Position numbers and translations under genes: made by a program. Positions 1-64,000 of a stretch of 64,000 nucleotides of DNA are shown in pieces. Source of the DNA: Mytilus trossulus. Taxonomy: Eukaryota. The notes beneath the pieces were generated by a model. That model was not told the origin of the DNA and made no database searches. It was given only the letters and a program-made list of their open reading frames with translations. The stretch lies in contig NC_086374.1 of the NCBI RefSeq assembly GCF_036588685.1, positions 74,214,001 through 74,278,000 of the forward strand, in the 5' to 3' direction. How positions within the stretch are numbered: the first letter of the stretch is position 1; each line of letters starts with the position of its first letter.

Positions 1-508
1 CTAGATTTGCATATAAAAGTTTCTTCTCTAAATAATTGCAATATTTTAAATGACTAACACTATTTAAAAATACAGAAAGACGGCTCATAAACTATACTTC
101 AACGTACAAAAGTTTGCTCAAAATCGTGTTTGTTTTGAAAACCAAACAAGCCATATTCTTCAGTCTTACAAAATGTCCCCTTATTCTACATTCAACGTTT
201 CCTTACACATTTTCTTAGATTGTGTCATCTCAGTTCAGAATGCGAAGCTTTCACACTTTGTACTTTATGCTTATCAAATTGCTCATGGATTAAGCTTTAA
301 AATGGTACCCATTGTATTGGTATAGCCGTTTAGTTAATTAATAATATTTCTATCTTTCTGAGACTTACAAAATGTCCCCTACGTCTTTTTTCGTATTTCA
401 ACGTAAATTTATCTTTTTTTAACGTCACCTTTCTTATGCCTCAATTCGACGTATTTAATTTGCGATGTGTTTTAAATTAAAGATATTTTTGCAACTGTAG
501 GTTCCATC

Positions 509-886
509 ATGAAATCAAAAGGTAAAATTGACAAAATGAAAATGTATAGAGAAAGGAAAAAACAACAAAAAAGTGAGAGAAATAAATTATACTACGAAAT
601 GAAACAAAATGAGAGAATAAAAGAATACAAAAATTCCATAGCTGCTGTAAAAAAGAGAAGACAAAGGGAAAAACACAACTCACTTAAGCAAAAAGCTGAA
701 GCTAGGAGATTAAAAAACTTGCATAATGTCAGAAGGTTTATGGAAAAAAGAAAAGGTGAAGAAAATCTTGAAATTGTAGAAATTGAAGATGTAACGAATT
801 TTACAAATAGAATGCAAAAATCCAGAGCAATGAAAACACTTAAGAGAGCACTTCCTCAGACTCCTAGAAATATATTGATATTTTGA
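509..886 (+). pseudogene. Truncated K/R-rich ORF, probably the N-terminal part of a DNA-transposon protein
   Basis: Basic coiled-coil ending RAMKTLKRALPQTPR, a pattern I associate with invertebrate DNA transposon ORFs. It breaks abruptly and is preceded by repeated CTTACAAAATGTCCCCT motifs (166, 365). Confidence 0.4.
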
Positions 887-2512
887 CGGACTCCGTAATT
901 GATTTGTCCTTGGCCATTCACGAAGAAATAATTGGACTGGCAGAGCAAAGCAGTTTATAACAGACTATTCGGAATAAAATTGACGAGTTATTTTGTCTTT
1001 GAATTGCTTTTATATTTTGTATATTTCTTAAAAAGTAAACAAACAAACATTAAAAAAAGACAAACTAAAGAAACAATTAACGTAAACTGAAAGGGAAATA
1101 AACAAAAAAAACATACAATCGAATTAAAAAACATCAAATTCAGTCTTTCAATGCCGTCGTTTTTCAACGTTTCAATTTTCCATGTAGAATACGTCGTAAT
1201 TCGACGTTACGTTTGGTGACACCAGTATCGTGCGTAACGTCACTATACTAGTACAGTATTCAACTTACTGCTGTCAAACAAACAAATTTTACAGAGCAAC
1301 TTTTGTTGAGAAGAAAACTTATTCAAATGTCAATTGTAAGATAAGACAAACCTGGAACTTATATAAATAAACCATAGAGTTTAAAACCACAACCTTGATA
1401 CAACTAAACTGAGTAAAGTATTATAGTCTCGATTCAGGAACATGTATATTGACAGTTAGATATACTGTTCCCAGCTCGATTTTAGTTGGTGGATTTTAGT
1501 TGGTTAACAGTTAAAAAAGAATCCTATTGGTGCATTCATTTGAATTGTTCAGCTGGGTCCCTACCCATCTTGATAATTAACTGCAGTACTTACAACCAAT
1601 TTTGAAAAAAATCTATTCTCTTTTATTTCTAAGCACTGAATTATAACAAAAATATCTACAAGATAGAGTTCTCAATTTACCCATTATACAGCTTCAATTT
1701 AGTGATTTATCAATCTTATTTCAACCCTCAGTGAGAAACATCCCTAAGATCCAGATGAGGTAATGTCTTTAACATAACCTGCAATTATGTGGTAATAAAA
1801 CCAGATAGGTGTTAGTTTCTATGGTCTCCGGTAAAACATTTGTTTCTTGATGAAAGGCTATTAGGGATGACTGACTAACTAAGTCTGATGGAATTCACAG
1901 GAACTCTTAAAGAAGGGAGGTAATCCAATCCTCATTAAGTTAAACCCCCATAAATAATTAAAGATCTATAACTTATTTTTGTTTTAAGTTTGGTCTTCAT
2001 TGGGAGTGCATTAGAGTGCCTTCAGTCTAAATGATAAATGTTAAGTGGTAATGTTGAAAACATGTATTTGTAATTGTTTCTGCTTTTGATAGTGAATTTT
2101 ACTAAAATAAAGATTTATTTTTGTTTTCACAAGTACCCCTAAGAGAAAATATGTTTAAGTTGTTTATATTTCTTAAGAAGTTACATGCATGTTACATGTA
2201 TTATAGAAGGTTACACAATCCAGAATTTTAATCATCAGACCTATCTGTATATATAGAGTATATATTTATACATGTGGGGGGATAGGACCTTTATCAAGAT
2301 TCTGGGATTGGGTGTTTTTAAGCTCAGGATTTCGGGATCCAGGAATTCTTTTTCAAATTTCCAGATGTCAGGAATTAAATTTATTCAAAAACAATTTAAA
2401 AAATATTTAATGATTTAATTTTATAACAGTGATGACCCCCAGGGAAAAACCCTCACTGTAAGGTGCATTTAAAAGGCCTAGCCATTGAAAGCAAGAATAT
2501 CTATATGATTAA

Positions 2513-2752
2513 AAAGAGGGAAAAAAGATACCAAAGGAACAGTCAAACTCATAAATCTAAAACAAACTGACAACGCCATGGCTAAAAATGAAAAAGACAA
2601 ACCGTCAAACAATAGTACACATGACACAACAAAGAAAACCAAAGAATAACCAACACGAACCCCACAAAAAACTAGGGGTGATCTCAGGTGCTCCGGAAGG
2701 GCAAGCAGATCCTGCTCCACATGTGGCACCTGCCGTGTTGCTTATGTGATAT
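2513..2752. repeat. Dispersed repeat fragment typical of mussel genomes
   Basis: Recognised motif AAGATACCAAAGG..CAGTCAAACTCATAAATC...CAGATCCTGCTCCACATGTGGCACC; family assignment is from memory. Confidence 0.55.
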
Positions 2753-3604
2753 CAAGGACACATGAAAATCTATAATTTGATGTTAAAGGTCAAAGTTCAT
2801 CATCAATGCTTCATCAATGTGTCATGTCTAAGTTGCCTCTCTCAAAGAATAAAACATTTATGTTTTAAGGTCAATATGTCCAAAAAAAATACTGGTATTT
2901 TCAACTTATTGACTTCAAATGTCAAGGTCCCTTGAAGGCCATGATATGCTACACACTCTTATAGTAAAACATTATTATGCAACTACCATAAGACAATGTC
3001 ATAAAATAAAGAAAGATTTAACCAGGACTAAATTGTATGTATTTTTCTATATCTTGCAAAAGTTGTGAAAGATTACTAATATGCAAAACTATGTTGGTTT
3101 GCAATAATCAATATGGTTTATTGGTTACTTTTTTTCAAAATTCTTTTCATATTTATACATTTTATTTAGCACTGAATCTGATTCCAGTTATCAACTGAAT
3201 TTATAAATATTCATAAAAGAAGATGGATATTAGTCGACAGAAAAAAAACCAAAGAAAATCTCAGTGTTACCGTTCATCAACAACATGATGTAATTGACAC
3301 ATCATAATTTTTCATTTGTATCACAAGCCTATAATTCAAAAGTTGCCAGTGTCCAATTCCTGTGATGTGAGGGGCTTGGACCCTATTAAATGTCATTCAA
3401 GATTTTGTATAGCATTAAAAAAGCTATATCCCAAATCAAATGGATAGGTTATAAAATGCACAAACAAGCTAACATCTTATTTAGATATATATATTTCAAG
3501 TTAGCTTGGAGCTAACCGGGCCATTTGCTAATCTGACCAGTTCCCAACATACATACCATTAAGCTAAGTTACAATTTATCAGATCAATTGAAGCATAAAA
3601 ATAG

Positions 3605-4230
3605 ATAAAGGAAGATGTGGTATGAGTGCCAATGAGACATTGAACTCTCCATCCAAATGACAATTTATAAAAGTAAACCATTATAGGTCAATGTACAGCC
3701 TTCTACATGTAGCCTTCGCTCACACCGAACAACAAGCTATAAAGGGCCCCAAAAAAACATTCAAACAGGAAAACCAACGGTCTAATCTCAATAAAAAATT
3801 TAAAAAACGAGAAACAAGAAACACATATAAATTACATAAACAAACGACAACTACTGTACATCAGATTCCTGACTTAGGACAGGTGCAAACATTTTAAGCA
3901 GGACTAAACGATTTAATGGTACCAAACCTTCTCCCTTTTCCTGAAACAATAGCACAACATCACAACATAAAAAAACACACGATAAAATATCAATTGGTAG
4001 GCTTAACTCAATAAAAAAAACGTAAATCAACACACTATGAACGAATAAATTTGATCTGCGATATCTGAATTCAAATGCACAGTTAATAAAATATAAGGGA
4101 CAAACATTCAAGACCAAAAAGCAAACAAACAAGCCTAAACAAAGCCATTGCAAGACACCACTGCGAAATATTTCACCCTTCAAAAAAAAGGCACATTTTT
4201 GATAAATATCTAAAGATTGATCCAAACAAA
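3605..4230. repeat. Dispersed SINE-like repeat
   Basis: GAAGATGTGGTATGAGTGCCAATGAGACA motif, with related fragments at ~28850-28990, 31960-32110, 33600-33750, 35575-35720, 47135-47190 and 54240-54290. Confidence 0.6.
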
Positions 4231-7200
4231 GAAAAACCTCAGAATTGATGGCACCTGATACATAGAAACAAAGAAATAAAGTTTCTACAGAAAACTCTCT
4301 TTTTTGGCATTTTTATGTTTTAGTCACAAAGTTTACACGGTTATGAACAACAAAATTTGAAATCTCATGAACAAATATAGCAAAACTTTACAAAAAGTTA
4401 ACAAAAAATGTGTCAAAAGAACTATGTAGAAAAAAACAAAAAAAACAACCCAATTTAATTGCAAAAATTTGATTTTCTTTTATAGAGAAATGATAAGACT
4501 TACCCATATCCACCACCCCAGTCAAAGATAAAGTTGTCCATTGTTTTCACCACTGTATTCAAATGTTCAGTAAGCAACTTTTCTCAACTTCACCAAGTTT
4601 TTTCATATATCAAAATTACCAAAAATCCATTAGAATATTAAAAGCAAGCCTCTAATTCAGCCAATTACAATTTTACATTTGAGAGCTCATCTGTCAATTT
4701 CAATTCCCTTGTCTACTAAGTTTATATTTCCTTGTTATGTCTTGAAGTAATTATTTCATCATTTGAAGCTCCTTATCTTCTAATTTTCTCAAATCAGCTG
4801 TCTTACTCATTAATGAAATAACATGTTCATTTTTTCTCCAGATGATAATTAACAATTCTATACAGTATCCTCACTCAACGCTTTTTATAATATATAATGC
4901 CTATATCCATATGAAAGATGTTACTGGTGAAAGCTACACTTTGTTTATTCTTTGGGTGGCAGTCTAAGAGCATACAAAAATCTTCCATAAACAAAGATTT
5001 TATTTTTTACAGAAATCTATTAGCTTCCTGTAAACAAATGTTTCTGTCGGACTTCCTTTTTAAAGATTTTACTTTAATAAGAGACATTCTCCACTTTACT
5101 AATTATGTGCACCTTATAGTATGAGAAAAAAACCTCTAAAGCCATAAACAAAATTTCTCTGGTACATTAAATCAACAAAACACAGAATTCATTTTTTTTC
5201 CCATAATAACTGCATAGATACTATTTCAAATAAATGCAAGACAATATTTATACATCTTTTAACTAAAGCATTTAAAGCATCAGATTTCTTTTACTTAAAT
5301 TATCTGAGTCAAATTTATGATGGTCAATTAAATGTTTTAAGATAAAGTCTGCAGTCTACATAATATTATTTACACAGATCAACAAAAAATCTTTAATCAT
5401 TTCTTAAAAAAACTTCATATTTATTAACTTTAGAGATAAAATTCATATTTTCCCATCAATTAAACAGTAGTTAATTATGTTTAATTTATATTTTCTTATC
5501 TAAGCAACCCATATTGTCTATCAATCATTTTTCATTTTAGTTAATTTTGAAACACATTTAATCAGTCAAGATTTTACCAGCCAATAAAAGCATTTGAACT
5601 ATAGCATTCGAAAAGATAGTATGAAATACTCTAGGCGCTAGAATTAATTGAAATTCCCATAAAGTGGAAAATGCATCTGTTTCCTCAATCTACTAATGAA
5701 TAAAGATGCTCAAATTGTTGCACAATCCTTGACACAAGATGAAAAAATTTGTTGACATTGCTCAGCATACCGTAATTGTATCACTTTGTCAGATTTTTTT
5801 TCTTCCTGGAATATGACAGATATGCTTTAAAGAAAACAATAACAGTCGCATAACAACATGTGCAAATCTCTTTGCAGGATATAAAATAGATTGAACATCT
5901 GCAGTATAAAAAGGTACTATCTTATAACTTGATATTATACTGTCCTCTTATATTCCTATTCTGTTTTAATGTGCACCAGATTATATAATATCCCATATTT
6001 TTTCATCAAATTCAAATCCTATTGAATTGCAATTTTTTTTCCTCTCACAGATGTACACAAGTTCAAAAACTTTTATTATTCAAACATCTTTCCTCTGATT
6101 TGTTTATACCACATTGACAGAACAAGTTCCATTTTAAATGCCAATCTGAAGACAAGTATAACATTCTTCAAATGCAATTCGGTTAAAAGAAAAAGAATGG
6201 AATGTGATCCTTCATTCCTTCATTAGATCTTTAGATACAATTTAAATTACGGTAATTGCAAACTAACATCCTTTGTGAACTGAACCACAAAAATATGTAG
6301 GTTTCAAATGAGAATTTTACATGTGTACCAGATGAATTAAGCCAAAAACTGACAATATGATATTTCAGGTGAAAAGAAATGAATTAATAAGGCAAAAATC
6401 AACATAGACATAAATTTACATGACCTCCTTAAGTAAGCATTGTAGTAAATACTCAAGAAATAGGTGTTTGCATACTGATTTTAAACTCTTTATTTACCAT
6501 TTATTTAATCATTCAAACTCATGAGAAATTTCTTAACAAGTCAAACGGTATATTTTTTATGGTTTCTTAAAGCCATCATCTTTTTATAGATACAATCAAT
6601 TATAAACATAGCTGTTCAAACACCATTAAGGTGACAGAAAGGTTGTAGTTGTTTAATTTGGTTTTTAAAGGAAGCGTTGCTCAAAAGGATTACAGTAAAT
6701 TCTATGTACTCAATTTATACAATGGAAATTATAAAGGAATTTATTCATCAACCAAAATATATTAATTGCTCTATTTGATAAAGTTTATAAAGCTTATCCA
6801 ATTAAAATGCACATACTTTGAAAAAGTTTTGAAATAATATGTCACAATAGCTCATTCATAATTGCATCCATGTGCAACAGTTACTTCCCTTGAAATGGTA
6901 CATTTGTTTATTTTGATCACATAGAGGGATCCAGGGGGCCCTGTGGGGGGGGACTGGTCCCTTCTGTTTTGTGGGGAAAATTTGGTGGATTAAAAAGGGA
7001 ATCAATGAAGCATGACTGGAGCAGGCCCCTCTAAGGTCAGTCAGCAGTCCCCCCCCCCCCCTGAAAGGTCTGCATCCTCCACACACTGGATGGATTGATT
7101 GTTGGTGTTTAAAGCAATCTTCTAGCTATATGATGGCAGTCAGTTTTCATTGACGGAGGAAGCCTGGGAACCTTCAGCAAGAAGACTGGAAGTAATGTAC

Positions 7201-7979
7201 AATTTGATATTTGGTTTAATTGCATTAAGTTAAAACATCACTTTTCAAATATTCTGATCATCAGGCAGATTTCATGCAATCACTGTGAATGCAATACTGC
7301 AAAACTTAACCTATTAATTACTGCAAACTGAACCTATAAATTACTGCACATTCAAATTTGTAATTAACTTCATGCTTGTGTTCTCTATATTAAACATCTT
7401 GTGAAATCCTATTTTGACAGTCACAAATAACATGACATCAATGTAGTAGTATACATCTCTTCTAATTTCAAAACGTAGTGATTTATGGTTTTAGGTGTTT
7501 CCTTCTTTCTTAGGAAAGATTTTTAGAAGTTGCTTTTCCAAAAATGCAACAATTGCATAATAACGTACGTCTACATTATTTGTGCAATCTTCCTATGAAA
7601 TTTAAGGGATCTGGGTTGAGAACTGTAAGAAGAGTTGATTACACAATATCAGGTATCATTTTTCTCTGTCTGACCTACATTGCCACGTGAGTATATGCCA
7701 GTTTTGGAACTTCATTCAAACCAGTCTATCTTCAACACAGTATAAAGGAAACCAAAAAAATAAAAACATCAAAAAGTCAAATTTCAGCATTTAAGTGCAG
7801 CAGTTGTCTATTCATCCTCTACATCAACACACAGATAGACATGTGCATCAATTTATATACCACACCCTTTCAGAATTTAGTAGAAACAAGATAAACCAGA
7901 AGGCTGATCAAATGTCTGCCTTCAAGCTTGAAATGTCAATTTTGTACAATATTTTTGTTATGTAGTAGTAGTTGTTTCA

Positions 7980-8870
7980 AAATCCCTAAACCCTTTGGTA
8001 AATCCCAATCCCTTAACCCATTTGTATATATCCCATCCCTAAACCCTTTGGTGAATCTCAATCTCATAACCCATTTGTGGATCCCAATCCCTAAACCTTT
8101 TGGTGAATCCCAATCCCTAAACCCCTTTGATGGACCCCCAATCCCTTTACCCTTAACTCTTAACTCTTTGGTAAATCCCTGGCAATCCCTAAATCCTTTT
8201 GTTTATCCTAATCTCTAAACCCTTTGGTGGATTCCAATTCCTAAATCCTTTTGTTGATCCCAATCTCTAAACCCTTTGGTGGATTCCAATCCCTAAATCC
8301 TTTTGTGGATCCCAATCTCTAAAACCTTTGGTGGATTCCAATCCCTAAATCCTTTTGTGGATCCCAATCTCTAAACTCTTTTGTAAATCCCAATTCCTTA
8401 ACCCTTTTGTGGATTCTTATCTCTTAAACCCTTTTGTGGATCCCAATCTCTAAACCCTGTTGTGGATCCCAATCTCTAAACCCTTTGGTGAATTTAAGTC
8501 CCTAAACCCTTTGGTGAATCTAAGTCCCTAAACCCTTTGAGGATGCCCGATCCCTTTAACCTTAAGTGGATCCAAATCCCTTAACTGTTTGGTAGATCCC
8601 AATCCCTAAATCCTTTGGTAGATCCTCATCTCTAAAACCTTTGGTGGATTCCAATCCCTAAACCCTTTAGTGGATCCCAATCTCTAAACCGTTTTGTAAA
8701 TCCCAATTCCTAAACCCTTTGGTGGATCCGAATCCCTCACCTTTTAGTGAATCCCAATCCCTTAACTTGTTGATGGATCTTATCCCTTAACCCTTTGGTG
8801 GCTCCATATCCATTCACCATTTGGTGACTCCGAAACCCTTTACTCTGATGAATCCAAATCCCTTACCCCT
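7980..8870. repeat. ~30-bp minisatellite (GGTGGATCCCAATCCCTAAACCCTTT-like), degenerate
   Basis: Directly visible tandem units. Confidence 0.93.
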
Positions 8871-11800
8871 TAAATCAATGCTTACTTAATGACATTCTCT
8901 ACAAAATGATATCACATTTAAAACATTGACCCTAACATAAAGGTATGTGTATGTAATTGATATTATAATACATAAAGGGAGTTAACAAAAGACTTCAGAG
9001 ATTAGGTGAAAAAGATAAAAAATTGACAATAGCTATAAATTTTTATTAAGTAATCTTATATTCAGTTTGGGTAAAGTTAACCTAGATGATATGGGACACT
9101 AAAATTTGGGATTAGAGTTCTATCTTTACTAAATCTTTACTGAGATGAACTTATCTTTAAATGAAAAAAATGAGCCTTCAAAACTGTACAAGATAAAACA
9201 GAAAAAAGATGATGTTTTAACAACAAGCCATTTGTTACATTGAAACATTATATGGAAATCTGCACGTATTGCAGCATATGTAATACATCAATTTAAATAA
9301 GTGAATGCAAAGGGGCTTTTGGACAGAAGCCCCCTTCCCCTCCAAATCAACTCTCATTTCTTTTAGTATTATAAATAAACATTGAGTGAACATAAACATG
9401 CTTCACATAGGAAAGAATCTGAAAGTACAAAGTATCTTCATTGAAGAAGCTAGAACCTAGAGAAAATAATCAAAAGTATGATGGAAAAGGGGGGAGTTTA
9501 TAGAACCTGTGTATGTGAAAGAATGGAGAAAACTTCCTCCCTTCCATAATATTTATTCTTCAGAGTAATTTATTTTCCCTTTCTGAATTCCTTTGTTGAT
9601 TTTTTGAATTACCATCATCCAAATAACAAACCATGATAATTATATTGCAATTACAACTCAAGGTTATGTAATATAAGAAATACAATTCAAAGTTTTCTTC
9701 TGGCATTTACATGTTTACTTAAAAAACACACACATATAAAGCGTAACAGAATTTTGATTTTTCTTATAGTTCATAAATTTCAGTTTGTATAACCTTGATT
9801 TCAATAACCCCCCTCCTCATCGACATATTTATATGCTGTAACTTCAAAAAGAACATTATCATCTAAGAAAAATGAACTAATTGATGTGAGGATATCCGGC
9901 ACAATGATTAAAACTCTACTGAAAGAAAACATTACCACAAACAAGGAGGATAATTATTTACTAGCTGATGTGTTTAATGCTGATTAAATTCTAACCTATA
10001 GTATGTTGTAGAAACATCAACAACTTATAAATCAGTGCATGATTATAATTAACTTAAAACTTAATGTATGCACATGTCTGTATTACTGCTGATCAATATC
10101 TACAAACAGTGCACTAAGTAATCACTTATCATACTTTCATTGGACTTTCATTGGACAAATTTACAATGACAGAAACATGCATGTTGTTTGGTGTCCAGTG
10201 GCAAATAATACATGTATATTTAGGACCATAACATGAATATATTGATTCTGAGTTGGTTGATTTTTTCTCATGTAAGTTCACAATATGATCAATGATAAAG
10301 GTTTTTCTAGGAAGGAAGTCTCAGTATTCTCTTCAGCTGTTACTCTGGCATCCTGCCAATCTGATTGAAATACAAGGAGTAAGACAAGGGTGGACACTGG
10401 ATCTGTATTTGAGGTCAGACTGGCTTCCTACACCAAGCATGAAGCATAGATTTGACAAGTAAACCAAAGGTCCTATTTCTTAAATGGTTGTTATTTAAAT
10501 TTCTTCAGTTTTGCTCAAGCTCAAAAACATGAAAAGTAACATGGAAGATAATTTTTCCATTAGAATTCATAACTATGACACTATTTTCCATAAGAATTCA
10601 TAACTATGATATGATTTTCCATAAGAATTCAAATCTTGCCAACATACCTTGATAATTCCATGCTGTTATCTTGCATGTGAACAATCCAAATTGAACCATT
10701 TGACACCTAATATTACAACTTGACCCTAGATTACACCTAATCTTATACTAGGGATTATAAAGTGCAATTAAACATTAATTTTGCAAGGTTAAGTATTCAT
10801 TATAAGACTTGATCTATATCATATTTACAAATAGTGATTTTTTTCTGCTTTTAGAATCAAATACTAGATCCATTTTCACTATGGTAATGATTTTGACCTG
10901 ACTTAATTAGATTGCAGAGAGGGAGTCCATGTTAAGTCAGTGATCTAGACAGCAGTACATCTAAGTTTAACTTGGCAACCTCTTAGGGTTTGCCAATGTT
11001 ATGGAAGGGCTGATGAGTCCAATGTATATCAGGTTTTTTATGGGTCATCTTTTCTTCATGATTTAAAAGCACTATAATTGTATTGCAAAAATGAGAGATT
11101 GGCATTCCTGCTTTTCCAGATAGAACCCTTAGAAAACACCTTCTAATTTTCCAGATAAATGCCTCAAAATTTGAATCCATGCTCCGATAATTTGAACTGC
11201 TAGTACTTTGATACAGTGGTCTATGAGATACCTTTCTTTTAATAGGCCATTCCCTTTGGGAAACCACATGACACTGCTGTTAGTTTAACTAAGCATGTTT
11301 CAAAAGGATTTAGTAATAGAAAAAACAGTTATTGGTGAGACAAGACAGAATCTTTACAGTATGCTTGAATAAGTATCTTTCACTGAGTACCAATAAAGGC
11401 AACAGTAGTATACCGCTGTTCAAAACTCGTAAATTGATGGACAAAAAACAAAATTGGGTAACAAACTAACACTGAGGGAAACACATTAAATATAATATAC
11501 CAATATCAGTTGATCTTGTCCATTTAGAAACCACACTTTAAAACAAAATATAATTTTTTTCTATATATTCCAGTGCAATATTAAATATTTTAAAAACATT
11601 CAATCATAAATATCCTTGAACAAACAATTTTTCTTCAATCCACAAAAATTGGTATCCACGAAAAATATCTGAATCCAGTCTGTTAAAATTGGTTCTTACC
11701 TTTCCTTCTTTGTACAAGCAAACCTTTTAACAATGACAACGTAATATTTCAAAAAATTATCTATATTAATTTATATCTGAACAAAGACATTTATAATCCA

Positions 11801-12072
11801 TTCTAATATTAATAAATAATTCACTTTTATTAGTTATAATAATTGTCATTCTGTGTATTGATATTTAAGTGTAATATGTTAGTATTGGGTTTAATGACCA
11901 TAAAATAGCATGATTTCTAGCCTATTATCAGACTATGTAAATATTCACATCTTTTTTTAGAAATATTCTGATAACATTGATATTACACCTACTAAGCTGT
12001 CTTAAAAAGCTTGACCCAGTGAGTACACAGAACAAGTGCAGACCGATGCAATAGTTGTGATAAAAAATAAGC

Positions 12073-13095
12073 CCCTCCCAGAATGATTATAGTAAATAAG
12101 TTGCACCCCTCCCAGAATGATTATAGTCACGGAATAAGTTGCACCTCTCCCAGAATGATTATACTAAATAAGTTGCACCCCTCCCAGAATGATAATAGTC
12201 ATGAAATAAGTTGCACCCCTCCCAGAATGATTATAGTAAATAAGTTGTACCCTTCCCAGAATGATTATAGTCACGGAATAAGTTGCACCCCTCCCAGAAT
12301 GATTATACTAAATAAGTTGCACCCCTCTCAGAATGATTATAGTAAATAAGTTGTACCCTTCCCAGAATGATTATAGTCAGGGAATAAGTTGCACCCCTCC
12401 CAGAATGATTATAGTCACGGAATAAGTTGCACCCCTCCCAGAATGATTATAGTCACGGAATAAGTTGCACCTTTCCCAGAATGATTTTACTAAATAAGTT
12501 GTACCCTTCTTAGAATGATTATAGTCAGGGAATAAGTTGCACCCCTCCCAGAATGATTATAGTCACGGAATAAGTTGCACCCCTCCCAGAATGATTATAG
12601 TCACGGAATAAGTTGCACCCCTCCCAGAATGATTATAGACACGGAATAAGTTGCACCCCTCCAAGAATGATTATAGTCACGGAATAAGTTGCACCCCTCC
12701 CAGAATGATTTTACTAAATAAGTTGTACCCTTCCCAGAATGATTATAGTCAGGGAATAAGTTGCACCCCTCCCAGAATGATTATAGTCACGGAATAAGTT
12801 GCACCCCTCCCAGAATGATTATACACACGGAATAAGTTGCACCCCTCCCAGAATGATTATAGTCACGGAATAAGTTGCACCTCTCCCAGAATGATTTTAC
12901 TAAATAAGTTGCACCCCTCTCAGAATGATTATAGGCATGGAATAAGTTGCACCTCTCCCAGAATGATTATAGTCACGAAATAAGTTGCACCTCTCCCAGA
13001 ATGATTATAGTAAATAAGTTGCACCCCTCTCAGAATAATTATAGGCATGGAATAAGTTGCACCTCTCCCAGAATGATTATACTAAATAAGTTGCA
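12073..13095. repeat. Minisatellite with 38-bp and 34-bp unit variants (CCCAGAATGATTATAGTCACGGAATAAGTTGCACCCCT)
   Basis: Directly visible, highly homogeneous tandem units. Confidence 0.96.
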
Positions 13096-13804
13096 GAGTT
13101 CATTTAATTAATTGATTGGTGCTTACTTTACATCAAGTGACAAATAGTTCATGCACAATCAGGAGGAAACATACATGGAACAGTTAGGGTAGGTTCTACA
13201 AAGGGGTCAGGTGGAATGAAGGTAAGAGGAGCTTCACTTGGTAGAAAATTATTTCAAGGATTCTAGAACATGCAGAAGGCAGAACTCTACCAACACTGGT
13301 CATCAGCAAGTTAACATTCAAATTAACAAAATTTGAAGAAAAAAATCAAATCTATAGCAAGTTTGTAAAAATTTCTACTTATTATTTATAATGGGCCAAT
13401 GGAATCTTTTAAAAATTATCCAAAATATTAGTGATGGCTCTTTGACTGACTGCAAAAGATTATCATAAAGACTGCATAAGGATGTTAAAAACTACTAAAA
13501 TTACCTTAAGAGTGACTGTGTCCAAGATTATTTCAAATCAGTAATTAGTCCAATGGTTGACTAAAGGAATGTTTTATAAAGTTTCTGGACAAAGACAAAT
13601 TCAGTATTGTGATTAAAGGTCACTACACTTCTGGGTCAAGTGAACTAGTTATGAAGATTTGATCTGTCACTTCACAGTTTAAGTGGATCTATGATTATAA
13701 TACACATAACAGATATTTCAACATCATGTTGTGACAGAAAAAAAACAGACTCTGCAAAATGTATACTCATTTAATTATATAGTAGGGTACCATACAGACT
13801 CGGA

Positions 13805-14190
13805 CTTCTCTTGAACTGAATTTTAATGTGGATATTGTTATGTGTTTACTTTTCTACATTGGCTAAAGGTATAGGGGGAGGGTTGAGATCTCATAAACGT
13901 GTTTAACCCTGCCACAATTTTGCGCCTGTCCCAAGTCAGGAGCCTCTGGCCTTTGTTAGTCTTGTATGATTTTTAATTTTAGTTTCTTGTGTATAATTGG
14001 GAGTTTAGTATGACGTCCATTATCACTGTACTAGTATACATATTTTAAGAGGCCAGCTGAAGGACACCTACGCGTGCAGGAGTTTCTCGCTTCATTGAAG
14101 ACCTATTGGTGGCCTTCGGCTGCTGTCTGCTCTATGGTCAGGTTGTTGTCCCCTTGAAACATTCCCCATTTCCTTTCTCAATTTTATAGT
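13805..14190. repeat. Dispersed SINE-like repeat; second copy at ~34487-34790
   Basis: Two related copies in the window share GGTTGAGATCT...CTGTCCCAAGTCAGGAGCC...TCTGCTCTATGGTC. Confidence 0.75.
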
Positions 14191-15706
14191 ATATTAGGTA
14201 AGACCTTAAAAATGTAGTACGACTACAACTCTTGATCTAAAAACTAAACCAATGCTCAACATCATTTCCAGAGAAATTTCAAAACTATATGATACCAAAT
14301 TTGGGTTTCAAATTTACAATTTGATTTGCAGAAATTTGTTAAAGAAATTGATTGTGATACAAAATTTGGGAAAAAAAATTAATTAATTGTAATTGGTCAA
14401 TCATTTAAAATCACATCAAATTTACTTCATGTTCCTCCTAATTTGCTATTATAATGAATCACAAAAAGGCTACCATGCCGGATTATGTCACTTATAAAGA
14501 ACACTTCTTTTTTCAGATCTTTGGAAAAGAAAGATAATAGTTGCTACTTGTCTTCATATTATCTTACAATCATGAGAGAAACAGATGCCACCAAGGAATC
14601 TTGTAAAATAAGATATATTTCTCCTTAGATTGAAATTTTTCTAAAATACCCTGTGCTAGCTTATAATATTCTAAGTTAAAATTTAGCTGTTTCAGAGTTA
14701 AAAGGTATCACACTTGATGTAGTGACACAACCATTATGTATACCCAACACAGATTAAACACCAAAGGTCTATTAAAATTGTAAGCTTAAAATATCAAAGT
14801 TTTCTGAGTGCTAAAACAAATGACATCACAATATGAAATAATTCCTTTTAAAACAGAGATTCATTTAGAAAGGTTTCAAATTACTGTATACATAGAAATA
14901 AACTAAAAAGCAATATTACCTTCAACACCTCATAAAACTGACCACCATAAAAAGTGAAACCCTTTATCTTATCATTCAGTATGGACTTAACTAAAAACTG
15001 AAGTATTGAATATAACACCTATAGCAGACTATAGAGGAACATGAAATAAGACAGCCTTAAGGCTTCCAAACACATGTCTTGTAAGGACATTAAACATTTA
15101 ACACATATATTGAAAGAAAACATTCTATTTAAGATTAAAAGTTTTGTTAGAAAGCTTCTAGTATAGACACTTACAAGTTAAATAACTGTATTGTCTGTTA
15201 AGATATATGACTAACAGGCCCAAAGCGAAATGAGTTGGTGATATCAAAATAGAAATTAAATATAAATTTCTGGTCATCTTAATTTTCCTCTATACATTAA
15301 CATGCTTAAACATGAAACTTTTTTATCAATATTATGTTGATGCATTTCTTTTTTGCAGACCTATTTTTGTAGGTGCAGGTAAAATTGTATTTTCTTTTAT
15401 ACTTGAAAAAGTTTCAAAAATTCTGCTTAAATGCCTACGGAAAATTTACATTTTATTGAACAATTAAATTTGTGGTTCACCTTCCAATAGATTCTAAGAA
15501 AATTAGTGCTCTAGCATTACAGTAATCAATCACATTGGGTAAATATTATGACTTTGCATTAAACTAGGTAAATAGTATCTTAAAAGTTCATTAAGAATCG
15601 GGTATCAATTAAGCCAAAGAATCATCTAAAAGACCTTGTAAACAAAATATGATTTTACCTTCCCAAGATGCATTATCAATTATATGTAGACCTGTAATGA
15701 TTGGAC

Positions 15707-16000
15707 ATGCAGAGGCAGATTTAGAGCCCCCCCCCCCCCCTCTTATCTGGGAAAAAATTGGTTGAATACATAGGGAATCACTGAAGCATCAGGGGCGGAT
15801 CAAGACTTTTTCAGGTTGACCTAAGGGGGGCCACTCCAGTCGTGCTTCAGTTATTCCCTATATACTCAACCAAATTTTTCTCATGAAAGGGGGCCCGGGC
15901 CCCCAGGGCCCCCTGGATCTGCCCTATGAGTTTGAAGGAGCAGGCCTTCTCTTAGGCAGTCAGTGGGCCCTGCTAATGAAAATTTCTAGATCTGCCACTG
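15707..16000. mobile_element. GC-rich MITE-like element(s); relative at ~6920-7085
   Basis: CAGAGGCAGATTTAG...CTAGATCTGCCACTG termini and shared GGGAAAA.TTGGT.GA..A.A.AGGGAATCA.TGAAGCAT core. Confidence 0.6.
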
Positions 16001-19000
16001 ACATATATGGTTAAAAATATTGTTATCTGAAACCAAAATTTGCTCTAACAGTCTATTAATTGCTCATATGACCTTTAATTTTGACCCTACCCCATATCTT
16101 CTTCATTTGCCATTCTCAAACTTGTTGATCAAAGGGAGGTAATTCTAATTGAATGCTACAGCATAATTCACATAAAAAAATCAAAATAAATCTTCAATTG
16201 AATTTTGAATAAAAGTTTCAAATATTAACATATAATTATCATAGATTTATTTTGACATTAAATAAAATAATTCAACACCAAACAACAGGAATTTTTTTTT
16301 CAAGCACATGACGTGCTATTCTTTTGTCAACAAGAGATACAATCAGTCTCCAGAAAGATTCCTTCATGGGTTTTTTTATAATTATCTTCTTAAGATTTAT
16401 TTCACATTTTGTCATGTCACAACCTTTTAGAGCTTATTTGTACCTATTTGTTTGCTCATTGTTGAAGGTCTTATCTTGACCTTTATAGTTGCTTCTATCT
16501 GTTTTTTTGTTTATAATGTCATTAAGATGGTACTTTGCCTAATGTTACAATAGTATGCTGATCAACAAAACAAATCATTAGATCAGTTTGAGGAAACTTT
16601 TAAATGTGTATCCAAAAAATCCTAGCAGTGATATGGAATTGAAACTTGTCAGCTCTAACCATATCTCATTTTATAAACAGAATGTATTTACTTCCCTGAA
16701 TTATCATCATTTTTTTAAAATCATGTAGTCACTTATCTTAAAGTTAGCCACTGAATTCCTCACAAAATGACTTGTTTGCCTCCCAACCCCCAACTACTGT
16801 AATGCAATCTGTTGCTGATAAAATGAACTTTATAAAACATATTCTGTCCGGAGAAAAATGCAAGCTAAATTTTGCATATAATTATAACTTACATATATAA
16901 TGTATATATTTTAGTCTTTCAGTGATGTCTTAAATAGAGTCATTTATATAACTTTTCCTGAAGTATTCTGATGACAATGTCAGTTTCTAAAACTAAGTTG
17001 GATCTGCAGTAAGCAGTACCTGCATATAAATTAAGAAAAAAATAGCAATTCCAAGCATGACTTTAAGGCAATCAGTATTTTAGCTTAGTTTGAACAAGAA
17101 TCTCTTACATTTAGGAACACTATCCAAAAATTACCTTCACATATGAAAAACCAATTATAAAGGTTGAATCTTAACCGTTTGTTTTCAACTCTCGGATTAA
17201 ATAACTATTAATAAGAGGTAATGAGAGTGGCCGTCAGTTTTTATTGGTGGAGGAAGCCAGAGTGCTCAATAAGAACCACTGACATTGGGAAGAAAACTTA
17301 TAATCCTCGTCAATTAAGATTGGAACTCACAGCCTCAGTGTTGACTGACTAGTGATTTAGTTATTTAACTACTTAGATCACTAGGCCACTGAGGAGGCCC
17401 CTGGAAAAACACATTGTATTTATAAAAACCAGAAAAGATGCTATTAAATAAATCAATCAAAGAATACCAGCCAAAGCTTGCCAATAATGTCTGAAAAGTC
17501 TTACTTTTTCTCTAGTCTGTCCACTGCATACATCATGAAGATATTAGTATCTTTATCCCTCTTTATGCTCCAGTTAAAAAGTATTTATAACCTCACATTT
17601 GAACTGTACTTTCAACACATTATTTCAACTCTAATACATAGTAATATGATCTGTAAATCAGGTCCATTAATGATACTTCATTGCTGTCAAATTTGGTGAA
17701 AATCCATCATTAAATCCATTTTAAAGTGTAAATTACTTTAAATATATGTCTGATATCAAAATTGTTTACAAAATCAAGGTGTCTTGGCACAACAAGCACC
17801 CTGAGGTGTAAATCCATGTCCTTTCACAGATAATGACTTAATTTTGGAGATATTACAGCTTTTAATGTCATATAATTCACTTATTTTGTTATTTACAATT
17901 AATCCACTATTAAGGGGATTAAACAGTACATTCTTTCATTCATTCTTAAAAAATACAGACAATACTTAGCTTATCTACTAACACAGTTACACTTTTTACA
18001 TCAAGTCAATTGTGTCTAAATCTTAGAGAATAAGATATTTTCAAATCATCTTTTTTAGAGTTTGTTTCCTATGGATAATTCCATTATTACAACCACTGTA
18101 GTTGACCCAAAGTTACCACACACAGTGCATGCAGTGACGCATATTTAAAATTTATCATTATTTCTATATTTTTCATCACTTTATAATACAGTACAATACA
18201 GTTATATCCACATTTTACACATAGTAAATCCTCCAACAGGTATTCATAAAAATTCCCCCCAAAATATTAATCATTATTTTCTGTTGAATTGTAAAAGTAA
18301 TTTTCACAAATTGAGTCCAATGTTCACAAAAGTTAGAAGTAGTCCAGTTTGGCGACCTCCTTATGAAAATATCATTAGTATTACACAATCATCTGTAAAA
18401 AGTACCTTGAGACACATTAACATGTCCCTATATGAGATAACAAACCAGTTACCCCAGACATCATGGACACTTCCACATTTTTAATTCTATTTATTTTGTC
18501 TGATGTCGAACTGATAACTGTTTCACCTCTCTGACCACATCACAAATTTAAAAAAAATTAAAACTCCTATATTTAACCAATGCACTCGCGACATTCCATT
18601 TAAATTAAACTTTTATAAAACCTGATAAATTTAATTGAATCATGGCAACAATAAAGTTGTGGAGAAAAATTTACAATCTAGAAGGTATTAATAAAAATTG
18701 TAAGATAATTATTTAGTCATACAATTCAATTTATTGTTGTTTGGTATGTGACAGAATACATTTGAATGGTAAATAAACTTAGTTTTATCGTATTGTTTTG
18801 CAATCGGACAATACCCAGCTCTATGTATATCTTTCAAACTTTTTAAATTAAATTCTTTTTAAAGACTAGATGTTTTATTCAGTTTTAACGTCATTATAAT
18901 TAATGTTTTTTTAATGCACATATTTTGTTTCTGATATTACGATTTGGTTGAAATAAATGTCATAATTTGCCTCTACCCCCCATTAGACAGCCACATTAAA

Positions 19001-20029
19001 GATGAAATCTACGTCCATTTTATTTTTATTTAATAATTTAACATTTTTTCTTATAAATGTTAGCCTAAACCTAAAATATGCTGTAGAAATTACCATCCCA
19101 AAATAAATGTGTGCCTATTAACCTGGTGACCTTTATATTAAACAAGTACAACTACAATGAGAAATTCACCATATACATGTAAATCTATATCGAAAATCAA
19201 TCATGAAGTATAAATATATAAGCAATAATTTGAAAATATTTTATTATTTTATATATGAATAAAATAAGATATTTGTCAACAAGACAATCTAACAATACCT
19301 ATATAAGTAATTAAAAATGAATTAGTATTGAGGATTTTATAAGATTTGGTCTTTCTATTCCTTACAAAAATAAATGTATATATATAATGTATCAAATGCC
19401 AAAGAGATGATTTTCTACAACTTGTGACAAGATACAAAATGACTTTTAAAAAGTTAGCAACTATATATGTCATTGTATATCCATACTACAGTATATCCAT
19501 ACTACATGTCTTTTTTATACTTTGATTTTAACAAAATGTATACAGGATTTAAGACTCTTGTTTTCATAATTAAATTCTATTGTTCTAAATGACAAATGGT
19601 TTAGATACAAGTTTTACCACTAAGCAATGTCTTTTCCAAAAGACTCTTGCAAGGTATGACTAATCATCTAAATTTGTTCTAAGGACAGTAAAGGTTATTA
19701 TTGAGTCGAGTGTTGGCAATTTTATTTTAATCCAAATTTAAAAAGTTATCTATTCATGATATTGGTTACTTCCCTTTTAATTTAACCTGAGATACAATGG
19801 GTTGGAATTTTATCATGCTTATATTCATAATGAATAAATTACTTTTCAAATTCTAATTAGTATGAAATGTAACCTTACAAATGTAATGATATTGGTCACT
19901 TCCTACAGTTTATTCTAAGGAGCATCTCACCCTACCAGATTAAAACCAATATCATATTATAGGTTAATGTTTATACTTTATACGGTGTAAACTTGGCATG
20001 CATTTTAATACAATAGTCAATACTTATAG

Positions 20030-20293
20030 ATTATCGCTGATTATCTCAACGAGATTGATTTTCTCGCTTAAGCGGATACAGCGAAAGTGAGAAAAGCCAT
20101 CGAGTTGAGATGACCAATGATAATCTGTTTATCGCTATTTTACCTATGACAACGTTGTCAATGTCAATTTCATTAGCAACGCCACATGGTCTCCTTTGTT
20201 TCAAGCGATAATTTTTCCATCTCAAGCGAGAAGCATGATATGAAAATTATCACAAAAAAAGATCAAAGGAAAAATGCACAAAATAGCGATAAT
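20030..20293. mobile_element. MITE-like element
   Basis: ATTATCGCT...AGCGATAAT termini, CpG-richer than flanks. Confidence 0.45.
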
Positions 20294-20754
20294 AATGAAT
20301 ACATGACAATATTGCCTTCCTTTGAGTCCTATAAATGTCTGGTTAGTGAAGCATTGTGACCATCAGATAACTACAACCCTCAGGTTCACTAAATAGTGCT
20401 CTCATAATTCAAATACATTCTTCTGATGGATAAGTTTCAAAGGCATTGTAATCAAAATTATTGAAGCCTATTGACATGGTGAGAAACACAGAATATGGTC
20501 CTGAATATGGTATATGCACCTGGATTTTAAGCCACAAATACAAAATAAATGACCAAGTAGGGATTGACATACTTGCATGATTTCAACAGACCACATTTAT
20601 AAACCACAGTGGTAAGGTCAATTTCAAAAGTAGATGAAAGCCCCCAAGAAAAAATGAATCAGCAATAGGGATTGACATATCTAAATATTTATAATCCAGG
20701 AACTATGTGTTTTTCCTTTGTTTTCTTCAAAAAAAGTATAAATTACTATAGGTA

Positions 20755-21679
20755 AAAATAAGGTGAAACATGCACCAGTGTGACAACAAACCAGTTAAAA
20801 CATAAAAATAAAAAAGACGTCTGAAAGGTAATATGATCTTCATTAAGAAACATGTGTACATGCTCAAATTGCTCAAATTGTGTCAAATCTATGGGCTAAG
20901 TAGAGACTATCAAATATCTGTCAAAATCAAGTCTTTTCTTAGTGTAAATGAAATATCTTTGGCTTGACATTTTGTATAGACAATACTCTGTTGTTAAAAA
21001 CAAGCAATAATTTGAATATACATCTTTTTTTTTATATAAATAAAATCAGATATTTGCCAACAAGACAATCTAACAATACCTTAAACAAATATATCAAAAA
21101 TGAAATACTGTAAATTCTGAAATTATTGCAATGTTTTTATTAGTGGCAAAATGCGACAGGGTTATAATCACAATAATTTTATCTCGCAGTTTGAAAATTT
21201 CTCTCTATATATATATATATATGCATGATATGAATTGAACAGGATTTTTCATAATATCGCAAAAATTTAAATCTCATTTTAATCTAAAATGACAAATCGC
21301 AATAATAAATGAACACAATAAATTTCTGAATTAACAGTAGTATTGAGGATTTTTTTAAAGATTTGTTCTTTCTATTCCTTATAAAAATGAAATGTGATAC
21401 ATGTAATTTTCTATTATGAAATTAAACAAAAAAATAAGGTGAAACATGCATCAGTGAGACAGCAAACCAGTTAAAACATAAAAATAAAAAAGACGTCTGA
21501 ATGGTAATATGATCTTCATTAATAAACATGTGTACATGCTCAAATTGTCTCAAATTGTGTCAAATCTATGGACTAGGTAGAGACTATCAAATATCTGTCA
21601 AAATCAAGTCTTTTCTTAGTGTAAATGAAATATCTTTGGCTTGACATTTTGTATAGACCCATAATCTATTGTTAAAAAC
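20755..21679. repeat. Local direct duplication of ~245 bp (20755-21001 and 21432-21679)
   Basis: Two highly similar copies are directly visible. Confidence 0.9.
21108..21337. mobile_element. Tc1/mariner-like MITE (TA TSD)
   Basis: CTGTAAATTCTGAAATT / AATTTCTGAATTAACAG TIRs flanked by TA; an empty-site copy exists at ~19258-19378. Confidence 0.75.
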
Positions 21680-22170
21680 CATATGTTGACCTTTAAATGT
21701 CTTTTTTTCCCCTTGTGTTGCAATATCATTGGCATGTATACATGCATTACTGGTCCTGGACTATCACATATCTCAATGTAATGCTGTTTTTATCATCAAA
21801 AGTTGACAAAATGCAGTTTATAAAAGAGAAAACAAGTAATCGTACATTTGTATCTAGTTTATATTTGAAACTTCATGTCTGTATTATAAGTCATACATGA
21901 CATGATGCCTGCATTACTCCATGTTATTGTGAGGACAGTTCTAATATTTATGATGATTATTTTCCATCTTGCAAATAAATGCCAATAACAAGATTAAATG
22001 TAAAGTCTATCACTTAATGGCAAAATTAAAGTCATAATACCTGTAAAATTTACCTAAAAATTCAGCCTTTAACTATTAACCTGTTTTTTGTTGTAAGGGT
22101 GTTTTTTTCCATGCAAGCCCCTCCCCCTCCCCTTAAATCAAATGGCAGCTCCCTTTTAAGAGAAAATTAA

Positions 22171-22685
22171 AGTCATAAGAAACCTCAAATTAAAAAAAAT
22201 AATGCAAAAGTTTGTTTATAACTCAATGGATAGTTTTCTTTATAAAACTTATGTACATATACTTTTTTTCTGAAGAAAATTCTTTTATTTGTTCATATTT
22301 CGAAGAAGTTTACATTTTTAAATTGCTTGCTTCCAGGAAGCAATTCCCCGACAAATTTTCTGTATGCAAAGTGACCTCAGTGTGACCCATCTCGTAAAAA
22401 TTTGATGATCGCACTACGCATGGATGTCCTTAAAATAAAGTATTATTTGATTGTACATGTTGAACACATGCTCAATATCCATGCTTTTTTGTTGATTGCT
22501 GAAAAATGGGTGACAATCGTTAAACTTCGGCTTCAAAACACGAAAAAAACAATCGACAATTATACGAATTTAAAGCGAAAAAATTATAAAATCGTGCACA
22601 GAAGACTAAATTTATGATGTTTGTATGCATTTGATCAAGAATTGGAATAACATTATTTCTCACTGGTCACTCGTTTCATATGACT
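22171..22685. mobile_element. Kolobok-like non-autonomous element
   Basis: TIRs AGTCATAAGAAAC / GTTTCATATGACT flanked by TTAA on both sides. Confidence 0.7.
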
Positions 22686-25159
22686 TTAAGTTTGAGACTA
22701 TCGTGCTCAACCAGACTTTCATATGTTATAAGAATAGTTACTCATAGAGTTTCTGCTAAGAGTTAGTTGAGAAAATGAGAAAATTTCTAAGTGGAACTGG
22801 TCATCTTAATTGTTGAATTGATTATAAAAGCTCTCATAAAAGTTTTTTTCATAAAATCCTGTTTTTTTCATAAATCATATTAACATCATTTTGATAACTT
22901 GTAATTTTACCCATCACTCTACTACATGTACTAGAATGTGATCCACTTAAAGTTAAAGTTTTGGTGCGAGACAGCTACTGTCTGACCATAAGAAGTCTGT
23001 ACTTAAAAGAAAGAAGGGCATATGGACCTACAGCACCTCCCCATCTTTTTTTTTTTATGAAAATGCATGGATGTCTATTTATCCTTCAGACCTTGAGAGA
23101 GGGATTTTTCCCCTCTTTATTTTATGCATTTCCTTGATCAATACGGTATTTTTCAACCATATGCAACTATTTCAGTCATAATTAAGTTCGATAACTCTGC
23201 ATGTGACTGGTTTAATTAAGATTATGTGAAATGTAATGGTTACCCATGTAATGATTTCAAAAATACAGTTAATAGATATTTCATCTATCTTACCAGCCAT
23301 TCAAGGTTTTCCTTTGTTAGTATAAAATATTATCTTAAAATGATTTCATTTACAATCATACAATACTAATATATATCATGTATATAGGTCTTGTCAAAAC
23401 TTACATCGTGATAAGGCCACGTTGCCATGTTTAATTTGTTTTCTTTGATCACGTTGATTACTTAATTAATCTATCCTCAATCTAGCTATTATCTTTTTAA
23501 TTATCATACGAGTTACAATAACGTGTCATTTTTAATTGCAATATAAACATTCAACTCAATAATATTGAATTATTTGCATGGGCAAAATAAGTGTTGAACA
23601 TTGTCTACATTTGAAAATTATTTGGTCGCCATTTTGTTATATGTACATGTAACTTTGGAATTTTATCAAAACAAATAGCATGTATCTACTTTAACAGAGA
23701 GAAACCATGTTTAATTCTATGCTGCTTTAAGGTAAAAAAATTATTGAAAAGACCTGCATTTAACATTTTTTTGATTTTCATGGTACAAATCTTCAAAAAT
23801 ATATATTCCCATGTCGTCCCAAGCTATCAATGTAAACTACATGGCTCGTGCATATAAATCTTTATTTTTAATGTGAAAGACTGTTTCAAATAGATATAAA
23901 GAATATGTGAAAAAAAGAAATTTCTTAAATACAAAAAGACACACTTCAATACATATTTGAAATAGTACTTATTGATTTATAACTAAATGAATACCAGCAT
24001 GTCATATCGTAGTAACCATCCAACAGTGGCCGACATTTTGAAAATATTGCTAAAGACTGCCAAAATATGAACTTTTCAATCAAATTTTGAAGCAAAAAAT
24101 TTGATACCTGAACTGATATGGTTTTCGATTTCAATTGAATGAATATGTTGTCGATCTTTTTAGGGGTTGGGAAGATATAAATGACAAAAAAATAGTTGAG
24201 AAAATTGATTATACAAAAAGGTCCTATTGAAATTTTATTGAGTTTTAACAAAGAAGCCAATGGAGGCTGTGTGGTTATGTCACCTCGATTTTCAAACTTA
24301 TTTCGAAGCACAAAACTGTATATCTGCACTGAAACTTTAAACATATTTAATTGTAACAATTTGTATGTATATACTGTAAAACGTGGAGTGGAGGAAAAAT
24401 ATATACTATACTAAAAAAGTTATCTATGTACCCCGTTAACTTTCATTGATAATCAATCGGCCATCAATGATATACAACTTAAGGGTAAAAGTCACGTGAT
24501 GACCAATATAGTTGAATATGTTTTTTTTGTAAAAAGGGGGGTCATTATTTATACAAAAAAATTGTGATGGATGCATTGTGACCCCATGTCCAATCAATAT
24601 GTTGTAGTTGGTAGGGTCAGATGTGTCATTAAAATAATGAAACATCATTTCCATCATTCTGAAATCAATCATACTTAGTTATTACATTTTACAATACAAG
24701 TCCTGTTTCTTCTTTGATGTATAGAATTGTGTATAATTGTAAAGTCACTGTCGGTTTTGAAATTCCGAAAAACAAAGGTCAAATGTACTTTTATTAATGG
24801 TAAAACTGAAAAGTATTACAGTACTTGGTGACGATCTTGTGGATTTTACATTGTAAATTGTAAATTGTCTTTTAATGCGAACTTTGTTTAAGACTTCAAC
24901 GGGTAACATTCTTATTTTCAAACTGTACAAAGTCGTGCCATGATGGATCAAAATATGTAAATAATCGACCTAAACTTAACTGGTAATGTGTCTTAAACTG
25001 ACTCATAGATTCACATATGAAAATACCCACAAAACAATGTCATTAAAAAATATTCTCTCTCTCTCTCTTCCTTTATTAATATCTTAATACTGTAAAGTGA
25101 CATAATTGCTGAGTACCGTGACAACAGATGTATATCATATCAAAGGTTTATATATAATT

Positions 25160-25352
25160 GAGGGAGGGTAGGATCCCGAATTCCCAGGCTTAAAAACACG
25201 AAATCCCGAAATCCCGGACTTAAAGACACGAAATCTCGAGGTCCCGAAATTCGAAAAAAAAATCCCAGCCGTGATCCCGAAAGGATCAATCCCGAAATCC
25301 CGAGCTTAAAAACACCCGATCCCGGAGTCCCGATAAAGTTCCTATCCCCCTC
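25160..25352. mobile_element. MITE with internal ATCCCGA repeats
   Basis: GAGGGAGGGTAGGA / TCCTATCCCCCTC termini, ATAATT on both flanks; a related fragment lies in opposite orientation at ~2275-2370. Confidence 0.65.
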
Positions 25353-25706
25353 ATAATTATAGTTGAAAACAAACTTCCGAATCCTCTAACGGCAACTGAT
25401 ATTAAAACTTTCACCCCCCCCCCTTTTGGCCCGGGGACAGTGGTGTAAACGCGGTGTGTAAAAGCACAACAAACGAAGAAACAGTAAAATCAGTCGGATT
25501 CGAGCGTCACTGATGAGGCTTTTGTAGACTGTACCAGAGTCATACATTGTACATGTATACAGAGACATATAATACATATTATATGTCTCTGATGTATATA
25601 ATAGATGAAGAAAGATCAACACCACAGGAAACACTGGAAGTTTACTAAGCGAAGCTGCTATTAAGTCGAAGCTAATCATGATCAACTAATAAATGAACTA
25701 TGCTTC

Positions 25707-27065
25707 CAGTGGCGGATTCAGAGGGGGGCGTAGAGGGCGTACGCCCCCCCCCCCCCCCCCCCCCATTTGCTCGGACTTTTTTTTTTTTTTTTTTGTAAAT
25801 AAAATGATTAATCAGACTAGACTTCGTGAACTTTGCCATTTTCCGAGTATTTAATTTTTATACGACAATTCTTTACTTATAAAGATATTTTTCGCTGGTA
25901 TTTACTGATTGTCAAAGTCATGTGATTTGCTATGGTGGAGTTGACCAGTGCGTTGAAAAAACGGCACTCGGTCATTTTGAAATTCAAATTACAGTAATAC
26001 ACATTGCTTAGGCTGAGGATGTCATGACAATCAGGAAACCTTCAAAGCGACACAGGATTGAGCAAGAACGTATTGACTTCTATTTCACTATTCCACCAAA
26101 CAGAAAGTAATAGTAAATACTCTATATACTATTATTACACTCTCATGAACAAAAAAAAGTTCCACATTATTATTTACCTACGAAAACATGTTTAACCCCA
26201 AATGCCCTAGCCTATTATATAAATAACAAAGTTGAATAATGATCCCCAGTCAGTATAAGCTCCAGAAATATTTCAAGTCTCAGGTACGAACCATTTGATT
26301 TGAGGAGGCAGTCTGAGATATTTGAGAGAAAACAAATTGACTCTGATTCTTGCCTTAAACAAAAATTCTGGCCGTATCTGGATTGAAAACAATAGTCTTG
26401 TTCACTTTTTTGCTATTCACAAACGAAAATTTCCAACAGGATTATTTAACATAAAATGAACATGATGAATAAAAACGGGCGTATTTTTTGTGGCCGGGGT
26501 TTGCATGTCTGACTTGAATGTCTGTTTCGCCGGACTTATATATATCAAATACTTTTTTCAGGACCAGACTGTAACCTGCCTAATAGGTATTACCTTTATG
26601 TCTCCATTTGTCGACCGTCATTCACAACGGCATTGTCATTTCAGACACTTTCGTAGTCTTTGATGGATTTGGAACCCCTCACTTCGGTTCCCTAAATTAT
26701 TTTGGGTGAAACACATCAATCAAATATTTTGATAATAACTGCTTGTTTGTCTTTTTAAACTCGTGTAAGTTGTATTGTAAATTTCATCTAATTCCCATGT
26801 CTATTTTTTACTGACAAGTATACATCAAATATATCAGTACATAGCTTTGGATCAATACTATCATTTTATGATAGACAATTATAATAGGGAGAATACAGCA
26901 TAAAAAATGTCCAACCCTTACACTTTACAGCAACTATAAAATATACATGCCCCAAGCCAGGAACCGTTTAAATAGTCCATATTACACTTATTGCATGTTT
27001 TTTAGCCCCAAAAAGGTCCCAAAAAAATTTCGCCCCCCCTTTCCAAAATCCTGGGTCCGCTCCTG
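25707..27065. mobile_element. Non-autonomous hAT-like DNA element with 5-bp TSD
   Basis: CAGTGGCGGATTCAG...CTGGGTCCGCTCCTG termini, GCTTC on both flanks. Confidence 0.7.
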
Positions 27066-30000
27066 GCTTCCCTAGAATAATTTATTAACCAGTATATATC
27101 CAAGGGATTTAGTGTAAAGAAGTATACTGGGCATCCTTTTTCATGCTTTGCGATATGGTGTTGTCTGTTTTTCCTTTGACTTGTCGACTGTTTCTTTCGA
27201 CTTGGTATCGGCTTCTCTCCCTTTAAACATAATATTGTTCTTATAAAATACTAAAGCAACATGTTATAGCATAATCAGTTCATTATTACCATGCTTTCTA
27301 AAAAGGAGGAATACGTACATAATATAATGATAATGGATTATGTCTGTCAATCCATCCATCCGTTCACTTGTCCATTCGCTCATTTGTTTATTCCGTTTCG
27401 TCCATACGTCTGCTCGCTCGTTTGTTCGTCATTAAACGCCTAAAGAATTGTATTATAGATTGATTTCTCCCTTTCATTTCTTTTCTGAGTTAGATGGATT
27501 TTTTTGGGATTTTTTTTTATTTTAATTTTTTTTTTTGGGGAGGGGGAGTATCATGGTATGTTCGTTCAGACTTCAACCAAGGATTTGTATAGTTAACTAT
27601 ACAAATCCTTGCTTCAACGAAATATTCCAAGAATCAGCACCATATCATGTTAGTTTTGAAATTTCCTTTAGCAATGCAATGACTGTTCTATTGCCTTATG
27701 ATGCATGGAGTGAGGGTCTTTAGTGCCGAAGATTTGCTCGCTGTTTACCATTCAATTTCATTTCGTTTCTTATATTTTTGCAATAGCATCCTGTCATACA
27801 GATATACATAAGAATAAATTATATTGAATTGAAACAGATAGCACCAAAATAATGTTTAGCCATTAATCCTAGCTATTCAAGATTTTACATTTTTTGATAT
27901 TTCCACCAATTCCTGTCTATAGATATTCTGCATTCGTTGGTAAAATGTTGTATGAGTAATTAGCTTTGACGTTTAAAAGCAACGACAAATCAAATATAAA
28001 TAAATACATGCACACTAATACCTTCTCATCTTCTTTTCTGGAAGCATAGTGCTACGGAGTATCCAACGGGATCAAAAAGTATTCTCTGATTTACGAATTA
28101 ACACAGAAACTGAATTATCCATACATGTTCATTGATCTGGTTGATGGGTCTTTTGTCAGTCCACCATATCATCCTCACATATACCATTCATCAAAATAAT
28201 CTTACATCTATTATTTTAGTCAGCATAAACGATCTGTTTAAGAGACAAGTGAATTTAGTTAAAAATTTAAAGACCACCCACGACCCGATTATTTAGAAAC
28301 TAAATTTGGATGTAAATTGTTTATACATACATATCTTTTATTACAATTTTTACAGTTTTTACACTTTAATTGTCGGTATAATTTGTACAACATGTAGATA
28401 TTGCTTCCTTTTTTGAGCTTCAAATATATTTGTATTGAATCATATATATCATTGCAATTCCCTTAGTTACATTGATTAACAAAATTTAAGGGGAAATCCT
28501 GACATTCTTCTCATCACATCCAGTCATACAAAGCACCTGCAATGCTTCAATTTATATCTCAATTTTCCTGCTGCTCTGTCGTAATTTCCGATCACCATGT
28601 TATTTTTCTCGAGAAAACCAATAATTTGATAAACAATTTATAATTTTTTTATTAATAACCATATTTGAAATATTTTTTTTCAAATAATTAGACATGTCAT
28701 ATCCTGACTATCGTGCTAAGTAAAAGATGGGAACACATTGGCTGATAAACATAAAGAATCTATTGAAATACTATGTTAGGTTGACACCATAAATAATGTT
28801 TTTATATCAAAGTTTTTACGGCTCTTTTACGGAACGTATATAAGTACTTTGATAGCTGACTATGCGTTATGGGCTTTGCTCGTTGTTGAAGTCCATACGA
28901 TGACCTATTTTTATAGTTGTTTATTTCTGTGACTTTTGGTCTCTTGTGGGGAGTTTTTTTTTTTATCAATGGCAATTATACCGCATCTTTTTTTTTTTAT
29001 ATATACAATGTATTTATAATGGTACCTATATATAACATGATGGATGGAAACGAAAAACTCGAAAGTAACGAGGTACACGGTGACAAAAACAAAAAACGAA
29101 TAACAATGTCCAGTTTATGAAACCAAGCTCAAAGTACGGTGGAAGGATTCCAGGCTCATAATTTACCAAGATGAAATAACGTGTCGATCTGATTGACATC
29201 CAGATCCTGCCACAGGAAAAAAGAAATATATGAAGTTCTGGTTCATATAATATTTGCCACTGAACATTTTATACGCAATTCTTCTATTCATGCTTTGTCG
29301 CGACGTATTGTTAATTTGTCTTGACTTTTTGACAATCAGACATGGAAGTTGAAGATAGTTTTAGTAAAGTGATGGAAACTCCTTATACCTACACGAATCA
29401 ATTAGGTAATAGAAAAAGCATTACAATTTTGATTTTGATTAAAATGTTTCAGTTTTCTATTTTTGCAATAGATATAATGAGCCAAAATCTACCAAAATAC
29501 ATGTTTTAGGCCATCTTTCGTCGTTCAAATTTGTTTCTAAGTTAGGAAATACTTTGAACTTATGTAAAGATTGGAAGACTTTTGGAAAAAAAATTGTGAT
29601 GCGAAATTAATTCAAAGGAAATTGACAACACCTCTTTCATATCAATGAAAAGAAATTCATAGCAGTAACATATCACTTTAAAGCATGAGAAAATCATGAG
29701 AAAAATCTTCTCTTCACATGTTTTATTTGTCAGTTTATGCATAACACTTTAAAAAAAACAGTCTCGTAGTTGTAAATCTTAAGTCGATTATTTTTGAAAA
29801 TTAGCTTGAAAGCTAAGTATTTCTAGAGTTACAGATTTTCATAAATTTAACCTACCTTAACTGTATCTACTAGTATTTGCTTCTCTTTAAAACTGCAATA
29901 GTAAATACCCTTTGCACAGTTTTTCTCAAATGCAGAAAGAACTAGTTATTTTTAGGTTAATATGTTTGCCTTAGTCCTTCAGATAGAGACTGTAATTGGA

Positions 30001-30154
30001 ATGTTTAAAATCTATCCTGCGGTATTGTGATGTGAAGGATTATATTAAGTATATACCTATGTAATTAAGTTGCTCTCAGCAAGACGTGTAATATAGTGTT
30101 CAATATATCTTACTTAAAGTGATCATCCAAAATGTGTTGCCAATATCTTAGAGA

Positions 30155-30449
30155 TTTTTATGCCCCACCTACGATAGTAGTGGGGCATTATGTTTTTCTG
30201 GTCTGTGCGTCCGGTCGTCCGTTTGTCCGTTCGTCCGTTTGTCCCGCTTCAGGTTAAAGTTTATGGTCAAGGTAGTTTTTGATGAAGTTGAAGTCCAATC
30301 GAATTCAAACTTGGTACACATGTTCCCTTTGATATGATCTTTCTAATTTTAATGTCAAATTAGAGTTTTTATCCCAATGTCACGGTCCACTGAACATGGA
30401 AATGATAGTGTGAGTGGGGCATTCGTGTACTGGGGACACATTCTTGTTT
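30155..30449 (+). mobile_element. Short HINE/DINE-like (pearl-type) element
   Basis: TTTTTATGCCCCAC...GTGGGGCAT hairpin, (GTCC)n-like microsatellite, 3' GTGGGGCAT subterminal IR and GTGT...ACAC hairpin. Confidence 0.7.
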
Positions 30450-31449
30450 AGTCGTAATTTCGGATAAGGTATACTATCAGAATATTTGATGATTTCATTG
30501 CATTTTTCGCATCAGATGTGTTCTGTTTTCGAGATTCAATATCAGCCCAAAAGCAGAAGGCTGATATGAAAAATGAGATGTTATGATCTTTTTATCATAT
30601 GCTTCAAAAATGGGGAAAATGACAGTTGATATATTGATGCTTTTTACTGGGTTTCAAGTAAAAGTTAACAAAGTGAAAAGTTTACGGACGCCGGACCCCA
30701 AATATTATTGCATCCTATATAAAATATTTCTATGATATGCCCAAGCAGGGGAGAAAAACAAAAATGTTTGTGTTTTCATAGAAAAGAGGAAATTAACAGA
30801 CAAATATAATACCCACATAGACGTATTAGATGACTTGATTTTGTAGTAGATGCTGCAATTTTTCAGTAACACATAATTAAAATAAGCCGGTGTGCTACTA
30901 ATGCCTACCAGTATATTAATGTACTTCACTAAAGTAACAATAATTGGTGGAATTATAAGTTAAATAATAACTATAAAACACCTATTGTTGTATTCATATT
31001 TTAAATATTAAAATATTTATGTATCGATAAACGATATATGATCATAGGCTTTGATAACATTGTGAAAATTCAAAACAGATATTGATATCGGAATATTGAA
31101 TCATATTTTAACAAAAAATAACGTTCAGCACAATCTGAACCAGTCGTGACAATTGTTTAGATTTTCTTTTAAGTTTTTAAAGTTTATTTGATTGGTTGAC
31201 CGCGACATTTTCTGCATGACCAGCATTTTGTTTAAATAAACTGTTAGTATAGTGGTCTTGATACTTTTCCTATCAAAAAGTCAAAGAATACTACCAGTCC
31301 AAACCAACTGAATACAGCAGTTATCGTCATATTAAATATTATATATAAAATATTTATTAATTACAAAATAGATAATCAAAAGAAAAGTCTGGTTTTTATT
31401 AAACAAATTAGACAAGCTTTTCGGACTTTCTTTTCTTCCGGATTTAGGC

Positions 31450-31910
31450 TCTCCAATCAAGAATGAGCCTGCGAAGGAGATGGAGAAACTCGATCATTTA
31501 TTTGAGATCATGGGCTAAATACCAATTAGGACAGATAACAAGTGCAAAATTTGTTCGCTCATTGGGCTTCAAATATCAAACTAAAACTGACCTGTAATTG
31601 TGATGACAGTTCTTGATTTCATTTCTTAAGAATGTTTACTTTTAGCTGTACATTAACTTTTAAACATATATATCAACAATGTGCTATGACACGAATGTGC
31701 TATGAAATGATTTTAAAACTTTTAACCATAAAGAATGACTTTAACTCTGCCAGGTCAAACCTGCCGGTCCCAAGCCCGGATATAAGGAGGGAAGTCATAA
31801 ATATCAAAAATTGCAAAAGCGCAAATGTCCTATTAAAAAAGCGCAAATGACCATTTCCTATGTTTTGAAGCGCAAGTGTCCACCAAAACAAGCGCAAACG
31901 CCCCGTGCCA
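31450..31910 (+). mobile_element. Right end of a MULE: frameshifted transposase C-terminus plus GCGCAAAT-repeat terminus
   Basis: KEMEKLDHL / RSWAKYQLGQITSAKFVRSLGFKYQTKTDL* resembles C-termini of invertebrate MULE transposases; followed by AAGCGCAAATG repeats similar in style to the 53613-54408 TIRs. Confidence 0.5.
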
Positions 31911-32856
31911 AAAAAAAAGGACCTTTGGTTTTCTCGTTAGATTTGTCCTACATTTTAATAAGGGGCCTTTTATAGCTGACTATCTTATATGGACTTTGCT
32001 CATTATTGAAGGCCGTTCGTTGACCTATAGTTGTAAATTTTGTGTCATTTGGACTGTTATGCCAGTGTGGAGTGTTGTCTCATTGGCAATCATACCAGAT
32101 TTTCTTTCTTTATATTCAACAGACCAAAATCCCGTTTAGGCTCGTGTATTATGAAGAAATCTCAGCCGCATGTCAAGTGAAAGACGACCACCTGTCATGG
32201 TAAGTTTTTGCAAGGTTTGGTGTGAAAACTGAAAACTCAGTGAGCCGGTAAACTGTGAAAAAATTAAGAAAAACACAGCATTTGAAAGTACACAAAATAA
32301 AGTTTAGCAATACAAATTAAATTCCTGTTTTAATAATTATATCAATTCGATCTTTAAAAACAATGCAGCAGTTTTATGGTGACTTAATTATTTTTTCGTT
32401 TCAAATTGTATTTTGCGTGACAATCACAATGTTTTAAAATGTTGTGTTAATGTTATGGTATGTTATTTATATCAAACTGAATTAATAATGTTTCAATTCT
32501 GTTATGCTGATAGTACACACCACTTTAAGGTATCTTAAAGACAAATTAAGGATCGTCAATTTGTGTTGGAACAGGCAAAATATCCACATTTAAAGTTGTT
32601 ACTGCAAAATCCAAATCTGAAATATTAAGATTATAATACAGTTGTCTCTCTTTGTCCAAATCTAGATGGATGTCACCAATACTTACTAAATAGTACTTAT
32701 CATTTTTATTTTATGATACAGTAATATTTTATACAATAAAAACAATTATTATTTAATCAACTTCTCTTGTCTTCTTAGTTTTTTGATAAAGTTTGTTACT
32801 GAATAAATGCAAATTGATTCAGCTTTGATTGGTAAAATCATATTGAATGTAATTAC

Positions 32857-35800
32857 TATGGAAAGCCAACGGGGTCAAAATTCTTACTTCGTAACTTGTC
32901 AATGTGTAACTTGTAACTGTGTGATTTGTCAAATTGTATATTGATGTTTTGTAACTTGTCGATTCGTAAATTGTCAATTTGTATATTGATGTTTTGTTAC
33001 TTGTCGATTCGTTAAATGTCGATTTGCAAATTGTCAATTTGCATATTGATGTTTGCCGCTTTGTAAATTGCATATTGATGTTTTGTAACTTGTCGATTCG
33101 TAAATTGTCAATTTGTATATTGATGTTTTTTAACTTGCCGATTTGTAACTTGTCAATGTGTATATTGATGATTTGTAAATTGTCGATTCGTGAAATGTCA
33201 ATGTGTGAAATGTCAATGTGTGAAATGTCAACTTTGTATTATGCTAACGATCATTATGACGACAGATGGCGCTCGGTCAAGTTATTCTTCGGTGTATAAG
33301 CCTCCTGTAAGTAGGAGCACCTCCATATGAAATATAAACCTGAGTAATTTTAATTTATTAATTACAGCAAATGCCTCTAAAAGAAAACAATACAAAAAAT
33401 GCATGTTTACAGGATCCCAGTTTTATTTTGTTAACTGAGTCAGACGTGGACTTTCGTTCGAGAACGGATTAAACTTTATAATTTGAAATGCATCCGGACT
33501 AGTTTAGTCCCTTGACGTTATCGATCTATCCAAATTGCGAGTTTAATGAAATAGTCGTTGGTCAGTGGAATACAACGACTGGATTTTTCAGGTAAATAAA
33601 ATAAGGAGATGTGGTAATAAACCGTATGATTGCCAATGAGACAAATATTCACCAATGCGAAGTTCAAATAAAGACGATTTAAGCAAATATAGGCAATCTT
33701 CGGCCTTCAACATTGAGAATACCATATAGTCGGCTGTAAAAGGCTATATCATTACTGGGAAACAGGTACTAGTAATAAACGATTTCTATTAATCATAAAA
33801 TGCTATTATCGGACCATTTTATTCTGACTGGAGGGGAAAGGGCTGACATAATATACATAGATATAGGAAGCTGTGGCGTGAGTGCAGTTCTGGTCAAAAA
33901 GCTTAAAAGTTACCGCTATATTTCCATTCTATAAAAATTTACAACCAAAAAGACCAAAATATTCACTAGTCCCTCGATCTCAACAGCTGCTTAATGCCCA
34001 GTCCTCCCGATGTGAACCCCAACCGGTGCCACACCTCCATATAGCCCGGCAACCTTACCAAATCTTATATTTTGTCGATCGGATGGTTAACTAACCGAAA
34101 TGATTCACGATGTTAATCAATAAAGCTATTTGTTTTGAAATTTGCATGTCATATTAAATAAAAAATAAATCATTTGCAATGAATTTGTAACAACATAGTC
34201 ATAATATCTAATTCACAAACCATGTTGTATTCCGCTTGCCTCTTCTGTCGAGCAGTCATTTAGGATCCCTTGTTACCATTTTACTCTAAAAATTACTCAA
34301 TATATACCCCAGGGCCAAACCCCAAATAATGTGCAAATATTTTCATGGATAAATAAAATTAGTGTAAGCATATTTGAGATAATTGCCTCTTTCATGCAAA
34401 TGGCGAGATGGCGAGATCTGTTCTCTGACAAGTCAAAGGAATAGGGCGCCACTTTGATTAAAAGTGGGTGTATAAAAAGGGGGGGCGGTTGAGATCTAAA
34501 AAAAATGTTTAACCCCTCAGCCGTATTTTAGCATCTGTCCCAAGTCAGGAGCCACATGCCTTTGTAAGTCTTGTATGAATTTTAATTGCAGTTTCTTGTG
34601 TATAATTCGGAGTTTAGTATGACGTCCGTTATCACTGAACTACTAGTATTCAAATTTGTTTAGTGGCCAGTTGAAGGACTCCTCCGGGTGCGGGAGTTTC
34701 TCGCTGCATTGAAGACCCATATTGGTGGCCTTCGATTGTTGTCTGCTCTATGGTCGGGTTGTTGTCTCTTTGACACATTCTTAATTTTATGATAATTGTT
34801 AAATCGGGCCCTTGCTAGCAATAAGTGTTCTTTTTGAAACCCCCCTTTTAATACATCCACATTTAAACATAGTGACGCCCTATCCCTTTGACTTGTCAGA
34901 GAAAAGATCTCACCATCTCGCTATTTGCATGACAGAGGAAATTATCCCCAATATAGTTACACTAATTTTATTTCCCCATGAAAATATTTGAACATGATTT
35001 TCGGTTTGTCCCAGATGTATGTACTAGGTATTGAGTAGATGGTTCATGTAGCCAGGGATCCTGACTTACTGCTCTACAGAGGAGACAGGCGGAATACAAC
35101 ATAGTTTGTGAATTTGATATTATGATTATATTGTTACAAATTCATTGCAAATGATTTTTTCAAATTTCATATGACATGCAAATTTCAAAACAAATAGCTT
35201 TATTGATAAACAACTTGAATCATTTCGGTTAGTTCAATTCGATTGACAAAATATTAGATTTGGTAAGGTTGCCGGGATATAAGGAGGTGTGTCACCGGTT
35301 GGGGTTCATATGGGGAGGACAGGGCGTTAATCAGCTATTGAGATCGAGAGCTCGTGAATATTTTGGTCTTTTTGGTTGTAAATTTTTATAGAAAGGAAAT
35401 CTGGTGGCGGCAATTTTTAAGCTTCTTGACCAGAACTATTCAGTAAGCATGTATATTAATATATATATGTCAGCCCTTTCCCCTCCTGTCAGAATAAAAT
35501 GGTCCGATAATAGCATTTTAGGATTAATTGAAATCGTTTATTACCATAGTATCTGGTTTTTCCAGTATTGATGTAGCCTTTTATAGCCGACTGTATGGTA
35601 TTCTCATTGTTGAAGGCCGTAGATTGCCTATTCTTGCTTACATTGTCTTTATTTGAACTTTGCTTTGGTGGATAGTTGTCTCATTGGCAATCATACGGTT
35701 TATTACTACATCTCCTTCTTGTATTTACCTGAATAATCCAGTCTTAATATACCACTGACCAACGACTAGTTCATTAAACTCGAAATTAGGATAGATCGAT

Positions 35801-36552
35801 AACGTTGAGGGAGGCTAAACTAGTCGGGATGCATTTTTATATAGTTTAATCTGTTCTCGAACGAAAGTCCACGTCAGTAAACAAAATAGAACTGGGATCC
35901 TGTACACATGCAGTTTTTGTTTTGTTTTCTTTTAGACGCATTTGCTGTAATTAATTGATTAAACTTTCTTAGGTTTATATTTCAAATGGAGGTGCTCCTA
36001 CTTACTGGAGGCTTATACACCGAAGAAGAAACCGAGCGCCATCTGTCGTCATAATGATCGTTAGCATAATACACAGATGACATTTCACACATTGACACTT
36101 CACACATTGACATTTAACTAATCGACAAGTTACAAATCATCAATATACACATTGACAATCTACAAATCGGAAAGTTACAAAACATCAATATACAAATTGA
36201 CAATTTACGAATCGACAACTGTTACAAAACATCAATATACAAATTGGCAATTTACGAATTGACAAGTTACTAAACATCCATATAGAATTTACAAATAGGC
36301 AAACATCAACATACAAATTGACAATTTGCAAATCGACATTTAACGAATTGACAAGTTACAAAACATCAATATACAAATTGACAATTTACGAATCGACAAA
36401 TCGGCAAACATCAATATACAAATTGACAATTTGCAAATCGACATTTAACGAATTGACAAGTTACAAAACATCAAAATTGGCAAATCACACAGTTACAAGT
36501 TACAAATTGACAAGTTACAAAGTAAGAATTTTGACCCCGATGGCTTTCCATA
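32857..36552. mobile_element. Fold-back non-autonomous DNA element (IS3EU-like termini) with ~1.65-kb inverted arms
   Basis: Arms 32857-~34486 and ~34840-36552 are reverse complements with scattered mismatches. Termini TATGGAAAGCC...GGCTTTCCATA, flanked by direct repeat AATTAC (32851-32856; 36553-36558). Outer parts of the arms are tandem repeats. Confidence 0.85.
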
Positions 36553-36732
36553 AATTACATCTAGGGTAAAATTAAATACAAGTATAGAACTATGAATGTA
36601 TTTATCAATCAATCAAAAAGGTAGGAGATTTAGAAAAAAATATTCGGCAGGATATAAGATCACAGACTCCGTACACAATTTTGCTAGTCTTATGATCTCT
36701 ATGGCTGTCTTATGCCGTAAAGGAAGATTACT

Positions 36733-36875
36733 CCGGTTGTTATAAAAACCGGCGTACTGAATATGGACAAAGCAAAACCACCATAATGGCGACGACTATA
36801 GACAGAAAAATAATTATTTATTTTTGTCTTTCTCTTTGCATTTAAACTGTGGGAAAGAGATATCTTAATGTCATA
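36733..36875 (+). promoter_or_regulatory. Putative DROSHA core promoter and 5' leader
   Basis: Local CpG enrichment, TATAAAA at 36741 inside a CCGGTT...AACCGG inverted repeat, YY1-like AATGGCG at 36785, upstream of the probable start codon. Confidence 0.4.
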
Positions 36876-36917
36876 ATGTCATTCAGGAATAATCAAATGT
36901 TCCAAAGACCGAACCAG
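36876..36917 (+). CDS. DROSHA: DROSHA probable coding exon 1 (MSFRNNQMFQRPNQ)
   Basis: ATG followed by CAG|GTTAAT donor in phase 0, matching the phase-0 acceptor at 40904. Q/N/F composition matches the next exon and it lies just after a promoter-like segment. Confidence 0.6.
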
Positions 36918-39900
36918 GTTAATGTTTGCCTGTATTAATTGTTTTTATATGCTTTGTCGCTGAATGAGCATGAACTATTTACACAGGCACTTGTTTCTAT
37001 CCATAGAAAGGTCGACTATCCATATAAATAGACTATAACAAGTGCCTGTGACTATTTACCACTGAACTTCACCGTCTGAACGTTAAGAAACTCCAACTGT
37101 CAATATTGACTGCTCCTGAAATGCAAATACCATACCCAGTCTTCACACTGAGTGGCAGCCCAGGCTAGTAAAATTGCTCTCGGGCCTGTAAAAATCATAT
37201 CTACAGGCCAACAGAATCTAACTAAAACTTTTCAAAAATTGAGCTTTTGGCCTGTAGATTTAAAAGTTCACCGTGAAGACTGATGCCATATACTAATAAC
37301 AGTGTTGAAGATTGTATATGAATTGTAGATATACTCAGTTATCAATATTTACAATCTATACTTCAAATCGGGTTGGGAATTAAAAAAACTCTGGCAAAAT
37401 GAAAATGAGTGCATGGAGAGTATCAGGTTAATTTGCACCCATTACATTTTCTCACCCTACACGTTCACACCTTGCACATTTGCACCCAAAGTCCGTTCGC
37501 ACCCTACACGTTCCCACCCAATTTTAAACCAAATTTTATAAATAGTTGAATAATTAGAAAAACATGATTGTTGTTTAATTGCTTTGATCAGTGGTGATGT
37601 AAATACTGCATGTATTAAGCTTGGTATGATTTAAAAATTGAAAATTTTAAATAAAAGACACAAAAGATAATTATTTTTACTGTGACAGCTAAATGCTTGA
37701 AAAAAAACGTCAGAATCTCGCTAATTATTTTGAATTCTGATCTGACGTGCTTCTTTCATTTTGTGAACAACACAGTGATAAAATTCTCAAATTCATGTAT
37801 CTATACTAAGCGCAGACTCATATATACACATAATAATGGCTGTTACAAAATACTTCCACGTAAATCTACATGTATTGGAACCTATTTGCAGACCCTTTGC
37901 CAATTTTATTGTTTTAAAAAGTGCAATTAAAAAAAGACAAAATAACTGTTTTTCTTTTTCGGATGCATAATAAAAAGAAGTAATGCACAAGAGCTTGGAG
38001 ATATCAACAAAATGAAAATAAAATAAAATTCTGCAAATGTCTATTATTTTTTTTGGCGCATTTAAGTCATTTTTAAAACATGACGTCATGCAAATGAAAA
38101 CGCTCATGTTGAAAGTTTTCTGTTACGTGAACCATTGAAATTAGTATGATATTGTATTAAAAATGATTTTTGAGGTAGGTTTTGTTTTACTTTCTAATCT
38201 TTTGCATTATTTGCATATTTACTAATTTCAGCAAGTCAACAGCATCTTAACTACGAAATGTCAACTTTGAATTTCACGGAAGCTCACAAGAAAATCTTGT
38301 AAATTAAAAATTGCAAATGTTGGGTTTGAGAATTAGAAGAATTAAACAGTTTTTTTTCTAGCGGTTATTCACGAAAAAACTCATGCAAGCTACGGATTTA
38401 TAAAGATATGTGAGCTTTATCTAACAGGGAGTAAAAAAGATCAGTCACACACACACCCACCAAACCAACCCTCGCTTCAGTATTTTAATGACCGTATTTG
38501 TCCTATTAGAATTGAAATTATTCATGGAAGCCATAGCTTGTTGGAAATTTACACATGGCCTGGCCTCGTTAATGCTCAGGATAAAATTTGAATATCACGG
38601 CTCAGGCCATGTGCAAATTTCCAACAATCTATGGCTTCCATGAAATATTTCTTAAGCAAAGATATAAAGTTATAGCTATAAATACACTAACCAAAACATG
38701 ATTAAGAGTTATTAAACCCAACAACAAAAAAACGTTGACAGAATCTCACTTTATTTAATAGAAACTGATTTTTTTTTTTTTAACAATACACAATCCACAA
38801 CATGATTGAGATTTGTTCAACACACAAAAATCGTGGTCTCAATTTATTTTGAGACATTAAGATTTATTCAACATAAAAAACAACGTTGTCTCAATTTATT
38901 TTGAGGCAATGACAACAAATTATACTTAAAGGTTGCATTTCTGTAAATATTGACAGTGTAATTTCCCATAGGAACTCCTTTTACGGCTAAAACTGTATCA
39001 CTTTTACTATGAAGTTTCGAAAAAAATCTCACCCTAGAATTGAAAGTTCATATATGCACCACATTTTTTTTCAAAGGTCAAAATATAGGGCTGTGTGGCA
39101 TATTTTCAAAGTTTATTTTACCTGAACTTCTCAAAGTTTAAACTAACACTAATTTTCTTAACTACCCCTACCTGGAATTAAAGGTTACTACAGATTTCAA
39201 TGTAAACAATATGCACATGTATATTTACTGGTAACATTCACAAGTTATGTCTCTGTGAGATGGAACACAGAGGATAACTGGGAACTAGTATGAAAACAAA
39301 ATTATTTTTATGAATATTCAAGATCTCCCCAAAAGAGGTGTGTTTTGAGAAACAGCTGTATTTACAAAGTGCAACCTTAAGGAATACACTTGCCAAAACT
39401 TGATTACAAAGTCATTTACATGATTAAACATAAAACCAATAAAAAAAATTAGGCGGGAACGTGTAGAGTGCAAACGGACTTTGGGTGCAAACGTGTAGGG
39501 TGTGAACAAGACTGGGTGTGAATGTGACTGGGCGCGAACAGACCCAGATTCCTAAATGACGGACAGCTGTCCCTCATAAAATTTATATCTTATCATTATT
39601 TGTTCACTATAAACACACAAAAGTTCCTGTAAAATTTAACGTCACTATAGAAATTATCTGATGTCACAAAGGAAAAGGGATCCTTGTATGATGCCATTTG
39701 TTCAAAGTGCGCTGCTTCTTGGGTCAAGCAGCCTTAATATGCAAATAAAAGATGCTCTAATGCATGTACATGTTATCTTTAAATTTTTTTTATTATCAAA
39801 ACAGCAGTATTACCTACATACTCGTGGCAAATATGAACAACAAGTCTCAGTTTGTGTTCAACACAAACATAATCTTAGTTTGCAGACAGCCATCATGCTC

Positions 39901-42900
39901 GATGTACGCCAGATTGTATTTTAGATATTCACAAATATTATTATGATTATATTATTACAATTACAATGCATATTCAAAAATCATACAATTCCTATGTACA
40001 TACTATCCTAAATACACCAAAACCAAACTTCCTTTTAATGCATCCCTTCATAGACGGTCAGGGCCGGCCAGGAACAACTAGAGATTAAACGATATAATTG
40101 ACCAAAAAGCTCTAGAAACCTGTGTCAGTAGATGCCAAGTGCGCTGACCTACACCTTAAACATGTGTGTATTGGCAAATTGAATGCATTAAAAATATCAA
40201 CGTATATATCCATGTACATCACAAAATGAAAGTTGAGTGTTCACTCGTTGCACGACAGCTAGAAAGTGACCCTATGCTTTACTACCAGAAAGTATACCCA
40301 TTGGTCACTATGTGTGACCCTATTATATATTCATACGACCTGTACCCGTCAATACAATATTTCCCCCCTATACTTAAACGAAACGCGGGAAAAAACACAA
40401 TTATACCTCAATTTATTAAGAGTCTATCAAACTATATGTCAAACAAAAATTAAAATTGAGATGTGAAATGTAGAATGTGTCAAAGAAACCTGCATACATG
40501 TACAAAATGTATGTTAAATGGTGGACCTGAATTGAGGTATAATCCATGGTAATTCCTTACCTGATCAAGTTATAATTTGAAATAAATTTGGTTAGTTGCC
40601 GTAACTATCAGTAAACTCATGAATTTATGAAGAATTCTCAGCCACATGACAAATTCAACAAAGACCCCCTGTCACCATGGTCACAGTTTTGGCAAGGTTT
40701 GGCAATATTAGTTTCAATAACTTTTACAAAATCAAGATAAACACAGCAGTTTAATATGATTGATTGACTGATTCTATCCTTTAAATGGATGATTAGTGAT
40801 TCTATTACAATTGAACCACCCAAGATGATAACTAAATTTGAATACTGTAATTTAACAATATATATATAGTTTTGACATTTTTAAAGATTTGATTTGATTT
40901 CAGTTTCAGGCATCAACACCTCAGGCCTTTAACCAACAACAGCAGCTTGGAAATGTCAGATTTACTACCAATACCTCCACAGCTAGGATGCAAAACATGT
41001 TCAACCCACTACAGACATCGGTACAAGCTGGAATGCCACCCTGGGGAGCAGGGGTAGCAGTGCAGGCAGGTCAACAAAACTTTCAGCCTCAGATTATCCA
41101 GGCAGGGTTACAGAATCCTGCAATGGCCAATATGACCAACCCTCAACAGAATGCTGCTAACATGATGGGACTGCTAGCTAACCAACAGTTACTGGCACAG
41201 GCAGCTGGCTTAGTAGCTACTCCTGGTCTAGGAGTAGGAATGCAGGTATGCCATATGATTTGATCCTTTTTCTGTTATTGATGACTTCAGTGCACACACA
41301 GTGAATCACTATAGGATCACTCTTGCTAAAACTGCAGGATTGCTGATAAAGGGTTTGATCACACAAAAACTAGAGAAATCCTCTTTCTTACCAATATGGA
41401 AAACATATGTTAACTCCTGAATAAGCAAAAAAAATAAATCCTAAAAGACATCCATTTTAGACAACTTATCATCATTCACTATCTATGCAATTGCGTTACT
41501 TTGTGAAGATTGTTAAATTAACTGTATGGTTTGTGTACTGACATAAATTTTGTTTTGAATTAAGATTTAAATATTTGCAGGTGCCCTTTACTGGGCAGGG
41601 GATACTTGGTGCCGGACCAATGAGAGGACAGCTACCTCAAGTATTTCAAAATGTAGGGCAAACTGGCTTAGGTAATAGTGGACAATATTCACCGAAATCA
41701 AATATGAACCAACGTAATTCTAAATCTTCCAATCAAAATCGTGGTCGTCAATCAAATGATAGAAGTTCAGGGAATAAGGATCAAAGGTCATTTGATCGAT
41801 CAAGAAGTGATAACAGAGGAAGCCGTGATCAGAGTAAAGACAGAAAAAATAGGGAGGATAAAAAAGATCCACGAAGCGAAGACAGACGAGGTGATCAAAA
41901 ATCAAACAGAGGAGATGATCAAAGGAATTTTGACCAGAGAGACAGTAAAAATATTGACAGACGAAGAGATGGAAGTCGAGACAATAGGAAATATGACCTA
42001 CCAGATGATAGGAGGAGTAATTTCAGAGAGGATAGAAAAAATCGTAATGACAGGAACATTGATAGACTTGATGACAGACGAGATGTTAGAAAAGATGATA
42101 AAAATTTCCTCAGAAAAGATGAGAGCAAAAGGGATGATAAAAGGTAAATTATATATATACTTTCATGGGAAATCAATGAATATGAGCAAATGACACAGGC
42201 AGTCTAAACCAGATCACAGGAAGGAAGAATGATTTTATTGGTAGAACACATTCACACATGATTTTTAAATGTGTGTTTTACCAAGAAAATCAATCTTCGT
42301 GACATGGTGAATTAATTAGTGGATTAAATTTCACAAATCTGTTATTACAGGTAGTAGTCAATATAGCAAGTTGAATTTGTTTTATTTATGAAGGATTTAG
42401 TGCACATTGATCAGAAACATTGTCCCAAAGGGAAATAAACCTTAATTTGAAAAGAAAATCCAAAATATCAACCAGACATTGAATAATATAGAAAGAATTA
42501 CATTTTATTCTTTAAAAATATATTTTGACATTTTATTTACAGTGGAGATAAAAGAAAACCATTCAGAGACAGAAAAGACATAGATAGAAGAAGTGCAAAG
42601 GGAGATAATAGAAATAAAGGGGAATGTGATAGGTCAAAGGGAGATAACGATAGATCAAGAGATTTTGGTAGGAGAAGTAACCAAGGCAGTAGATCTCGTA
42701 GAGATGACGACCTATCAGACAATGCTTCCAGGTTTGATTTATAACACACAACAGAAAAAATCTTATTCACAATTCCTTTATTTTTCATTTTGAGTCCACA
42801 ATGATTTTGGAAGCAGAAACTTGCCTTGTCACAAAATTGCCATTTTTATAATACTAAACAGATGACATTCAGATTGTATGTGATTTTTTTTTCTTCTAAT

Positions 42901-45900
42901 TATCCAAAATCGTCTAAAAGCATTAAAAATTTGTTAATGACTTGTGCTTCTGAAATATATTTCAACTAGTGAAATCCTTTTCAAGAGAGTGGAATTCCTT
43001 GGTACTCTTTATATGTATACTTGTAAATAGAACAGACTTTAAATTTATGAATAACTTAATTAGATACATAAATATAGGTTAGAGATTGTAGGCCAATTTT
43101 GATTTAAAAATAAATAAATTTATCTATAAAAAAATGATATTATTATAATAGTAAAACTAGTATATTTAAGGATATAGGTAGTTTGAGTATAAGAAAACCA
43201 TTATCAATAGATGATTAAGGAGAAATAATTTGACTTTATTTTATAGTCCAGACAAGAAAAGAACCACGAGGACAAAAGACGGCACAAAAGCATCAACCTC
43301 TTCAAAGAAATCGAAGCCTGAAGACCAGGATAGTTATTCTGAGGTTGAGGATACAATAGAGGATGTGATAGAAGAAGAGATACCAGCTTGGTTGAGGTGT
43401 TCTCCATCAGATCTGTACTTTACCAGGGACAATAAAGTAGGTTCTAATCAGGCTTTTTGTTCTATCAACATGATCTAGATGAAAACCATTAGAGATTTTA
43501 TTATACCCTTTCACAGAGTGGTGGTATATTAGAATATACACAATATAACCGATAACAAACCTTGGTACATATGTATAAAAAAGATAGGTGTTAGCCCTTA
43601 ATGATTTTAATTGTTTTACACTCACAGAGTTGGTGTTATACATAAAGAACACACAATATCTAATTCTTGGTACAGACTTTGTAGGATTAGGTAGAACATT
43701 TTGGTATTATTCAGAGAAAAAGACAGAGGCAAACAAACAATCAATAAATCAGAGATAATACACATAATATGATACAGGGTTCTCTGTGGAAACTTAGTAT
43801 GGTGAGTCCCAAGTCAATATTTAAAAAATTGGGCTAGTTACCTTTAAATTGATCCTACAAGTAAAAAAGTGAAAATTCAGGACAAATTTCAGTGTTTTAG
43901 CAAGAACCTGGATGTAGACAGAATGCTGATACTACATCCAGTCCCCCACATTCCTGATGTGAAGTGTTTAGTCTCAGAAAGAGTATGCTATCCTTTTGAT
44001 AACAGAATGAAAGGATAATGGAAACTTGTTAATAGCTTTGATATTCTTTTTATTGGTTGAATGGACATAAAATATACAGTGAAACCTGACTAAACCAAAC
44101 CCTGCATAAATTGAAAACCTGTATAAACCAACATGTTCTTAAAAGCACTATCATATCAAATTGTATGCGCTGTGAACCTAATAAAACCCAACATCGGCCA
44201 AAACAAAACAAAATCTCGACTCAGGTGACCTCTAAAATAAAATGTGTGATAAGATCTGATCATTATTTGAAATGTATTGTTTTAACTTAGGTTTCAGAAT
44301 TGATGGTTATAAGCCATTATTGTTCATAAACTGTTGTTTGTTACTTATGAGTGATTTTTTGGTTACTGAGGGTCAGGCATCATGTTAGCCAAATTTAACT
44401 ACATTTTGTACTCAAATTCAAATGACTTATAATCATCTAATAAATTCCCCTTATTTGAGATTAGGTACAAATAATCATATAATTTGCCATAACTTTTTGC
44501 CTTATAAATAACAAAAGCAGAACAATGATCCATCAAATTAAAACAAGCAGGATTTTAAAAATACATTGATTTAGTTTACTGCCATTTCGAAAACCAGAAA
44601 AAAAAACCTACTTCTATGTTAATCCAGAGTCATATGAAATTTATTCTCATCTTAAACTTCAGGTTTATTGTTTTTGTCTGGAAATTGAAAGTTATACAGC
44701 TGATATAAATTTGTTTATGTAATGAATTCTGGAATGAATTTTAAGGTTTTAAAAATGTACCCTAACTTTCAAGTTCTTGGATTACTGAAATTGCTCGAAA
44801 AAGTTCTGGACTCTTATTACAGGTGGTGGGGAATTATATTCTGGTCAAACTGGCCAACTTTTCTATCAATAAACTGGCCACAATATAAAATTTACTAACC
44901 TTGAGCATGGTGTATATTAACAAAATTTACTGGCACAACTTATGGACAAGTTACTATCAGGTCTGAATAGCTTCTCATAAGAATATGTTCCAAGGCCCAA
45001 TAATTTATTTGGATCTCTGACAATCATTAACTTTCCTTGTTTTAAGTCCATGAAATGCATGATGGTGGCTTTGGTATGCTTTAAATAATGTGATTATAGA
45101 TTCCCATGTAATCACCAGTAGTATAAACTTTAATTAGGTAGATGTTTATCAGCTAGACAAGATTAGTATGTAAGTATCAGGCCTGTAAACAATCTCACTG
45201 AATTAATAGAGCATATTTCATGAAGCATTGCTGGTCTTACTTATTGTTTTAGATGATAAAAGACACAACTTTAATTTATGCCTGCCTTGGTGGACGAGAT
45301 TTACATGTTGGTCTGGATTGTGATGAATTTCATCTGGTACCAGGAGCAATTGTATCCCAGCTTACAGTAGAGGCTGCCCAGAGAGCAGTACAGATTCCAG
45401 GTCACAAGACTGTGTATTTCATAGCAGGTATACCTGATCTCCTGACAACACTTACATCACCTGGATATGAAGAAACCATCTTCGAAGACCAGAATCTCTT
45501 TGATACATTTTATGGGCAGATGCGACAGACAGAACTGGCCTTGAAACTTCATAATTGTCATGTAGTGTTTAGCACCATATCATCCATGAGTCTAAGAGAA
45601 TATAACAAGAACAACAAGAAGATGGGAAAGACTTACACGCTGAGATTTGAGAAAGATTATCCTGAAATGCAGGAGAATCTCCATCGATTACTGAAGCAGA
45701 TTAACAGTACCATTACTGCTATTAATACAAGACAGAAGTTATTAACTCCTTTTATACATTCTCATGTCAATAAGTGGTCTACAGAGAAAAACAAAACTGT
45801 ATACCGTCTTAACAAGCTTTTGGATGGACTGAATCCATGTGGCACTATAGTGGATGGGTGGCGGATCACAATTAACAAGACAATCTTAAAGAATAAAATC

Positions 45901-48900
45901 ATGATGTCCAAGCCAGATTTTAATTGGAAAACCTAGGTACTGTCCTCGAAACTCTTTGTTATTTTAATCAAGTACCTGTTAGTTTGAATGTTCGTAACTG
46001 CATTTGTTGTTATAGATGATGTTTTTGAGTTAGAAAGTATCAACAATGTGATAAAATGACAGCAAACATATCTTCAGCATATCAAACATGAAGAAGGATG
46101 TTGTTGGACTATAAATGAATGGTGGATGATAATGTGATAAATGGTGTGTGGAACTACATGAAGAGGCTGAACTTTCAGAAGCTTAGTGGGTTTATAGCTG
46201 ATTAGAAACAGTATATTTATAGATCATGAGGCACTATAAAATGTTTAAGGGATACCAGTATTCTTGCAGCAATAGTAACAATTAACCTAGCACAATGTAT
46301 ATAAGTGTATAAACCCAGTATATAGATTTCAAATGGTTTTCCATGATTTTTTTTTAAAGAAGATGAAGTAAAGCAGATACTAACTATAGAAGAGAGCTAT
46401 CATTTTGGTTAAGTGACTTGGAAATTTTAAAAGAGATTATGCAGGATGTGATCAGCTATAATGATTGAAAGATTTTCCCACCAAGGCATAAACACAGTAT
46501 TATATGAGAAGATTACATCACACGCATGTTTAAAGTCGTTCAAATCATTATCATTGTACATCTTTTTCATTAATTATTACTACTTCATCCTTATCTTGCT
46601 GTTTGTGCTAAAATGTCAAAAGTAACATAGGAGCACTTCACTTCTTGAGCTATACGAGAGGGCATATTAGAGAATAGAAACTTTTACAAACTGGCTGAAT
46701 GGTCTTTTCTTCATCTTGAGAATTGTACTTTATGATGCAATACAATAATATCTTAACAGTTAAAAAGAAGATTACCGAGAGTACAGGCAACTTCAAGTAG
46801 AACATGACATAGTTTAATTTATCAAGGCTGGCAAACTTAAAAGGATACTTACTTAAAAATTGAATTTGATTGGTTGAGCTGTATGATGTCTGTAATATCT
46901 GAATTGAAAATGGATAAAAAACTGGACAAGCAAAATCAATCATCAGAAGTCCAATGAAAGAGAGTCAAACTGACAAATCCAATAGAACATCACTTAAACA
47001 GTTGTTTCTAAATGGAGGAAAGAGATTTAACAGCTGAAAATACTTAAATACAAGATTACAGTCCTATTACATCTGAACTTTGAAAATTGACTTATATGAT
47101 AAATTCTAACATTTAAAATCAAAGACATAAAGACAAGTTTGGATGAAGAGTTGTCGCATTAGCACTCATACCACATCTTCTTATATCTATCTAACGACAT
47201 GAATATATACACCATGCCTTGAATTTAAAGATTTCTTAATAACAGAGAGAAGGAAAGTTTGATGCAACTGATCAATATTGTTACTGTTTGTCACAGTTTG
47301 CACATTGGAGAATCTTAAATATGGAATATCAATATAAAATGATTAACTCTTTCATAAATTGACAATATACCTGATTGCCAAATTACACAGCATTTCCAAA
47401 TATTACAGGATAAAGCCTAAATTAAAGAAAGTCATAAAATAAAGTTTAGTATATGAATCGTTATCTGCATTTATAATCTACACAGGTTTTGGTTGTACAT
47501 TTTCCTTCAAAGAATATATTAACCAGAGCAATGTAACATATGAACCAATTCATAATTTACTACAGAAAAGACTTAAACATATGTGGAATGAAAGAGGAAG
47601 TCAACTGGGAATGTTTTGTTTTACTCTTTGTTTGTTGTATCAAATGAGCTCCAACTTATCTGTAAATAAAGATGAGGAAAAAAATCTAGCTCGCAAAAAA
47701 TGACCACCCTTGTTGGAATATAGGGGAGACGGAAAGAAATATGAATGGATAAGAGTGATAGGAAGAATCAATAGATAATCACAGTTTATTAATCAGGTTG
47801 TGTAATGACCATATGATGTAGTATGATAGATAATGTTGAACTGAATATTGGATGAAGTTTGGTATTGAAAAAAATAGCCGAAATCATAATAGCAGATTTT
47901 TAGAAGGGCAGAAGAGCTGTATGCCTTACAAGTTGAAAGTTTAGATTTGATTGAAGTATAAAACAAAGCAACTGGAAACAAGGTAAAAAGTTTTTGGATG
48001 CAATTCATAAATGTACAAACTTAAAGAATTTATCTGTGAATAATACTGATAGAGATATTTTCAGTCATAAGAAGAAAACACAGCCGAATTTAGAAATGAA
48101 AAATATTTTAACATTTAGTGACAAGAATTTTTTGACAGAGGAAGAATCAAAGAAGATTGAATTCACCAACATTTGGAACTATCTTTTATTACAAGTGCGA
48201 TTATTTGAAAGAAAGAAAAAATGTCAACATCTAATTGAGGAGAAAATGACTACAATAAGAATGGTATCAAGATTTGACAAATTACGTGAAATATTTTCTA
48301 CAAAGACTTTGATGTATGTGGAATTAAAGACAAGTTTAAAAGTTTTACTGGTAGAATTTCTCGAAGACATACACAGAATTACCACTAGATACTAAGAATT
48401 TAGAAACAACTTAACATTCAGATGAACTTAAATTATATCTCTTCATTGAGTATTTTGAAGCGTATTTTACAGGCTATAGCTTATATACAATCAACTGCCA
48501 ACAAGATTTTTGTAGGAAGAATAGAATAAAGAAGTTGCTCACATAATGTAAGATAAAAAGAGAAAATGGATAGTTCTACAGCATCAACAGATTCATTTTT
48601 AAACTACAACTTTTATTGTGGACATGAAATATTTTCCCTCGTACTGAACAAGCAAATTTAAGGAACAATTTTATTCATTTCCGCCAATACTACAGCAGAA
48701 AAATATGACCAGGAGTGGAATCTATGCTTTAGTACTTACAATACTTCATCATGTTCATATCAAGACTTTTATATATTTACAAACTGTGTAAACTTTCTGT
48801 AAATAGTTCTTTTCTTTTTGTAAACTTTTATTCTCCTGTACATTTACCATTTAGTAACTTTTATACTTTTGAGCTCCTTTTTTTAATTTTATCCTTGTTG

Positions 48901-51900
48901 GGTTTTAAAATTATAATAGGTTCAGTTGTGTAAGATATATATTTTTGCTTATGATGTAAATTTTGAAGTTAGTTTTCACAAAAGATCTAAAATTGGCAGT
49001 TATACTGAAATGTGCATGACTTACAAACATTATTTCTAGTAAGATTTTTTTTATATCCATTGCTGGCTTTTTTCAACATAACTTTGACTGTATACGTATC
49101 TTGGCATTTATTTGATTTCTTGTTTTCATATTAATCATTTTTTGATGATGGAAGTAGTAGTGTTTTGAAACCCAAGCTTTAATGAAGAAAAGTGCTAATT
49201 GGTTGTTTTGGTCAGATGCAATAGTGTTTAACAATATATATATGATATCATTGTCACATCCCATTATAAATAAAACATATCTTTAGTCTTATTAATAGGT
49301 ACATTTTTTAATGCCATGTAAGGGTTATAAGAAATATCAAGAATTTGTGACTTATTGTTTTAATTCTCGAATAGTTGATCCAGTAATGTATGGCATGCAG
49401 TCTTTTAAGTAAAATATCTGTTCATTACACAAATTTCTAAGTTACTAGTTATATACATGGTGAGAACTTGAGGCAGGGTAAATATTTCCAGCACAAAATA
49501 TGGCAATGGAGCTGACAAAGAAATAGGAAAACACACTAATTGGAAGATGAAATGGTGTCACAAGGAAAGACATGGACACACAAATACCTACTTATAATCA
49601 AGTTTCACATGAGACTTAAATTGAAAGAATGGATACTGATTTACGGAGAAAGAATTTTCATGAAGGAAATTTTAAAATTATGTGAATAGGCCAATGGGAT
49701 AAATATTGCATGAAAAACTCAAAGACAAGTGGACAAGAAAGGCCAAAATGTTTGACAGTAATAATGTATTTCTAGCAATTTCAAAAGGGAAAATGGTTTT
49801 CCAAGGATTCTGTCATGGGAAGTTTTGTTTTTTTAAAGGATGGAATGATTTGTTTAATGGAAATGAGGTTCCAATAAAAACTCAAGGGAGATATGCTTTT
49901 ACAACATAAAAAATAGTCATCTCAGAAGGAAAAACATCAACATACATTTCCAATATTAAGAGCTGGAAAATTTAGAAACTCATGATTTTTAACCACTTTA
50001 ACTGGCTGGTAAGCTCTCACACTGTCAATATGAAAATGTACTCATGCATGCATAGCTAATTGATATCTTTGATAGTTTTACAGATGTTCTTAGTTTTCAT
50101 ATTTATTTTTGCAGTGTTTAAATTCAGCTTTTTGTTGTTTAACCTTAAAGACATGAATAAGAGGATATAATAGATTGAAGATACCATAATGTGGAGGTCA
50201 CTATACAAACAAAACAAAAGTTAGGGGTACAGACATTTAAAGAAAGAGAACTTAAAATAGCTGAGATGATACTAAGAGGGTCATTTAAAAAGTTTGAAGT
50301 CCAAGAACCATGGGCAATATAAAAATTTGAACACATAAACAACAGTTCTCAAAACACTACATAGAAAATTAAAGATTTAGCAGCAAATGCCCCTGAAATA
50401 CATCAGGTGGATGGGCAAACTCTGGTACTAAGTATTCATTTCTATAAAGTTGCATTGCATGGTCAAAGATTATTTTCTTTGACCTATGTTGAGCATCTGA
50501 GTATTTGGTGAGGAATTGGTGTTCAGTTTATACTGAGTTAATGTCAGTTATTTTCAGGTTCTCTGGTCATTGTTATGGTTAGTACCAATGAAAAGCAGGT
50601 GTATTTTATCAAAAGCTGATTCATTTTTCTTATGTACCTTATTATAATGAAACAACCAACATTATATTTCATGCACATCCATAAACGGTTAAACACAACT
50701 AAATGTTTAGATGGATTTCTTGTCAATAATATTTCCAACACCAACATTTACAGTTTTAAGAAATTCATTACTCTTTATTCACTGATAACATGAGTTATAA
50801 GTATGTCTTGATGCCTAAATTCACTCTTCACTGATAACATGAGTTATAAGTATGTCTTGATGCCTAAATTCACTCTTAGCACCTTTTGTAACCACTGTTG
50901 ATATTAGATTTACTAAGATATATGCATGTTAGTATAGATAGCTTGGGTCTAAGTCTCTGCCATTGTCTCTGTATAGTACACTTTCTCTTTAGTATCATGT
51001 ACAATGTAACTTCAAATCAAGATTTCCTGAAACAGATACAAAAACTTCATGTGAAAAATTAAGAGTAAAGTTATCACAGCATTTAGAGGATTTTTTGTAA
51101 AGATACAGTCAGAATGCAGAACAATATAAGTAGCTGTGAAATTTAGAGATGTTTTGGTAAATATACATCCTAAATGATCATCTTGATGAGAACTTCAACA
51201 CAGATCTTGTAAAGAAAAGATAGAAAAAACAAAGAAACAGAATAACGGAGAAGATTAAGGATTACTTTTTTCCTCATTCATGTAATGATTTTAGCATTAC
51301 ATTTTTGCTGACAGATCAACATTGTAGACATTTTTCTGTCCTAAGACAGAGTTGTAAAGTTAAAAGCAGCTTGGAATTTATTATTCTACTAATTGGTGTG
51401 TTAAAACAAAGGACTAACAACCATTGTTGGTAGGTATATCTTTGACATTGTTATTGCTGTTTTGTTGTACAGTTTTATATGTTGTACAATATCTTAAACT
51501 CACAAAATACTCCTTTCCTTCCTTTTCAATTCGTTTCTTTTTATTTTCATCCCCAATGTAACATATTTTGATAAATGGTTTATTGCCTAGGACAAGTATA
51601 GCATGTATAGGGGATATAGCTAAATGTATCTACTCCTTGGAAGCAAGCAATAGTGCAATTTATTTTACCCATGTAAAATTTAACATAGCTTTTCAGATAG
51701 AACAAATTTAAGTTTATAGATTAATAGAAAAAGAAATAAAGAAAAATTAATAATTTTGAACTTTATAAACTTTAAATAATTTAAAAAAAAAAATAAGCCA
51801 ATTTATAACTCAGGATCAAATTCTATAGAAAATACTTTCAGATGTATAATTTATTAAACGGTTGGATAATAATCCTGAATGAAAAATAGCAGTTTGTTCA

Positions 51901-54900
51901 GTACAAAACCATGATTCCAAAAAAACAGAATGATATAGTTTGTACAATGAATTGACTAAATTATAATCTATTTTGCAACTTTGTTCTTGGATTATTTTTT
52001 GCTAAATTTGTTTATCAGTTATCTTATGAAGAACTTACAAATGGTGAAAACTTATAAATTTTAGCATGTTCTAAAGCCCTAACACCTTTTATAATGTTGT
52101 AGTGTCCAATTTTGAGACCCTGAATGATAGTTTCATTTGTTCCCAGCCAATTTTAGTTTCCCAAATCATTTAGACAACATATTCCCCCCCCCCCCAAAGT
52201 ATACACATTCCATCAATTTCCAACAAGGAGGTATAATAACAGCCATTATTTGGCCCCTAGAACTGCAAAATTATTCAAGCATTTCAAATGATGTGAACTT
52301 ACAAATAGATAAACAAGTTGCTTGCATCTTGAAACATTGATGCTGACAGGTAACTTCCAATGTAACTATGCAGTCATAAACATTTTGAACTTTGCTTTAT
52401 TTACCCAAGATGGCTATTTTTATTTCAGACTGGATGTCTCCGTGCAACAAAGAGGATGAGAGATTTAGAAGATAGATTTGAGAATGAAGTAATATTAAGA
52501 GCAGAGAGAATAAGAGATTCACAACCTAAAGTCGATCTACCATCTAGGCCACCACCAAAACTACATATACATAAACAGTGTTGCAGCCATCAAGCAGGTA
52601 TATTGTAATTCCAGACCCTAAGTTGATCAACCAATCAACAATACTCCCGTACATAAGTCCCAAAGTTGGTTTCCGTTCTCTAACTTTAGTTTGCCTCATT
52701 CAAATGTTACCAAACTTATACACAATGCATATTACCACAAAATACAGATCAAGTTCAAACTTTGGTGGTGTCACTTTAATTGTTTTAGAGTTATGTCCCT
52801 TTACAAATGGAAAAATTACTGAATCATTTTGTTTCCATTCTGGAACTCAAGTTAGCCTCAACCATGAAACTTATACACAATGTCTATTCCACAAAATACA
52901 GATGAAGTATGAATTTTGGTGGTGTCACTTAAACCGTTAAATTTAGAGTTATGCTCCTTTACAAATGAAAAAATTGCTATATTTTTTGTTTCCATTCTTT
53001 AACTTAAGTTTGCCTCAATCAAATATCATGAAACTTATACACAATACTTATGCCTCGTTCACACATACCTTTAATTTGATCTGAATTTGAATCGAATGAG
53101 AATCAAATTCGCTAATGGTGTTCACACTCTTCTTTTTTAATTCGAATTGATTCGAATTGGCTTATTCGAATTAACTAATTGGCCTAAGAAATATGTTTTT
53201 GTTAATCCTAATTAAAAGTTAACGTCGTTAGGACAGTAAAGCGAAATTGACGCGCATTCCAATTTCGAATTAGAATTGACCTTAAACGTTATTGATGTGT
53301 AAAAAAACATTAAATGTTTCAAATGCGTATTAAACTAATTCAAATTATTTAATAAGAATCAAATACAAATTACGTGTGAACTCAGCATTATTTCCACAAA
53401 ACTCAAATCAAGTATGAATTTGGGTTGCACCACTTTTACTATTCTAGTGCTATGCCCCTTAACAAAAAGAAAAATTTCTGAATTTTTAGTTTCTTTTCTC
53501 TAATAGAAGTCTGCCTCAACCAAATGTTATGAAACTCATATACAATACTTATAACCACAAAACACAGATAAAGTACAAATTTTGTAAGTGTCACTTTCAC
53601 CATTCTTCAGTTGGGCGTATGACATTTGCGCCGATTTTGAAAATTTTCATTCTTTCATTTGCGCCAATTTCATTTTTTCATTTGCGCCAATTTCATTTTT
53701 TCATTTGCGCCGATTTTATATTTGCCCTTGATTAGATTTACAGGTAGTTAATATTTGTACTTGACTGTACTGTACTATACCATTGATAAAATCTGGTTGT
53801 TCATTTATGTTTTGGTTAATTTTGATTCATATTGGTCTGGAACTTCGTTGTACATGATGCACATATTACACACTGGAACGAGCCAAGGAGTCAATTCTTT
53901 AATCAACGAGGGGCATACATATATAGGAAGGTTAGTGTCCTGAAACATAACAAAATATCTTTCAAATGTACCATAAATCGTGTAAAGCCAGAGTCACCAC
54001 GGATTCTATTGTCAAAATACTGATCGAGCATAAACATGTGGCAGATGTCCGAAAGACAGAGGTTAAAGAACTACGGGTACTGTCAAGGAAAAAGTCTGGG
54101 GGTGTATCTTGTAAGCCTTCTTACATCTCCTCATAGTGAGCAGGGGACAACAGTTATATAAATGTTATGATTGACAATTCATTATATTTGTACAAATGGC
54201 TAATGGAAGAGGTCTAAAATGATAAATGAAAAATAACATGACTTGGATTAAGAGTTCTCTTATTTGCACTCATACCACATCTTCTTATATCTATTCACCT
54301 GTTATTTACCTGTAAAAAAAATCGGCGCAAATGAAATAAATAATCGGCGCAAATGAAAGAAAAAATCAGCGCAAATGAAATGCACATCGGCGAAAATGCA
54401 AAACGCCGCTTCAGTTATGTTCCTTTTTAATTTTTTTAATTAATGAAGCCATACAAAATTTGTAAATCATAACTGGTATCCTATTTACTATGATAGAGGA
54501 CAGCTGTAGCAGCAGCTCAGACTCTAGTGATGAAGATGGTGATGATGATGAGGATGATGAATGGATAGAGGAACTAAACAAAAAGAAAAAACATCCATAC
54601 AGACTGCATGAAGAGTTATGGTACAATGATCCAGGAGAGGTAAGCAAATTAACTATACAGACTCCATTAAGAGCTATGAAAAGGCTATTATTTGAACTTG
54701 GAATTATTTTTGATTATGGAATTTGCATGATTTCTTGTGTTTTAAAATTTTTAATAAATTCCATGTTTATTTCGTATTATAATCTTTTGAGCGTTTAATA
54801 ACACTTTCCTTACAATGTATTTTGGTTAGATAGTGTTGTGTGCGGCACAGTGCATTCTATTGAAAATATACTATTTTTAGCTCACCTGGCCTAAAAGGCC

Positions 54901-57900
54901 ATGTGAGCTTTTCTCATCACTTGGCGTCCGTCGTCGTCGTCGTCGTCTGTTGTCGTTAACAATTTTTCAAACATCTTCTCCTCTGAAACTACTGAATGGA
55001 TTTGAATGAAACTTAGCATGATTGTTCCTTAGTATATCCTGCACAAAATTGCGCTTCGATTTTTGATCCGTCAAAAAACATGGCTGCCGTTACTTAAAAT
55101 AGAACATAGGGGTCAAATGCAGTTTTTGGCTTATATCTCAAAAACGAAAGCATTTAGAGCAAATCTGACATGGGGTAAAAATGTTCATTAGGTCAAGATC
55201 TATCAGCCCTGAAATTTTCAGATGAATCAAACAAACCATTGTTGGGTTGCTGCCACTTAATTGGTAATTTTAAGGAAATTTTGCTGTTTTTGGTCATTAT
55301 CTTGAAAATTATTATAGATAAAGTTAACTGTAAACAGCAAAAATGATCAGCAAAGTAAGATCTACAAATAAGTTAATATGACCAAAATTGTCAATTGACC
55401 CCTTAAGGGGTTATTGTCCTTTAATGACAATTTTTCACAATTTGTTCATCATATTTGCTAACTTTAAAAAATCTTCTCCTCTAAAACTACTCAACTAAAT
55501 TCAACCAAACTTCAACTGAATGATCAGTAGGGTGTATAAAATAAAGTTTGTGCTTTATTTTCTATTTCGTCAAAAAACATGGCCGTCATGGCTAAAAATA
55601 GATCACAGGGTAAAATGCAGTTTTTGGCTTATATCTCAAAAACTCCAGCATTTAGAGCAAATAAGACAATATGTTAAAGTATTTATTAGCTCAAGGTCTA
55701 CCTGTCCTGTAATTTTCAGACAAATTGGGTAACTGGTTTTTCAGGTATAATGCCCCTGAATTGATGATTTTAAAGAAATTTTGCAGTTTTTGATTATTAT
55801 CTTGAATACTATTATAGATACAGATCAACTGAACATTTAAATAAATTGAAAAGCCAAAATAATCATTGATGAGAGATTTAATCAAAAAAATTAAGGTGAG
55901 TGATTCAGGCTCTTGAGAGCCTCTTTTTTTGTAATAGAAAGTGTTGTGCGCAGCACAGAACATTTCAGTACAGAATAAACATGCAATTTATTAAAAAATT
56001 CAATAACAAGAAATCAAGCAAATTCCATAGTTAAAAATAATTCCAAGTTCAAATAAAAGTCTGTTTATGGTACAATGATCCAGGAGAGGTAAGACAATCA
56101 ACCATACAGACTCCATGAAGAGTTATGGTACAATGATCCAGGAGAGGTAAGCCAATCAACCATACAGACTCCATGAAGAGTTATGGTACAATGATCCAGG
56201 AGAGGTAAGACAATCAACCATACAGACTCCATGAAGAGTTATGGTACAATGATCCAGGAGAGGTAAGAAAATTAACTATACAGACTCCATGAAGAGTTAT
56301 GGTACAATGATCCAGGAGAGGCAAGCAAATTAACTATACAGACTCCATGAAGAGTTATGGTACAATGATCCAGGAGAGGTAAGCAAATTAACTATACAGA
56401 CTCCATGAAGAGTTATGGTACAATGATCCAGGAGAGGTAAGCAAATTAACTATACAGACTCCATGAAGAGTTATGGTACAATGATCCAGGAGAGGCAAGC
56501 AAATTAACTATACAGACTCCATTAAGAGTTATGGTACAATGATCCAGGAGAGGTAAGCAAATTAACTATACAGACTCCATGAAGAGTTATGGTACAATGA
56601 TCCAGGAGAGGTAAGCAAATTAACTATACAGACTCCATGAAGAGTTATGGTACAATGATCCAGGAGAGGTAAGAAAATTAACTATACAGACTCCATGAAG
56701 AGTTATGGTACAATGATCCAGGAGAGGCAAGCAAATTAACTATACAGACTCCATGAAGAGTTATGGTACAATGATCCAGGAGAGGTAAGCAAATTAACTA
56801 TACAGACTCCATGAAGAGTTATGGTACAATGATCCAGGAGAGGCAAGCAAATTAACTATACAGACTCCATGAAGAGTTATGGTACAATGATCCAGGACAG
56901 GTAAGCAAATTAACTATACAGACTCCATGAAGAGTTATGGTACAATGATCCAGGAGAGGTAAGACAATCAACCATACAGACTCCATGAAGAGTTATGGTA
57001 CAATGATCCAGGAGAGGTAAGGCAATCAACTATACAGACTCCATGAAGAGTTATGGTACAATGATCCAGGAGAGGTAAGCCAATCAACCATACAGACTCC
57101 ATGAAGAGTTATGGTACAATGATCCAGGAGAGGTAAGACAATCAACCATACAGACTCCATGAAGAGTTATGGTACAATGATCCAGGAGAGGTAAGACAAT
57201 CAACCATACAGACTCCATGAAGAGTTATGGTACAATGATCCAGGAGAGGTAAGCCAATCAACCATACAGACTCCATGAAGAGTTATGGTACAATGATCCA
57301 GGAGAGGCAAGCAAATTAACTATACAGACTCCATGAAGAGTTATGGTACAATGATCCAGGAGAGGTAAGCAAATTAACTATACAGACTCCATTAAGAGTT
57401 ATGGTACAATGATCCAGGAGAGGCAAGCAAATTAACTATACAGACTCCATTAAGAGTTATGGTACAATGATCCAGGAGAGGTAAGCAAATTAACCATACA
57501 GACTCCATGAAGAGTTATGGTACAATGATCCAGGAGATGTAAGACAATCAACCATACAGACTCCATGAAGAGTTATGGTACAATGATCCAGGAGAGGTAA
57601 GCCAATCAACCATACAGACTCCATGAAGAGTTATGGTACAATGATCCAGGAGAGGTAAGCCAATCAACCATACAGACTCCATGAAGAGTTATGGTACAAT
57701 GATTCAGGAGAGGTAAGACAATCAACCATACAGACTCCATGAAGAGTTATGGTACAATGATCCAGGAGATGTAAGACAATCAACCATACAGACTCCATGA
57801 AGAGTTATGGTACAATGATCCAGGAGAGGTAAGCCAATCAACCATACAGACTCCATGAAGAGTTATGGTACAATGATTCAGGAGAGGTAAGACAATCAAC

Positions 57901-60900
57901 CATACAGACTCCATGAAGAGTTATGGTACAATGATCCAGGAGAGGTAAGCAAATTAACTATACAGACTCCATGAAGAGTTATGGTACAATGATCCAGGAG
58001 AGGTAAGACAATCAACCATACAGACTGCATGAAGAGTTATGGTACAATGATCCAGGAGAGGTAAGACAATTAACCATACAGACTCCATGAAGAGTTATGG
58101 TACAATGATCCAGGAGAGGTAAGCAAATTAACTATACAGACTCCATGAAGAGTTATGGTACAATGATCCAGGAGAGGTAAGACAATCAACCATACAGACT
58201 CCATGAAGAGTTATGGTACAATGATCCAGGAGAGGTAAGACAATTAACCATACAGACTCCATGAAGATTTATGGTACAATGATCCAGGAGAGGTAAGCCA
58301 ATCAACCATACAGACTCCATGAAGAGTTATGGTACAATGATCCAGGAGAGGTAAGCAAATTAACTATACAGACTCCATGAAGAGTTATGGTACAATGATC
58401 CAGGAGAGGTAAGGCAATCAACCATACAGACTCCATGAAGAGTTATGGTACAATGATCCAGGAGAGGTAAGCAAATTAACCATACAGACTCCATGAAGAG
58501 TTATGGTACAATGATCCAGGAGAGGTAAGCCAATCAACCATACAGACTCCATGAAGAGTTATGGTACAATGATCCAGGAGAGGTAAGACAATTAACCATA
58601 CAGACTCCATGAAGAGTTATGGTACAATGATCCAGGAGAGGTAAGGCAATCAACTAAACAGACTCCATGAAGAGTTATGGTACAATGATCCAGGAGAGGT
58701 AAGCAAATTAACTATACAGACTGCATGAAGAGTTATGGTACAATGATCCAGGAGAGGTAAGGCAATCAACTATACAGACTCCATGAAGAGTTATGGTACA
58801 ATGATCCAGGAGAGGTAAGCAAATTAACCATACAGACTGCATGAAGAGTTATGGTACAATGATCCAGGAGAGGTAAGACAATTAACTATACAGACTCCAT
58901 GAAGAGTTATGGTACAATGATCCAGGAGAGGTAAGGCAATCAACCATACAGACTCCATGAAGAGTTATGGTACAATGATCCAGGAGAGGTAAGCAAATTA
59001 ACCATACAGACTCCATGAAGAGTTATGGTACAATGATCCAGGATAGGTAAGCCAATCAACCTTTCATACATCACAATCACTTTATACTATGAGGAAAAAC
59101 AAATCTAACATTCAATACCTTATTATTTTAGAATAAAATTCTGTTCAGTCCATATCTCTTTATCAAGCTTTCAAGGAAATAATAAAGTTTTCCACCCCAA
59201 TCTCATATGTATGGGGTGATCTGGTCCTCTCTCTATCTATAAGTTCCAGGCAGCGTTTACTTAAATAAAGATAACATAGTCAGTAATATTTTTAAAACAC
59301 CCGTCTACAGGAAGTATTATAGTATAACGTTGTTTTTCAATTTAATATTTTCAGATGAATGCTGGTCCATTGTGTAGATGTAGTATAAAGTCCAGAAAAA
59401 CAGGAATCAGACACAACAAATATCCTGGTGAAGAGGTAAGACCAAACAATGTACTGTGGATTCATTATTATTCGTTGGTTACCAATTTTCCTGTATTTCG
59501 TGGTTACAGGTGAACCAAATTAAATGTTTAACAAATAACAAAATTACTATAGGCTTGTAAGTACACTTTGGTAAAACCACGAAATCAAATATCAACAAAC
59601 TTGTGAGTTTTACTTATTCCACAATATTTGGTGCCCACGTAATTAAATGAATTCACAGTAGTTGTTTGCTACCTTTTAAGGAGCTTTTAGTTTAATCCTT
59701 CTGAGAAATAGTTGTAAAATTTTGTTTCTTTAACAATGAGAATTCTGTCAAACCTATTTCAATCAACTTAAAATTGAAAATTCCCAACTGAAATTCTCAT
59801 GTTTATAGATGACAAATGACCTTAAATAATGTTACATATCCTGGTCTACATTTAAAAAGGAACTTCATTATGACAGCAGGACTCTTGTCTTAAACTTTAA
59901 TCAGTACTCAAAGTACAAAGTATGTGCTCGAAACATCAATAATCTTGTTCAAACTTTTTATGATTGAAAGGCCTGGAGTTAAATAAAAAAAAACACTACC
60001 AACAATGTTTTCATAAGATTTTGTAATAGAAAAACCCAGTTGAATAATAATCAAATTATTATTTATTATATATAACTATATTATGCAATTAATATTTCAG
60101 GCAATATCTGCATGTGACCCAGAAAGTAACAACAGTAACAAATTGTATCATTACAAAATTAATATGTCTCCACCGACAAACTTTTTGGTAAGTACTGATA
60201 CTCAAACATGAAACTTTACATTGAAGTTGATGGTAATGTTGACCTTGAACTCTGTATACAAGTGTCTTGACCATGTGCTAAATAAATAAATGAATAAATA
60301 ATCTTTATTTCAAGAGAATGATCCCATTCGTTAAAACTAATCTTCCTGAGAGTCCTCAAAATAATAAAAACATATTTATAGGTACATACAGTATTATAAT
60401 GATATATTATACACAATATACAATTGTATTTAAATAATAATGAAAAAGCATATTAATTTGCACAATTGATGAAAAAATTGTAAAATTTTGTTTTAAAAGA
60501 TAATACATAGGACTAGTACTATTGACCAAGAAAACCATAAATATATACATGTATTGGTTTCCAAACTAAAAGTTCAAAGTATTATAACATACAACATCCA
60601 TAAATATATATTTATTTTTCAGACTAAATGTCCCAGTATTATTGACTACGACAACCATGAGTATATATTTGAAGGATACTCTTTGTTCTCCCACAGTAAA
60701 CTTGAAAATGTAAGTATAACTAGTTCTTTACATTCCAGACGTTCTCTGCACATAGATAATGAATCGTTAAATCCAAAATGTTCTCCACACATTAAAAAAG
60801 CAACATTTTAAAAATAAAAAAAGCTAATGCATCAAAAGGATAACAGAAATCAGATATTCCAAAATAAAATGGAAAGAACAACAGGCAACATCAACTATCA

Positions 60901-63900
60901 GCTACTGTCCCGCTGAAAAAATAAATATTCCAACTAAGCCAAAACAAACAAAAAACAATGCATGGTCCAAATTGCCAGATTTGGTACAGGCATAAGATGT
61001 AGTGCAGATAAACTAGTTTTGATATGTGTACAGTATAAATCTCCTTTAGGCTTTTGGGACATGATTGCATTAACAATAAACAACAAGTTTTGGTGTTGCC
61101 ATGAGGTAATAAATAAAAGGGAGACTTAGTCTTGTTGTTTGGTGGTGGTGATGTCATAATGTATAAGTCTGTGATTTTGTTTGTTTAAGGGAAGAGCTAG
61201 TGGTAGGTCAATGATAATTATTTAGTATGCATCTGTATAAGCATTGGCACATTTCATTTCGGTGGAGCTTATTTGAACTTGTCCCCTCTGTCATGGTTTT
61301 ATTGTCTTTGAAACTTTTACAAAACTTGTATGTTCAAGTTCTTGTTAGGTCAGTTAGGTGTATTTTGCCTGAACTTTCAGTTATGGTTAATGACTTTGAA
61401 TATTTACCATAATTTGCATGTTAAAGTATTGCCATTTAAATTTCAACATTTGCGTTGAAATTATATCAAAGTTACATGAAGTAGTGACATATTCCTGTGT
61501 CAACATTTACTAGATTTGATTAAAAAGAATCCAGCTAGATCAAGATATTTATGTTTTATTTGTAGATTCCTGTATGTAAAGTTATTCGATTCAATATAGA
61601 GTACTCAATACAAATAGTAGAACAAGAATTATTACAGGTTTGATTAATTACAAGAACTTTTTAATTACAGTATATTTCAAATATTAACTTGTTTCCACAG
61701 AATTTTTGTTTTGCACTTTATGAAACAAGTACAATGTAATACACAAAACGGTAACATGAATTAAAAAAAAAATAGTTTAACAGACCAAATAAACCCCCAG
61801 CAAAAGACTTTAAAAAATGAAACATGTAAAGCAACACATGTTACAGGTAGACTGACTTGGTATAGGCATAAATGTGATGGGGTTAAATCAGTTTCACATG
61901 AGAAAATGGACAGAATCCTTCTCATTTTTCTACTTAATGTACCTATGTTGATGTTTTTTTCACCTACATTTATTTACGATCTAGACAAAAGCTTCCATTT
62001 TGTAGGCATTTTTTTCATTTAACTTTATTTACTATTGTACATAATTCCACCAATTTAATTTTGAATCTATATTGAATCATAGAAAAAAAATGTTTTGAAC
62101 CAACCTCTAAATTATCCATGATTTAAATGAGGAGTACCCAAATTGCATCCATGCATATTTTCACATCTTTAAACACAGAATAAAACATGGAGGGATTGTA
62201 GTTTAATAATACTTTACTAGAAATTGTTTTTTAAAAATGTATAATTTGTTAAATTTTTGTTTTAAAATACTTAAACAAAAGATGCAATTTTTTCAAGAAT
62301 ATTTATTGATTAGATTTTAGAAAAATGTAAGTTTGTCATTTAATTTTACAATGAATATATATTTTTTCAGAATTTTACAGTGAGGAGTTTGGATTTGTTC
62401 TGTAAGTTTTTATTCACGGAGATATTAGAGTTAGTGGATATTGATTGGAAAGGTCCTGGTGACTCTGAAAATTGTAATAGATACCACTTAATGCCAAGAT
62501 TTGCTAGATCTTTACCAGGTAAATATCATGTACAAGATTGACTGACTTATGGGTTTTATTTAATGCCTATATATATGCAGATAAATACAAAATTTCTCAT
62601 AAAACAAAGGGATCATCAATGTCTGTTCAAGTTACTGTAAACCAATTAATATTTGTAAGCTATATATTTGATGTTAACTTTAATTGTATATCACATTAGT
62701 AGCACAAGTCAAGCACCAATCTTTGACATAAATAGACACTAACTGAATATTTAAAATAAACACTTAAATGTGCACTGGTAGATACATGTTGTGATGTAGT
62801 GCGTAGTGCATTGTCTTGTCCCTTGTAAAACCTGTTAATAGTGGTGGTCAAAATTTTGCCGTCCTAGAAGTCTTTTCATTCATTATTGAGGGAACAAAAT
62901 GCACTGATTTGTAAGAACCAAAATTAAAAAGTTTTGTTTTGGCTTTAATTCTTCCAAATATTTTCAGATGAACCAAGTTCCAAAAAAATTCTTCTGCTAC
63001 GCTCAGATATAAAGTATATATGCAAAACGAAAATTAAACTCTTTATCTTAAAAGTATATAGGAAGATGTACTTATAGTCGCTGTCACGTAAAATTGGCAC
63101 CATGATTTTTGTCAAAATTTTCTTAAATATCGAGTAAACAAGGTCGATATTTAAGAAAATTGGTGGCAATTTTACGTGAAGGTGACTAGTTCTACTGCTC
63201 TAAACAGAAGGTTCCATACATTTATGTACTAGTCTTATTGTATCTTGTGTATAAAGTAGTGAACAATATGTTATTATAACAGAAAGAAAAACAATATTTT
63301 TTTGTAATTATTATTTAAATCTATGTCTGTGCATATTAGTATCATTAGTAAATTACCACAAATATTATGCTTCGTTACACATTTGTACTCACCACATGTG
63401 CTTTATCCTTTTTTATAATCCATATATATTTAATTAAAGAATACTTTTAATTTCTGGTCAATCACATCAAAATTCTTCGATTCAAACTATAATTTATTTC
63501 GCAATCAAATTTTAAAGTTTTTCCAGTTTAAATCAACACATGTTTGTTCAGTGAACCGGATATCCGACAGTGATTTTATACAGTGATATTTTCCCTGGTC
63601 AAGTGAGGCTGTTGAAATACAGGGGCCCCTAAGTATGTGACCTGGGCTTCTTAGGTATTAATATATCAGGAAATGATTGAATAAAATATTTGTTAAAGTT
63701 GAAAAAAAAAAAAAAAAAATGTATACCTGTGGATTTTTTTAAAAATTAATAACTTTTATGTTGTCAACATTCAATTCTTGAATTCTTTGCTTCTGTTTTG
63801 TAGAAAATGGGAAGGAAATTTTATCCATGAATGAAGTACTGAATTATCTGTTAAGTAGCTCTAAGCCTATGGTAGATGAAACTATGCTGAAACAAGTGCA

Positions 63901-63973
63901 GGAGTATGACGCCAATGACTGGCAGAATATTGTTGATGATGTCAGAGGAATGGTTGTCACATACCCTGGAATG
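36876..63973 (+). CDS. DROSHA: Drosha (ribonuclease 3), 5' part; 13 coding exons, about 761 aa; gene continues past the window end
   Basis: Exons with GT-AG boundaries and consistent phases translate to recognisable Drosha motifs: PAWLRCSPSDLYF, KRMRDLEDRFENE, KKKHPYRLHEELWYNDPGEMNAGPLCRCS, GIRHNKYPGEE, KLYHYKINMSPPTNFL, IIDYDNHEYIFEGYSLFSH, CKVIRFNIEY, LFTEILELVD, YHLMPRFARSLPENGKEILSM. Confidence 0.96.
36982..37050. mobile_element. 69-bp micro-MITE with 14-bp TIRs and 8-bp TSD (hAT/P-like)
   Basis: CACAGGCACTTGTT...AACAAGTGCCTGTG flanked by ACTATTTA on both sides. Confidence 0.8.
37137..37282. mobile_element. Small MITE
   Basis: CAGTCTTCAC...GTGAAGACTG TIRs; no clear TSD. Confidence 0.5.
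37418..39552. mobile_element. MULE-like non-autonomous element with ~110-bp repetitive TIRs, in DROSHA intron 1
   Basis: Left GCACCCAAAGTCCGTTCGCACCCTACACGTTCCC is the inverse of right GGGAACGTGTAGAGTGCAAACGGACTTTGGGTGC; TSD not resolved. Confidence 0.65.
38521..38644. repeat. Near-perfect hairpin, 42-bp stem with 2 mismatches and 40-nt loop
   Basis: 38521-38562 pairs with 38603-38644. Confidence 0.9.
40904..41245 (+). CDS. DROSHA: DROSHA exon 2 (Q/G/A/N-rich low complexity)
   Basis: gatttcag| acceptor (alternative in-frame CAG 6 nt downstream), open frame FQASTPQAFNQQQQL...GVGMQ, donor CAG|GTATG. Confidence 0.85.
41581..42143 (+). CDS. DROSHA: DROSHA exon 3 (G/Q-rich, then RD/RS-rich)
   Basis: tttgcag| acceptor in phase 0, AG|GTAAAT donor in phase 2; corresponds to ORF 41575-42147. 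Confidence 0.88.
42543..42731 (+). CDS. DROSHA: DROSHA exon 4 (RD/RS-rich)
   Basis: tttacag| phase 2; GDKRKPFRDRKDIDRRS...DNAS; AG|GTTTG donor in phase 2. Confidence 0.85.
43247..43436 (+). CDS. DROSHA: DROSHA exon 5
   Basis: ttttatag| phase 2; ends EEEIPAWLRCSPSDLYFTRDNK|GTAGGT in phase 0; conserved Drosha W-x-R-C motif. Confidence 0.9.
45253..45936 (+). CDS. Intronic SGNH/GDSL-hydrolase-fold protein with degenerate catalytic motifs; candidate alternative terminal exon of DROSHA or nested gene
   Basis: Longest ORF in the window (227 aa), globular composition. SGNH-like block order: LIYACLGGR (block I, no Ser), PGA (II), VYFIAGIPD (III), VVFSTI, LDGLNP (block V, DGxHP with H>N). Directly preceded by ttattgttttAG. 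Confidence 0.72.
   Translation: MIKDTTLIYACLGGRDLHVGLDCDEFHLVPGAIVSQLTVEAAQRAVQIPGHKTVYFIAGIPDLLTTLTSPGYEETIFEDQNLFDTFYGQMRQTELALKLHNCHVVFSTISSMSLREYNKNNKKMGKTYTLRFEKDYPEMQENLHRLLKQINSTITAINTRQKLLTPFIHSHVNKWSTEKNKTVYRLNKLLDGLNPCGTIVDGWRITINKTILKNKIMMSKPDFNWKT
50778..50875. repeat. Perfect 49-bp tandem duplication
   Basis: TTCACTGATAACATGAGTTATAAGTATGTCTTGATGCCTAAATTCACTC x2. Confidence 0.92.
52429..52597 (+). CDS. DROSHA: DROSHA exon 6
   Basis: tatttcag| phase 0; TGCLRATKRMRDLEDRFENEVILRAERIRDSQP...; G|GTATAT phase 1. Confidence 0.9.
53051..53387. mobile_element. PIF/Harbinger-like MITE
   Basis: Imperfect TIRs TGCCTCGTTCACAC / GTGTGAACTCAGCA, with TTA duplicated on both sides. Confidence 0.65.
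53613..54408 (+). mobile_element. Non-autonomous Mutator-like (MULE) element with a decayed FLYWCH-like fragment
   Basis: TIRs made of CATTTGCGCC / GGCGCAAATG repeats; 8-bp direct repeat CTTCAGTT on both sides; internal GVNSLINEGHTY...ISFKCT...EHKHVAD fragments. Confidence 0.75.
54497..54639 (+). CDS. DROSHA: DROSHA exon 7 (acidic tract plus KKKHPYRLHEELWYNDPGE)
   Basis: tgatag| phase 1; GAG|GTAAGC donor; hallmark Drosha motif. Confidence 0.95.
54875..55928 (+). mobile_element. Helentron-associated (HINE/DINE-like) non-autonomous element
   Basis: 5' TTTTTAGCTCACCT with hairpin, (GTC)n microsatellite, internally duplicated core, 3' AGGTGAG subterminal IR plus AGGCTCTTGAGAGCCT hairpin, T-rich flanks. 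Confidence 0.75.
56065..59061 (+). repeat. 58-bp tandem array (~52 copies) derived from the DROSHA exon 7 / intron 7 junction
   Basis: Unit TACAGACTCCATGAAGAGTTATGGTACAATGATCCAGGAGAG-GTAAGCAAATTAACTA matches 54598-54655 almost exactly. Confidence 0.98.
59355..59435 (+). CDS. DROSHA: DROSHA exon 8 (MNAGPLCRCS...YPGEE)
   Basis: ttttcag| and GAG|GTAAG; CxC and GIRH motifs of the central domain. Confidence 0.95.
59454..59658. mobile_element. Tc1/mariner-like MITE (TA TSD)
   Basis: TA-CTGTGGATTCATT...AATGAATTCACAG-TA. Confidence 0.7.
60101..60187 (+). CDS. DROSHA: DROSHA exon 9
   Basis: tttcag|AISACDPESNNSNKLYHYKINMSPPTNFL|GTAAGT. Confidence 0.95.
60623..60709 (+). CDS. DROSHA: DROSHA exon 10
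   Basis: ttttcag|TKCPSIIDYDNHEYIFEGYSLFSHSKLEN|GTAAGT. Confidence 0.95.
61566..61637 (+). CDS. DROSHA: DROSHA exon 11
   Basis: ttgtag|IPVCKVIRFNIEYSIQIVEQELLQ|GTTTGA. Confidence 0.93.
62371..62518 (+). CDS. DROSHA: DROSHA exon 12
   Basis: ttttcag|NFTVRSLDLFCKFLFTEILELVDIDW...YHLMPRFARSLP G|GTAAAT. Confidence 0.95.
63804..63973 (+). CDS. DROSHA: DROSHA exon 13
   Basis: ttttgtag| phase 1; NGKEILSMNEVLNYLL...GMVVTYPGM|GTTGG. Confidence 0.92.
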
Positions 63974-64000
63974 GTTGGTTATTTCTAAATACAAAAGTCC

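What the first reader, a model, noticed from the sequence alone, without database searches (positions are those of the whole stretch)
45240..45936. Catalytically dead SGNH-fold exon inside DROSHA intron 5, positioned to give a Drosha-N-terminus::SGNH chimeric protein
Seen: an intact 227-codon ORF in AT-rich intron DNA. Its ATG follows a strong acceptor (cttacttattgttttAG|ATG). That TAG is an in-frame stop, so the ORF cannot extend upstream. DROSHA exon 5 ends in phase 0 (AAA|GTAGGT), exactly the phase needed. Splicing 43436 to 45253 would give about 669 aa: 442 aa of Q/G/N- and RD/RS-rich Drosha N-terminus plus this domain, with no RNase III domains. The motif order PGA, VYFIAGIPD, VVFSTI, LDGLNP fits an SGNH/GDSL fold that has lost the nucleophile Ser and the DxxH His. 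Established: enzymatically inactive SGNH folds can bind RNA (Oskar OSK domain), and SGNH esterase domains occur in ORF1 of some non-LTR retrotransposons. Inference: a mobile-element SGNH domain was domesticated as an alternative last exon, producing an IDR plus pseudo-hydrolase protein (condensate or germ-granule-like) whose production competes with full-length Drosha. I know of no such described Drosha isoform.
Basis: partly seen in the sequence, partly recalled or inferred. Interest (0 to 1): 0.9.

Follow-up and report, generated by a model that had tools for sequence, protein, structure and literature searches.

The report
Retroelement-derived dead esterase exon in mussel Drosha
An intron of the mussel Drosha gene holds a conserved exon, taken long ago from a retrovirus-like element, that encodes an esterase-fold domain without its catalytic residues and can be spliced to Drosha's first exons to give a short protein with no RNase III part.

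Summary
Window 45253..45936 (+) is an intact 227-codon ORF. A polypyrimidine tract and a TAG acceptor sit directly before its ATG, and Drosha exon 5 ends in phase 0 at 43436. The window is from Mytilus trossulus.

AlphaFold2 gives a confident model (pLDDT 89.9). Its PDB matches are almost all SGNH/GDSL hydrolases (Z 13.6-16.7), and the Oskar OSK domain scores Z 14.1.

The ORF belongs to a large family of about 220-290 aa, with 1330 cluster representatives. In this genome its relatives are the last ORF of Ty3/gypsy-type LTR retroelements. Those relatives keep the block I Ser and the DxxH His. The mussel host copies alone have lost both.

The retroelement ORFs carry the same acceptor at their ATG and are annotated as spliced from a leader exon. 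The acceptor was therefore inherited: a ready-made terminal exon.

A paralogue 2.9 Mb away (RefSeq LOC134707918) repeats the architecture without Drosha's catalytic exons. dN/dS between the two copies is 0.046.

The predicted junction appears in M. edulis model CAG2220345.1 and in three intron-free ENA contigs from another mussel.

No paper describing it was found.

The parts
40901..41245 (+). Drosha coding exon, Q/G/N-rich N-terminus; ends in phase 0 (CAG|GTATGC)
   Evidence: tblastn of P0005 (99% over aa 7-122); boundaries read
41581..42143 (+). Drosha coding exon, R/D/K-rich low-complexity region
42543..42731 (+). Drosha coding exon, R/D/S-rich
43247..43436 (+). Drosha exon 5. It holds the conserved motif EEEIPxWLRC(S/T)PSD and ends in phase 0 at donor AAA|GTAGGT
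   Evidence: The motif and the phase-0 donor are kept in the paralogue (AAACTG|GTGAGT)
45232..45252 (+). Polypyrimidine tract plus 3' splice acceptor (TAG) touching the ATG
   Evidence: Conserved in the paralogue and its metagenome orthologue L039. DNA similarity between the two paralogues starts at 45240. The same acceptor stands before the ORF in the retroelement relatives
45253..45936 (+). Alternative terminal coding exon: 227-aa SGNH-fold domain without the Ser/His catalytic pair (Leu12, Asn194), stop codon included
47421..47443 (+). Nearest downstream poly(A) signal candidates (ATTAAA at 47421, AATAAA at 47438); use not tested
   Evidence: An AATAAA at 45892 lies inside the ORF
59352..59444 (+). 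Drosha central-domain exon of the full-length mRNA; it shows that the SGNH exon lies inside an intron of the full-length gene
   Evidence: human DROSHA, E 4e-9; further Drosha-like open stretches at 54466-54795, 60044-60208 and 60497-60808, recognised by eye and not searched

Best explanation
The ORF is a domesticated accessory gene of a Ty3/gypsy-type LTR retroelement.

How it arose. In the elements, this roughly 220-250 aa SGNH-fold protein is the last ORF. It is expressed from a spliced subgenomic mRNA: a short leader exon (the first 44 codons of the gag-like ORF in one family, phase 0) joins an acceptor that touches the ORF's ATG. A copy that landed in sense orientation in the phase-0 intron after Drosha exon 5 therefore acted at once as a gene trap. 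Drosha exons 1-5 splice to 45253, translation ends at 45934-45936, and the product is about 669 aa. It consists of the Q/G-rich and R/D-rich disordered Drosha N-terminus plus the SGNH-fold domain, with no central domain, RNase III domains or dsRBD.

What happened next. The flanking element sequence decayed. The domain lost its nucleophile Ser (now Leu/Ile/Thr), the neighbouring Arg and the DxxH His (now Asn). It has since been kept under strong purifying selection as a non-catalytic module. The 5' part of the gene together with this exon was later duplicated. That produced a stand-alone gene, LOC134707918, 2.9 Mb away.

Shown:
- the fold;
- the lost catalytic residues;
- the retroelement relatives and their acceptor;
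- selective constraint;
- the paralogous architecture;
- the junction in database models and in ENA contigs.

Inferred:
- use of the junction in this species;
- that making the short form diverts transcripts from full-length Drosha;
- the molecular role. My best guess is a binding module (RNA, ligand or protein) carried by a nuclear, RS/RD-type disordered region.
For: Fold:
- AF2 pLDDT 89.9, pTM 0.87.
- Foldseek found 42 PDB hits at E<=1e-3, essentially all SGNH/GDSL.
- VIA-align gave Z 16.7-13.6 for SGNH enzymes.

Lost catalytic residues:
- Among 95 full-length family sequences, block I has Ser in 89 and block V has D..H in 87.
- The exceptions are the mussel host copies (ACLGG/ACIGG/ACTGG and DGLNP) and two others, P0031 and P0093.

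Retroelement origin:
- Own-genome search found 28 matches.
- All the matches whose wider context was fetched, apart from the one paralogue, lie 3' of gag/PR-RT-RNaseH-IN, with or without an env-like ORF, in multi-kb copies 97-99% identical to each other.
- The host clade is monophyletic (100/99) on a long stem, nested among the element ORFs.

Inherited acceptor:
- Element copies have Y-tract + AG 0-2 nt before the ATG.
- The gag-like ORF has a GAG|GTAAAT donor after codon 44.
- RefSeq M. trossulus XP_063417676.1 and XP_063439768.1 (isoform X3) join exactly these two points.

Junction to Drosha:
- M. edulis CAG2220345.1, 642 aa.
- ENA contigs of 2292, 2372 and 5065 nt carry uninterrupted 721-725 aa ORFs of Drosha-type N-terminus plus domain.

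Paralogue:
- XP_063424151.1 (998 aa) maps at 100% identity to G000:C2:71.37 Mb, with the SGNH ORF as its last coding exon.
- No Drosha central or RNase III exon was found within 38 kb downstream.

Constraint:
- dN 0.13 with pS 0.73, giving dN/dS 0.046 between the two copies.
- In the paralogue's orthologues, the domain is 225/225 identical between M. trossulus and M. californianus, while the disordered part is 645/772.
- DNA similarity between the paralogues is confined to 45240-45921.
Against:
- In the protein collection, the only long model holding the Drosha-intron copy is the M. edulis CAG entry. No RefSeq Drosha isoform with this exon turned up, although RefSeq annotates the paralogue in four Mytilus species.
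- The ORF has its own ATG, so an intron-initiated transcript could also express it alone.
- The ENA contigs are unnamed, and their nature as transcripts is inferred from having no introns.
- An AATAAA lies inside the ORF at 45892.
- The order of events (Drosha insertion first, duplication second) is not resolved by the tree.
- The function is unknown.
Confidence: 0.78

Rival explanations
1. Nested independent gene. The ORF is transcribed from its own promoter inside the Drosha intron and makes a free-standing 227-aa pseudo-esterase. On this reading the fusion models are artefacts of phase-compatible gene prediction.
For: The ORF starts with its own ATG, directly after an in-frame stop. All Logan and ENA ORF calls of the close orthologues are 225-227 aa stand-alone proteins. 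No RefSeq Drosha isoform with this exon was seen.
Against: - An acceptor touching the ATG is conserved in both paralogues and in L039, although the rest of the flanks have diverged beyond recognition.
- Three intron-free ENA contigs encode the whole fusion.
- RefSeq models of the paralogue in this same genome use the equivalent junction.
- After duplication, the Drosha-like upstream exons were kept together with the ORF.
- ORF callers on genomic contigs cannot see splicing, so the 227-aa calls say little.
Confidence: 0.12
2. Neutral remnant of a retroelement insertion: an ORF that is open only because it is young, with no host function.
For: The family is multi-copy in this genome (28 matches), and many copies are young retroelements.
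Against: - The nearest element copies are only 28-35% identical.
- No element sequence flanks the ORF.
- Orthologues at 97, 83, 71 and 54% identity are intact.
- dN/dS is 0.046 with synonymous sites saturated.
- The host clade sits on a long stem and shares derived losses of Ser and His.
Confidence: 0.02
3. The exon matters mainly as a regulatory 'poison' terminal exon. Splicing into it, followed by intronic polyadenylation, lowers full-length Drosha output, and the protein is a by-product.
For: It lies upstream of all catalytic exons, so any use of the acceptor ends Drosha prematurely.
Against: A poison exon needs no conserved 227-aa domain. The domain is far more conserved than the rest of the protein: 84% (190/227) against about 60% (242/406 aligned) between genera, and 100% against 84% within Mytilus for the paralogue. 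The stand-alone paralogue keeps the domain without any Drosha catalytic part to regulate.
Confidence: 0.08

Closest known systems
CSB-PGBD3 fusion (a piggyBac transposase ORF in intron 5 of human ERCC6/CSB, used as an alternative 3' terminal exon). Cited from my own knowledge (Newman et al. 2008, PLoS Genet); not checked here.
   Same: A mobile-element ORF sits in sense orientation inside an intron, with an acceptor at its start. It captures the upstream exons of an essential host gene and yields an N-terminus::element-domain protein lacking the host's catalytic part. It has been conserved over a long time.
   Different: Here the donor is an LTR retroelement accessory ORF, not a DNA transposase. 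The domain is an esterase fold that lost its catalytic residues. The host gene is Drosha. The fusion architecture was later duplicated into a separate gene.
GDSL/SGNH ORF3 of LTR retrotransposons (bdelloid rotifer Vesta elements; Rodriguez, Kenefick and Arkhipova 2017, PMC5408684)
   Same: An extra SGNH-type ORF lies 3' of pol in Ty3/gypsy-like elements, with catalytic residues intact. The element relatives in this genome have that arrangement.
   Different: The paper describes element-borne ORFs in rotifers and reports no host domestication. The window ORF is no longer part of an element. Whether the mussel and rotifer ORFs are related to each other was not tested.
OSK domain of insect Oskar (PDB 5a4a, 5cd9)
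   Same: An SGNH-like fold without the catalytic triad, attached to other regions in a non-enzymatic protein. Structural match Z 14.1, rmsd 2.7 A over 161 residues.
   Different: The match is no closer than to ordinary SGNH enzymes (Z up to 16.7) and sequence identity is 12%. There is no LOTUS domain. RNA binding of the mussel domain is untested, so shared ancestry beyond the superfamily is not indicated.
Esterase domain of ORF1p of CR1/L2-type non-LTR retrotransposons (Schneider et al. 2013, PMC3905857)
   Same: An SGNH-fold protein encoded by a retroelement.
   Different: That one is an N-terminal, gag-position ORF of non-LTR elements and is catalytically active. The relatives of the window ORF are 3' ORFs of LTR elements.

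Membership tests
SGNH/GDSL hydrolase superfamily (fold) | Three-layer alpha/beta/alpha fold with a parallel sheet, matching solved SGNH structures | tested here: met
   AF2 pLDDT 89.9; Foldseek E 2e-6, TM about 0.6 to 4iyj, 4ppy and 3p94; VIA-align Z 13.6-16.7 over 160-188 residues
SGNH/GDSL hydrolase superfamily (active enzyme) | Block I nucleophile Ser (GDS-type motif) | tested here: not met
   The window has Leu12 (ACLGG) where 89 of 95 family sequences have Ser (xSRG, including DSRG)
SGNH/GDSL hydrolase superfamily (active enzyme) | Block II Gly (oxyanion hole) | tested here: met
   PGA with Gly31, nearly invariant in alignment A1
SGNH/GDSL hydrolase superfamily (active enzyme) | Block III GxND Asn | tested here: not met
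   GIPD. Most of the family, element copies included, has Pro or Cys here; only a few have Asn
SGNH/GDSL hydrolase superfamily (active enzyme) | Block V DxxH (catalytic Asp and His) | tested here: not met
   DGLNP: Asp191 is kept, His is replaced by Asn194. 87 of 95 family sequences have D..H
SGNH/GDSL hydrolase superfamily (sequence models) | Match to Pfam Lipase_GDSL or Lipase_GDSL_2 above the gathering score | tested here: not met
   No GDSL hit for the window ORF even at E<=10. Element relatives are sub-threshold (PF00657, E 1.5e-4 and 1.5e-3). P0031 reaches the PF13472 cut-off
Host gene::mobile-element fusion through an alternative 3' terminal exon | Element-derived ORF in sense orientation inside an intron, with an acceptor in the phase of the upstream donor | tested here: met
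   Phase-0 donor at 43436 and acceptor at 45252|45253; element ancestry
Host gene::mobile-element fusion through an alternative 3' terminal exon | Transcripts that carry the junction | tested here: inconclusive
   Seen in three intron-free ENA contigs of another mytilid and in the M. edulis model. RefSeq models exist for the paralogue in this genome. No reads could be examined for this locus
Host gene::mobile-element fusion through an alternative 3' terminal exon | Purifying selection on the captured domain | tested here: met
   dN/dS 0.046; domain 100% against disordered region 84% between Mytilus species for the paralogue
LTR-retroelement accessory SGNH ORF (still part of an element) | Lies within an element, downstream of pol or env and upstream of the 3' LTR | tested here: not met
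   No element-derived DNA flanks the window ORF. Similarity to its paralogue is confined to 45240-45921. The 28-35% identical relatives do lie in such elements
Oskar OSK domain | LOTUS + OSK architecture and RNA binding | not testable with these tools
   Only fold similarity could be measured (Z 14.1, 12% identity). No LOTUS domain is present in P0005 or P0183: Pfam finds nothing in P0183
Drosha (host gene) | Central domain and tandem RNase III domains on the same strand downstream | tested here: met
   Window 59352-59444 against the human DROSHA central domain, E 4e-9. G000:C2:74318481-74318633 against the DROSHA RNase III domain, E 3e-22

The most novel reading that the evidence does not exclude
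The dead SGNH domain is a retroelement-derived decoy. It keeps the binding surface of the elements' active esterase but not its chemistry. Carried into the nucleus or into RNP granules by Drosha's RS/RD-type N-terminus, it would interfere with the many young SGNH-bearing LTR retroelements of the mussel genome. That would make the Drosha locus and its duplicate encode a dedicated anti-retroelement factor alongside the miRNA enzyme.
Probability: 0.15. Interest if true: 0.85.

Novelty: new variant of a known kind. Interest (0 to 1): 0.64.

Why it matters
- Drosha is a single-copy core enzyme of miRNA biogenesis. A conserved isoform that swaps all catalytic parts for a retroelement-derived pseudo-enzyme would be a new output of that locus. 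It could also tune Drosha dosage, because every use of the acceptor ends the transcript early.
- The case shows a clear route of domestication. A retroelement accessory gene that already has its own splice acceptor (for its subgenomic mRNA) and a phase-0 start becomes a working terminal exon as soon as it lands in a phase-0 intron.
- Later duplication into a stand-alone gene, together with complete domain conservation across Mytilus, argues that the short protein has its own function.
- It adds a second animal example, after Oskar's OSK domain, of an SGNH fold kept without its catalytic residues inside a disordered, RNA-biology-linked protein.

Tried and rejected
No junction reads, poly(A) site or tissue pattern could be examined.

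Searches that gave little:
- Pfam on the window ORF gave only chance-level hits.
- The metagenome scan gave one short contig, L039. It is an orthologue of the paralogue and holds no upstream Drosha-like exon.
- A PDB sequence search with window 52456-52608 found nothing, so that candidate exon stays unconfirmed.
- tblastx of the window against 60 kb around the paralogue found only the ORF and shared repeats. At that threshold it also missed the exon 5 homologue that tblastn finds, so its sensitivity is limited.
- Papers: nothing describes this isoform, and no host-domesticated retroelement SGNH domain was found. Rosani et al. 2016 report only the canonical 1377-aa MgDROSHA.

Analyses that were uninformative:
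- AlphaFold2 of the whole 642-aa fusion P0005, with a 7-row alignment, failed (pLDDT 30.6). It says nothing about contacts between the exon 5 motif and the domain.
- The tree does not resolve the order of duplication and speciation inside the host clade.

Steps left out on purpose:
Exons were used by reference, and database proteins (P0005, P0024, P0183) stood in for the joined product.
- The retroelement copies were only compared.


Full report
**1. Observation**

- Window 45253..45936 (+) is an intact 227-codon ORF starting with ATG.
- It is preceded by ...cttacttattgttttag|ATG. The TAG is in frame, so the ORF cannot extend upstream.
- Upstream on the same strand lie four coding exons: 40901-41245, 41581-42143, 42543-42731 and 43247-43436. 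I placed them with tblastn of a database protein and by reading the splice sites.
- The last of these ends in phase 0 at AAA|GTAGGT. That is the phase needed to read into the ATG at 45253.
- An open frame this long is expected about 4e-4 times per window at the intron's base composition. Its GC content is 0.386 against 0.30-0.31 around it.

**2. The host gene is Drosha, and the genome is Mytilus trossulus**

- Window 59352-59444 matches the central domain of human DROSHA (E 4e-9).
- Further Drosha-like open stretches are visible at 54466-54795, 60044-60208 and 60497-60808 (recognised by eye, not searched).
- An exon 40 kb past the window end on the same strand (G000:C2:74318481-74318633) matches the DROSHA RNase III domain at E 3e-22. 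Dicer is far behind.
- The ORF therefore sits in the intron between the N-terminal exons and all catalytic exons.
- Contig C2 is 103,707,636 bases long. That is the length of the contig bearing RefSeq XP_063424151.1 of Mytilus trossulus, and this protein maps at 100% identity to C2.

**3. Fold**

- AlphaFold2 was run with a 12-row alignment of host and element copies. It gives pLDDT 89.9 and pTM 0.87.
- Foldseek against the PDB returns 42 matches at E<=1e-3. Nearly all are SGNH/GDSL enzymes: acylhydrolases, sialate O-acetylesterases, PatB/OatA and acetylxylan esterases.
- VIA-align gives Z 13.6-16.7 over 160-188 residues. The Oskar OSK domain (5a4a, 5cd9) scores Z 14.1 and 14.0, rmsd 2.7-2.8 A.
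- Pfam does not recognise the window ORF. Two element relatives give sub-threshold Lipase_GDSL hits, and one distant relative reaches the Lipase_GDSL_2 cut-off.

**4. The family and the lost catalytic residues**

- A profile search of 1.84 billion cluster representatives finds 1330 proteins at E<=1e-3, and 141 at E<=1e-30. Most are 220-290 aa.
- I aligned the best 150 plus the host copies to the profile. Of these, 95 cover both block I and block V.
  - Block I reads xSRG, with Ser in 89 of the 95. Seven of those have the classical DS.
  - Block V reads D..H in 87 of the 95.
- The exceptions are these:
  - the mussel host copies, with ACLGG, ACIGG or ACTGG in block I and DGLNP in block V;
  - P0031, a 2135-aa protein with six tandem degenerate copies of the domain;
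  - P0093.
- Gly of block II is kept. Block III is GIPD in host and element copies alike.
- As a Ser-His hydrolase the domain is therefore dead. This is a derived state of the host clade.

**5. Where the relatives live**

- A six-frame search of the genome gives 28 matches.
- One is an 80% identical paralogue on the same contig, 2.9 Mb away.
- The others are 28-35% identical. Those whose wider context I fetched fall into families whose copies are 97-99% identical over several kb.
- In the four families I extended, the ORF is the last one on the strand. It comes after a gag-like ORF and a protease-RT-RNaseH-integrase polyprotein. In two families an env-like ORF with a furin-type site also precedes it.
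- These are Ty3/gypsy-type LTR retroelements with a 3' accessory SGNH gene.
- An arrangement of this kind is published for bdelloid rotifers (PMC5408684).
- I only compared these copies.

**6. The acceptor was inherited**

- Every element copy examined has a pyrimidine tract and AG 0-2 nt before the ORF's first codon. In two families the frame has no ATG at that point, so it needs an upstream exon to be translated.
- In one family the gag-like ORF has a consensus donor, GAG|GTAAAT, after codon 44.
- RefSeq isoform X3 of two M. trossulus loci (XP_063417676.1, XP_063439768.1) joins exactly those 44 residues to the SGNH ORF.
- The accessory gene is thus annotated as expressed from a spliced subgenomic mRNA in phase 0.
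- A copy landing in sense orientation in a phase-0 intron is a ready-made terminal exon.

**7. Evidence that the junction is real**

- (a) M. edulis CAG2220345.1 (642 aa) is the Drosha N-terminus followed directly by this ORF (...FTRDNK|MIKDTT...).
- (b) Three ENA contigs of 2292, 2372 and 5065 nt encode uninterrupted proteins of 721-725 aa. Each has a Drosha-type N-terminus (49% identical to P0005, the M. edulis counterpart of the window's N-terminus, by blastp, against 30% to the paralogue's) and the domain (84-85% identical).
  - They differ from each other by a repeat-unit indel and point changes.
  - The gene has several introns here, so such contigs are best read as spliced transcripts of another mytilid. 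The contigs themselves could not be fetched.
- (c) The paralogue repeats the architecture. It has a Q-rich exon, a long R/D-rich exon, a small exon, an exon 5 homologue (47% identical, same EEEIPxWLRCxPSD motif, phase-0 donor AAACTG|GTGAGT), and then ...ttattttag|ATG and the domain.
  - RefSeq annotates it as LOC134707918 in M. trossulus, and as orthologues in M. edulis, M. galloprovincialis and M. californianus, with the domain as the last coding exon.
  - No Drosha central or RNase III exon was found within 38 kb downstream of it, nor by the Pfam RNase III search of the genome.
  - A duplicate that kept only the 'short isoform' part argues that this part works on its own.

**8. Constraint**

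- Between the window ORF and its paralogue, DNA similarity is confined to 45240-45921. That span is the ORF plus the last bases of the acceptor tract.
- Nei-Gojobori counts give pN 0.121 and pS 0.733 (saturated), so dN/dS is about 0.046.
- Paralogue orthologues of M. trossulus and M. californianus are 225/225 identical in the domain but 645/772 in the disordered part. Across genera the Drosha-type copy is 190/227 against 242/406.
- Orthologues at 97, 83, 71 and 54% identity are all open.
- In a maximum-likelihood tree the host copies form one clade (100/99) on a long stem, nested among element ORFs. Relationships inside the clade are unresolved.

**9. What is not shown**

- Use of the junction in M. 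trossulus, its share relative to full-length Drosha, the poly(A) site and the tissue pattern are therefore all untested.
- In the protein collection, the only long model with the Drosha-intron copy is the M. edulis one. No RefSeq Drosha isoform with this exon appeared. That is mild evidence that the isoform is rare in Mytilus proper, or was filtered out.
- Because the ORF has its own ATG, an intron-initiated transcript remains possible.
- Folding the whole fusion failed (pLDDT 30.6).
Exons were used by reference, and database proteins stood in for the joined product.
- No contig looked human, and no N stretch was touched.

**10. Mechanism and function**

- Shown: a retroelement accessory gene became a host exon, lost its catalytic residues, and has been kept under strong constraint in two loci.
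- Inferred: splicing of exon 5 to 45253 gives a protein of about 669 aa with Drosha's disordered N-terminus and a non-catalytic SGNH-fold module. Each such event ends a Drosha transcript before the catalytic exons.
- The role of the module is open. I consider three options:
  - a binding module, as in OSK;
  - a decoy against the SGNH-bearing retroelements that are young and numerous in this genome;
  - least likely, a mere poison exon. The domain's conservation and the stand-alone paralogue speak against this.

**11. Comparison and novelty**

- The closest analogue in kind is the human CSB-PGBD3 fusion (my own knowledge, not checked here).
- The closest relatives in sequence are LTR-element accessory SGNH ORFs.
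- The closest analogue in protein logic is Oskar's OSK domain.
- I found no paper on this isoform or on a domesticated retroelement SGNH domain. Gene models exist in databases, but only as 'uncharacterized' or misnamed proteins ('zinc finger CCCH domain-containing protein 13-like').
- I rate it a new variant of a known kind, with interest 0.64.

Noticed in passing
G000:C14:79083930-79084589 (L003, L030/L035); C8:23207034-23207648 (L007, L031/L036); C13:9112632-9113276 (L010); C5:30240999-30241628 (L017): Four families of young Ty3/gypsy-type LTR retroelements (copies 97-99% identical) end with an SGNH ORF whose catalytic Ser and DxxH are intact. Two families also carry an env-like ORF with a furin-type site (RRKSKR) followed by a hydrophobic stretch. 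RefSeq annotates a spliced leader::SGNH isoform for one family.
   Followed up: partly
protein P0031 (ENA, contig of 1.39 Mb, organism not given): A 2135-aa protein with a weak RRM-like N-terminus and six tandem degenerate copies of the same SGNH-type domain. Block I reads DxRG and block V has no D..H. It may be a second, independent host use of this family as a non-catalytic repeat.
   Followed up: no
G000:C2:71370427-71378283 and upstream (paralogue, LOC134707918; L029, L034, L040-L043): RefSeq models of the paralogue start with about 100 extra residues that hold two Cys/His-rich, zinc-finger-like motifs absent from Drosha. M. galloprovincialis XP_076091060.1 ends just after the exon 5 homologue without the SGNH exon. 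M. californianus isoform X2 is cut inside the domain. The paralogue therefore has alternative 3' ends of its own.
   Followed up: partly
protein P0004 (359 aa, Logan/ENA contigs up to 3944 nt): The most distant host-type copy (54% identical, DGLNP kept) lacks the first 36 or so residues. It runs without a stop into a long R/D-rich tail, the reverse order of domain and low-complexity region. Its contig could not be fetched.
   Followed up: no
window 45892-45897: An AATAAA hexamer lies inside the ORF, 37 nt before the stop codon. If used, it would give a non-stop transcript. The next signals are at 47421 and 47438.
   Followed up: no
window 54681-56077, and paralogue region G000:C2:71379815-71380114: A short repeat (75-90% identical at the translated level, on both strands) is shared between a Drosha intron/exon border region and the paralogue's intron. 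It looks like a dispersed element, not an exon.
   Followed up: no
L047:4945-7708 (G000:C2:74312945-74315708) and L048:4782-9944: Further downstream, one Drosha intron holds a non-LTR retrotransposon with endonuclease-like and reverse-transcriptase-like open frames (judged by eye; no domain search was run on it). It also holds a tandem array of units about 2 kb long.
   Followed up: no
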